Of a DNA stretch of 64,000 nucleotides, positions 1-64,000 are shown piece by piece. A program made the position numbers and the translations under genes. Source of the stretch: Octopus sinensis (taxonomy: Eukaryota); contig NC_042999.1 in assembly GCF_006345805.1 (NCBI RefSeq), forward strand, positions 120,590,001 to 120,654,000, in the 5' to 3' direction. How positions within the stretch are numbered: position 1 is the stretch's first letter; every line of letters begins with the position of its first letter. The notes beneath the pieces are model-generated. The model did not search any database, had not been told where the DNA came from, and saw only the letters and a program-made list of their open reading frames with translations.

Positions 1-680
1 ATGTGTTCAGAATCAGTTCTGCTGATGATCATAAGACGTAAGTTGAATGTGAAATCACGGTGATACAGAACTAAATTCATTTTTTAAATGTCTTGCTTTG
101 AAAAACTGCATTTAGGTATGGTTAGTATAATTTTGGTAGTAATGACTTTGTCCCTCTTAGTGTGAGGCATTTATGTGTAATAATGCCCTCTATACAATAT
201 AGATATAATTAATTTGTTCAAAAGAAAAAAATTTTTTTCGAATTCTTTTCTTTTATGAGGTTTTCACGCTAACTACCCGATAATTTCTTGTTAAAATCCC
301 TTATTAAGAGGTTATCCTTAATTGTTAAACTCATTCCGAAATACTTTTTATTACCCGACATGCAGTTCGTAAAAAGCCCGCCATTTACCGGATATATGAT
401 TTATAAACATTCCATGTGCTTGGCCGGAGTGAGCAGTTGTCTGTTCGTCTTCGCTACGTAAGGTTGGTAGTTTATTTATGATGTGTTCAGAATCAGTTCT
501 GCTGATGATCATAAGACGTAAGTTGAATGTGAAATCACGGTGATACAGAACTAAATTCATTTTTTAAATGTCTTGCTTTGAAAAACTGCATTTAGGTATG
601 ATTAGTATAATTTTGGTAGTAATGACTTTGTCCCTCTTAGTGTGAGGCATTTATGTGTAATAATGCCCTCAATACAATAT
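1..680. repeat. Direct duplication, period 480 bp (1-200 repeated at 481-680)
   Basis: The sequence starting atgtgttcagaatcagttct recurs at 481 almost identically for ~200 nt; copy 2 ends in a (TA)n run. Confidence 0.9.
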
Positions 681-1498
681 ATATATATATATTTAAGGTG
701 CATTCCGTTAGGAATATAATAGAGTACAAAATAAAGTTCGTTCAACATTCGAATTACCAAATAGCCGGTAGTATTACAGTGTATTTACAAGTCTAGGTTT
801 AGGCAATCTTCGAGAGTGAAAATAATATTGAATTAGATAGAGTCAACAAAATGTTGTACGGTTGGACAGTTGTTTAATAATCACTTCAATTGTTTCCATA
901 CCACATAGGTCCACATATGCTAGCTGGATTTCTTCAGGTGATATACAATTGTTGTCTCCGTTAGTTACAAAAGCATCGACTTTGTCCTACTGAAATTATA
1001 TTACACCATGTCAAATCATTATTTTCATGTTTGAATCTGATTTATGCTTCTAACTTTGATTCAAATATACATGTTCTATTCATAGATATTGCCAGGATGT
1101 TGATAGTTTTTTTAACATTTATAATATAACGGCGTGATGTTCGTAATAATTTGGCATTTAAAAAATAACGAAATATCACAAAATTACTAACCTGAGTCAT
1201 CCATCAGAACAAATTTCTATGGTAATGTTTTAAAACTCTCATATATTTCTAACCAAAATTCCAGTACTTTTGGTCAATGAATAATATTGATATAATTAAT
1301 ATTTGCTTGAAATATGTAGATCTACATTTTAGATTCATCTTAATCCATATACCATAAAATGGATGAGGGGCAACTATTTTTTAATGCAAATTTTGCAATT
1401 GCTTGTAATATACGAATTTAACAATGTGATAATTTTGAGTGTACTGTTCATACACGCACGCACTTACGTACATGCATACATACAAATACATACATATG

Positions 1499-1536
<38 letters not shown>

Positions 1537-1581
1537 TCAATAAATGGTGGGGGTTGTGTTGACCGCACGTGGATAAATGAT

Positions 1582-1737
1582 AAGTAAGGAAAAATTTTTT
1601 TAAAAAAGCAGAATGCTCAAATGAAAGAAAATTTTAATAAAATGAGAAAATTTTAATAAAATATTTTATCATTTTCTCATTTTATTAAAATTTTCTTTCA
1701 TTTGAGCATTCTGCTTTTTTAAAAAAAATTTTCCTTA

Positions 1738-1740
<3 letters not shown>
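1582..1740. repeat. Near-perfect ~160 bp palindrome beside a (TA)n array
   Basis: aagtaaggaaaaa...gcagaatgctcaaatgaaag is mirrored by ctttcatttgagcattctgc...ttccttactt; ~70 bp arms. Confidence 0.9.
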
Positions 1741-1791
<51 letters not shown>

Positions 1792-2157
1792 CATACATAT
1801 AAATATACATATATATATATGCATGTATGCATGTTTATATATATATATATTATATATTTATATATATAGTAAATCCCAAAAGATAAACGAAGAACAAACA
1901 CAAAAAGCACAAAAAACAACAACGCGAGAACGTGGTAGATGTAAAGTATTAGCAGACGCTCAGGGAAGGAAAGAAAGGTAGTTTTACATTTCAAGCAAAG
2001 CTCTTTCTTCAGAAACAGAGGAAAGCCCGATAAAAAAGAAAGACGGAGGGGGAAATCGCCAGGTATTCACATGTGGTTACATTTTTTTTTAAATGTACAT
2101 TAATGTGAAACAAGGTGGGAAAATAGTAATTGAATACCGGAGGTAGCGTAATATGCT

Positions 2158-2299
2158 TTATTAATAAAGCGGCAAAGACATCATGAAAACCTGTTACTCA
2201 GAGTTTCACGTTCCCATTTTCAGCCAAAACTGTCTGACAAACGGGAACGTGAAAACCTGAGTAACAGTTTTTGCGATGTCTTTGCAATTTTATTAATAA

Positions 2300-2300
<1 letters not shown>
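2158..2300. repeat. Imperfect inverted repeat
   Basis: aaagacatcatgaaaacctgttactcagagtttcacgttccc versus gggaacgtgaaaacctgagtaacagtttttgcgatgtcttt. Confidence 0.7.
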
Positions 2301-2358
<58 letters not shown>

Positions 2359-4594
2359 GTATGTATGTATAGTAATCTTTAACAAGGATAAAAGTGACAG
2401 TGTCTTCGAAGTTTCGGACATCTAAGCCATCATCAGACTATAATGCATTAATTTAATATTAGCTTTATATTGTCTCTGATGAGATAAAATTTAAATGCTG
2501 GACTAAACTTTAACCTTTACATTGCCATAAAAAAGTATCAGATCGAATAAAACCAAAAATAACTAAAACCTATAATACATCTACTGCCCAAAATCCTCTT
2601 GTACCTACATACATCTATTCTGTGAATCTTTAAAAAATAATCCCATGGCCTGAAACTGAACACCTAAATGTACACACCTGTCTACAAATTCTATATATTG
2701 ATGAAGAAAGCAAAATAGAAACTATTGAGCAATTTGAACTAGCTAAAGGTATCCTGGTGGCAGTATTGAACGGGAGCACTGACTAATTAAATCTTCCATT
2801 GCAAATAAAGATTTAACATACATAAACATTTCCTAATATCGTTTGAATTAGGATGGTATAACATAGATATCACTGCATTACAACGTATGCGAGACACCCT
2901 AGTTATTTATACCTTCAACGGATATAAAATGTTTATTTGATGTAGCATATCTTCGTTTCCGAAATATTCTATAAAATACAGTGTATAGACTCATAATTTG
3001 TTTACGAAGTATTGATATTATTTATTAATCAACTTTCGTTATGCGATGTGAACAATTGGTATATCGAAATAATGTAACGCTTAAATATATCCACATATAT
3101 ACTATATTATACTAGACAGACATTTTTATTGGAGTTCATGAAAACTAGGTATGTTCAAGAATAAGGTAAATGGAAAGCAATTAAATTTATTACAATTCTT
3201 TGGTTTTGTAGAACTGGGTGGAATTAATTGGAACAATGTGAAACAGGCCATTATTATCTGATTTGATAATATGCGTATCTTAGTTAATTACGAATCGCCT
3301 GACTGTAAGCTAATATATAATTCTATTTATTGATAATTCTATAGTTTACTCATAATAAGAAATTTAATTAATGGAATTAACATTTTGGCTGTATAACCTA
3401 ATTATGAATTCCTTAATTAGGCTCAAAGTCACACTTCTTTAGTAAAGTGGAATGTGACTGTGTGATGTCCATGCATTTTGAGGGGCATAAGAAGAGTAAT
3501 TGCTATAGACTTAAAAACGAAATTGGTTCGTAAATTTTACTTGCCTACAGCTTTTTGTGCAAAAGTGCATAATATGTTTTGTTTTTAAATTTTTTTAGAA
3601 TCTTTGCAAAGATTTATTTCAAACTTTGCAATCAATAACTGAATTTTGTTGAATTAAAATCCGTCATTTTAATTCCTTCATGCATTTCTATCATAATTAC
3701 TGTTATAACTGCCGTATATCTATAATATTTACTCGTTGTTGCTGTAGAAAGTTCATAAAATATGATTAATAGGTCAGTCAATGATGTTAGGTTCATTAAA
3801 GTAAACTATAGAAATAATTAAATTATAAAACCAACCTCTTCTAAGAGAGAATTATGGCTATTTATATAAATGTATATATAGTAGCTTTATATTATAAATG
3901 TTTGGATAAACTTTTTATTTAGGAAAAAATAGGTATTCAGTGCAAGCAGATGATCTTTAAATACTATTCCGTTGAATACTTTTAAATCTTGCATCTACAA
4001 CTACTTTTGTTGTGGTTGTTACGGTGGGTTGAGATCAGCCTCAATCAGCCTACTGACACATTAAATGTATTCACTCATTCAATCGTTTAAAGAAATATAA
4101 TGCAACCAAGGAACACCGTGCTGAGGTCCAGCATGTTTACAACTTACGCGGTCTATGAAACTGCCCAAAACCTTAAAGATCACATACCTTATGTTTGCTA
4201 ACAGAAGAATTCCAACATGATATGATAAAACAGATATGGTATAATAAACAAAGCAAGTCAGAAGCAGGAAATAAACATCATATTTTCAGGACATTGATAA
4301 AATAAATGTCATGAGTTTAGAAAAAACAGAGCACGGTGGGAGTTAATTTGTGATAAATGTTCCAGCTCTTTTCATTCTGAGTACAAATTCCAGCTTGATC
4401 TGTATGAGCGATAAGCGTAATATGTCATTCAGTTTTGTCTACGCTTTGGTCCTTGGGTGTCTTTTGTGGTTGTACAGCCTCCGACAAGTAAAGGGTAAAG
4501 ATTCTACATTGAAGATATATTCCCTCTTTTCCACCACAGTTATATGCCCTGTAAACAGACCAATTACATTAGAATTTAATTACGTATATTTTTC

Positions 4595-4770
4595 TTACTT
4601 CAGCGCAAAGCCAGAAATTAGGAGGAGTGTGTAAGTCGAATACATCGACTACAGTGTTCAAAGAATGTAAGGCAAAGTCGATCACAGCGGAATTTGAACT
4701 CAGAACGTAAAGCCAGACAGAATACCGCTACACATTTTGCCCGGTGTTGTAACGATCCTACTAGCTTGCT
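4595..4770 (-). mobile_element. tRNA-derived SINE (old; paralogous copies at ~43960-44180 and ~48210-48430)
   Basis: Reverse B-box ggaatttgaactcagaacgtaa plus aggcaaagtcga core shared with the plus-strand SINE at 29788. Confidence 0.75.
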
Positions 4771-5719
4771 GCCCTAAACTCAAAGGATGAATTCACTCTC
4801 TTCTGAAATTCGAAAGCAACCTTATTATTCTTGACCATATTTTGAGTTCCGTTTTAAATTTGGCAAAAACTTTGAGTCATTTATTATTTAACTAGGATGT
4901 GAACTCAGATCACAGAATTCAAACATAAATGTTGCAAGTTTTTTTTTTCATTTGTCTGAGCTGTAAAATACTTTGCAAATACTCTACCATAATTTAACAA
5001 CTTTACCATCGTCTAAAAACACCATGCTTACAACTTCATACATGATAAATTTTGTGATATTAGTATCGTACTCAATCCACTGGGAAACAATTTCCAGGAT
5101 TTCAGGTGGTACTGACAAATGTAAAAACAAACTTCTTCAAACTAAACTTAATTCACCTTCTTTGCATAGAATTATAAATATAAATCATCAAACGTGCAAA
5201 TATTACGTGCAGGTGTTAGATTCCACTATATGAATATTTGTAGGTCATACGTAGCTAGTGAGCGGTTTTTTATCCTTCATTTTCAGCTGTTCTTGTTTGC
5301 TTTAGTGAAAATCAATAAATAAAAAGTTGTTTGTTTTTTATTACGTACTAGGTAAATATGTTTGCGTTAAAGGTAACAAGAAGCATTCGTCATAAGGGTA
5401 AAATTTTCTTATATAATGATCTCTTAAACCCTTCTTCACTACAACATTTGATCGCTGCAAGAAAGGTAAAATATGGTCGTCTTTATCATATTTATATGTT
5501 CATTATTAATCACTAGCAGAAAGACCGCCTTCCGAGCGGTTTTCTGCTGGTCACTTGGTAATATTTTCACATTTGGTCGCAATTCTAATGATTTTTATAA
5601 TATGTTACGTCTAATTATTTTTGTATAATAGTGCTCACTTGCTTAGTAAGTATTTCCTTCATTATTCTATCAGTCATAATCTCTCTGTTTTTAAACAAAC
5701 GTCACGTTAGTCCAGCAAC

Positions 5720-6190
5720 AGTGTGAGAAGCAGTTTGTCAAGTTTTACCTTCCCCTCAACACAACAGAGATTTCAGTTCAGCAGCCCATCTATAAGCTTT
5801 ACAATGTGTTTCAGAGAGAGAAGGTTTTCTGCGATTTTACGCCACGTCCACCTTCAGATTGGCCTAAAATACGGTTTCTTTGAAATTTGGACTGTTCCAA
5901 GGCTTCTTTTGTATGTAGCATGTTTAAACAATCACATATAGGGCCTGAAACATAAAAATATCCATTGATAAAAAATATAAACATTTTCAAGCTCAAATAA
6001 ACATAAAACAATGTTTAATGCAGTGTCTATGTACTTCTGTCATGACTGTGTATATGTTGAATGTTTACTGTTGTACGCTAGTCTCAACTGTACTAATAAC
6101 CATTTCAGTCTATCTCAGACAGTTCAAGGGTGAAAACTTTAGCTGGAAGAATCTTTTAGGAGTCGTAGTTTCGTGTTTGTCACTTCAGGC
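5720..6190 (-). mobile_element. Degenerate Tc1-like transposon remnant
   Basis: 6150-6190 matches 49850-49880, which adjoins a clear Tc1 DDE remnant; protein similarity here is weak. Confidence 0.35.
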
Positions 6191-6953
6191 GTGTATAATG
6201 GCAGAAAAAGTGTGATTTACATAAATCACAAGATTCACATAAATCGGACCAAGAATAGCGTATGTCGATGTCGAACAATGGATCACTGATATACTGACAT
6301 TACTGCTACAAAATCTGTTAGTCCAGTTGTCTTCTGTCCAGGATGGAATATATATGCCACGGAGGCCAGGAGACTAGCACTTTCGAGACAAGCACTTTCA
6401 ATCTGTATGAAATATATAGACATATGTTTGTGTGTGTGTTTGTGTTTGTATGTGCGTTCGTATGTGTGTTTGTGTGCGTATGTATTTATGTGTGCATATA
6501 TATGACCCAGGAACATTCTTAAACTCAAAGAAAGAACTTTTTAGCCGGTGCTTTTACCTTAAATGTGCCCTCCTACAAGCTTAGAAACCCCTCCCCCCAC
6601 CAGGTGTTTGATTAAAAAAAACGAAAAGAACACAAGCATCTTAGAATATTGTCGCCGGCGAAGGTGATGTAGAGGATGTATTCCAGTATCGCATATGGAG
6701 AACCAAGCTCGAACTTTGTGTGTATTCATATATAGTTTTCTATATATAGTTTACTATGGAACCTTGGGGCTCTCTGTCTCTATTTAATGAAAGGCGGTAT
6801 GTGTCACCAGAGATTTGAGTCAGAAGCGTCGCCTATTCATCTTAGCGATTGATGGGTTCGAAGGTTCGAAAGCAATCACTCTCTGACTAACCATAATAAC
6901 CAAACTTAATAATAAATAATTAAGTATTTTGTTTATTTTCGTAAACCTTCCCG

Positions 6954-7007
<54 letters not shown>

Positions 7008-7084
7008 GTATATATATGAGGGTGTAATACGTATGTATATTTGTAAGCGTAATTTTGATTTGGATGTTCCATTGGTTAAAGGTG

Positions 7085-7102
7085 TTTCCAATTCTATTTC
7101 AG
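7085..7102 (+). other. 3' splice acceptor ahead of the peptide-gene coding exon
   Basis: Pyrimidine tract plus cag (ttctatttcag). The AG lies exactly 24 nt before the ATG in all three copies (7101-02, 34673-74, 52802-03), implying an upstream non-coding exon. Confidence 0.65.
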
Positions 7103-7126
7103 ATATCTTTCTCCAAGTGATAAACG

Positions 7127-7303
7127 ATGAATTCCAAAATAATCTTCTTCTGTCTGCTTGTTGCAGCCACACAAGTATATTCTATTAACAATGAGGAAAT
7201 ATGCTTTGGAAGATGCTTAGCTTGTTATCAAGTGAGCTCAATGTATTGTGTAATGGACATAAAGAGACCAACAAGCGTTGAAGGTTGCATTAAGTACGTA
7301 TAG
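7127..7303 (+). CDS. Small secreted cysteine-rich peptide, copy 1 (58 aa)
   Basis: MNSKIIFFCLLVAATQVYSINNEEICFGRCLACYQVSSMYCVMDIKRPTSVEGCIKYV*. Hydrophobic signal-like N-terminus, 5 Cys in the putative mature part; frame, length and stop conserved in two paralogues. Confidence 0.85.
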   Translation: MNSKIIFFCLLVAATQVYSINNEEICFGRCLACYQVSSMYCVMDIKRPTSVEGCIKYV

Positions 7304-7326
7304 CGTTTTGAATGGAAATTCACCTC

Positions 7327-7332
7327 ATTAAA
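7327..7332 (+). terminator. Candidate polyadenylation signal ATTAAA
   Basis: Lies 24 nt after the stop and is conserved in the paralogues (34899-34904, 53043-53048). Confidence 0.5.
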
Positions 7333-7479
7333 AATACCTGTATTCATTAATATTAAAATATCATTCATAATTTAGGTTTAACGTAATTGATACACGCACA
7401 CACGCATGCACACACAGACACACACACACACACATATATATATAATCCATAATATCGTACAAACAAGTACGTAAATTAT

Positions 7480-9860
7480 TTACATTTGTCCTCATCTTGT
7501 TTGTTGAATGTGGAACCTGGGTTCTCATTCCTAAGGTATTTTTCGATGTTATCATTATCATAATAATGCTTGGAATCGAACTCGGCATCTTGGGGTTAGT
7601 AGTCCATGCTCTTAACCATTGCGCTATATGCCCGTGGACAATTATGAATTGAATTTTAGGGCTTATACGAGGGGCGTTCAATAAGTAATGCCCCTGACCC
7701 ATTTCCCATAGCAGTAGAGCAACGGCACTTGGCACAGTTATTAGTCTTTTCCTACATAGGAACTACCCAGAGTTATGCATTTCTCCCATCGTTTGATACA
7801 GCTCTGGAGACTGTTTTTGTAGAAGAACCCAGCTTGGTCCTCCAACCACGACGTGACTTCAGAAATCAAGGCTGCATCAACTGGGAAACGCTTTCCTTTC
7901 AAAATCAACTTCATGGCTGGGAAGAGGTGAAAATCAGAGGGTGCAAGGGGAGGAGTTCATAGCTGCACGCCTGTGCTTCTGGTCTGGCGACACGCGAGTT
8001 GTGGACCGGAGCGTTGTCCTGCAGGAGGAGGATGCCTTTGCTGATCTTTCCCCGCCTCTTGATTTTGATAGCATCTCTTAATTTCCTCAAAAGTGAAGCA
8101 TAATAGGCTCCTGTAATTGTGGTACCCTTTGCCAGGAAATCTGTCATCACTACTCCGTCCTGGTCCCAGAAGACTGTGAGCATAACCTTGTCAGCGGAGG
8201 GCTGCACCCTTGCCTTCTTTGGAGGAGGTGAGTCACGGTGCTTTTACTGCATTGACTGGTCTTTGGTCTATGGATCATAGTAATGGACCCAGGTTTTATC
8301 CTGAGTGATCAGTCTTTTGAAAAATTTTGACTCATCTTCTTGGCACATCTCCAAATTCATCCTCGAGCACTCAACGCGTTCTTGCTTCTGGAAAGGTGTG
8401 AGCAACCTGGAAATCCATCTGGCAGACACCTTTTGCATATGCAAATGGTCATGAATGATAGTTTCCACAAACCCGGTACTAATCTTGACCTTATGGGCTA
8501 TTTGGCGAATAGTTATGCGTTGACCTTCCAAAATGGCACCCTCAACTTGACGGACAGACGTCTCATCAACGGCAGAAGGGGGCGACCAGATCTGGGAGCT
8601 GTTTCCACAGAGTTCCGACTATGTTTGAATTCACAATGCCAGCGTTTTACAAGGTCATATGATGGGGCATCATCACCATAAGTTACTTTCATTTCATCAA
8701 AAGTCTCCCGTGGTGTGCGTCCTTTCAAATACAAAAACCAGATCACTGCTCGACACTCAACAGGCTCCATTTCACACTTGACTCAGTTCAAACACCTGTA
8801 AATCAGAAACCACAATTACAGAGCTGTAATTCGCCACTTAATCTATAGAGGTATAAATAAGTGCACATGCAAAATTTCAGCTAGATCAAACAACTGCAAG
8901 TGGGTCAGGGGCATTACTTATTGAACGCCCTTCGTAAATTTAATATTTTTCTATCCTTCCTTAATACTGGTTCCCATATGCTGCTCATATCTCACTCGGT
9001 CTCCTTAGGAGGTTGTTGTGTCCTGGCATATGTGCTGCTTCTTTTAGTTTTCGTATTTTCCAGTGGTGTTCTCTGTCTGTTATTTTAACTTCATCCCACT
9101 GGGGGGAGGTAGTCTCCATTTTCCATACATGATCAGCTATACCCGACTTTTCAATATCTCCTCGTGTCACAGCTTTGCGATGTTCGTCTACCCTTATTTT
9201 GAGGGGACGGTATGTTTCGCCTTTGTATAACCTACCACAGCTGCATGGGATGGAGTACATGCAGTCTTTGGTCATATTATCTTCTATTGGTGTTTTTACT
9301 CGGAAATATTTGCGAATTGCTGTATTACTCTAGAATACTGTCCTGATGTTATATGGGCCGCACATCTTTTGTATCTTTTTGGAGGGGCCTTTCACATGGG
9401 GTAGACATACTGTGGACAGTTTATTGGCCTCATCCTCTCTCTTCTTCATAATTAGAGCGGATAGTATACTTTTGAGGTAGTTGTTGCTTAACAGATCATT
9501 ATTGAGCTTGATCATTTCTTCGTGGTGTGTTTCAGGATCACTACTTATATTCTTTCCACGATGTTTTAGGCACTGAGAAATCCCTCTCTTTACACTGTAT
9601 GGATAGTGGGAATTGAAGTTGAGGTATAGTCCAGTAAATGTCGGCTTGTGGTATACGGATGTTCTGAATCCATACTTGGTGCGTTTTATTAATACGTAGG
9701 CATGCCAGCTGATTGCCATCAACATATAGGTGTCATCAACATATCGTAGCCATGTTGTTGGCTTTAGTGGTGTTGATCCTAAAACCAAACTCTCAAAGTA
9801 TTCCATGTATATATTGCCTATTACCGGTGATAATGGCGAACCCATAGCAAAACCCTCTGA
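7480..9860 (-). mobile_element. Penelope-like retroelement (RT plus GIY-YIG), 5'-truncated, interrupted by a mariner
   Basis: RT motifs MGSPLSPVIGNIYME and WLRYVDDT (9330-9845); GIY-YIG MYSIPCSCGRLYKGETYRPLKIRVDEH (8985-9275); terminal region with tRNA-like A/B boxes at ~7570-7625. Confidence 0.9.
7668..8934 (-). mobile_element. Mariner DNA transposon, 1267 bp, frameshifted transposase
   Basis: TIRs cgaggggcgttcaataagtaatgcccctgaccc / gggtcaggggcattacttattgaacgcccttcg; TA TSD at 7666-67 and 8935-36; motifs KVSARWISRLL, ITQDKTWVHYYDP, KVMLTVFWD, LLQDNAPVH across three ORF pieces. Confidence 0.95.
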
Positions 9861-10405
9861 TGTCGTTACATAACAACTTCCTATGTTTCATCCATCAGCC
9901 TTCTCAGCAGATTCGAGAATAGAGTCGTGGTCTTCTTGCATTTTATGTTTACGGCATCAATAAATACAACAAAAGCCCGAAACAATAGATCAGCATAATT
10001 ACTAAACAGCAGACATGATGTTTTATGGTAGCCTCCTTCATCGATTCTTTGAAGCAAACAGGCTGTGCACAATGTGAATTAAGGCATTAAACAGAAATAT
10101 AAATTAGATGATGTCATATATTATGCCTTCATTTATTGTTTAGTACAAAGATTTTCGGTTGGCCCACAATGTAGACAACAAGAAATGGAACAATCTGATC
10201 TGTGCTCAAAAAAGAAATGGAATTGTGGTAGCGTACACAAACAGGAATCTGCTGGGTAATATACTTTATTGATGTAGCAATGTTGTTGATATAGCAGCAA
10301 CATCCTAAGTATGCAGTTTTAGTTGAATATTCATTTCTGTTAATCTTTTAAGATAGTTCTGATTTCTAATATTTTCAGGCTTGTCAACGCAGTACAGTCG
10401 TGACA

Positions 10406-10540
10406 ATGTTGAAATGTCACATCAAAAAATTTACAAATATTTTGTTATCTAGTATTTTGACGCTAGTGGTATCTAGTATATTGCACGGGTTTAAGTGTCA
10501 ACCGTGGGTTGTACGATGCAGTATTGCTTTTGATGCGTGA
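10406..10540 (+). CDS. Candidate short ORF with a signal-peptide-like core (44 aa), unit 1
   Basis: MLKCHIKKFTNILLSSILTLVVSSILHGFKCQPWVVRCSIAFDA*. ATG and frame are kept without indels in all three units, but the substitution pattern looks neutral, so it may be non-coding. Confidence 0.3.
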   Translation: MLKCHIKKFTNILLSSILTLVVSSILHGFKCQPWVVRCSIAFDA

Positions 10541-10918
10541 TAAATGTGATATAAATGTGATTCTGTGTAGTTCATCACCAGGACAGAAATTGAATATCGA
10601 TAGCATTTCTCAAGCTTAAATATCGAGGGAAAATATTCGCGTTATCGAATGTTTTCCCACATTTAATTTCCATCCCAAATATATTGTTAAAGTTTGTTGG
10701 AATATTATTTTCTTTTAATGCTACAAAACAATTTAAACAATTTGACAGACGTCTTTCTCTGGTTAAGAAATGTACTTCTCAACCACATGTTTTCTAAGTG
10801 GCTTTATTACAAAGAAACTGTATGGATCTCTTCTTGTACACATGCACACGCACACACACACACAACAAGCACATATATGTATACAACTAAACATACCTAT
10901 ACGCAGACGTATACACAT

Positions 10919-10976
<58 letters not shown>

Positions 10977-11032
10977 TATATAGATATGTATGTATGTATA
11001 TATATATATATAATATATATATATATATATAA

Positions 11033-11598
11033 TATTATATATTAGGGCTTAGTAAAATAAATTACTTTGCCACATACTGAACTTTCTAGAAATAGCAGCC
11101 AAAAAAGTTTTTTAGCCATTTCCACTACTTAAAGAAAATTTCTCTCAGATAATGTTAACGTTTCTAGATTAGCAAAATAAACTCAGCATTTCTTTCGTCA
11201 GCTCAACATTTCTTATTTTGGATTTTAGTGCTTGCAAATCCAAAATAAGAAATGTTGAGCTGACGAAAGAAATGCTGAGTTTATTTAGCTAATCTAGAAA
11301 CGTTAACGTTCTCAAATAATCTTTGTACTTGTGATATTTTTCTGTTTTTACCTCCATACCTTCGTGAGTCATTTTGAGTAAACATTATCTGAGAGAAATT
11401 TTCTTTAAGTAGTGGAAATGGCTAAAAAACTTTTTGGGCTGCTATTTCTAGAAAGTTCAGTATGTGGCAAAGTAATTTATTTTACTAAGCCCTAATTATA
11501 TAATGTAATATTTTGAATTCGCCTTAAATGGTCCTTTTACATACTGAATACTTGGTGAAATTTGATTAATAACTAATTAATTTTACCCTCAATTGTTG

Positions 11599-11602
<4 letters not shown>
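11033..11602. repeat. Fold-back inverted duplication of the dispersed repeat found in tandem at 16362-17482
   Basis: 11033-11155 mirrors 11383-11503, and 11156-11228 mirrors 11237-11310; flanked by (TA)n; absent from units 2 and 3. Confidence 0.85.
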
Positions 11603-11666
<64 letters not shown>

Positions 11667-12748
11667 ATATAATATAATATGATACATATGTGCTTGACAT
11701 CCTATTATTTGGTAACTGCTGTTGGTTTATGATATAACAGTGTAGTGTAAATGAGTATCTAAAATATTTATCACACCTTGGAATCGTTTGTATGAAACGA
11801 ATTGTATCCCCAATGCATTCCTTTAAGAATTTATTGAACTAAAGCATTAACTTAAAGATATTAAGGTTCACTAGAATGTGTTGCCCTACACGACAATTTA
11901 CATCTACACACATTCACAAACAAACACTGTGTACCCGCACACATTGTTTCCTACACACGCACACATACTTCCTAACACACACACAAACTCCCATGCGCAC
12001 ACATGCATGTGCTCACACAAGCAGGCGTTGCTCATGTGCGCGCCCACACGCCCATATACCAACGCACACATTAGCCCCTTACTCACACACATATGTTCGT
12101 ACACACAAATATATGCCAGGGCAATTTTATCTACCTTGCCTCCCATGCATCAGGCCAGCTTAATTTCTCTTTCAGTTATTTTAGCATGCTTTGACCGTTC
12201 AGTTCAGGTTTTTTTCTCTCCTTATCTATCCTTTCTGTAGAAGAGCATTTGTTCGAAATATTAAAAACTACTTCCATTTTTCTTCAACATTAAAATAATA
12301 TATTCTGCTTGTTATTCTTCCACTTCGTGATTGTAGGTTTTGTTTTTGTATGTTTGGTCCATATAAATGCGTGTGTCTATGTGTATATCTATATATATAT
12401 ATGTATATATAAATGTATATATATGTATATATGTATGTACATATATATACACATATGTATGTATGCAAGATTGTATGTATAGTATATGTATAGGTTTGTG
12501 TGCTTGTGAGTGTGAGAAAGATGTTATAGTATGCATGAACAATTACATATCAGAACCTATCGACGTATATCTATCTCTCTTCATTTGAAAGTGGAAATTG
12601 AACGTACTGATAATTTATTGAAATCATAGATCGTCTTCAGTTCAGATATGTTTACGTTGTTCTTTACATACCTTAAATTCTAGCTCTGTGAAAAAATTAA
12701 TCTTAGCATATTATTCCTTTATAAATCATTGTTGCTTTTACATTTCAG

Positions 12749-12868
12749 CTTCTGTGTTCCGGAAGCTCGAAAAATTATCAGTGGTATAGAAAGCTGCAAG
12801 ACCGACGCAAACAAGTTAAAATGCGTCGATGCAATAGTACGCCAGAATTGAAATTCCTGAAAATATAG
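12749..12868 (+). CDS. Candidate 120-nt exon encoding a Cys-bearing C-terminal segment (unit 1); upstream exon not identified
   Basis: cag acceptor at 12747-48 and AG|GTAATA donor at 12868. Phase-2 frame FCVPEARKIISGIESCKTDANKLKCVDAIVRQN* (stop 12849-51). Same sites, length and three Cys at 60958-61077. Confidence 0.5.
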   Translation, partial: LLCSGSSKNYQWYRKLQDRRKQVKMRRCNSTPELKFLKI

Positions 12869-14838
12869 GTAATAATGCTGGTTTTAATATAGTTGTAATT
12901 TAATGCAACACAATATATCACATTTAGAAAGACCTACTATTATTAACATGTTTATGTATTTATCAGACATAGAAGGGATTACCTTTTGAGCAACACCGAG
13001 ATTACTTGGAAAGTTAGTATTAGAAGAGACCTAATGTGGAATCTTACAGTAAGCTTTGTTATTGGCGTCCATCAGCTACGCATAGGATCCACCCCTCACC
13101 ACCACCAACAGATATTTAAACAATTCCTGTTACCCTATTTTAACTTACAAGAATTTAGCCGGTGAAAGTCAACAGCAGAAGACACTTGCCTAAGGTACTG
13201 CGATGTGATACCGAATCTGGAATCCTGTAGATACGAATCAAACTTGCTAACCATACAACTATGCCCGTGCTCACTTATAATAAAATGCAATTCTTTATCT
13301 TAAAAACATACAACTGTTTTTCAATTGTTTATACAACATTATTTACGAGCTATAATTGAAACTCTTATCTCAGAGGAGAAAATATATATTTATCGTTTAA
13401 CAAAAATTGCAATGCCTGCTATATGATTATATATTCTTAGATTTAATCTGTACTGTCTAGAAAATACATTGGATATTCTTACCCCTGTCACGCACGAATA
13501 CAAATTAACTTCCAATTGCCATTTTTTGATGAACAATTAATTTGTATATAAAACGATGAAATATTTCCTGCTCAATCATTTATGTATTTATCGTTTACTC
13601 TTTTTACAGGTTCTTTTGTCACTCAATGGAGTGTAGGCTACACTTAAGTGATCAATAAACCGGAACTTATAAAGCGCAATGTGTTTTGTTATATATAATT
13701 TCATAACCTTAATGTAAGTGTGCAGAATGTGTATTAAAAACGCTGTATAGTTCGATTATCCAAGTTCGGTTATCCAATTTTACTACCGAATCTTCCAGCA
13801 TATATGTAAACTTGTGTAAATATTCAAACATAGTCACTATCTTTCCAGATACCACTGCTTTCTGCATTTAATTTTCAATCCTCAAAAGTCCTCTTAGTTT
13901 ATTAACTATCAAACCTTTTTAGCTAAACGTTCTCGTCTGAAATACTTTATTTGTATGGCAAAAAAATATAATTTTGTATGTCTTATTAGAATACTGTTAA
14001 AATTTCCTGGTGCACTAGTTTTTGCCATATTCATTTCAAAACTGCTTAACAGAATCCCTGTTTAGAAAAAATTATAATTATAAAAATGTATGTCCATCAG
14101 AAAATAATTAGTAAAAATAGTAAAATTAGTAAAAAGTCTCGTGTAGCTTTGAAGTTCATTTCTCGTTGATATGCTTATTATTCACGTTGATATGATTATT
14201 TAGTATAAATATTTCCTCAGTCACTCCCTAGAACAGCGTACGAGAGTGCTTTATGGTTATCTAAGTTACTAAAACCACCAGGTTGGTATTAGTATGGATA
14301 CTAAAGATATTCGTTATGTGAAAAAATATTCACAGTGTTGTGTCCCGACATTTAGCTATAAGGTCACAAAAGCTGCTCTTATAATTTTGATCCATGTTCC
14401 CATGAGATTTATATCGATAGTAACTTGATTATTAGTGTTTACTGAAGAAATAAACGTCTGCTATGTACTGCATTGTAGAATATATAACACACACTTGTAC
14501 ATTTGCTCACACACATACATACATACACAAACACAAACACACACACACACATACATGTATATATGAGTGAACAAGAAAGAGATAGAGAGAGACGTCCAGA
14601 CGGAAAATGATAAAGGAATTCGAAAAACTGTTGGTAGCAAATTGCATGCAAGGGATTTGCGTGAATAAAAATTTTATGCACAGAACCAAGAGTTCTGTGC
14701 ATAATGTGTATCATGTGGAACAATTTTTACAGATATCTATACTATTAATTCAGGATATTAAATACAAGAGGTAGTGCTGAGTAAGATATGTGTGTGTGTG
14801 TGATTGTATGCGCGTGTTTGTGCTTGAGAGAGTGTTTG

Positions 14839-14870
14839 CGAAGAGCTGCATGTATATGTGTGTATGTATG

Positions 14871-14929
<59 letters not shown>

Positions 14930-15242
14930 CATACACACATACACACATATACATGCAGCTCTTCGTAATCCGTAATGAAATAAATGTTTCTAAGTTTCTC
15001 TCTTTCTCTCTCTTTCTCTTTCTCTCTCTCCTCTCTCTCTCTCTCTCTATATATATTATATATATATATATAATATATATATGTTTGTATACGTACTTGT
15101 GTACATTTATACATAATTAACTCCGCAAATCCTGAGTAAAATTTTAGACCGTAAATATATATATATATATATTTACGGTCTAAAATTTTACTCAGGATTT
15201 GCGGAGTTAATTATGTATAAATGTACACAAGTACGTATACAA

Positions 15243-15308
<66 letters not shown>

Positions 15309-15373
15309 GGAGAGAGAAAGAGAAAGAGAGAGAAAGAGAGAAACTTAGAAACATTTATCTCAATTACGGATTA
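14839..15373. repeat. Two adjacent palindromes, each centred on a (TA)n run
   Basis: 14839-14965 (cgaagagctgcatgtatatgtgtg ... cacacatatacatgcagctcttcg) and 14966-15373 (~200 bp arms around the TA run at 15155-15172). Confidence 0.9.
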
Positions 15374-16201
15374 ACTGTCACTGAAATTATCACTGGAAAT
15401 TAGATCAATAATAGAGACGTTGATCTATGAAACTAAGCAAGGAATTTTGTGTCCGGTGCTGTTGCTGTATTTATATTATATATTCAAACCTTGGATTAAA
15501 TTAGTAACAAACCTTTAAATGCAGGTGAACAGAAATTGGCTTACTTCAGAGCAATGTAGACGCTTCTTGAATTTTAACAAGACATTCTTCAGGGTCTCAA
15601 TACCTGTGAGAAATAAACGACAGCACACATTACAACAGTAGCTTAACGTTTCGGCAAAGGATACGTTCGATAATGTAACAAAATCTTAAACAAACCTAAA
15701 AAGACGTGATCTAGAGATGACCAAGAACATCGTATTTTACGCATTAAAAATACAGGGCTTACTTTCTTCTTTATATTTTATATTTCTAACATTTTCTCGT
15801 ATTTCAAAGTTTTATATATACATACACTCAAAACACTCATTATCACTATGGACCCCGTGTGGGCAGTCATCTAAAGGTTTTTGTTCGTCATGATGCTGAC
15901 ATAAGTACCTTGTCTTTCCTGATGAGAAGGCGGCATAATGCACCCTTTCTTCCTTCGGAATTAAGAATATGCAGTCATCGAAACATATGTCGAGAATAAA
16001 GGAATTTTGTTAAATCGTCGTTCGACTCCATTCTTTCATTTATTTATAGTAAACAAAATACACTCATATATATATATATATATATAATATATATATATAT
16101 ATATAACGGGAAGCTTTATGAAAATAAACAAAAGACGAAGGCAGGTGGAAACAACGAACAATTGTATTAGTATGGCGCTCAGGAAATATAAATAAAACAA
16201 G

Positions 16202-16239
16202 TCTTTAACGTTTCGAGCCTACGCTCTTCAACAGAAAGA
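16202..16239 (-). ncRNA. Minimal hammerhead-like motif (Penelope-type), variant core CUGUUGA
   Basis: Minus strand: tcttt CTGTTGA a gagc-gtag-gctc GAAA cgtt aaaga. Stems I and II pair; A6 is replaced by U. Confidence 0.5.
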
Positions 16240-16335
16240 TACACAGAGAACGAGAAAAACACAGAAAGAAGGAGAGAAAAAAAGGAGAGAAAAAAAAAAA
16301 AAAATGCGTGCAGTAGCTAACGAATCAACATGGCG

Positions 16336-16361
<26 letters not shown>

Positions 16362-16369
<8 letters not shown>

Positions 16370-17482
16370 ATTAGGGCTTAGTAAAATAAATTACTTGCCA
16401 CATACTGAACTTAGTAGAAATAGCAGCCCAAAAAATTTTTTTAGCCATTTCTACTACTTAAAGAAAATTTCTCTCAGATAATGCTTACTCCGACAGCTCA
16501 CGAAGGTTTGGAGGTAAATACAGAAAAATATCACAAGTACATAGATCGTTTGAGTACGTCAACGTTTCAAGGTTAGCCAAATAAAATCAGCATTTCTTTC
16601 GTCAGCTCAAAATTTCTTAATTTGGATTTGGAAACACTAAAAAGAAGGAACTTTACCTATCAACGAACTTGTCGCTTCAGATGAACCACTCCAACTAACA
16701 GTATCAACAAATTCAAAATGCGCAGGCGTAAATCTCTGCACTCCCCTTCCACCCACGTGGTCTATCCAGCAAACATTATATTTTAACCGCGAGAACCGAG
16801 GCAGTATGACCGAGAGAAATGAATTATAATATCAACAATTGAGGGTAAAATTAATTAATTAATCAATTTCACCAAGTGTTCAGTATGTAAAAGGACCATT
16901 TAAGGCGAATTCAAAATATTACATTATATAATTAAGGCTTAGTAAAATAAATTACTTTGCCACATACTGAACTTAGTAGAAATAGCAGCCAAAAAAAAAT
17001 TTTTTTAGCCATTTCTACTACTTAAAGAAAATTTCTCTCAGATAATGCTTACTCCAGACAGCTCACGAAGGTTTGGAGGTAAATACAGAAAAATATCACA
17101 AGTACATAGATCGTTTGAGTACGTCAACGTTTCAAGGTTAGCCAAATAAAATCAGCATTTCTTTCGTCAGCTCAAAATTTCTTAATTTGGATTTGGAAAC
17201 ACTAAAATGAAGGAACTTTACCTATCAACGAACTTGTCGCTTCAGATGAACCACTCCAACTAACAGTATCAACAAATTCAAAATGCGCAGGCGTAAATCT
17301 CTGCACTCCCCTTCCACCCACGTGGTCTATCCAGCAAACATTATATTTTAACCGCGAGAACCGAGGCAGTATGACCGAGAGAAATGAATTATAATATCAA
17401 CAATTGAGGGTAAAATTAATTAATTAATCAATTTCACCAAGTGTTCAGTATGTAAAAGGACCATTTAAGGCGAATTCAAAAT
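16362..17482. repeat. Two near-identical tandem copies of a ~561 bp dispersed repeat
   Basis: ttagggcttagtaaaataaattact at 16371 recurs at 16932. Confidence 0.9.
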
Positions 17483-17680
17483 AATTAATTGTTATCGCCA
17501 TATTAATATGGCATTCTTATAGATATAAGAATAATCGCTGCCGCTGGTCAGCTCCATGAGGCCACCGCCTTAAGATAGCTATTGATACACGATCTGTATC
17601 CATTATAACCTTCGAACAGCGGCAGCGATTATTCTTATATCTATAAGAATGCCATATTAATATGACGATAACAATTAATT
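17483..17680. mobile_element. MITE-like element with ~60 bp terminal inverted repeats
   Basis: aattaattgttatcgccatattaatatggcattcttatagatataagaataatcgctgccgctg is mirrored at 17620-17680 around a non-repetitive core. Confidence 0.65.
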
Positions 17681-17960
17681 TCCAGTAAACGCTGCCGTAA
17701 TCTCTCTTATAGAGACTTAGTAATTTTAATATTTCTATTATATATATATATATCATATATATATATAATATATATATATATTTATATATGTACATAAATA
17801 TGCATATATATACATATATATATATGTATATACATAATAATAATAGTAATAGTAATAATAATAATAATATATAATAATAATAATAATAATAATAAATAAT
17901 AATAATAGTAATAATAATAGTAATAATAATAGAAATAATAATAATAATAATAATAATAAC

Positions 17961-17995
<35 letters not shown>

Positions 17996-18780
17996 GCTCA
18001 AGATCAATGCCTACCTACAAGGAACTACCAAGCCAACGTAATAAAGAACGACAGTAGCTCAACATGTCGTGTATGTCAACAACAAAATGAAACCATTGAT
18101 CATCTTGTCTCCAAGTGCAGTCTCCTTGCGCCTACAGAGTATCTCAACAGGCATGATAGAGCTGCACAATATATTCACTGGGTAATTTGCAAAAGCCTGG
18201 ACTTGTTACATAATAAAACTGGTGGGAACACAACCATCTCCAGTGCTTGAAAATGATCACATCTCACTCCTCTGGAACTTCACCGTTCAAAATGACAGAA
18301 AGACAGATGCGAATAGGTCAGACAACATATTGAAAGACTGCAGACAAAAATCATGACTTCTCATTGATATCACTGTCCCAATCGATAAAAACGTATCTGT
18401 CAAAACCTACCAAAAACTGAGCAGATCTTGAAATAGAAATTAGTAAAATGAGGAACCTGAAGACTAAAACAATACCTGTTGTCATAGGTGCCCTGGGAAT
18501 GATAGCGAAAGGGGCTGATTGCTACGAAGCTCACATACCAGGAAACCCAAAAATGGCAGAAATTTAAAAGATAGTGCTCATGGGAACTGCTCATATCCTA
18601 CGCAAGATATGTAATCTCAAGTTATAAAACAAACATAATTTTCTTATGGTTTCTTAAATCTTTTCTAGCAGAGTACTATGTACAGAACCAAATATATATC
18701 ACCCTAGGCATAACACCAACATGAACCTCCAACTTGCTGTCTCTTGAGGTCTCTGTGTTAGACTTCGAGCCAATTTGTAC
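17996..18780 (+). mobile_element. 3' fragment of an R4/Dong-type LINE (subfamily B) within (TAA)n
   Basis: Translates AQDQCLPTRNYQ...CRVCQQQNETIDHLVSKC...RHD (CCHC knuckle) plus degenerate endonuclease region; TAA arrays on both sides. Confidence 0.85.
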
Positions 18781-18816
<36 letters not shown>

Positions 18817-18831
18817 GTAATAGTAATAGTA

Positions 18832-18876
<45 letters not shown>

Positions 18877-19142
18877 TTATGGAATATAATTCGAAACTTA
18901 CAGGGAAAAATTCAATTTAGAAATACGAAATCAAATTTCCCAAAATAAAATACAATATAATAGATATATATAAATATAAATTAGAAATAAACCACCTTTT
19001 ATCAATTCAACAATGACAAAATTTAATTATACCATATAGAAAAAATTACATCCTATAGAAAAAATTAAATATATGATAAAAACATATATCAATGATTAAG
19101 TAACGTACAAAATAATAATTAAAACATAAATATTTGGAAAAA

Positions 19143-19228
19143 TTACTCTACGTGTTTCGTGGTTATATTTAAGGACTGATAACAGCAAAGACAATTCAAT
19201 TTAAATATAGCCACTCCTCAGGTCAAAG
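19143..19228 (-). ncRNA. Hammerhead-like motif with intact catalytic core and long stem II
   Basis: Minus strand: CTGAGGA, GTGGCTATATTTAA...TTAAATATAACCAC (13/14 pairs), GAAAC-AC-GTA. Stem I pairs poorly. Confidence 0.55.
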
Positions 19229-19411
19229 ATAAAAACAATAAACTAATTAAATAAATAAATATACATATTATTCTTGTAAAATACGAAATATCCTAACAAA
19301 TATATTCTGCTGTAAATATAAATAAAATAAATAAGTATAAATAATTCTTATATCTATAAAAATTAAATTTTTAACTTATATAATGAAAGAATAACAAATA
19401 TATATACACAA

Positions 19412-19444
<33 letters not shown>

Positions 19445-19507
19445 CATCTATATGAATACATGTATATGTGTGTGTATGTTTATTTACATATGTATTTATA
19501 TATATGT

Positions 19508-19553
<46 letters not shown>

Positions 19554-19584
19554 CATGTATCTGTGTTGGTGGGTGGGTGGTGCG

Positions 19585-19629
<45 letters not shown>

Positions 19630-19858
19630 AATTCAATCATAGTTATATTGAGATTCAAAAAACTTACCAACTCGTAGGTTCTTATCGGAAATCTCCTTTA
19701 TCAGGTGTGAATGCCAGAAGACATAGAATGGCTCTACAATCCCACAAAACTTTAAAGTGTCAAGATTCCAGCCCAGATATTATTGAATGATATATTTAGG
19801 TTAAACCAAATCCGGTGAGTGCCACTTTTGTTTGTTTATGCACTCATTTGCGTGTGTG

Positions 19859-19863
<5 letters not shown>

Positions 19864-19938
<75 letters not shown>

Positions 19939-19958
19939 TAATAATAATAATAATAATA

Positions 19959-20000
<42 letters not shown>
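19864..20000. repeat. (TAA)n microsatellite, 5' flank of the LINE
   Basis: Direct reading; one of many microsatellites in the window. Confidence 0.95.
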
Positions 20001-20001
<1 letters not shown>

Positions 20002-23000
20002 CCACCGATACTATTCAACCCAAGAATAACAATCGAGCGGTACGTACATTAAACCTACAACAAAAAATGTACGAAAAACTACACGTGCGAAATAATGTGA
20101 CAACAGAAATAAACGGACCAGTACCCTACGAAAATGACGATCGTCAAAATAATGGGCCGGACGTTGTACCTCATGTCCCGCAAATAAAACCCAAAAGACG
20201 TAAATGGACACGTGAGGAATACATTTCTATCTTACACGCATACTTCACAGCAGTACTCTACCCAAAAAATGAAAATACAACAACACATACATATAAAATA
20301 TGGAAGGAAAATAATAGATATTTAGACTTGGATACAGCAATGAACCCTAATAAATTAGCTAACGTACGAAGATACATTCTCAACACAAACAAAATATCAG
20401 AAATAGAAATAGAACACATAAAAGAAAACATACACCAGGAAAATGTAGATAGAAGCCACACAACAATGCCCAATAATATAAACACTGAAACTGTAAAACA
20501 CGAAGACAAATGCAACATTCCCAACAAACACGATGTAAACAACGAAGGGGAGCCTAATGATTATGATAATATAAAAAATAAAATAATCAAAGAACTAAAA
20601 ACCACAGAGCTCAAAATGGACCACCGACCATACCTCCCAAGAATAAAAATAAACGCAATAACAACACCAATTATAAACAACATAAACCTAGCCGTCACTG
20701 AACTAGCCACTGAAACAAAAAAAAGTGATATCACTGAACTAAATGACTTGATATACGCAGCAGCCACTGCAGCCACAAAAGAAGCTGGATACTCAACCAA
20801 ACCCGCCCAAACAGGAGTACCACCACCCAAACAAACCCTGTGGATAAATAACATCCAAAACAAAATTTAAAAAATTAGAAAAGACCTGTCGATTCTTAAT
20901 GAAATCAGCAAACAAGCAACGCTACTGAGCAACAAAAAGAGAACAAAAATGCTCTGCAAATATAACACCACAGAAAAAGATTTGCCGGAGATAAAAGAAA
21001 AGCTGAAGCAAGATATCCTTGCCAAAGCTCAAAGGATCCGCCGGTACGAGGAACGCCAACGCTTCTTTGAACAGAACAAAAAGTTCAACTCCGACCCCAA
21101 AAAGTTCTACCAAGAACTGGGCAAAAATAAAATAGAAGTCACTGCAGCACCAACGGCAGAAGAATTGGAAGAATTCTGGGGAGAAATATGGCCGGCGAAC
21201 GAACCACCAAAAAAAAGGAGTATCAAAATAACAAACTCGGCATCTGAACAAACTTGGACCCCCATAACAACTGAAGAGGTCACCCAGGCACTGCAAAGAC
21301 TAAGCAACTGGAAGGCACCTGGGCATGACAAGATCCCCAACTTCTGGTTGAAATATCTAACAGGAATGCACAAAAAGCTGGCTGAAAACTTTAACAACGT
21401 ACTAGCAGAGCCAGAGACAATGCCTGAATGGCTCACGAAGGGGAAAACCATCTTAATTCCCAAATCAAATGAAACAGAAAAACCAGAAAACTACAGACCA
21501 ATAACCTGCCTCCCTACTATGTTCAAGGCATTTACTGCAGTGATATCACAAAGGCTGAACAAGCACCTGGACGAAACCAAACTGTTCCCAGAAGAGCAGA
21601 AAGGATGCCGCAAAGGCTCATATGGCTGTAAAGATCAACTAATGATTAATAAAGCCATAACTGAAGACAGCCAGAGAAAGAAGAAAGGCCTCAGTATGGC
21701 CTGGATTGACTACAAAAGGCGTTTGATAGCATCCCCCACACATGGATCCTCGAAACACTAGCACCAACAATCATCAAATTGATAGAGCACTCTATGAATA
21801 AATGGCAAACAGTCCTACACCTCCAAACAAAAGAGGGACTCATGAAAACCAAAGACATCCCCATTAGAAGAGGAATATTCCAGGGAGATACGCTCTCTCC
21901 ACTCCTTTTCTGCTTGGCACTGTCACCTCTATCTGATATGCTAAATAGAATTGGATGCGGATATAAATGTTACGGCAAAACGATCAGCCACCTTTTATAT
22001 ATGGATGACCTAAAACTATACGCTGCAAATGACAAACAGCTGGAAACACTATTAAAGACAGTTCATGGATTTACCAAAGAAATAGATATGAAATTTGGAT
22101 TAGAAAAATGCGCCAAAGTAACCATGAAAAGAGGAAAACTAGTTAAGAGTAACAACATCACACTAGATGAAGCAAATGAAATAAAAGAATTAGACCAAAG
22201 CCAAACTTACAAATACTTAGGAATCCATGAACTAGATAAGACACAACACACACAAATGAAAGAGAAAATAAAAAAAGAATATTATAGACGAGTTAGATCA
22301 ATACTAAACACAGAGCTCAATGCTAAAAACAAGATAATAGGTATCAACACTTTAGCTGTCTCAGTTATAAGTTACAGCTACAATATCCTTAACTGGACAC
22401 GAAATGACTGACCAAAATAGACAGGAAAACAAGAAAAATAATGACAGGATCTTGGATGCATCACCAAAAATCTGACATAGAAAGACTATATATACAACGT
22501 ATAGAAGGTGGTAGAGGCCTTATACAGCTGGAAAACTACTATAAAATAACCACCATAGGACTGCAAAAATATCTACTTCAGAAGGAAGGAAAACTGATCC
22601 AGATAGCGGCAAAACACGAGCAAAACAAAAAACTGTTCTCAGTATTTAAGGAAGCTGACAAATACAAACAAGAAATCATACCACCTAATAAATATGAAAA
22701 AGAAGGAGATGAAGAAGATGAAGAAACAACAAAAGCTATAAAAAAATGAAATCCAAACTAAAAATAGAACAGCAACGAACCATGATAAAACGATGGCAAG
22801 AAAAACCCCTTCATGGTAAATACTGGACTAAACTAAACGCAAAAGAAATAGACAAAGAAAAATCCCAGCAATGGTTGAGAAGCTCAGGACTCAAAGCAGA
22901 AGCAGAGGGATTTTTAATTGCAGCACAAGACCAAAGCCTCCCCACCAGAAATTACCAAAAACATGTAATGAAAAGAAATATTACAAGTAACTGCAGAATA

Positions 23001-23661
23001 TGTGGAGATGGACAAGAAACAATAAATCATATTATCTCTAGCTGCCCAGTCCTGGCTAAGAAGGAATATATTCACAGACATGACAGAGTTGGAACTTACA
23101 TACATTGGAAGCTATGCCAACATTATGGAATAACAACAGAAAAAAGATGGTATAGGCACACACCAGAAAAGGTCACAGAAAACGAGAAAGCAACCATACT
23201 CTGGGATATGCCGATACACACAGATAGAGAAATTAAGGCCAACAGACCAGATATAGTTGTCAGAGACCATGAAGAAAAAAAATGCTTTCTAATTGATGTA
23301 TCAGTACCGGCAGATGACAACGTGTCTCTAAAAGAAATGGAGAAACTCTCAAAATACAAAGACCTGGAAATAGAGGTAACCAGAATGTGGAATCTGAAAA
23401 CAGAAACAATTCCTATCATAGTAGGTGCATTAGGCATGATAAAAAAATATTCAGACAAATACATAACAAAAACACCAGGACTTACAAACACATATAACAT
23501 ACAGAAAATTGCACTACTAGGCACTGCACACATCCTACGCAGAACACTTTCCATACAATAACCATCAGAGCATCACAACAAATCACAGCACATACCCAAG
23601 GCACACAGAGCTGCGCTCGGTAGTGAAGTGAAAGCACGCTATAAAAATAAAAATAAAACTA

Positions 23662-23665
<4 letters not shown>
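20001..23665 (+). mobile_element. Near full-length R4/Dong-clade non-LTR retrotransposon (RT plus C-terminal restriction-like endonuclease) in (TAA)n
   Basis: RT motifs NWKAPGHDKI, YRPITCL, GIFQGDTLSP, HLLYMDDLKL, YKYLG; CCHC knuckle CRICGDGQETINHIISSC; RPDIV...LIDVSVP...K..KY endonuclease; TAA arrays on both sides. Confidence 0.92.
20067..23561 (+). pseudogene. Single long retrotransposon ORF broken by one nonsense codon and three 1-nt deletions
   Basis: In-frame TAA at 20868-70 (K-I-*-K-I-R); shifts near 21716 (DYK-aaaagg, expected KAFDS), 22405 (ND-LTKIDRK) and 22745 (A-run). Confidence 0.85.
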
Positions 23666-23692
<27 letters not shown>

Positions 23693-23695
<3 letters not shown>

Positions 23696-23975
23696 GGAAC
23701 TGCTCATATCCTACGTAAAATACTCTCTATGTAATCCCAAGGTTTAAAACAAACTTTTTTTTTATTTCTTATTTTTATTTTTATTTTCTATTTTTTATTT
23801 TTTTATTTATTTATTTTTTATATATTAGACATTCACTAGTACAACACCAAAAAAACAAACAAACAAAAAACCCAAATATATGGCACAGAACTTCCAACCT
23901 GTTGTCTCTTGAGGTCTCTGGGTGAGACTTGGAGCCAACTTGTACAGACATAAAGCAAAAGTCAAACATAGAATA
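23693..23975 (+). mobile_element. Short 3' end of Dong-type subfamily B
   Basis: gggaactgctcatatcctacg ... gtctcttgaggtctctg ... gagccaa matches 18582-18775; TAA repeats on both sides. Confidence 0.8.
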
Positions 23976-24249
23976 ATAATAATAATAAAAGTGACTACAA
24001 AAGAATGGAACCTCGATAATAGATAAATAGAATGGAACCTCGATAATAGTTAAATAGAGGATTATTTACGTATATTCTAATTTTAAACAAACAGTAAGTT
24101 GTCATTATAGTACTCGGTGTTTCGAACGGTAGAGTGATGAGCTAACATGCATTCTCGTTGGCTGTTAATGGCAACTCCGATTACTATAATGACAACATAC
24201 TGTTTCTTCTAAGTTACAACACACACACACATATATATATATATTTATA

Positions 24250-26245
24250 TAAAAATGGTAAATAATTTTCCTGTGGATTTTCATGTAACCAACAATTATT
24301 TACCGGTAAACTTCGGTATGTAAATACGACAAATTAATTGTCAGGACCTTTGTAAGGTTCAGTATATAGTAAAGAAAGAAAATAAGGTGGGTGGCTGCAG
24401 TAGGCTGTTTCACCTCATACCGAAGGAATTAGAAATGGCAGTCAAAGACCGTTTTTTCCATTTTATAAGTGGAGATTCCAAAAACGAAGAGGCCCTTACG
24501 GCTCACATACACAAAATCGGAGTGGCAAATATACGAAGGCTCACTTACCGTTAATAGCGAACACCGTGTTTCTGGATCACAAACATATAAAAAAAAGGGA
24601 GTTTGAATTCCGTCGTCAGCGCTATTTCGATAGCTTTACCAATGCCACCAGCCCTCACTTCTGACCCAGCGACATCAGATAGTGGGGGGAAGTGCGCAGA
24701 TGTTAAAACCAAGTAACGACTGGGAACGTAATTTTCCCTCCAAAATTCTGCCATGCGCGCCTTGGGTAATCGTAATGGAATGAGGAATCCACATGGTAAT
24801 GCAATAAAAATGGTAATAATTTTCTGTGGTTTTTCATGTAACCAACAATTATTTACCGGTAAACTTCGGTATGTAAATACGACAAATTAATTGTCAGGAC
24901 CTTTGTAAGGTTCAGTATATAGTAAAGAAAGAAAATAAGGTGGCTAGCAGTAGGCTGTTTCACCTCATACCGAAGGAATTAGAAATGGCGTCGAGACCGT
25001 TTTTCCATTTCTATAAGTGGAGATTCCAAAAACGAAGGCCCTTACGGCTCACATACAAAATCGAGTGGCAAATATACGAAGGCAGTCACTTACCGTAATA
25101 GCGAACACCGTGTTTCTGGATCACAAACATATAAAAAAAAGGGAGTTTGAATTCCGTCGTCAGCGCTATATTCGATAGCTTTACCAAATGCCACCAGCCC
25201 TCACTTCTGACCCAGCGACATCAGATAGGGGGGAAGTGCGCAGATGTTAAAACCAAGTAACGATGGAACGTAAATTTTCCCTCCAAAATTCTGCCATGCG
25301 CGCCTTCTGGGTAATCGTAATGGAATGAGGAATCCACATGGTAATGCAATAAAAATGGTAAATAATTTTCCTGTGGTTTTTCATGTAACCAACAATTATT
25401 TACCGGTAAACTTCGGTATGTAAATACGACAAATTAATTGTCAGGACCTTTGTAAGGTTCAGTATATAGTAAAGAAAGAAAATAAGGTCAGAAGTGAGGG
25501 CTGGTGGCATTTGGTAAAACTATCGAATATAGCGCTGACGACGGAATTCAAACTCCCTTTTTTTATATGTTTGTGATCCAGAAACACGGTGTTCGCTATT
25601 AACGGTAAGTGACTGCCTTCGTATATTTGCCACTCCGATTTTGTGTATGTGAGCCGTAAGGGCATTCGTTTTTGGAATCTCCACTTATAGAAATGGAAAA
25701 AACGGTCTTTGACTGCCATTTCTAATTCCTTCGGTATGAGGTGAAACAGCCTACTGCTAGCCACCTTATTTTCTTTCTTTACTATATACTGAACCTTACA
25801 AAGGTCCTGACAATTAATTTGTCGTATTTACATACCGAAGTTTACCGGTAAATAATTGTTGGTTACATGAAAAACCACAGGAAAATTATTTACCATTTTT
25901 ATTGCATTACCATGTGGATTCCTCATTCCATTACGATTACCCAGAAGGCGCGCATGGCAGAATTTTGGAGGGAAAATTTACGTTCCCAGTCGTTACTTGG
26001 TTTTAACATCTGCGCACTTCCCCCCACTATCTGATGTCGCTGGGTCAGAAGTGAGGGCTGGTGGCATTTGGTAAAGCTATCGAATATAGCGCTGACGACG
26101 GAATTCAAACTCCCTTTTTTTATATGTTTGTGATCCAGAAACACGGTGTTCGCTATTAACGGTAAGTGACTGCCTTCGTATATTTGCCACTCCGATTTTG
26201 TGTATGTGAGCCGTAAGGGCCTTCGTTTTTGGAATCTCCACTTAT
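24250..26245. repeat. ~550 bp unit repeated ~2.25 times in tandem, then ~1.5 times inverted
   Basis: Unit starts at 24251, 24807 and 25351; abrupt strand switch at ~25487; bounded by (TA)n. Confidence 0.9.
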
Positions 26246-26280
26246 ATATATTTACATATATATATATATATGTATGTATG

Positions 26281-26313
<33 letters not shown>

Positions 26314-26399
26314 GTATGTATATATATATATATATATACACACATATGTATATATATATGTCTGTATATATGTATGCATACATATATACGATATATGCA

Positions 26400-27220
26400 T
26401 ACATATAGAACGAGAGAAACACTGGAAAACAAGACATATAACATAAAAAACGACCCTTCATCAGTCGTCTTTTATCCTTCTACTCCTTATTTCGAGCAAT
26501 GAACGACAAGATAACACTTTGAAGGCAGTTGCTCCTGCGAACCAAAAGAAAATTTGGGATTTGTAGAGGGCCAAAGCTGGTAACAAAAACAGAATATACA
26601 ACAAACCAAATGAAACGATAAAATACAGGGAGGGCCGTTAGGCTCAAACGAAATAAGATAGCAAACGCTGAAAGAAAATTCTTTGATAAGAGACAAGATA
26701 GAAGAGGAGACAAATAGGAATGTGTCTGGACTGCACAACAGACTGAAGGAAAAGTATGATGATCACGTGAGGAAATGACAAATGGACGATGGTCACGTGT
26801 GAGCAATTAGAGATAGATAGATAGAGAGAGTAAAGTAGGAAGAAGGAGAGAGTGAAAGACAGATAGAAAACGGTGAAGAGGAGAAAAAGAGAATTAGAGA
26901 AAGGATGAGAGAGAAAACGAAAGGATAGAGAGGGAGAGAGAACGAAAGAATCTTCTTCCAGCGTTCGCTACCTTAACTCATCTGAGCCTAATGGCCCTCC
27001 CTGTTTTTAATCGTTTCGTTTGGTATGTTGTATGTCCTTTTTTTGTTACCAACATTGACCTTCCGCAAATCCAAAATTTTCTTTTGGTTCGCGGGAACAA
27101 CTACCTTCAAAGTGATATCTTGTCGTTCATTGCTCTAAATAAGGAGTAGACGAACAACTGATAACTGATGAAGAGTCATTTCTATGTTACTTGTCTTGTT
27201 TCCATTGATTCTGTCATTCT
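26400..27220. repeat. Inverted pair of a dispersed non-coding repeat (third copy at ~29170-29720)
   Basis: 26410-26690 is homologous to the reverse complement of 26950-27220 (e.g. cagggagggccgttaggctca / tgagccctaatggccctccctg). Confidence 0.75.
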
Positions 27221-27386
27221 TTGCGTACCCAATGTCATGTTCGTATTTCATCTTGCTTACGTTTTGTGACGTGCTATACTCATACAAGCAATACCTATAT
27301 ACATATATATGCATGTATGAACATGTGTTTGTATATATGCATATATATATTTACATATTATATATATATATATCTCCATTAGTTTG

Positions 27387-27424
<38 letters not shown>

Positions 27425-27436
27425 ATGCATATATCA

Positions 27437-27735
27437 CATGATCACGTGACCGACCAGACCATCAGATGTTTTTACACATCGCTGGTCACAATGTGTTCGC
27501 ATTGTTTTAGCCTTTGAATAACGCCACCCCGCTGGCTAAGCAAGCAGGTCAACAGAAGAAAGAGTGGGAGAAAGAGTGGTGAAAGAGTACAGCAGGGATC
27601 ACCACCCCTTGCCGGAGCCTCGTGGAGCTTTTAGGTGTTTACGCTCAATAAAAAAAAAACGCCCGGTCTGGGAATCGAAACCGCGATCCTACGAACGCGA
27701 GTCCGCTACCCTAACCACTGGGCCATTGCGCCTCC
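27437..27735 (-). mobile_element. tRNA-derived SINE, full length
   Basis: Minus-strand head tggaggcgcaatggcccagtggttagg...ggtttcgattccc with A and B boxes. Confidence 0.85.
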
Positions 27736-27795
27736 ACATATGCATATATATATATGCATATATATACATGCATATATATACATGCAATATATATA

Positions 27796-27853
<58 letters not shown>

Positions 27854-28927
27854 ACATATCTAATTTAATGGAGTTTTAGTCTTGTTATATTTAATGAAAA
27901 TATTTCCCCTCCTATTGATAACATAATACCATGTATGCGGATAATTATTGAACCACGAGCTTACTTGTCTTAGGATTTTGAAGCAAAGTAGCACGCAACA
28001 TCATAATTAATCTTTTCATAATTGATAAACTCTTTTTCTTCGTTACAAACATCTTAACAGATGATAGCCATGTCGAACAAATGTCAGGACAATCAGAAAC
28101 ATGCGGTAATACATATTTAGAGTCTTAACTTTTATTGCGACACGGGCAATGTTTAGTTTTGCATTATCATCCTTTAACTATTGACCAATGATGGACACAG
28201 ATAATGCAAACTTGTTTTCTGCAATGCTTGGAACACTTTTTATAATACACAGTATTCCAGCGGTTAATAGCCATTGTCATTTTCGTTGGATATAATTAAA
28301 GAGAAATCACTTTTCCTTCATCACTTGCAACGATTTTACGATTTTACCCAGGAGAGGTTCGATAACAAGTCTACATTTCAATATCGAGCAGAGAACAACT
28401 TTACGATTAACCCAGAAGTGCAGACAGTCACTTATTCCTAAAAGTGATTTATATAACTTCGATTGAAATTATTTGCTTTTTTTAATACTGCTTGCATTCA
28501 ATTGTCTTCAATTACGGCCTTCAGACCAGCAATATTGATAAATTATTTTTCTCCAGATCGAACGGATTCAACGAGAGATCTTCTCGGATGGAGCAAATCA
28601 AAATATTATTAGCTTCTCCAGACACCGTTCCACAGACAAAGCGATTATTTCATGCAGCATCCATTTCTAGAGAGCCTTTGTTGAATTCATACGGCATGTA
28701 GTGTTTCATGTAGTTTTCATCTAAACTCATTTTAAATGGGTAACATCAATAGTAAATACAACTGATATGCAAAGAAACAAAAAGCATTAAAAGGTAAAAG
28801 CTAATGCTTATTTTCCTATAAGAATTGCAAAAGTAACCTCAGCATGATGATATCGAAAACGCAACAGGTGTTGCTTTCAGCCTAATGCATATACATTTTC
28901 ATGCAAGCATTTATGTGCATATATACC

Positions 28928-28998
<71 letters not shown>

Positions 28999-29047
28999 TT
29001 ATAAATGTATATCTACATACATATATTTACATATATACATATATATA

Positions 29048-29083
<36 letters not shown>

Positions 29084-29787
29084 TGTATGTATGTATGTAT
29101 GTATGTATGTATGTATATGCATATATAGGTACATGAGGTCACAAAACGTAAGAAACATGAAGTAGGAAGACTACATGGGTATTGAAACAACGAGAGAAAC
29201 AAACGGAAAAACAAGACAAGTAATCTAACGAACGACCCCTCATCAGTTGTCGGCTGCCTATGTACTCTTCATTTCGAGCATTTAACGACAATATGAGGCT
29301 ACGAAAGGCAGTAGCTCCCGCGAAGTAAAGTAAAATTTTAGATCTGCGGAGGGTCAAATTTGATAACAAAGGCAAGACGGTGGAGACATACAACAAACCA
29401 AATGAAAATAAAATCGAAGGGTCGTTAGGCCAGACGTGGTAAGGTAGCGAACGCTGGAGGAATATTGTGTTTCACACGTGAAAAGATAGAAGAGAAGGCA
29501 GATAAGAATGAGTCTGGTCTGTACGACAGAGTGAAGGAAAAGAAAGAGGAACTCGTGAGGAAACGAAAGATGGACGAGGGTCACGTGTGAGCAGCGAGAA
29601 ACTTAAGGAGAAAGCGGGAGAGAGATAGTAAATGGTGATGGGTAAAAAGAATTAGAGAAAAGATGAGAGAGAAAAAACACATGGAGGAGAAAGGGAGAGA
29701 AAAGAAGAGAGAGAAAACGAAACCTGGAAAGGGAAGCCATACAGGGTAGAGCCGATCTAAATTATTACAAGTAAACTTTTTGGGAAA

Positions 29788-29970
29788 TGGATGCGTAGCC
29801 GTATTTCGTCTGCCGTTACGTTCTGAGTTCAAATTCCGCCGAGGTCGACTTTGCCTTTCATCCTTTCGGGGTCGATAAATTAAGTACCAGTTACGCACTG
29901 GGGTCGATGTAATCGACTTAATCCGTTTGTCTGTCCTTGTTTGTCCCCTCTGTGTTAAGACCCTTCTGGG
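29788..29970 (+). mobile_element. 5'-truncated tRNA-derived SINE
   Basis: B box gagttcaaattcc followed by gtcgactttgcctttcatcctttcggggtcgataaattaagtaccag core. Confidence 0.8.
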
Positions 29971-29978
29971 TAGTAAAG

Positions 29979-30009
<31 letters not shown>

Positions 30010-31467
30010 CGTGTGTGTGTGTGTGTGTGTGTGTCTTTGTGCGTGTGTATATATATATATACATGCATATATACATACATATATGTACATACCTACAAAT
30101 ATATGTATGTATATATATATATATATGCATATATGTGTACAGATTGTCACAAAACGTAAAAAGCATGAAATATATAGAGGCACTGTATCTTCGAATGTCT
30201 GTGAAGATTGCTTAGCATTCGCAAAGTCCCTGGCTGGATCTCACTGCGTGCGCTTGTTGCCATTTCTAATACGTAAGATCGGCTTCATGTTTTTCGAATT
30301 TGGGTTGATGAAAACTGTACAAAAACCCATTTGTTAAATAGTAAGTGTGATTCAAAAGGAATTTAGGAACTCTCTTACACTTGCATTTTAATAAGGTTTT
30401 GATAGGATTTTCCTATAAGTATTCTCATACTATGAGTAATCTTGCTCTCCTCTTCATTGTAGCTTCTTATTCTATCACTTCCCTTCATCTTGTTTTGTAA
30501 AAACAAAGTTCTAATTTCGACACCATGGCTTACGTAGATAAAAATTTAATGACATTTTTTGGACGTCTCGATCATTGTCTTCTGTCGCGTATATGTACTA
30601 ATGCATATATACCATCCATAATAGTTATACTTAGCTGACGATTGCAAAAGAATGTCACATTAATTGCCTATGACTCACTAAATACTGTCAAAGTTGCTAG
30701 ACTATATTGATTAAATAATCTCTTACCACTTAATGAATCAATCTATCCATACATATTTAATAGGTATAACTGATTAGACCATATCATCACAGTAAGTTGT
30801 AAACCAATAAAACTACTATTCGACGGTAAACAGAAGTCGCTATCAACAATGTATCGAAACAGGGCATTTGTTTGTATTCTCTCTCAGCAGTTTCTTATTC
30901 ATTTCCTTTTATCAGTGACTAAATATATCCTAAGTTACTAATCCACAAACTTTCTTTGAAATCATAACTAGTATAGAAATATTTTAATCTGTCAACTGTA
31001 TATACTTACAAGAAACGCAATGAATCCACATTTAACTGGATTTGTTTTGATATTTTTAATACAAAGGAAATATTTCGTTTGTAATTGTTACACATTTTCA
31101 GGTAACTTCAGATAACTTGCTTATATCTGAAAATAATTATGCAGTGAATGAATAGTATTCCCTATTTAGAAATTGATATCCATATTTTCGGAAATTAATC
31201 TGATATTGTTACGACCAAATAAAAATTTCATTATGAAAATAATTTTATTCGTATAGCTTTTAGCGTTATTAATAATTGCGCATTCAAATTTCATTTTTAG
31301 CAGATATTTTACTAAACCTAATTAAATGATAGAATTTCTTGATAAGGAATAAAGCATTTTTGATGGTAAAATTATGCTTATTATATTACAACTGTTAATT
31401 TTCAAGTAAAACTTTTGTTAAGCGTCCTGCAAGTATGAAGATCGTCAGGCCGCTCTCTCTCTCTCTC

Positions 31468-31536
<69 letters not shown>

Positions 31537-31999
31537 ATATATATACATAAAACAAGCCCTCGCAAGAGTAAAAAAGAGAGACAGAAACAGATAGGGAAAA
31601 AGGAATATGTCCCTTCCATTTGAAAACATTTCATTTAATTTTTCTACACTTAATTGTTTTTTATGCTTTACTCTAAGTTGAAAAGGTCGCAAAGACTGAA
31701 ACGGTATTAAAATGTTCTTAGTGATAAAATTATTCTAGCATTTTCTATCTTGTCTTATTTCCCTATATAAAGATATATATATATAATATAATATATATAT
31801 ATATATATATAATATATAATATATATATTTTAAATATTTATATAATATTATATATATATATAACATTATATATATATATAACATATATATAACATATATA
31901 TACATAATATATTTATAACACATATAACATGTATACATATCATATATATATATATAATATATATATATATGATCTATATATATAACTTATATTACGGTA

Positions 32000-32345
32000 C
32001 TCCGCCGGTGACGATGACGAGGTTTCTATTTGATCAGATCAACGGAACAGCTTGCTCCTGAAAATAACGTGTAAGTCGCTGAGTATTCCACAGAAACGTG
32101 TACCTTTAACGTAGTTCTCGGGGTGATTCGGTGTGACACAGAGTATGAGAACGGTGTCCCTTTGAAATACTGGTACACCAGAAACAGAAAGGAAGAGTTA
32201 GAGAAAGTTGCAATGAAAGAGTACAGCAAGGCGCTTTAGAAGTTTTCACTCAATAACCACTCTCAACGCCCGGTTTGGTAACCGAAAACTGATCCTATGT
32301 TTGCGAGTCCGCTGCCCTAACCATTGGGACATTACGACTCCATAT
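32000..32345 (-). mobile_element. tRNA-derived SINE
   Basis: Head region gcgagtccgctgccctaaccattggg resembles that of the 27437-27735 SINE. Confidence 0.65.
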
Positions 32346-32652
32346 AGCATATATGTATATAACGCACACACACACGTACACCTATATATATATCTTCAGT
32401 GAATCATAGATCCGAAAGAGAAGCATACTCCACAATTTTGAGCAGTAGAGTAAATGGATAAAGAAAGATATGGCCGGTCTTACACTGGGTTTCACATCCA
32501 TAAGTGCTTACTTTATGGCGTTTCTAAAGACCTCTCTAACAAGTGACGTTTTAAGGTCTGAAGAAACGCTGTAATGCTAAGCGCTTAATGGATGTGAAAG
32601 TGTAAACCCTTAGACTGTCCATATCTATCTTTATCCATATACACACACGTAT

Positions 32653-34616
<1,964 letters not shown>

Positions 34617-34698
34617 AGGCATATTTTTTATTTGGATGTACCATTGCTTAATGGTATTTTCATTTCTGTTTCAGATATATTTCTCCAAGAGATAAACG

Positions 34699-34875
34699 AT
34701 GAATTCCAAAATCATCTTCTCCTGTCTACTTGTTGCAGTCACACAAGTATATCCTATTGACACTAATGTAATATGATTCGGAACATGCTTAGCTTGTTAT
34801 CAAGTGAGCTCTGTTTATTGTCCATTGGATAAAAAGAGTCCACAATGCATTGAAGGTTACTTTGAGTATGTATAG
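34699..34875 (+). pseudogene. Cys-rich peptide copy 2 with premature stop
   Basis: MNSKIIFSCLLVAVTQVYPIDTNVI*FGTCLACYQVSSVYCPLDKKSPQCIEGYFEYV*. Same 177 nt as copy 1; TGC>TGA at the first mature Cys (34774-76); last Cys changed to Tyr. Confidence 0.85.
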
Positions 34876-35002
34876 CATTTTGAATGGAAATTCACCGCAT
34901 TAAAAACACGTGCATGCATTAATATTAAAGTATCTATCGTTCATAATTTTGGCTTAACGTAATTGATTCCACACACACACATACGTGCATAGTTACATAC
35001 AC

Positions 35003-35051
<49 letters not shown>

Positions 35052-35751
35052 CCATACTATCATACAATCAAGTATGTACATATATATACACACCTACGTA
35101 CTTACATCGTTTAGGCTTACATATGTCGGTCAGATAGACGATGAATTTGCTGCTTTAAGAGATCCCGTTATAGAATAACTTCCCATATTTCATTCAGCTG
35201 TCTTCTCTGCAGATTCAAACAAGGAGTCGTGATCATCTTGTCTCTATATTTTCAGCTTCAATTAATAAAACACAAGCCCGAAAAATTAAATTAGCATGAT
35301 TACTTAGCAGCCGACAACGATGCCTTATGTTATGCGTTACGGCTCTTTGCACTTTGAGTTCAAATCCCACTTCATCGACGCTTTGAAATACGCTGTGCAC
35401 CAAGTGAGATAAAGCGTTAAACAGAAATGTAACTTAGTTGATGTCATATATTATACCCTCATGCATTGTTTAGTACAAGCATTTTTGGTTGACCAACAAT
35501 ATAGGCAACAAGAAATGGAACAATCTGATTTGTGCTCAAAGGAAGCAGTGGGGTTGTAGGAGCGTACACTAAGCACAGACAGGAAACTACTGGGTAGTTT
35601 ACTTTATTGATGTAGCAGTGTTGCTGATATGATAGTATGCAGTATGCTGATATAAGTATGCAGTTTTATTTGCATCACACTTCAGTTAATCTTTTAAAAT
35701 GGCTCAGATTTCTAATATTCTCATGCTTGTCAATGCAGTACAGTTCTGACA

Positions 35752-35889
35752 ATGCCTAAATGTGACATCGAAAGATTCACAAATATTTTGTTATCTAGTA
35801 TTTTGATGCTTGTGGTATCTTGTATATTGCACGGGTTTAAGTGTCAACCTTGCGTTGTCCGATACAGAGTTGCGTTTGATGTGTTATAA
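35752..35889 (+). CDS. Candidate short signal-like ORF (45 aa), unit 2
   Basis: MPKCDIERFTNILLSSILMLVVSCILHGFKCQPCVVRYRVAFDVL*. Confidence 0.25.
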   Translation: MPKCDIERFTNILLSSILMLVVSCILHGFKCQPCVVRYRVAFDVL

Positions 35890-36151
35890 ATGTGGTTCCG
35901 TGCAGTTCATCACCGGGACATTAATTAAATACCTATAGCATATAGAAATATCCAGCGAACATATTCGTGTTATCGAATGTTTTCACATATCTAATTTCCA
36001 CCCCAAATATACTTTTAGACTTAGGTGGAATATCATTTTCTAAATGCTATAAAATAATTCAAACAATTAGACATACATCTTCCCAACCACATGTTCTCTA
36101 AGTGGATTAGTTAGAAAGAAACTGTATGGAAGTCCATCATGTACACACCCA

Positions 36152-36196
<45 letters not shown>

Positions 36197-36318
36197 GCAC
36201 ACAGAGAAACAACACACAAATACATATGTACAAACCTATACACGCACCCACAGATATATATATGTATATGTATGTATATATATATATATATATATATACA
36301 TATATAATATATATATAT

Positions 36319-36366
<48 letters not shown>

Positions 36367-37625
36367 ATATAGTATGATATATATACGCGTATGCATGTTC
36401 TGTGCTTGACATCCTACTCTTCGCTAACTGCGGTTGGTGTATGAGATAGCAGCTCTGCAAAAGATGCCTAAAAGAGCTACCAGACCTAAGTGTTAACGAG
36501 TCCTGGGCTTTTTTTGCTCGACTAAACCCTGTAAGGTGATTTCGAAACAAAGCCACAGTTCATTGAAGAAACAGCGTAACAGTGTACTGTAAATGAGTAA
36601 CTAGAATATTTATCACGCAATGGAATCTTTTGTAAGAGAACAATTGTATCCCCCGATGCATTCACTTAAGAATTTATTTGACTAGAGCAATTTTCTAAAG
36701 TGTATTAGGGCTCACTAATATATTTTGCTCTACACGCCAATCTACACGTACACACTTATGACTACGCACAGTATACATGTACACATTATTCCTACACACA
36801 CACACACACACACACGTACTTCTTGGCACACACATACGCACACTCACATGCACACACACACTCACACGTGCCCACATACGCAGATGCATGCTCGCGCCCG
36901 CCCACACGTCCATGCACACATTAACCTCTTACTCACACACACACGCACAAACACACACACAAACATATGGCAAGCCACTTTTGTCTACCTTGCCACCCAA
37001 GCCTTAGGCCTAGCCTTAGTCGTCTTCCGGTCATTTCAGCATCCTCTCACCGTTTAGTTCAGACACCCTTTTTTTATTTCCTTTTACTCTCCTCAACTAT
37101 CCCTTCTGTAGAAGAGCGTAAGTTCGAAATAGCAAAATCTACTTATATTTTTCTTGAACGCTAAAATAATATATTCTGCATCATATTCTTGCAGTTCGTG
37201 CTTGTAAGTTTTTTTTTGTATTTTGGTACCATATATATGTGTGTCTAAATGTGTGTATGTATGTATGTATGTATGTATGTATGTATGTATGTATGTATGT
37301 ATGTATGTATGTATGTATGTGTATGTATGTATGTGTATGTATGTATGCAAGATTGTATGTATAGGTATAGGTTTGGTGCTTGTGAGTGTGAGAAAGATGT
37401 CATCGGATGCATGAACAACTACATATTAGAACCTACCGACGTATATTTATTTCTCTCTTCACTTCAAAGTTGAAATTGAACGTCCTGGTAATTTATTGAT
37501 ATAATAGATCCACTTCAGTTGAGATATGCTTACGTCGTTATTAACATACCCTGACTTCTAGCTCAGTGAAAGCTTCATCTTTGCATATTATTCCTTTATA
37601 AATCATTGTTGCTTTTAAATATAAG

Positions 37626-37694
37626 TTTCTGTGGTTTGGAATTTGGAAATATTATCAGAGGTGTAGATAAATGCACAACCAGCGCAGGCAAGAC
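37626..37694 (+). pseudogene. Truncated paralogue of the 120-nt candidate exon
   Basis: Acceptor AG at 37624-25; FCGLEFGNIIRGVDKCTTSAGK, then a deletion that joins to sequence homologous to ~13310. Confidence 0.45.
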
Positions 37695-39310
37695 TATCAG
37701 TGTTATTCAGTTGTTTATACAACATTATTTATGAGCTATAGTTAAAACCTATATCTCAGAAGGGAAAATATATATTAATCGTTTAACAAAATTGCAATGC
37801 CTTGTGTAATATTTTATATTCTTGGATTGAATATGCACTGTCTAGGAAATACTTTGGATAATCTTACCCCTGTCACGTATGAATACAAATTAACTTCCAA
37901 CTGGCATTATTTGATGTCCTGTAGTGCTTGTATTCAGTTATATGTCACGAACGAACAATTAATTTGTATATAAAACGATGCAATGTTTCGTGTTAAATCA
38001 TTAATTTATATATCGTTTGCTTATTTTACAGATTCCTTTGTCACTCAATATAGTGCAAGCCACGATTAAACGATTAATAAACCGCAACGTATAAAATGCA
38101 GTGTGTTTTTTTATGTAGACTTTCAAAGTTTTTATAATACTTTCAAATGTTTTCATAACCTTAACGTAAGAGTGCAGAATGTACATTAAAAACGCTGTAT
38201 AGTTAAGTTGGTTTATCCAATTTAACTACGGTAACGTCCGACATGTATGTCGAGGTAGTATATAGTGTAAACTTGTGTAAACATACAAATATAGTCACTA
38301 TCATTCCTGGTACCACTGCTCACTACAATAAATTTTCTATCATCAAAAGTGCTCGTAGTGTATAAACTATGAAACCTTTTTAGCTATAATTTCTCGTCTG
38401 AAATATTCGATTTGTACGACGAAAGTATGGTAATTTTGGATGTCTGATTAGAAGTGTTAAATTATCCTGGTGCACTTTACTCTTTACTAGTTTTTGCCAT
38501 ATTCATTTCAAAACTGCTTAACAGAATCCCAGTTCAGAAAAGAATTGTAATCACTAAAAAATTATGTCTATGAGAAAATCATTAGTAAAAAAATATAAAT
38601 AAAACGTGAAGACATGAATAGCTTTGAAGTTTATTTCACGTTGATTTGCTTATTATTCACGTCAATATGCTCATTTTGTATAAATCTTTCCCCAGACTCT
38701 CCGTAGAACATCGTACTAGAGTGCTTTACGCTTAGAAAAGTTACTAAAACTACCATGCTAGCATGATTAGTATGGATACTAAAGATATTCGTTATGTGAA
38801 AACATTCACAGAGTTGTGTCCCGGCATTTACACACACACACGCACGCATACGCACACACACACACACGCACACACACATACGCACACACACACACACACT
38901 CACACACACGCATATGTATATATGAGTGAAAAAGAAAGGGACAGAGAGAGGCGGCTAGACGGAAAGAGATAAAGGAATTCGAAAATCTATTGGTTGCATG
39001 TTGCATGCAAGGCCTTTGCGTGAATAACAATTTTATGTAAAGAACCAAGAGTTTTCCTTTTATTAAACGAAAGCGTGCTCCTGCGTAAAAAAAATCAGCA
39101 TGTGGAAGAATTTTATATTTTAACTTTTACAAATATATATACAATTAATGCTGGATATTACTTGCTTACAAGAGGTGGTGCGAAGTAAGTGTGTGTTTGT
39201 ATATATACAAATCCTAAATTTTTCTCGGGAATATTGCAGAGTTAAGCATGCCTGTATGTATGCATTTACATATACAAACAGATATAATATATATATATAT
39301 AATATATATA

Positions 39311-39353
<43 letters not shown>

Positions 39354-39408
39354 AATGTATAATATATATATATAATGTATATATATATATAATGTATGTA
39401 TATATATA

Positions 39409-39451
<43 letters not shown>

Positions 39452-39452
<1 letters not shown>

Positions 39453-41523
39453 TCAAGGCAACTGTAGATTTGGCCCAAGCGGCACCAACAACAAGGGACG
39501 CTGTGCTTTTTTCCATTCTACCTTATGCCGTAGACTTGTTAAGGGCACCTGTCCATATGGTATAACGGGAAAAAACTGCCCTCACCTCCACCCCAAATAC
39601 TGTCCTAAATACAGAGTCCATCGTCCTGATCCCAAATATGGATGCACAAAAGGCAATGGATGCACCTTCTTCCATCCTAAACTGTGCCAAACTTCTGTGT
39701 CACTAAGGATGTGCCTGAACCCAGAATGCAACCACCACCATCTGAAGGGCACAAAACGATCACAAAATAAATATAAACAGCAACAGAGGAGATCTACGAC
39801 AACAACAAAAACAAAATACAACCACGTTTCCCCTCCTACAATCAAACAACGAAGACAGAACCATGAAAAAACCATAACACCAAATAACATAAACATGAAA
39901 TATGTATCCTCTGACCAAGTGGCAAACCAAAGAGGCAACTCTTTTTTACTGACTTACCTAGAAAATATGAAGGCCGACCTAAGCCAGGAGATCCAACGAG
40001 CTATCAGCAACCACCTATGCAAATCACAAGGACCACACACCCACTACAAGAAAATCATACACACACAGCTCCATACAAGAACTACTCACATTGTTACCAC
40101 TGAACAACATAAAACAGCTTAGAACAATGCAAACATCAAACTTCCCTTACCTCGACATTCCTGTTAAATGTACGTGGCATCAACCCATCAATTATTGCCC
40201 AAAAATGGAAGATCCCACATATAGAGAGTTGGCTTGCCGAAACGGCACATTGCTTCCCTTTCTTTATCCTTACCGAGACTCACCTGAACAACACCCATAT
40301 GGACGCCGAGGTGAGAATAAAAGATTTCACCATTGTTCGTGCGGATCGCACAGACCGAAATAAGGGAGGAACAGCCATCTTTATCCATGACTCCTTTTCA
40401 CTTGATGCCAAGGACATATTTTCCAATGTCTATTGTGAATCTGTATCACTATTCAGCAAGTCCAAGGACATAATCATTGTTGGTCTTTACATGCCTCCCC
40501 AAGCACCTCTAAAGTGCTTTGAAGAGTGCCTTAGCAAAGTCAAGTCCTTCTTTCGGAAGTACAACTCCGGAATCATACTAGTGATGGGTGATTTTAACCT
40601 CCCTCATGGGAACTGGCCTACAAATACTCTGAAGTTTGGTAAATGCTCTACATCAGATAGAGCAGCAGCAGCAGAACTGCTCTTTAATCTAATGGATGAA
40701 TACTTCCTGACTCAGCTAGTGCTCGAACCAACGAGACAGAATAAAACGATCTTGGATCTGGTATTGACCAATCACTCTAGCTTCGTTCACAGTATTTCAG
40801 TTGAAAAAAACTCTCCTCTCAGACCACGACATGGTACTCTGCAATTTTAATTCCCGATATATAAAAACCAAACCAGCCAATCCCACTCCATGGCACTCAT
40901 TTGACAACATAAACTTCCACAAAGCGGACTAGGGAGCAATCAGACTGGTCTTTTACTCTCAATTCCACCCATATTGAGACCGCTTGGCAGCACTTTTAAA
41001 ACATTGTCACCTATACATGTTCTAAACACGCTCCCACGAAATCTACAAACACAAACAGAAACCGGCTCCCTAAAAAGAAAAAAAACACTCATCAGGCGCA
41101 TCAAAAGACTCATTAAAATATTCCCACATACAACATCCACAGTCAACAACAATGAAAAGGCTAGAGCTGGAAAAACTTCATCTGCGGACCAACATGAAAA
41201 CCTCCATTGAAAATCAAAGAGCTGTGGAGGAACAGTGGGTAATCAAAAACATCAAACAGAACCCAAAAGTGTTCTATTCTTATGCAAATAAGCATAGAAC
41301 CACTGTCTCACCCATTGGGCCATTGTTTAATGATAACGGCATTCCCCAACACGATGCTAAAGAAATGGCAGAAATACTGCAGAAACAATACTGCTCTGTC
41401 TTTAGTGTTCCCACTGATATTGACGTAAGAGAAGCGAACGAAGTTGACTCCCAACATAAAATCTCAGACATAACCTTCACTGCCACTGACATCATAGCAG
41501 CAATAAATGAGGTCAATACTACT
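39452..41523 (+). mobile_element. CR1/L2-type LINE, 5' part (Cys/His ORF1, APE endonuclease), 3'-truncated
   Basis: CPYGITGKNCPHLHPKYC...CTFFHPKLC-type fingers; TETHL, RADR..NKGGTAI, MGDFNLP, LDLVLTN; later QNPKVFYSYAN linker. Frameshifted. Confidence 0.85.
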
Positions 41524-42420
41524 CTGCTGACTGGGATAGAAACTGTTTCGGTATATAATCTGCGTCTAACGAATTTCTCCAGAGGTTGGTCAGAGGGGCT
41601 GCAAGTTGGTGTCTACATTCCTTCAGGAGACTAGCGGGGAATCTATCATGGCCTACAGCAGTGTAGTATTTGACCTCATTTATTGCTGCTATGATGTCAG
41701 TGGCAGTGAAGTTTATGTCTGAGATTTTATGTTGGGAGTCAACTTCGTTCGCTTCTCTTACGTCAATATCAGTAGAGAGACTAGTTTCAGAGAGCGCAAC
41801 TACATCAAGGAAATATTTCTTAAGCTCACGTGCAATAAATGCAGTACGCCTTTCTGGCCACTTGTTGAAATTATCATCAAGAAGTGTGCGCACATTCCAA
41901 CAACCAAAATTCAAAGGATGTTTATTTTTACTTTTGCTTGAAGATTGTTTTATCACAGTGGCAGAATGACTACCGGGTCCAGTCTATGATACACTGGGAC
42001 ACCTGCAGAGCCAGAACTGTTCACGTGACGTTCCCAAGCCATTTTTTGCCATTTGAGACATTTTAGAGTAAGTTACAAGTGCATTTTTAGATTTCTGCCA
42101 ACCAACTAATTCAATGGTTTTACTAAGATTTGGAGTACAGTAAGTACCTGTGCAGATGAATAATTTTCAGTGGATGTAGCTTGCACTGCACTACCACCAT
42201 ATATTGGCCCAAGGAGACTTTCACCGGTGTGACATGAAAATTGACAAAACCAGGAACTTCCAAGGCCTCAGGTTATTTCGGAGATTTCCTTCTCCTAGAC
42301 AGATTGTTAACCAAGGTTAAAGAGCTTCTACCTACACGTTTTGTAAGCTATCACATTCCACAAATCAAACCGACATTCAAACTCTCTACAAAGTGACCAA
42401 ATATCACTCCGGTGACCGAC
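41519..42420 (-). mobile_element. RTE-type LINE 5' fragment fused to an inverted piece of the adjacent CR1-type element
   Basis: FGCWNVRTLLD...PERRTAFIARELKKY...ALSET (RTE endonuclease start) joins STDIDVREANEV..., the reverse copy of 41410-41520, extended by TAVGHDRFPASLLKEC. Confidence 0.8.
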
Positions 42421-42612
42421 GCAGAGTAGCTAATTCATAAAACAAAGAAAGGTGCGATACGTGATTTTCATATTCAAATAAGAATTATATAAATATAATA
42501 AGTAAATGATATGCCATAAATATAAATATTCATATAAAAGTAAAAATATGCATATATATATACATATTTACAGATATTTTGTTGGGTGTTGACTGTTATA
42601 TATATATATATC

Positions 42613-42726
<114 letters not shown>

Positions 42727-42841
42727 AGATATATGTATATATATTTATATATATATATATGTTTATATATATAAGGGTGTGTATATATATATATGTGTGT
42801 ATATATGTATGTATATATATATATGTGTGTATGTGTGTATG

Positions 42842-42936
<95 letters not shown>

Positions 42937-43067
42937 TTCAATACGGAGCCAATGATTCAGGAGAAAATATCTGCGAAGTTATCACTGATTCTATTATTAT
43001 CTAGTATAACGATTAAAAATTATAATAGAATCAATAATATAGGCGATTGCAGACCCCAAAAAGCATT

Positions 43068-43104
<37 letters not shown>

Positions 43105-46100
43105 GTTTCAATTTTGACACATGGCCAGCAAATATAGGGGTAGGGTTAAACCGGCTACACCAGCTTCCATACTCAACTGGTTGTTATTATATCGACCTGC
43201 AAGAGTGAAATGCAAGACTGACCCGAAAGCTTTTACTCGGAACTTAAGGGCTTCGAAGGATTTTGTCCGGCGTGAAAAAGAGTCTTCCACCTCACCTTAT
43301 ATATATATATATTTGTGTGTGTGTGTGTGTGTGTGTGTATTTGTGTAGTATATATATATGAAGCACGAACGATGTCCAAGTATCAATACGTTTCGGCCGT
43401 TTAGAGTGGCTGCATTTCATCGATCAAAGAAAATATTACGTCAGTTTGAAAGAAACTGCACTCCACAGACGTAGACGACCATATAATATTTTCAACATAA
43501 AAGATAAAACAATTTTAACTAATTTGTACCAATACCAGACAACAAAATGATTACATTGTTTCCTTATGATATATTTGTGGCAGACTGAGTTTAGAAAAAA
43601 TGCATATATCATTAACCTACTATAATTTAGAGAGTAGCAGTAGTTATCACCTCTTCTCCATCAATCATTCTCTTACTAGCAACTCTGAGATATATCCTTT
43701 TATATAGATAAAGCTAGTTAAATACGGGTCTGGGAGATTGTCTAACATTAATTAATTTATTACCGTCAGCTAGAAACAGTTTACAAATTCAAATGGATTT
43801 TGTTCTAAACGGTTGTAGATTACATGCTGGATAAAAAATTTTAAATATAAATAACTATCTCACCATTCCGGTATCTTGACACCCACTATCTTCCTCTCCT
43901 ACTCCCTAAATTATCGCAGGCTTAATAAGATACGCATGTTTTTCTAAAGACACCAACTACATTAGAATTCAATTATTTCTTATTTCAGCACAAGGTCAGC
44001 AATTTCGAGGAGTGTGTAAGTCGAGTGCATCGACTGCACTGGTCAATTGGTAGTTAATTTATCTACCCCGAGTGAATGAAAGGCAAAGTCGATCGCTGTG
44101 GAATTTGAACTCAGAACGTAAAGCCGGACAAAATACCACTTCGTATTTTGCCCAGCGTGCTAACGATTGAGCTAGATCGACTCCTTATACTCAAAGTCTG
44201 AATTCACTCCCTTCTGGTCTTCGAAAGCAACTTTATTACTCATAGCCATATTTTGAGTTCCGCCTTAAATTTAGCACAAACTTTGAGCGATTTATTACTT
44301 AAACGTGATGTAAACTCAGATCATAGTATTCAAACACTAATGTTACAAGTTTTTTTTCCTTCTGTCTGAACTGCAAACGATTTTGCAACTCCTCTGCCGT
44401 AAGTTAGCAACTAAACGAATTAGACAAGTATGTGCCATTGTTTAATCACACTAAACTTACGACTTAAATCCTGTTATATTTGTATCTTACTCAGTCTACT
44501 AGGGAGCAATTTCCAGGGTTTCAGGTGATACTGACAAATGTAGAAACAAACTACTTCTTCAAACTAAACTTAATTCACCTTCTTTGCATAGAATTATAAA
44601 CATAAATCTTCAAACATGCAAATATTGCGTGCAGGTGTTAGATTCCACTATATGAATATTTGTAAGTCATACGTACCTGGTGAGCGGTTTTTTATCCTTC
44701 ATCTTCAGCTGCTCTTGTTTGTTTTAGTGAAAAGCAATAAATAAAAAGTTATTTTATTTTATTACGTAATAGGTAAGTACACGTTTTATTTAAAGGAAAC
44801 AAGAAGCATTTGCCATACGGGTAAGATTTTCTAATATAATGATCTCTTAAGCTCTTCTTCATTACAAAACTGCAAGGTAAAATATGGTCATATATTTTGA
44901 ATATTGTTTTTATCACATTTTATCACATTGGAGTTCATGAATACTAGGTATTTTCAAGAATAAGGTGAATGGAAAGCAGTTAAATTTATTACAATTCGTT
45001 GGTTTTATAAAACTGGGTGGAATTGATTGGAGCAATGTGAAACAGGCCATTCCTATTTGACTTGATAATATGCATATCTTCGTTAATAACTGAATGACCT
45101 GACTGTAAGCTAATATATAATTCTATTTATTGATAATTCCATAGTTTACTCAAAATAAATTTAATTAATGGAATTAACTTTTTGGCTGCATAACCTAATT
45201 ATGAATTCCTTAATTAGGCTCAAAGTCACATTCCTTTAGTAAAGTGGAGGGTAACTGTGTGATGTCAATACATTTTGAGGGATATAAGTGGAGTAATTGC
45301 TTTGTACTTAAAAACGATCTTTGGGTCGAAAAGTTTATTTGCCTACAGCTTGTTGTGTAAAAATACATGCTATATATTTCGTTTTAAATCTTTTTATAAT
45401 CTTTCCCAAGTTTGCAATCAATAACTGAATTTTGTTGAATTAAATCAGCCATTTTATTTCCTGCTATATGAATATGCATTTCTATTGTAATTACTGTTAT
45501 AGTTGCCGTATATCTATAATGCTTTACTTGTTGTTGCTGTAGAAACATAAGTTCATTAAATATTATTGATAGATCATAGCCAATAACCTTACTTTAATAC
45601 CAAATGGAAAACAATTTCTGTTAGGTTTATAAAAGTGAAATATAGAAATAATAAAATTATAAAACCAATCTCTTGTAAGAGAGAATTATAGCTCTTGATG
45701 TAAATGTATATTTGGTAGATTTTACTATTATAAATTTTTGGATAAACTTCTTATTCAAGCAAAATAGGTGTATTCAGTTTTACCAGATGATCTTTAAAAC
45801 TACACCGTTGAATATGTTTAAATCTTACATCTAGATCTATCGTTTTTGCGGTTGTTACAATGAAGTGAGATCAGCCTCATCAGCCTGTTGACACATTAAA
45901 TGCATTCACTCATTCAAATATTTAAAGTCAGGAAATACAATGCAACCATGGAACTGAGCAACAGTACACCAGGCTGAGGTCCAGCATGATTACAACTTAC
46001 ATTCTCTATTAAACTACTCAAAACCTTAAGAAACACATACCTTATGTTTTCTAACACAAGAAGTCCAACATTATATGATAAAACAGATACGGTATAATAT

Positions 46101-46289
46101 ATAACAAAAGAGTCTGAAGAAAGAAGCAAACATTATACGTTCAGGCCGTTGATAAAATATCACGAGCTAGAAAAATAGAGCACAGTGGGGGAGGGGCCGT
46201 TAAATTGAGATGTATGTTCCAGCTCTTTTCATTCTGAGCCCAAATTCCACCGTGATCCACTTGAGCGATCACGGTGGAATGGTTCCCAT

Positions 46290-48085
46290 TCGATTTGCCG
46301 TTGATCAGTCAATTCGTAGGAAAAACGGAAGAACGAATATCTGAATTAATAAACTTTTATTTTAAGGTTTGCAGTATTACATATTTATTTTCTTCAAATT
46401 TAAGATTGTTTGCGATTGCTTTTAGATAAATATCTTTTTGATTTGGATCATATTTTTCCGTGTAATTTTTTTACACACGTCCATATCTCTGTATTTTTTT
46501 CTTTTGGCTTGGTTCTTCTCTTTGCATATACTTCTGCAATTTGGTACTGGCAAACTTTTCCTAACTTTTAATCACATCAATACGTTTCCAAATATTTGGC
46601 TGGCTAATATTCACTGTGCTTTTTACAGCGCGCTGTCGTAGGCTTCTAAACTATTTGTAGTAGGAGCAATCCCTGTCATACATCGATCCCAAACATCCCA
46701 TACAGGTAATGGAAACGGAGGTTCAAGAGGTTACCTCCTCTAACCTCTAGGTGGTCCTGTATAATCTTTTTTCAAAATAGGATACAACTGACTGTGGAAT
46801 ATCATAATCATCTACAAGTTGTTCTTATCCATCTACAGCAACATCAACCAACAGTAAGGCAGGGGCAACAAAACAGCATTTTTAGAATAAAAAAGTCATT
46901 TTCGTGATATCTGCATTTTACTCCTTCTTGCATAACATGCTAGTACGCATTTTGTCCTAAATGAAACAAGTAACATGCCAAAATCGACCAGTAAACGATT
47001 CTAGAAATACGTTATGGGCTGCTTTTTCGAAATCCCTCATTCTGCAGTAATTCATTTATTTTGGCAAAAGTCTACTATATGTGTCTTGACTTTTGACAGA
47101 GAGCAATGCGAACGATCTTCGGCCATTAAAATTTACAAGTTCATTGTGAAGTATATATAACTTAAAAAATATACTAGAGCTACACTTAAATGTTCCATCT
47201 GCCGCCCAGTTCCTGTGCTGCTTTAACTGCCGAAGTGCTTCGTCACTTGCAAATATTAGTATTCGTTTTCAATCTTCCATCCCGATGTCACACTGTAAAA
47301 ACGATTTATCATTGTCAAGGTAAGATTATTCACTTGGAATGGAAAACCCAGCATTTATAAGTGGGGTGGCAGGACAGTTGGAATCAGCTTGCCTCCAACG
47401 TCTAATATTCCTATTCAGGTGTGCAAATGGCGGTATTTGCGAGAATGTACAGCCGTTTAAATTCTGAACTTCACTGGCAATAACAGAGCGAGGAGTATTA
47501 CGAGGTGAAATAGAATTGACTTTAATATTTGAAGCTATTATACTTGCATTTACATCTGCAGCAGTTGAAGCGTGATTATGGATCCCAATCGTCTTAAGCT
47601 CTTTATAATTTTCATCTATATGAAGTCTCGCCTTGCACACACGATATTCGCACCTCTAGTATATCTCCAATTCATCTGCATTCTGCTTATTCGTTATGTA
47701 TACATAATATTCTTGATTGACCACTTTGATTCTTCCTTTCTACGAAGTTAAAATATTGCCTATAGTCACGTTCAACTGGTAGGCATATTGAGTAAATTTA
47801 ATTCGATTTGCTTCAAAAATCACTTCGTAAACTTTTCGGCGCAGATACGTAAGAGAGAGAGAGAGAAGGATAGAGTGAAGGGAGAATAAAAAGAGGAAAA
47901 ATATCTAAAGCGAGTATTTTAATTCTAAAGCGATTGTTCTAAACTTTCCCTCGAAAATCACATTTAAGAGTATTTTGGGACGAATTCAGCAGCGAGAAAT
48001 TGACCTAGGGATGACTTGATCGAAGACGAATTGACAGAGGACAAATAAACCGACAACGAAATAACCGGGGATGGGTTGTCCTAAC
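46290..48085 (-). mobile_element. Mutator-like (MULE, FLYWCH-type) transposon remnant
   Basis: CKARLH...IGIHNH (FLYWCH end), then TPRSVI...LNRNIRRWR and RILIFASDEALRQL-like text; gacgaattgac terminal motifs; absent at the homologous site in unit 1 (~4400-4450). Confidence 0.75.
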
Positions 48086-49379
48086 ACCATTTTTGTGGTG
48101 TCCAGCCTCTTACAAGTAAATGTTAAAGATACTACATTGAAGATATCATACTCTCTCTTTACCAACACACTCATGAGACCTATAAAGGGACCAGCTACAT
48201 TAGAATTCAATTACGTATATTTTTTCTTATTTCGGCACAAATAATTTGTAGAAGCGTGTAAGTCGAATACATCAACTGCAGTATTCAATTTCTACTTAAT
48301 TTATCCACCCCGAAAGATTAAATGGCAAAGTTGATCTCGGCGGAATTTGAGTTCAGACCGTAAAGCAGGACAAAATAACGCTTCGCATTTTGCCCGGCGT
48401 GCCAACGATCCTGCTACCTCGATGCCTTAAACTCATACGATTAATTCACTCTTGTCTCTTCTGAGATTCGAAAGCAACCTCATTACTCATGACTATATTT
48501 TAAGTTCCACCATAAATTTAGGACAAACTTTGAGTCATTTGTTACTTACCCGGGATGTGATCCCTGATCAAAGAACTCAACATAAATGTTACAAGTTATT
48601 TTTCTGTTTTATTTTTCGTCTGACCTGCAAATGATTTTGCTAATCCTCTGCCGTAAGTCAGCAACTGAACGAATTAGACATGTCTGTGCCATTGTTTAAA
48701 CATACTAAAGCTTACAACTTAAATTCTGAAATATTAGCATCTCACACAATCCACCGCAAAGCAATTTTCAGGGTTTCACTTGACTACTTCTTCAACCTAA
48801 ACTTAATTCACCTTCTTTACATAGAATTATAAATATAAACCTTCAAACGTGCAAATATTACGAGCAAGTATTATATTCCAAGATATGAATATTTGTAGGT
48901 CATACGAAGGTGTTAAGCGGTTTTTTATCCTTCATTTTCAGCTGTTGTTGTTTACTCAAGAGGAAATCAATTAACAGAAAGTTTTTTTTTATATTACGTA
49001 CTAGGTAAATATAGGTTTTATTTAAAGGAAACAAGAAGCATTTGCCATAAGGGTGAGATTTTCTGATATAATGGAGCTCATCTTCATTACATCACTTCAT
49101 CGCTGCAAGCATGGTAAATCATGAACAAATATTTTGAATATTTTTATCACATTTATTTGTTCATTACTAATCCTGCACTTTTATATACTTTTCATATATA
49201 ACTGCATATACACAGACATGACAGAAGTAAATATATTCCTTTATGATCATTAAAATTTATTTAAGTCTGAAATTATACATTCAAATTGTTTCACAATTAT
49301 TATAATGTGAATATTTAATATTTATTAGACATGTCCTTTGGATTTTTCAATGCAAGGATTCTATAAGGCAAGCTACTGA

Positions 49380-49900
49380 TCAGATGAATAATATTCTTTT
49401 GGGGATTTTCTTGCCCATTTTCATGCAGTAATCTCAAAAGATCTGGCTTCGAGGATGCTTTCTAGTTCTGTTTACGAAGTGACCTGTCCATTATGTCCCA
49501 GAGGTGTTCAATAGGGTTCATACCTGGCGACTGGTTTGGCCATAGAAGTTTTAATGCCATTCTTTTCCAACCAATCTTGGATCCTTCTAGCTGTGTGTCA
49601 AAGATCCCCATCTTCCATAAATAAAGAGTTTTCTTTAATCATTTCAACAAGTTCATGGGCAAGTTTGGAAGGAGTCCTTCATGCAATATGGACACATAGT
49701 TATCTGAGTTTATGTTTCCATCATACTCCACCACCTCTCATTGACAACTGCCCCAAATTGCACCCCAGATCATCACAAAATTGCTGCCGTGTTTCGCTGT
49801 TGGCAGCAATCTTTTCAGGTGAAATTCTTAGTTGAAAGAGTCTTTCAGGAGTCGTAGTTTCATGTTTGCCATTTTAGGCAACAGGTAACTTTGACTCATT
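49380..49900 (-). mobile_element. Tc1-like transposase remnant
   Basis: Minus strand reads HTARRIQDWLEKNGIK and WPNQSPGMNPIEHLWDIMDRSLRK. Confidence 0.85.
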
Positions 49901-52664
49901 CTGACTGTATAGTTGATATTCACTTTCGCTTATTATTGATGGTGTCCATACCATCTAAATGCTTAGAGCTAAAGTATCTGCTGATAATTTTGTTTTTTTC
50001 ATGATTGTGTGAAAATACTAGGAAGGGAAGTGCTTTAAGAATGATTAGGATGTCACATTATTTATCTATCTCCTAGTGTAGGTACCAGAAATGTTAAAGG
50101 CTACCACTGCTTCACATGGAGATGGAATGATGTTTGTGATTTTGTGATTTTGTGATTTTTGTTGTTTATTATAATTTGCAGTAGTGGTAAACAGGAGGGA
50201 GCATGAGCAAGAACAAGAGTGACACAAATTTATAGCTGATATTTTGCTTACATATTACACTTATTGCTTTCCTTTAATCAAATCAAATGTAGTAAATTCA
50301 GCTGACGATCCAAAATCTCAAAGATCACTCGACTTGCTTGTAAAATATCAACGGATTGCCATCGGCCTTCATTTGTACTACCTCCTACTCGATAAATATT
50401 AGTTTATTACAAAGGTTCCAAATCGTGACAGAACGCATCTAATGGATTGAACAACAAAATCGACATCATAGAAAGCTGGCGGTCCACCACCAAGTAGATT
50501 GCTTTTGTCTCGTTTTGAGAATCTCATTTTCACTAGTCTGGCGTAGTCGGGAACCTGCTGATTTCTCCTGTTGTGCATACTTTTTTTCTGTCCTATCGTA
50601 GTATGTATATACTCTTACACTTGCATTTTCATGAGGTTTTCATAGGATTTTCCCATCAGATTACTATGAGTAACCATGCTCTCCACATCATTGTAGCTTC
50701 TTATAATTCTATCACTTTTCACAGTTTTGTTTTATAAAAACAAAATTCTAATTTCGATACCACGCCTTACGTAGATAAGAATATGAAGGCACTTTTCGGA
50801 CGACTTCTTCATTGTCGTCTGTCGCATATATGTACTAATGCATATCTATAAAAGTTGTAATTTGCTGACGGTCGCAAAAGAATGTCACATTAATTGCAAC
50901 ACTTAATGAATCAATCTATCCATACATATTTAATAGGTATAACTGATTAGACCATATCATCACAGTAAGTTGTAAAACAATAAAACAACTATTCGAAGGT
51001 AAACAGAAGTCGCTATTTTATCTCAGCAGTTTCTTATTCATTCCTTTTATCAGTGACTAAATATATCCTAAGTTACTTCTTGATAAATATAAATTGCCAC
51101 CACCTTATGAAGTGTGCGCTATAATCTACGGTTTCTTTGTATTAACATTTGCGAGAAGTATCCTGTTGAGTGTACCTCAATAGCTTTAGATCGTACGTAT
51201 TACTAATCTACAAACTTTCTTTGAAATCATAACTAGTATAGAAATATTTTAATCTATTAACTGTATATACTAGAAACACAATTGTTGTATGAATCCACAT
51301 TTAACTGGATACTTTTTTTTGTTACAAAGGAAATATTTCGCTTGTAATTTTCATGTAACTTTAGATAACTTGCTTATTCCTGAAAATAAATTTGATGTGA
51401 ATGAATAATGTTTCCTAATTAGAAATTTGTATCCATATTTTTCCAAATTAAGCTGAAATTGTGACGATCAAATAACAACTTCATAATCAAAATAATTTTA
51501 TTAGTATAGTTTTTAGTGTTATTATAAATTGCGCATTGAAACTTAGAACTTCTGATGGCTAAAATTATGCTTATTATTTGACAAATCTTAATTTCCAAGT
51601 AAAATTAAGCATCCTGCAAATATGACGATGGTTATGTCATATAGCTAAGCATTGCAAATGATATGTATATACGCTACATTACTGAGCAGTAGAGCATATG
51701 GATAGAGGCAGATAAGGCCGTCTATGGTGTTATTGGCTTTCACATCCATAAAGCGCTTATCTTTACAACGTTTCTTGAGATCTTAAAACCCGTTAGCCCA
51801 TGGCCTTCTATGCCGTATACTCAGCGTAGGTGAGGATATGCACCGTTTTTAACATCATTTGTACCCGTTTCAATGAGCTTGGTGGCGAGAGGCAAAGTTT
51901 TTTGTGTGTGGAACGCATGATCGTAAGATATGGGTTTCAATTGGTTTAGCAGGAGGCACGTCGTGTTCTTGAGCAAAACACTTCATTGAACGTTGCTCTA
52001 TTCCAAGCAGGTGGTAACAATGCGTATATATACGCGACTGGCGTCCTGTCCAGGGTGGAATATATATGCCATGGTAGCCGGGAACTAGCCTTTGATTTTG
52101 TATGAAATATATATATGAACATGTATGTGTGTTCGCGTATGTGTGTGAGTGCCTCAGTGTTTATGTGTATGCGTATCTCTGTGCATGTGTGTTTATGTGT
52201 GTGGTGTGTATGTGTGTGCTCGCACACAGACGCATACATGACCCGAGAACTATCTTCAACTTAAAGACAGAGCTTTTTTAGCTAGTGCCTTCATCTTAAA
52301 TGTGTCCTCCTACAAGCTTAGAACCCTCCAAATGTTGAATTAAAAAACTAAAACAATGCAATCAGCTTAGAATATCGTCACAGGCGAATGCGATGCACAG
52401 AAGATAATCCAGTATCGCATATGAAGAAACACGTTCGGACGTTGTGTTTATTAATATATAGTGTTGATTTACTATGTAACTTTGCCATTTTTCATCTTTA
52501 TTTGAGTCTGAAGCGTCATCTATTTATCTTAGCGCTTTATAAGTTCAAAAGCAATGGTCACTCTGACTAGCCATAATAACCAACCTTAATAATGAATAAC
52601 AGTATATATGTATATCTGTGTGTGTGAGTGTGTGTGTGTGTGTGAGTGTGTGTGTGTGACAGTT

Positions 52665-52729
<65 letters not shown>

Positions 52730-52827
52730 ATATGTGTATATCGGTAAGCATACTTTTGATTTAGATGTTCCATTGCTTATAGGTATTTCCAATTCTATTT
52801 CAGTTATCTTTCTCCAAGAGATAAACG

Positions 52828-53019
52828 ATGAATTTCAAAATCATCTTCTTTTGTCTGCTTGTTGCAGTCACACAAATACAATCCGTACAAATATATGCCG
52901 TTGATAATAATGCAAGATGCTTTGGAAAGTGCTTAGCTTGTTATGAAGTGAGCCCAATGTTTTGTCCAGGTAAAATAGAGAGACCAGAAAGCGTTGAAGA
53001 TTGCTTTGAGTACGTATAG
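52828..53019 (+). CDS. Small secreted cysteine-rich peptide, copy 3 (63 aa)
   Basis: MNFKIIFFCLLVAVTQIQSVQIYAVDNNARCFGKCLACYEVSPMFCPGKIERPESVEDCFEYV*. Intact; acceptor and ATTAAA conserved. Confidence 0.88.
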   Translation: MNFKIIFFCLLVAVTQIQSVQIYAVDNNARCFGKCLACYEVSPMFCPGKIERPESVEDCFEYV

Positions 53020-53118
53020 CATTTTGAATGGAAATTCAACTCATTAAAAATACCTGTATGCATTGATATTAAAGTATCATTCATAATTTAGGTTTAACGT
53101 AATTGATACACACACACA

Positions 53119-53219
<101 letters not shown>

Positions 53220-54317
53220 GATTCACTTGAATTAGCTACTTAAGTGGAGCACCGTGTCAGTTCGGTATTATCCCCACAGCTCGAAGTAAGGTAAATAAAA
53301 GCAAATAAGTAAAAATTACGTCAAGATACTAGTGCATTACGCCCGTTTCAGGCGGCTCCATTTAATCGAACAATGCAAGCATTACATCAGTTTGAAAGTA
53401 CCACCATCTCCGCATGCATAATATAGGTTTTCGACATACAGGATACTCCATTATAAATTTTAGCAAATATTTCATCAGAACTAGAGAATTAAAGGATTAC
53501 ATACTGGTAATATTGTAGCAGAATGAACTTAGAGAGAAAATACCCTAACTATAATTTGGAGCAGCAGAAAAGAAACAAAATTGGTGTTATGGTAACATAG
53601 CTACAATTTTTATCTATCTCCTTATCACCATCAAAAGATCTAATATAGCTAGTTTAGTAACAATTAATACCAACTGACAGTTAAGTTCTAGCCGCAAATA
53701 ATAAATTAATTACGGTCAGATAGCCTCCTAAACCTTAATCTACTCTAGCTATAGATTCCCTGTGACCAAATAAAGAAACAAATTTAAGAAAAAGTCAGTA
53801 AGAAAGTGGTAAATGCCCAGAAATGATGAGGGCCTAAATATAAAACAAAGGACACGACAATGAGCTCTAAATGGACATTATGTGTACAAGGGGAAAATAT
53901 AACAAAAGTATAGCAACATTTATATATTATTATATTTTGTATATGATATAAACTTTTGAAAATTTAGAAAGTGATATAAGGACCAAGTAAGATAAGAAGG
54001 ATAAATAAACTAATATAAGCCCTAAAAATATATGACTTTCGTATAAAAATAGAAACTTCATAATATATCAACCTTTAAGGTGGTCATGATAAGACCATTC
54101 AGACAACGAACAGAAATTACTCTCAGATTCATCGGAGAAAGATGTACACGTTTTCTATTGACTGAAAAACAGGGATCAAAGGCAGAAAAATGAGATAGTT
54201 TGTTCTATAACAGATAAACTCAGTTACAAAATATAATTACATAAAATATTCCAATATTATGAAGAAATATTCAACGATGTAAGGATAAAAGAAAAAATGA
54301 AAATATGGCATAAATGC

Positions 54318-54384
<67 letters not shown>

Positions 54385-54585
54385 ATATATACATATATAT
54401 ACATATATATGTATGTATGTATGTATGTATGTGTGTATGTATGTATACATACATACAAAACTATCATTATGGTATTTTCGAATTGATGTGATGCTTGCAT
54501 AGCTCGATTAAATGGAGCTGCCTGAAACTGCCGTAATGCACTAAAACCTTGAAATCCTTGTTATTCATTTGCTTTATATATATAT

Positions 54586-54644
<59 letters not shown>

Positions 54645-54659
54645 GTTTATATATTTGTT

Positions 54660-55452
54660 TTGCAAGATTTTTGATGTGAAATCGTGTGTTGAAACAGATA
54701 TTGTTGTATTGTATTTAGGAATGGTCATTTTGCCAGTTTAGCCAATAAAAACACACGCACTATATATTTGGTGTTAATTTGCTTCAGCTTTATTTATTTT
54801 TTACATTAATCTTAATCTTATTTCGGCCAGAGTTCTTTCGTCACACTCCTGTGACCGCATCAGTGGTTCTTTGCTTTCTTCTTTCTTATTTGTGTGTCTC
54901 TCCTTACTAACGGTCAGTCATTTTGTATTTCTATTGTATGTGTCTTTATTTGCGCATGCATATATAATAATAAGATGTATACAGGGACGATGCAGTACCA
55001 AGACAACGACATACGCAGGGGAAACGGCACAGAGCATAGGAGAGCCGGTAAATTAAAGAAGTTCTGTACCAACACGCCGAGCAGGAACACGGAGGTTCAA
55101 TCAACAACATAGAAGTTAAAATCTTGTCCACACATAGAACAGACGCAACAATCACCCAAATTACGGAAGCTACACACATAATAGAAGATAAACCTAGCCT
55201 GAATAGGAAACTGGAATGGAACACTAGCACACACCACAACATATGACAGAAGAGGATCCCCATAAACTGATTACAAAATAAACAAAACTGAAAACATAAT
55301 AAAATAAAATACACAGATAAATAAACAAATGGAAGTAAATAACTATATACATTTTTATTATAATTATTTTTTATTTTCATTTTTATTATTATTACTATTA
55401 TTATTGTTATACATACATAATAACAATAATAATGATGATAATAATAATAATG

Positions 55453-55503
<51 letters not shown>

Positions 55504-55905
55504 TAATAATAATAAGTGGGTGTAAACACAGGAACAAAATAAGAATAAACAAACAAAAAAAATTACACGAATGTATATATTAACAGGAGATACAAATATT
55601 ACGGGTATTTCCCCCACACACGCACTAACTAAACATAGACGCACATAGAGATATACGCATGCGCAAATGAAGACACAAACAATAGAAATACAAAATGGCT
55701 GACCGTTAGTAAGGAGATACACACTAATAAGAAAGAAGAAAGCAAAGGACCGCTGATGCGGTCACAGGAGTGTGACGAAATAACTCTGGCCGAAATAAGA
55801 TTAAGAATGTAAAAAATAACGCTGAAGCAAAGTAACACCAAATATATAGTGCATGTATTTTTATTGGCTAAACTGGCAAAATGACCATTCCTAAATACAA
55901 CAACA
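54660..55905. mobile_element. Penelope-like remnant: GIY-YIG fragment between inverted terminal copies
   Basis: 54660-54960 and 55620-55905 are inverted copies; between them YAGETAQSIGE and HAEQEHGGSINNIEVKIL...EATHIIEDKPSLN. Confidence 0.65.
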
Positions 55906-56608
55906 TATATATACATAAATCGATATTATCATACAAACATGTATGTACATATATACACCTGCGTATTTACACCATTTAGTCTTACATGTGTCGGTCAGAT
56001 AGACGATTTATGAGAGCATGTTACAGAACAACTTCCCGTATCTAATTCAGCTGTTGTCTCTGCAGATTCGACAATCGGGTTGCGATCATCTTGCCTTTTA
56101 TGTTTAGGGCTTCAATTAATAAAATACAAGCCAGAAACTGTAGATTACAATAATTACTCGGCAGCAGACATAAAGTCTTATGTTATCTATTATGGCTCCT
56201 TGCATTCTAATTCCAATCCTCCTCTCATCACTAGTCTCCTTCTTCTACTCTTTGAAACAATCAGGCTGTACACAAAAAGAGGTAAAGCGTTAAACAGAAA
56301 TGTAACTTAGTTGATGTTATATATTATGCCTTCATTTATTGTTTAGTTGATAGACTTTGGGTTGACCCACAATATACACAAGGGGAACGATCTGATTGGT
56401 GCTCGAAAGAAGGAATGGAGTTGTAGTAGAGTACTCTAAGCACATACAAATGTCTGCTGCGTAGTTACTTTATTGATGTAGCAGTGTTGCTGATATAACA
56501 GCAACATCCTAAGTATGCAGTTATATTTGAATCACACTTCAATTAATCTTTTAAAATGACATACATTTCAAATATTTTCATGCTTGCCACCGCAGTACAG
56601 TTTTGACA

Positions 56609-56746
56609 ATGTCCAAATGTCACATCGAAATATTAACAAATATTTTGTTATCTAGTATTTTGACGCTAGTGGTATCTTGGATATTGCAGGGGTTTAAGTG
56701 TCAACCGTGGGTTGTTCGATATAGCGTTGCTTTCGATGTGTTATAA
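56609..56746 (+). CDS. Candidate short signal-like ORF (45 aa), unit 3
   Basis: MSKCHIEILTNILLSSILTLVVSWILQGFKCQPWVVRYSVAFDVL*. Confidence 0.3.
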   Translation: MSKCHIEILTNILLSSILTLVVSWILQGFKCQPWVVRYSVAFDVL

Positions 56747-57034
56747 ATGTGATTCCGTGCAATTCATCACCTGAACAGAAATTAAAAGTCAGCAGCATTT
56801 CTCAAGCTGAAATATCTACGGAAAATATTCGCGTTATCGTATGTTTTCCCACATTTAATTTCCACCCAAAACATACTATTAGAGCTTGGCGGAATATTAT
56901 TTTCTAAATGCTATAAAATAGTTTAAACAATTAGACACATCATTCTCTGGTTAAGAAATGTGCTTCTTAACCACGTGTTTTCTAAGTGGATTTGATAGAA
57001 AGAAACTTTATGGAAGTCCATCATATAAATGCAG

Positions 57035-57068
<34 letters not shown>

Positions 57069-58572
57069 GATATAATGATATATATGCGGGAACATGTTCT
57101 ATGTTTGACATCCTACTCTTTGGTAGCCGCTGTTGGTTCATGAGATATCAGCTCTGCAAAAGATGCTTAAAAGAGCTACCAGACCTAAATGTTATCGAGT
57201 CCTGGGCTCGATTTGCTCGACTAAACCCTTTAAGGAGATTCCCAAACATTGCCACTGTTCAAGAGCATTTCCTTAAGTGCATTAAGGCTCACTAGAATGT
57301 TTTGCCCAACACGGCAATCTACACGCACACGTATAAATATACACAGAGTATACACGCACACATTATTTCTTACAGACACACATGAACTTCTTGGCACACA
57401 CATACACACACATAAACTTGTCCACATAAACATTATACACAGAAGCAAAAGTTTGCTCGCGCGCGCCCCCACACCCGTGTACATACGCACACATTAGCCT
57501 CTTACCTATACACACGTGTTTGCACACACAAACATATGCCAGGTCAGTTTTGTCTTCTTTGTCACCAGAGACTCAGGCCAGCATAATTTCTCTTCCGGTC
57601 ATTTTAGCATGCTTTGACCGTTCAGTTCAGGTACGTTTTTTTTTTATTTCTTTGTTCCTTTCTTCCCCTCCGGTAAAAGCGGTTAAATTCGAAATAGTAA
57701 AACCTGCTTCCATTTTTCTCGAATGTTAAAATAATATATTCTGCTTGTGGGATATTTTAGTTTTGTATTTTTGGACAATATATATGTCAGCGCGTGTATG
57801 TGTGTGTATGTATATATGTACGTATATAATATATATGTTGTTTGTGTGCGCTTGCGTGTATGTATTTGTGTGTATGGATATATGTGTGTGTATATATATA
57901 AGTGTGTGTATGAATATAGATATATGTATGTGCGTATGCATGTAAGACTGTATGTATATGCATATGTATGTGCGCGTATTAGTGGATGAACTATTACAGA
58001 TTAGAATTATAGCTCTATAATTAAGAGACGATGAATTATGAATTATGTACATTATCTTGTTTGTTGTTAACACAAAGTTTCGGCTGATATACCCTTCATC
58101 TGGACTCTCATTCTTAAGTTATTTCCCGCTGTTTTTATCATTATTATCATTAATATTATTAATATCCTTCCTTAATATCTGTACTCGGGCTGCTTAGGAA
58201 TCTTGGGGTTAGTAGCCTGCGCTCTTAACAACTACGCCATATACCCGTGGGCAATTATGGAGTGAATTTTAGGGTTTATAAATCTAATATTTTTCTATCC
58301 TTCCTTAATACCGGTTGCCATATTCTGCTCATATCTGCACTCGATCTGCTTATGAGGTTGTTGTGTCCTAGCATGTGTGCTGCTTCTTTTAGTTTTCGTA
58401 TTTTCCAGTTGTGTTCTCTGTCTATTATTTTAACTTCAACCCATAGGGAGAGGTGATCGCCATTTTACCATACATAATCAGGTATACCCGATTTATCAAT
58501 ATCTTCTCGTGTCACAGCTTTGCGATGTTCGTGTCCCCTTATTTTGAGGGGGCGGGATGTTTCGCCTACGTA

Positions 58573-59849
58573 TTGGGTTGGCAACTAAGTTCTCGCCGTT
58601 TTTTAAAATTCTAATTTTTGAATGGTTAATAAAAACTAACAACTAATTAATCAATCCTGTATTCACCCTTGTTGTTTACAACTTCTTCCCAACGTTCAAC
58701 AAGAGTTTTACTACCTCGTTGTTAGAAATCATCCGATTTCAACTCGAAAAATTAATCCTAACAAGCTCTAAGTTATGCATCAGTATTGAACGAAACTCAG
58801 CGCATAGCATTTGAAAGAGATGGAAAGAGGTGCAAATCCGTTGATGCTAAATCAGGAGAGTACGGCGGGTGCGGCAGCAATTCCCAGCTATGCGTTTGAA
58901 TGGCTTCCTTGGTCATATTGGTGAAATGAGGGCGGCGTTGTCGTGCAGCAGAAGAACTCCATGCTGCCGGTAGGTCTTTTCTTTTGAATTGCCGTGTTGA
59001 GTCGTTCCATGTGTTGAGCATAGAGTTCCACGTTGACCGTTCGATTCCGTTCAAGGAATTCGTAATAGATAATCTCTTCCCAGTCCCACCATACGCACAA
59101 CATCGTTTTACGCGGATGAAGATCTTGTTTCACGCGCGGTGTCGCTTGATTACGGGACTAAGCCATTCCTTACACTGTTTCATATTGATGTACAGGCACC
59201 ATGTTTCGTCGCCAGTAACGATTCGGTGAAGAAATCGTTGTTCGTGTCCATTGGTTGAGCGGTTACGAGCAAGCAACCCAACAGAGATTGTGGCTCGTTG
59301 AATTTTGTTGTTGTCACTTAAAGCATGCGGAACCCATGCTCCATACTTCTTAATCTTTCCCATCGAGTGAAGATGCTTCTCTATAGTAGTGTGGGAGTAT
59401 TCCATTTTCTCTGCCAGTTCCCTTGTCGTTTGATGAGAATTTTCGTGCAAATTTGGTTTAATCGCTCTTCATCGAACTTAACTGGATAGCCAGAATAAGG
59501 TGCGTCTTTGAGGTCAAAATTTCCCTTTTTGAACTTGGAATACCAATCACAAGCGGTTCTTCAAGCTATGGAACCCTCTACAGACACAGCAGAAATGTCA
59601 CGAGCAGCTTTGCGGCCTTACAACCTTGATTAAAACAAAAAAGAGGTGTCGAAAATGCTCGTTTTTCGTAATTTGACATCACATTTTAATGTTCTGAAAA
59701 TAAACAAAATTTAACTAAAATTAACTAGAAAAAAATAGATTCCAAAATGATTAAAAAATAGAATTCTCGAAAAAAATAGATTCCAAATTTTAAAAAACGC
59801 AATAAATTTCAAATTATAAAAAACAGCGGGAACTTAGTTGCCAACCCAA
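58573..59849 (-). mobile_element. Second mariner family, 1277 bp, frameshifted transposase
   Basis: TIRs ttgggttggcaactaagtt / aacttagttgccaacccaa; TA TSD at 58571-72 and 59850-51; GAWVPHAL, IVTGDETW, KTMLCVWWD, HPPYSPDLAS. Confidence 0.95.
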
Positions 59850-60272
59850 TATAACCTACCACAGCTGCATGGGATGGAGTACACGTAGTTTTTGGTCATA
59901 TTCTCTTTTATTGGTGGTTTTGCTCGAAGGAGATATTTGCGAAGTGTTGTATTATTCTTGAATACTGTCCTGATGTCATATGGGCCACACATCTTTTGTA
60001 TCTTTTCGGAGAAACCTTTCACATAGGGTAGACAGATTGTGGACAGTTTATTGGCCTCATCCTTTCCCTTCTTCATAACTGGTGTGAATACGCTAGGACA
60101 CAACAACCTCTTAAGCAGACCGAGTGCTGATATGAGCAGCATATGGGGACCAGTATTATGGAAGGATAGAAAAGTATTAGATATATAAACCGTAAAATAC
60201 TCTCCATTATTGCCCACGGCATATGGTGTAGTTGTTAAGAGTGCAGTGATCTGAATGATAATAATAATAATG

Positions 60273-60348
<76 letters not shown>

Positions 60349-60679
60349 GGACCCTTTGAGCGAGATGGGTTACTCAACCAGAAGAAAATTCTAACTGGGA
60401 CCCACTGCTAGGCCATGTGCTTTTTAACTTGATATGAGATCACTGTGTCACACACATATGGTTGTGATGCATGTGCCTAGTGTACCCTTATCAGACGGGC
60501 AGTCATGATGGGTATACTGGGCTTCGTATATTTTACCCCAGTGTCACTTTGATGGCATGCACTGCTCTCTCACTCAATAATAATAATAATAATAATAATG
60601 ATAATAATAATAATAGCAACAACAATAATAACATCGAAAAATACCTTAGGAATGATAACCTATATTCGAAATTTCCCCA

Positions 60680-60726
60680 AGACACCTGATGAAGGTTGGA
60701 GGGTATATCAGCCGAATCGTTGTGTT
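60680..60726 (+). ncRNA. Penelope-type minimal hammerhead, probably inactivated
   Basis: agacac CTGATGA a ggttg-gagggtatat-cagcc GAAT cgtt gtgtt; GAAA is changed to GAAT. Confidence 0.6.
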
Positions 60727-60957
60727 AAAAACAAACAAGATGAGGACAAATATCCGTCAAATGTAAATAATGTAAATAATGTAAATACTGTACTGAGTCG
60801 AAATTAAGCGTACTAGTAATTTATTGAAATCAGAAACCTACTTCATTTGAGATATGCTTACGTTATTTACACACATTAACTTCTAGCTCAGTGAATGATT
60901 TCTTTTTGCATATTTCTTTGCATATATCTTTATAAATCATTCTTTATTTTATTGTAG

Positions 60958-61077
60958 TTTCTGTGGTTTGGGATATGGAAAAATTATATGTGATATCAAA
61001 AAATGCAAGACCAAAACAAACAAGATAGGCTGTGTCAATGCAGTAATAAACTAGAATGGCAATTCCAGACAATATAG
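60958..61077 (+). CDS. Candidate 120-nt Cys-bearing exon (unit 3)
   Basis: tag acceptor at 60956-57 and AG|GTAATA donor; FCGLGYGKIICDIKKCKTKTNKIGCVNAVIN* (stop 61052-54). Confidence 0.5.
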
Positions 61078-62411
61078 GTAATAATACAGGTTATTATTTG
61101 AGACAACACAATATAGACAAGTATTAACATTTTTATGCATTAATCAGACCTGGAAGAGCAGACGAGACCTCATGAGGAATCTTACAGCACAGTAGGCTTT
61201 GTTATTGGCATCCAACCGCTGATTAAATCTATTAGCTAACGCATAGGATGCACCCCTCACCACCGCCAATAGATACTCAAACAATCTCTGTCTCCCTATT
61301 TTAACTTACAAGAATTTAGCCGGTGAAAGTCAACATCAGAAGACACTTGCCTAAGGAGCTGCGATAAAATACTGAATCTGGAATCCTGTAGTTACAAATC
61401 AAACTTGCTAACCATACAACTATGCGCATGCTCACTTATAACATAATGCAATTCTCTATCATAAAAACATACAACTGTTATTGAAATGTTTATACAGCAT
61501 TATTTATGAGCTATAGTTAAAACTTATATCTCAGAGGAGAAAATATATATTTATCGTTTAACAAAAATTGCAATGCCTGGTATACTATTTTATATTCTTG
61601 GATTGAATCTGTACCGTCAAAGAAATACATTGGATATTCTTATCCCTGTTACGCTTGAATACAAACTAACTTCCATCTGGCATTATTTGAAGGCTTATAG
61701 TGCTTGTATTCAGTTATATGTCCTGAACAAATGCAATGTTTCCTGTTAAATCATTAATTTGTTTATCGTTTGCTCATTTTACAGGTTCCTTTGCCACTCA
61801 ATATAGTGTAAGCTACAATAAAACGATCAATAAAGCAGAACTTATAAATCACCATTTTTGTTTTTGTTATGCATACTTCGAAAGTTTTCATAGTGCTTTG
61901 AAATGTGTATTAAAAAGGCTGTATAGTTAAGTTGGTTTATCTAATTTTATTACCGTATCTTCCGAGATATATGTTGACGTAGTACATAGTGTAAACTTTT
62001 GAAACACTTAAACATAGTCGCTATCATTCCTTGTACCATTGCTTTCTACCTTTCTATCCGCAACAGACCTTTTCGTATATAAACTATCAAACCTTTTAGC
62101 TAAAAGTCCTCGTCTGAAATATTCGATTTGTGTACCGAAAATATGTTAATTTTGTATGTCTCTTTAGAAGAGAGTTAAAGCTTTCTCGTCCACTTCACTC
62201 TTTATTAGTTTTTGCCATATTCATTTCAAAACTACTTAATAGAATTCCTGTTCAGAAAACAATTATAATCATTAAAAAATTATGTACATGAGAAAATAAT
62301 AAAAAAATATAAATGAAACATGAAGTCTAGAGTAGAGTTGATGTTATTACACGCTGATATGCTTATTATTCACGTCGATGTGATTATTCAGAATAAATCT
62401 TCCCTTAGTCG

Positions 62412-62820
62412 TAGGCGTAGGAGTGGCTGCGTGGTAAGTAGCTTGCTTACGAACCACATGATTCCGGGTTCAAAGCCTTGTGAGTGGATTTGGTAGACGG
62501 AAACTGAAAGAAGCCTGTCGTATATATGTATATATATACATATATATGTATATATATATACATATATATGTATATATATATATATATATACATATATATG
62601 TATCTGTGTGTGTATATGTTTGTGTGTCTATATTTGTCCCATCAACATCGCTTGACAACCGATGGTGGTGTGTTTATGTCCCCGTAACAGAGTGGTTCGG
62701 CAAAAGAGACCGATGGAGTAAGTACTGGGCTTACAAAGAATAAGTCCTGGGATCGAATTGCTCGACTAAATGCAGTGCTCCAGCATGGCTACAATCAAAT
62801 GACTGAAACAAGTAAAAGAG
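62412..62820 (+). mobile_element. tRNA-derived SINE with internal (TA)n
   Basis: Head aggagtggctgcgtggtaagtagcttgcttacgaaccacatgattccgggttca; tail aaatgactgaaacaagtaaaagag; absent at this site in units 1 and 2. Confidence 0.8.
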
Positions 62821-63092
62821 TAGTCTCTTCGTAAAACAACGTACCAGAGTACTTTATGTTTAGCAAGGTTACTAAAACCACCATGTTTGTATGATTAGTA
62901 CGGATACTAAAGATATTCCTTATGTGAAAAAATATTCACAAAGTTGCGTCCCGACATTTAGCTGCAAGATCACAAAAGCTGCTCTTATAGCTTTAATCCA
63001 TGTTCCCATGAGATTTATGTCGATAGTGAATTGAGAATTGTTTTTACCGTAGAAGTGAAGGTGTGCTACGTACTGTATTGTAGAGTACGTAC

Positions 63093-63137
<45 letters not shown>

Positions 63138-63138
<1 letters not shown>

Positions 63139-63458
63139 GCTGAGACCGCCTTCGGTCATGACCGACCATGGGATTACACCTAGAAAGTTACCCTCCCAGG
63201 CACAAGTCCGGCAAGGTTGTTTTATAGAAGATCAGTAGTCGCCCATGCATGCCGGCCGCCCCTCTCCACGTCACCAGTGTTATCCAAGGGAAAGGCAAAG
63301 GCCGATACAGTTTGGCACCTGTGACGTCGCAACTCATTTCTAGAGCTGAGTGAACTGGAGCAACGTGAAATAAAGTGTCTTGCTCAAGAACACAAATGGT
63401 CCGGGATTCGAGCTCAGAACCTCACTATCGTAAGCACGACGCTCTAACCATAGAGATA
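63138..63458 (-). mobile_element. SINE within a (CA)n array
   Basis: gagctgagtgaactggagcaacgtgaaataaagtgtcttgctcaagaacacaa core and a reverse tRNA-like head. Confidence 0.7.
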
Positions 63459-63493
63459 TGTGCCTTCACACACACACACACACACACACTCAA

Positions 63494-63527
<34 letters not shown>

Positions 63528-64000
63528 ATACACACACACACATACATATTTATACATACATACATACATACATACATACATACATACATACATACATGAA
63601 CAAGAAGGAGACAGAGAGTGACGGTCAGACGCTGTATAGTTAAGTTGGTTTTTTTCTCATGTACATATAAAATTAACATCTAATGTAGGATAAACTTTTT
63701 CGAAAAATGTTCTATCAATGGCCAGCATATTAAAAAATACCTTTAAAGGTTAAATTTATAAACAATTTATAAGTAAGGCAAAAGAAAAAATTTATTATGC
63801 CAAATTATGCCGAAAATAGACACGTCAATAACTATGTAATTCATCACTACAAGCACGCGTTTCGAAGAAAGTCGACAGAAATGTCTTAAAAATCCCATTA
63901 TTACCGAATCGGACCCGATTTCAGAAAATATATAAAAATACAGAAATTTCATCAGTGATGAAGGTAAGGTTCTTATGAACTAACTCTAAAATCGGGTCCT

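Follow-up and report, generated by a model that had tools for sequence, protein, structure and literature searches.

Has the mature part of a small secreted octopus protein been shaped by positive selection, or has it merely drifted on a fixed scaffold? The question arises from a short open reading frame at positions 7127-7303 of a 64-kb stretch of octopus genomic DNA (the window, the whole stretch analysed here), which reads MNSKIIFFCLLVAATQVYSINNEEICFGRCLACYQVSSMYCVMDIKRPTSVEGCIKYV followed by a stop codon (the copy 1 read-through product, 58 aa), and from two further copies of the same gene in the window, at 34699 and 52828. An earlier note had aligned copies 1 and 3 by hand over 33 codons, from the first mature Cys to the last codon, had counted 12 replacement codons and no silent change, and had suggested an arms-race molecule.

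The count itself was reproduced. Region 7202-7300 differs from 52918-53016 of copy 3 by 12 amino acids (R/K, Q/E, S/P, Y/F, V/P, M/G, D/K, K/E, T/E, G/D, I/F and K/E), the 21 unchanged codons are identical in the two copies and carry no silent change, the five Cys codons (TGC, TGC, TGT, TGT, TGC) are the same, and a recount of signal codons 1 to 16 again gave two silent and two replacement changes. The 12:0 count is real, yet it is no proof of positive selection and cannot alone make this an arms-race molecule. We consider it probable that the window holds a lineage-restricted tandem family of secreted proteins on a disulfide scaffold, in which copies 1 and 3 are live, copy 2 is dead, and the mature residues evolve at a near-neutral rate.

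Gene structure of the three copies

The peptide does not end at 7303, because a conserved splice donor precedes the stop codon, the homologue continues beyond this point, and second exons are present in the window. A GT donor at 7294 (AA followed by GTACGTATAG, 7292-7303) is kept in all three copies. The Octopus bimaculoides homologue P0001 matches copy 1 up to ..VEGCIK and then runs on with FCDPEARNIISGIEKCKTAANKIDCVDAIIH, and tblastn with P0001 finds a matching second exon downstream of each of the three copies. The limits first assigned to the peptide were therefore wrong. The last three "codons" and the stop of the open reading frame are a split codon plus intron, and the count of five Cys is therefore a truncation artefact. 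Only 30 of the 33 codons compared are true whole codons (7202-7291), with 7292-7293 being the first two bases of the split codon, and the twelfth replacement, K/E, is really this split codon, AA plus C (Asn) in copy 1 versus GA plus T (Asp) in copy 3. The region of the earlier note (7202-7303, plus strand) thus consists of 30 codons, two split-codon bases and the intron start GTACGTATAG (7294-7303) with an in-frame TAG. The splicing of this first coding exon (exon A) to the second is what the gene model of P0001 and the conserved signals suggest. At present the main value of the analysis is corrective, in that the model has two exons and eight Cys and is not a 58-aa peptide with five Cys.

All features of the gene lie on the plus strand. 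In copy 1, a conserved non-coding block (7046-7126) lies upstream of the ATG and contains an acceptor-like TTCTATTTCAG, ending at 7102 and possibly used as such, which is followed by about 24 nt of 5' UTR. The first coding exon (7127-7293) encodes the signal peptide MNSKIIFFCLLVAATQVYS, the residues INNEEI and the first five mature Cys, ends in phase 2 (..ATT AA) and is 77% identical to P0001. The conserved 5' end of the intron (7294-7400) comprises the donor and about 100 nt with ATTAAA motifs, and its divergence between copies 1 and 3 is p=0.062 versus a background of 0.175-0.21. The second coding exon (12749-12851) begins after the acceptor ..acatttcag with a C, encodes (N)FCVPEARKIISGIESCKTDANKLKCVDAIVRQN and ends with a TGA stop; P0001 finds it by tblastn at 77% identity (E=5e-12).

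Copy 3 has the same layout. Its first coding exon (52828-53009) carries an in-frame insertion of 15 nt (QIQSV) in the signal peptide, and its second (60958-61054) begins after the acceptor ..ttattgtag with a T, encodes (D)FCGLGYGKIICDIKKCKTKTNKIGCVNAVIN with one extra Cys, which makes nine, and ends with a TAG stop. The QIQSV insertion, at about 52873-52887 in the c-region of the signal peptide, is flanked by a direct repeat, ACAAATA, which suggests a slippage duplication. The spliced frames of copies 1 (89 aa) and 3 (92 aa) are both open and contain eight aligned Cys each, in addition to the ninth in copy 3.

Copy 2 is a pseudogene, as its first coding exon (34699-34865) has a TGA (34774-34776) at the first mature Cys and a Tyr in place of the fifth, and as its second exon, of which a remnant is left at about 37626-37694, has a degraded acceptor (..aatataag, then T) and is cut off, homology ending after codon 83 with loss of the last Cys. 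A new Cys is found elsewhere in its first exon, and the self-alignment breaks at 37681-37701. Being dead, copy 2 therefore serves as an internal neutral control. If our reading holds, intact and dead copies within one array offer a clean natural comparison of constraint with neutrality.

Self-comparison of the window shows three collinear duplicated units, at roughly 3.1-14.9, 30.4-39.3 and 43.9-63.1 kb, which are 70-80% identical (BLAST) and are interrupted by microsatellites and transposons. The three paralogous units, of roughly 10-19 kb each, form a tandem array, and the gene within each has two coding exons separated by a phase-2 intron of 2.7-8 kb and is predicted to encode a pre-protein of about 90 aa (about 89-92). 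In the mechanism that we propose, the array would have evolved by birth and death, that is by tandem duplication and loss, leaving copies 1 and 3 functional and copy 2 a pseudogene.

Replacement and silent changes in the mature region

True diversifying selection is the most likely alternative to near-neutral change of the mature residues. The mature protein would then face a partner that evolves along with it, for instance a gamete or pheromone receptor or a target in prey or pathogens, and its replacements would be fixed faster than neutral changes. We regard this as a possibility of some weight, although one to be held tentatively. It agrees with the point estimates of omega, which exceed one in every analysis. 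By the Nei-Gojobori method (NG86), copies 1 and 3 have Nd 15.5/73.5 and Sd 1.5/16.5 over the 30 true codons (omega 2.6), and dN 0.326 and dS 0.202 over the 62 codons of the whole mature region (omega 1.6). Maximum likelihood estimates range from 2.2 to 5.8: the pairwise analysis (GY94/F3x4) gave 5.8 for the 30 codons (likelihood ratio test, P=0.068) and 2.8 for the mature 62 (P=0.047), and a three-copy star tree gave, for the intact branches, 4.6 over codons 31-60 (P=0.13) and 2.2 over codons 31-83 (P=0.17). The pseudogene branch of this tree has an omega of 0.75-1.4, as expected for neutral decay.

However, none of these tests convincingly rejects omega=1. The P values run from 0.047 to 0.29 by test and partition, one-sided Fisher tests between copies 1 and 3 giving 0.29 for the 30 true codons and 0.18 for the mature 62, and they are not decisive. 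Several partitions were examined, which weakens the nominal P=0.047, and no test survives a modest correction for them; moreover, only two intact sequences enter the comparison. The interpretation given in the earlier note is borne out in part: the conserved signal peptide, the invariant Cys, the highly variable mature residues and the omega estimates above one are all there, whereas a convincing rejection of omega=1 is not.

In mature exon A no unambiguous silent change is seen in the intact copies, as against two to three in the pseudogene, which favours diversifying selection. The second exon, compared between copies 1 and 3, has three codons with silent changes only and about 17 replaced codons. 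The signal peptide is conserved, with pN 0.09 and pS 0.24, and pN in the mature region is 0.21-0.32. Under an exact neutral model, set at the local non-coding divergence with the Cys kept and stops excluded, the probability of finding no silent-only codon is 0.05-0.06, and it rises to 0.09 on condition that at least 11 codons are replaced; the 12:0 count is only marginally beyond chance. Many of the replacements alter charge and several codons differ at two or three bases, as diversifying selection would lead one to expect, but where such multi-base differences cluster (codons 47-49 and 64-68), each cluster may have arisen in a single complex event. At codons 64-68 (12756-12770 in copy 1, 37633-37647 in copy 2 and 60965-60979 in copy 3), copy 1 and O. 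bimaculoides read (V/D)PEAR and copies 2 and 3 read GL(E/G)(F/Y)G, with seven clustered base differences between the two groups. This cluster may represent one complex mutation or a small conversion and not independent substitutions.

Comparison with non-coding DNA has the advantage of a large reference and is therefore more informative than these tests. Between units 1 and 3, aligned non-coding blocks show 0.175 differences per site when taken from BLAST (6,419 sites) and 0.209 in three-way MAFFT blocks (2,253 sites). Set against this reference, the 30-codon region in which the signature had been seen is unremarkable, with 17 of its 90 bases differing, which places it at the 42nd percentile of 90-nt non-coding windows. 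The second exon, where 29 of 96 bases differ, falls in the top 2.8% of such windows (binomial P 0.0016-0.02 by background) and speaks for diversifying selection; its last nine codons differ at 10 of 27 bases. For the whole mature region the figures are 46 of 186 bases and the top 6.7% of windows, with P=0.008 against a background of 0.175 and 0.12 against 0.209.

In the three-copy comparison the non-coding background has a star-like shape, with 0.084-0.096 changes per site on each branch, and it provides an expectation for each of them. Mature exon A has accumulated 5, 10 and 9 changes in copies 1, 2 and 3, where 8.2, 7.7 and 8.9 are expected, and codons 31-83 have accumulated 14, 19 and 17, where 14.3, 13.3 and 15.3 are expected. 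As these counts are close to expectation, the intact genes change here at the neutral total rate and the pseudogene does likewise, its divergence being the same or higher, which tells against diversifying selection. For codons 31-83 the two intact branches together carry 31 changes against 29.6 expected from introns, and the replacement rate is therefore capped at roughly 1-1.6 times neutral. With about 78% of sites being replacement sites, an omega of 2.8 would give about 2.4 times the neutral total, which is not seen. The high dN/dS reflects the scarcity of silent changes in what is a very small sample and not an excess of replacements, with the last nine codons of the second exon perhaps excepted. 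At the same time, some residues are clearly constrained, and a total at the neutral rate implies that the free residues change somewhat above neutral.

Positive selection is not established by these results: the divergence equals the non-coding background, the pseudogene is equally diverged, and the peptide on which the claim was based is cut off in the intron. The arms-race reading is possible, and the data fit equally well with near-neutral drift of the non-structural residues around a disulfide scaffold. In the mechanism proposed here, the 12:0 count would be a small-sample view of a near-neutral regime, taken on a peptide cut off by intron read-through. Selection would hold the signal peptide, the Cys scaffold, the motifs CFGxCLACYxVS, RPxSVE, CKTxxNK and CVxA and the splice-adjacent sequences, and purifying selection would also act on expression or splicing elements. 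The other mature residues would change roughly at, or slightly above, the neutral rate, possibly under mild diversifying selection. A stronger version, to which we give somewhat less credence than to diversifying selection as such, is that of an undescribed, octopus-restricted family of secreted helical proteins with four disulfides which truly diversifies, most strongly in the second exon, and acts on other organisms or on gametes as an effector (in venom or saliva, as an antimicrobial or as a chemical signal), with the conserved 100 nt at the intron start controlling expression or a short isoform.

Constraint on copies 1 and 3

Whatever the regime of the mature residues, copies 1 and 3 are clearly functional. 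All eight Cys are kept on both intact branches (16 Cys-by-branch combinations, P about 0.02 at the neutral branch length), and the pseudogene has lost two of seven. The non-coding flanks of the first coding exon carry the same contrast between live and dead copies. In the 81 nt upstream, branch-specific changes number 4 in copy 1, 3 in copy 3 and 8 in copy 2, with a background of about 7.5, and in the intron-start block (7294-7400) they number 3 in copy 1, 2 in copy 3 and 8 in copy 2. Taking both flanks together, the intact copies have 12 changes versus 33.5 expected (Poisson P=1.8e-5), while the pseudogene branch has 16 versus 15.1 expected, which is the neutral rate. Blocks 7046-7126 and 7294-7400 and their copy 3 matches thus change about three times more slowly than neutral, and they do so in the intact copies only. 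This provides direct evidence for a function of both non-coding blocks in a live gene and for their release from constraint in the dead copy. The array has in this way already shown about 180 nt of non-coding DNA around the first coding exon to be under selection. The two blocks are likely to act in splicing or expression, or to form an alternative 3' end with its ATTAAA motifs. RNA editing or double-stranded RNA was also considered as a cause both of the conservation at the intron start and of the lack of silent changes; it was rejected, as the fold is no stabler than that of shuffled sequence (z=+0.87) and the consensus structure shows little covariation.

The strong conservation of the first 100 or so intron nucleotides in the intact copies, with their ATTAAA motifs, would also suit a real 58-aa isoform, made by retention of the intron or by polyadenylation inside it, with five mature Cys and an end in ..KYV. 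The in-frame TAG eight bases past the donor, kept in all three copies, fits such a product as well, although this TAG is part of the donor consensus region. Secreted disulfide peptides do not usually have an odd number of Cys, the gene model of O. bimaculoides has a splice at the donor, and in both intact copies the second exon still has an open frame with three aligned Cys. We consider the isoform improbable.

It is more doubtful still that all copies are decaying relics, with frames and Cys kept by chance at a locus that is neutral throughout. One could point to a mature divergence equal to the background and to that of an obvious pseudogene, to the odd ninth Cys and signal-peptide insertion of copy 3, and to the absence of any recorded gene call for either intact copy. 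However, the full retention of Cys just described goes together with frames that have stayed intact after about 0.2 substitutions per site, pN is below pS in the signal peptide, the flanks are slowed in copies 1 and 3 and not in copy 2, and O. bimaculoides has an intact homologue with the same eight Cys and the same exon junction.

Least likely of all is gene conversion that homogenised the exon and its flanks, so that silent sites and flanks look young and replacements are left by selection or by patchy conversion: the absence of silent differences in 7202-7303 would fit, as would a 370-bp core whose flanks differ little (p=0.06-0.10) and whose centre differs more (p=0.18), but silent divergence over exon A as a whole (5.5/32.2=0.17) is at the background level, the non-coding branch lengths are star-like and equal (0.084-0.096), the low flank divergence is missing on the pseudogene branch, which fits constraint instead, and a tract across both flanks would have erased the central differences too.

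The protein, its relatives and its surroundings

The predicted mature proteins have 68-70 aa, 7.5-7.8 kDa and a pI of 6.7-8.1, and their Cys are spaced C-x3-C-x2-C-x7-C-x12-C-x3-C-x13-C-x8-C (3-2-7-12-3-13-8). The N-terminus has a basic residue, a hydrophobic core with a mean Kyte-Doolittle value of 3.3-3.5 and small residues at -3 and -1, features from which we infer a signal peptide and a secreted protein. The product would then consist of a classical signal peptide and, behind it, a mature secreted protein (about 7.5-7.8 kDa) with presumably four disulfides and a predicted helical fold. AlphaFold2, run on a five-row alignment, returned helices at low confidence (pLDDT 48, pTM 0.30). A conserved signal combined with a variable mature part is usually read as pointing to an extracellular role toward other organisms or gametes, and such a role (in defence, venom, pheromone signalling or reproduction) may apply here, judging from the sequence pattern.

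For remote searches, P0001 was aligned with the exact exon translations from the window. The only relative found in 5.8 billion clustered proteins and 1.84 billion representatives was O. bimaculoides A0A0L8IBT9 (UniRef; this is P0001, 87 aa), with E=5e-21 for the single sequence and 8e-48 for the profile. Its identity is 76-77% with copy 1 and 55% with copy 3, and it shares their signal peptide. Its Cys spacing is identical to that of copy 1, copy 3 having the same eight and one extra, and its exon junction appears to be that of the window copies, in phase 2 after ..GC(I/F) plus AA/GA (..GCI(K/N/D)). As it is not identical to any window copy, it is either the copy 1 orthologue in another species or a further paralogue. 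Pfam searches with copy 1, copy 3 and P0001 matched no family at E<=10. Literature searches on A0A0L8IBT9, on the peptide strings and on octopus cysteine-rich secreted families found nothing, A0A0L8IBT9 is absent from two octopus proteome supplements, and an exact look-up of the copy 1 and copy 3 read-through products and of P0001 in an assembly index had none on record. The family is an uncharacterised orphan, with no homologues found outside Octopus and no known domain. If upheld, it would extend the short list of gene families confined to cephalopods by a lineage-specific secreted disulfide scaffold.

In its general plan the family resembles molluscan families whose mature peptide is hypervariable, such as MgCRP-I and the conotoxin superfamilies, which likewise combine a conserved signal and conserved flanking non-coding DNA with an invariant Cys scaffold and variable inter-Cys residues, and which form multi-copy birth-and-death loci. 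A signal far more conserved than the mature peptide, a conotoxin-like trait, is found here too (pN 0.09 vs 0.21-0.32). This pattern, a conserved signal and conserved flanks around a variable mature region as in known fast-evolving secreted peptide families, is a further point in favour of diversifying selection. However, the octopus family shares neither sequence similarity nor exon layout with these superfamilies: it has eight Cys in about 70 aa, is predicted to be helical, and carries the signal and half of the mature protein in one exon.

The attractin pheromone family of Aplysia (PF08037) likewise comprises small secreted mollusc proteins with disulfides and a helical fold, and its motif IEECKTS resembles the GIE(K/S)CKT of the octopus family. 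Membership in the attractin family was rejected, as no Pfam match was found at E<=10 and the number and spacing of the Cys differ. A profile search of the PDB gave one weak match to a human lysozyme mutant (chain 1qsw_A, E=0.085), in which 42 residues with three Cys are aligned; no other lysozyme chain in the PDB set matched at E<=10, and the match is taken as chance. C-type lysozyme and alpha-lactalbumin (PF00062) were rejected as relatives on an hhalign probability of 1.6%, the lack of a Pfam Lys match and the absence of the catalytic region.

The window is AT-rich (about 34% GC) and abounds in eukaryotic repeats, among them a mariner element, non-LTR reverse transcriptases and endonuclease fragments; it contains no Rfam family and no tRNA. 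Each copy has a conserved core of 370 bp, with (TA)n and (CA)n/(TA)n microsatellites on either side whose positions agree among the three units (6950-7010 and 7395-7445 in copy 1, and correspondingly in the other two). The copy 1 intron contains, about 370 bp from its start, a degenerate mariner/Mos1-type transposon (7666-8936, minus strand) with 39-nt terminal inverted repeats and a Pfam HTH_48 match (E=5.7e-9) on 8579-8770 of the minus strand. A non-LTR retrotransposon at 19815-23561 (plus strand) has RVT_1 and zf-RVT open reading frames and, at its 5' end, a long run of poly-Asn codons. The strong AT skew at 20-24 kb is due to this element, whose closest protein matches are 91% (a Logan run) and 80% (GCA_024449705.1) identical. 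Between units 2 and 3, an endonuclease-reverse transcriptase retroelement fragment (Exo_endo_phos_2) occupies 40299-41634 of the plus strand. Directly upstream of copy 2 lies a tandem duplication of about 1 kb (32621-33663 and 33603-34612, 95.5% identity) that is much younger than the gene triplication. Finally, a 565-bp tandem repeat at 16354-17483 (98.4% identity) and nested direct and inverted repeats at 24249-26246 (95-99% identity) are probably recent transposon copies.
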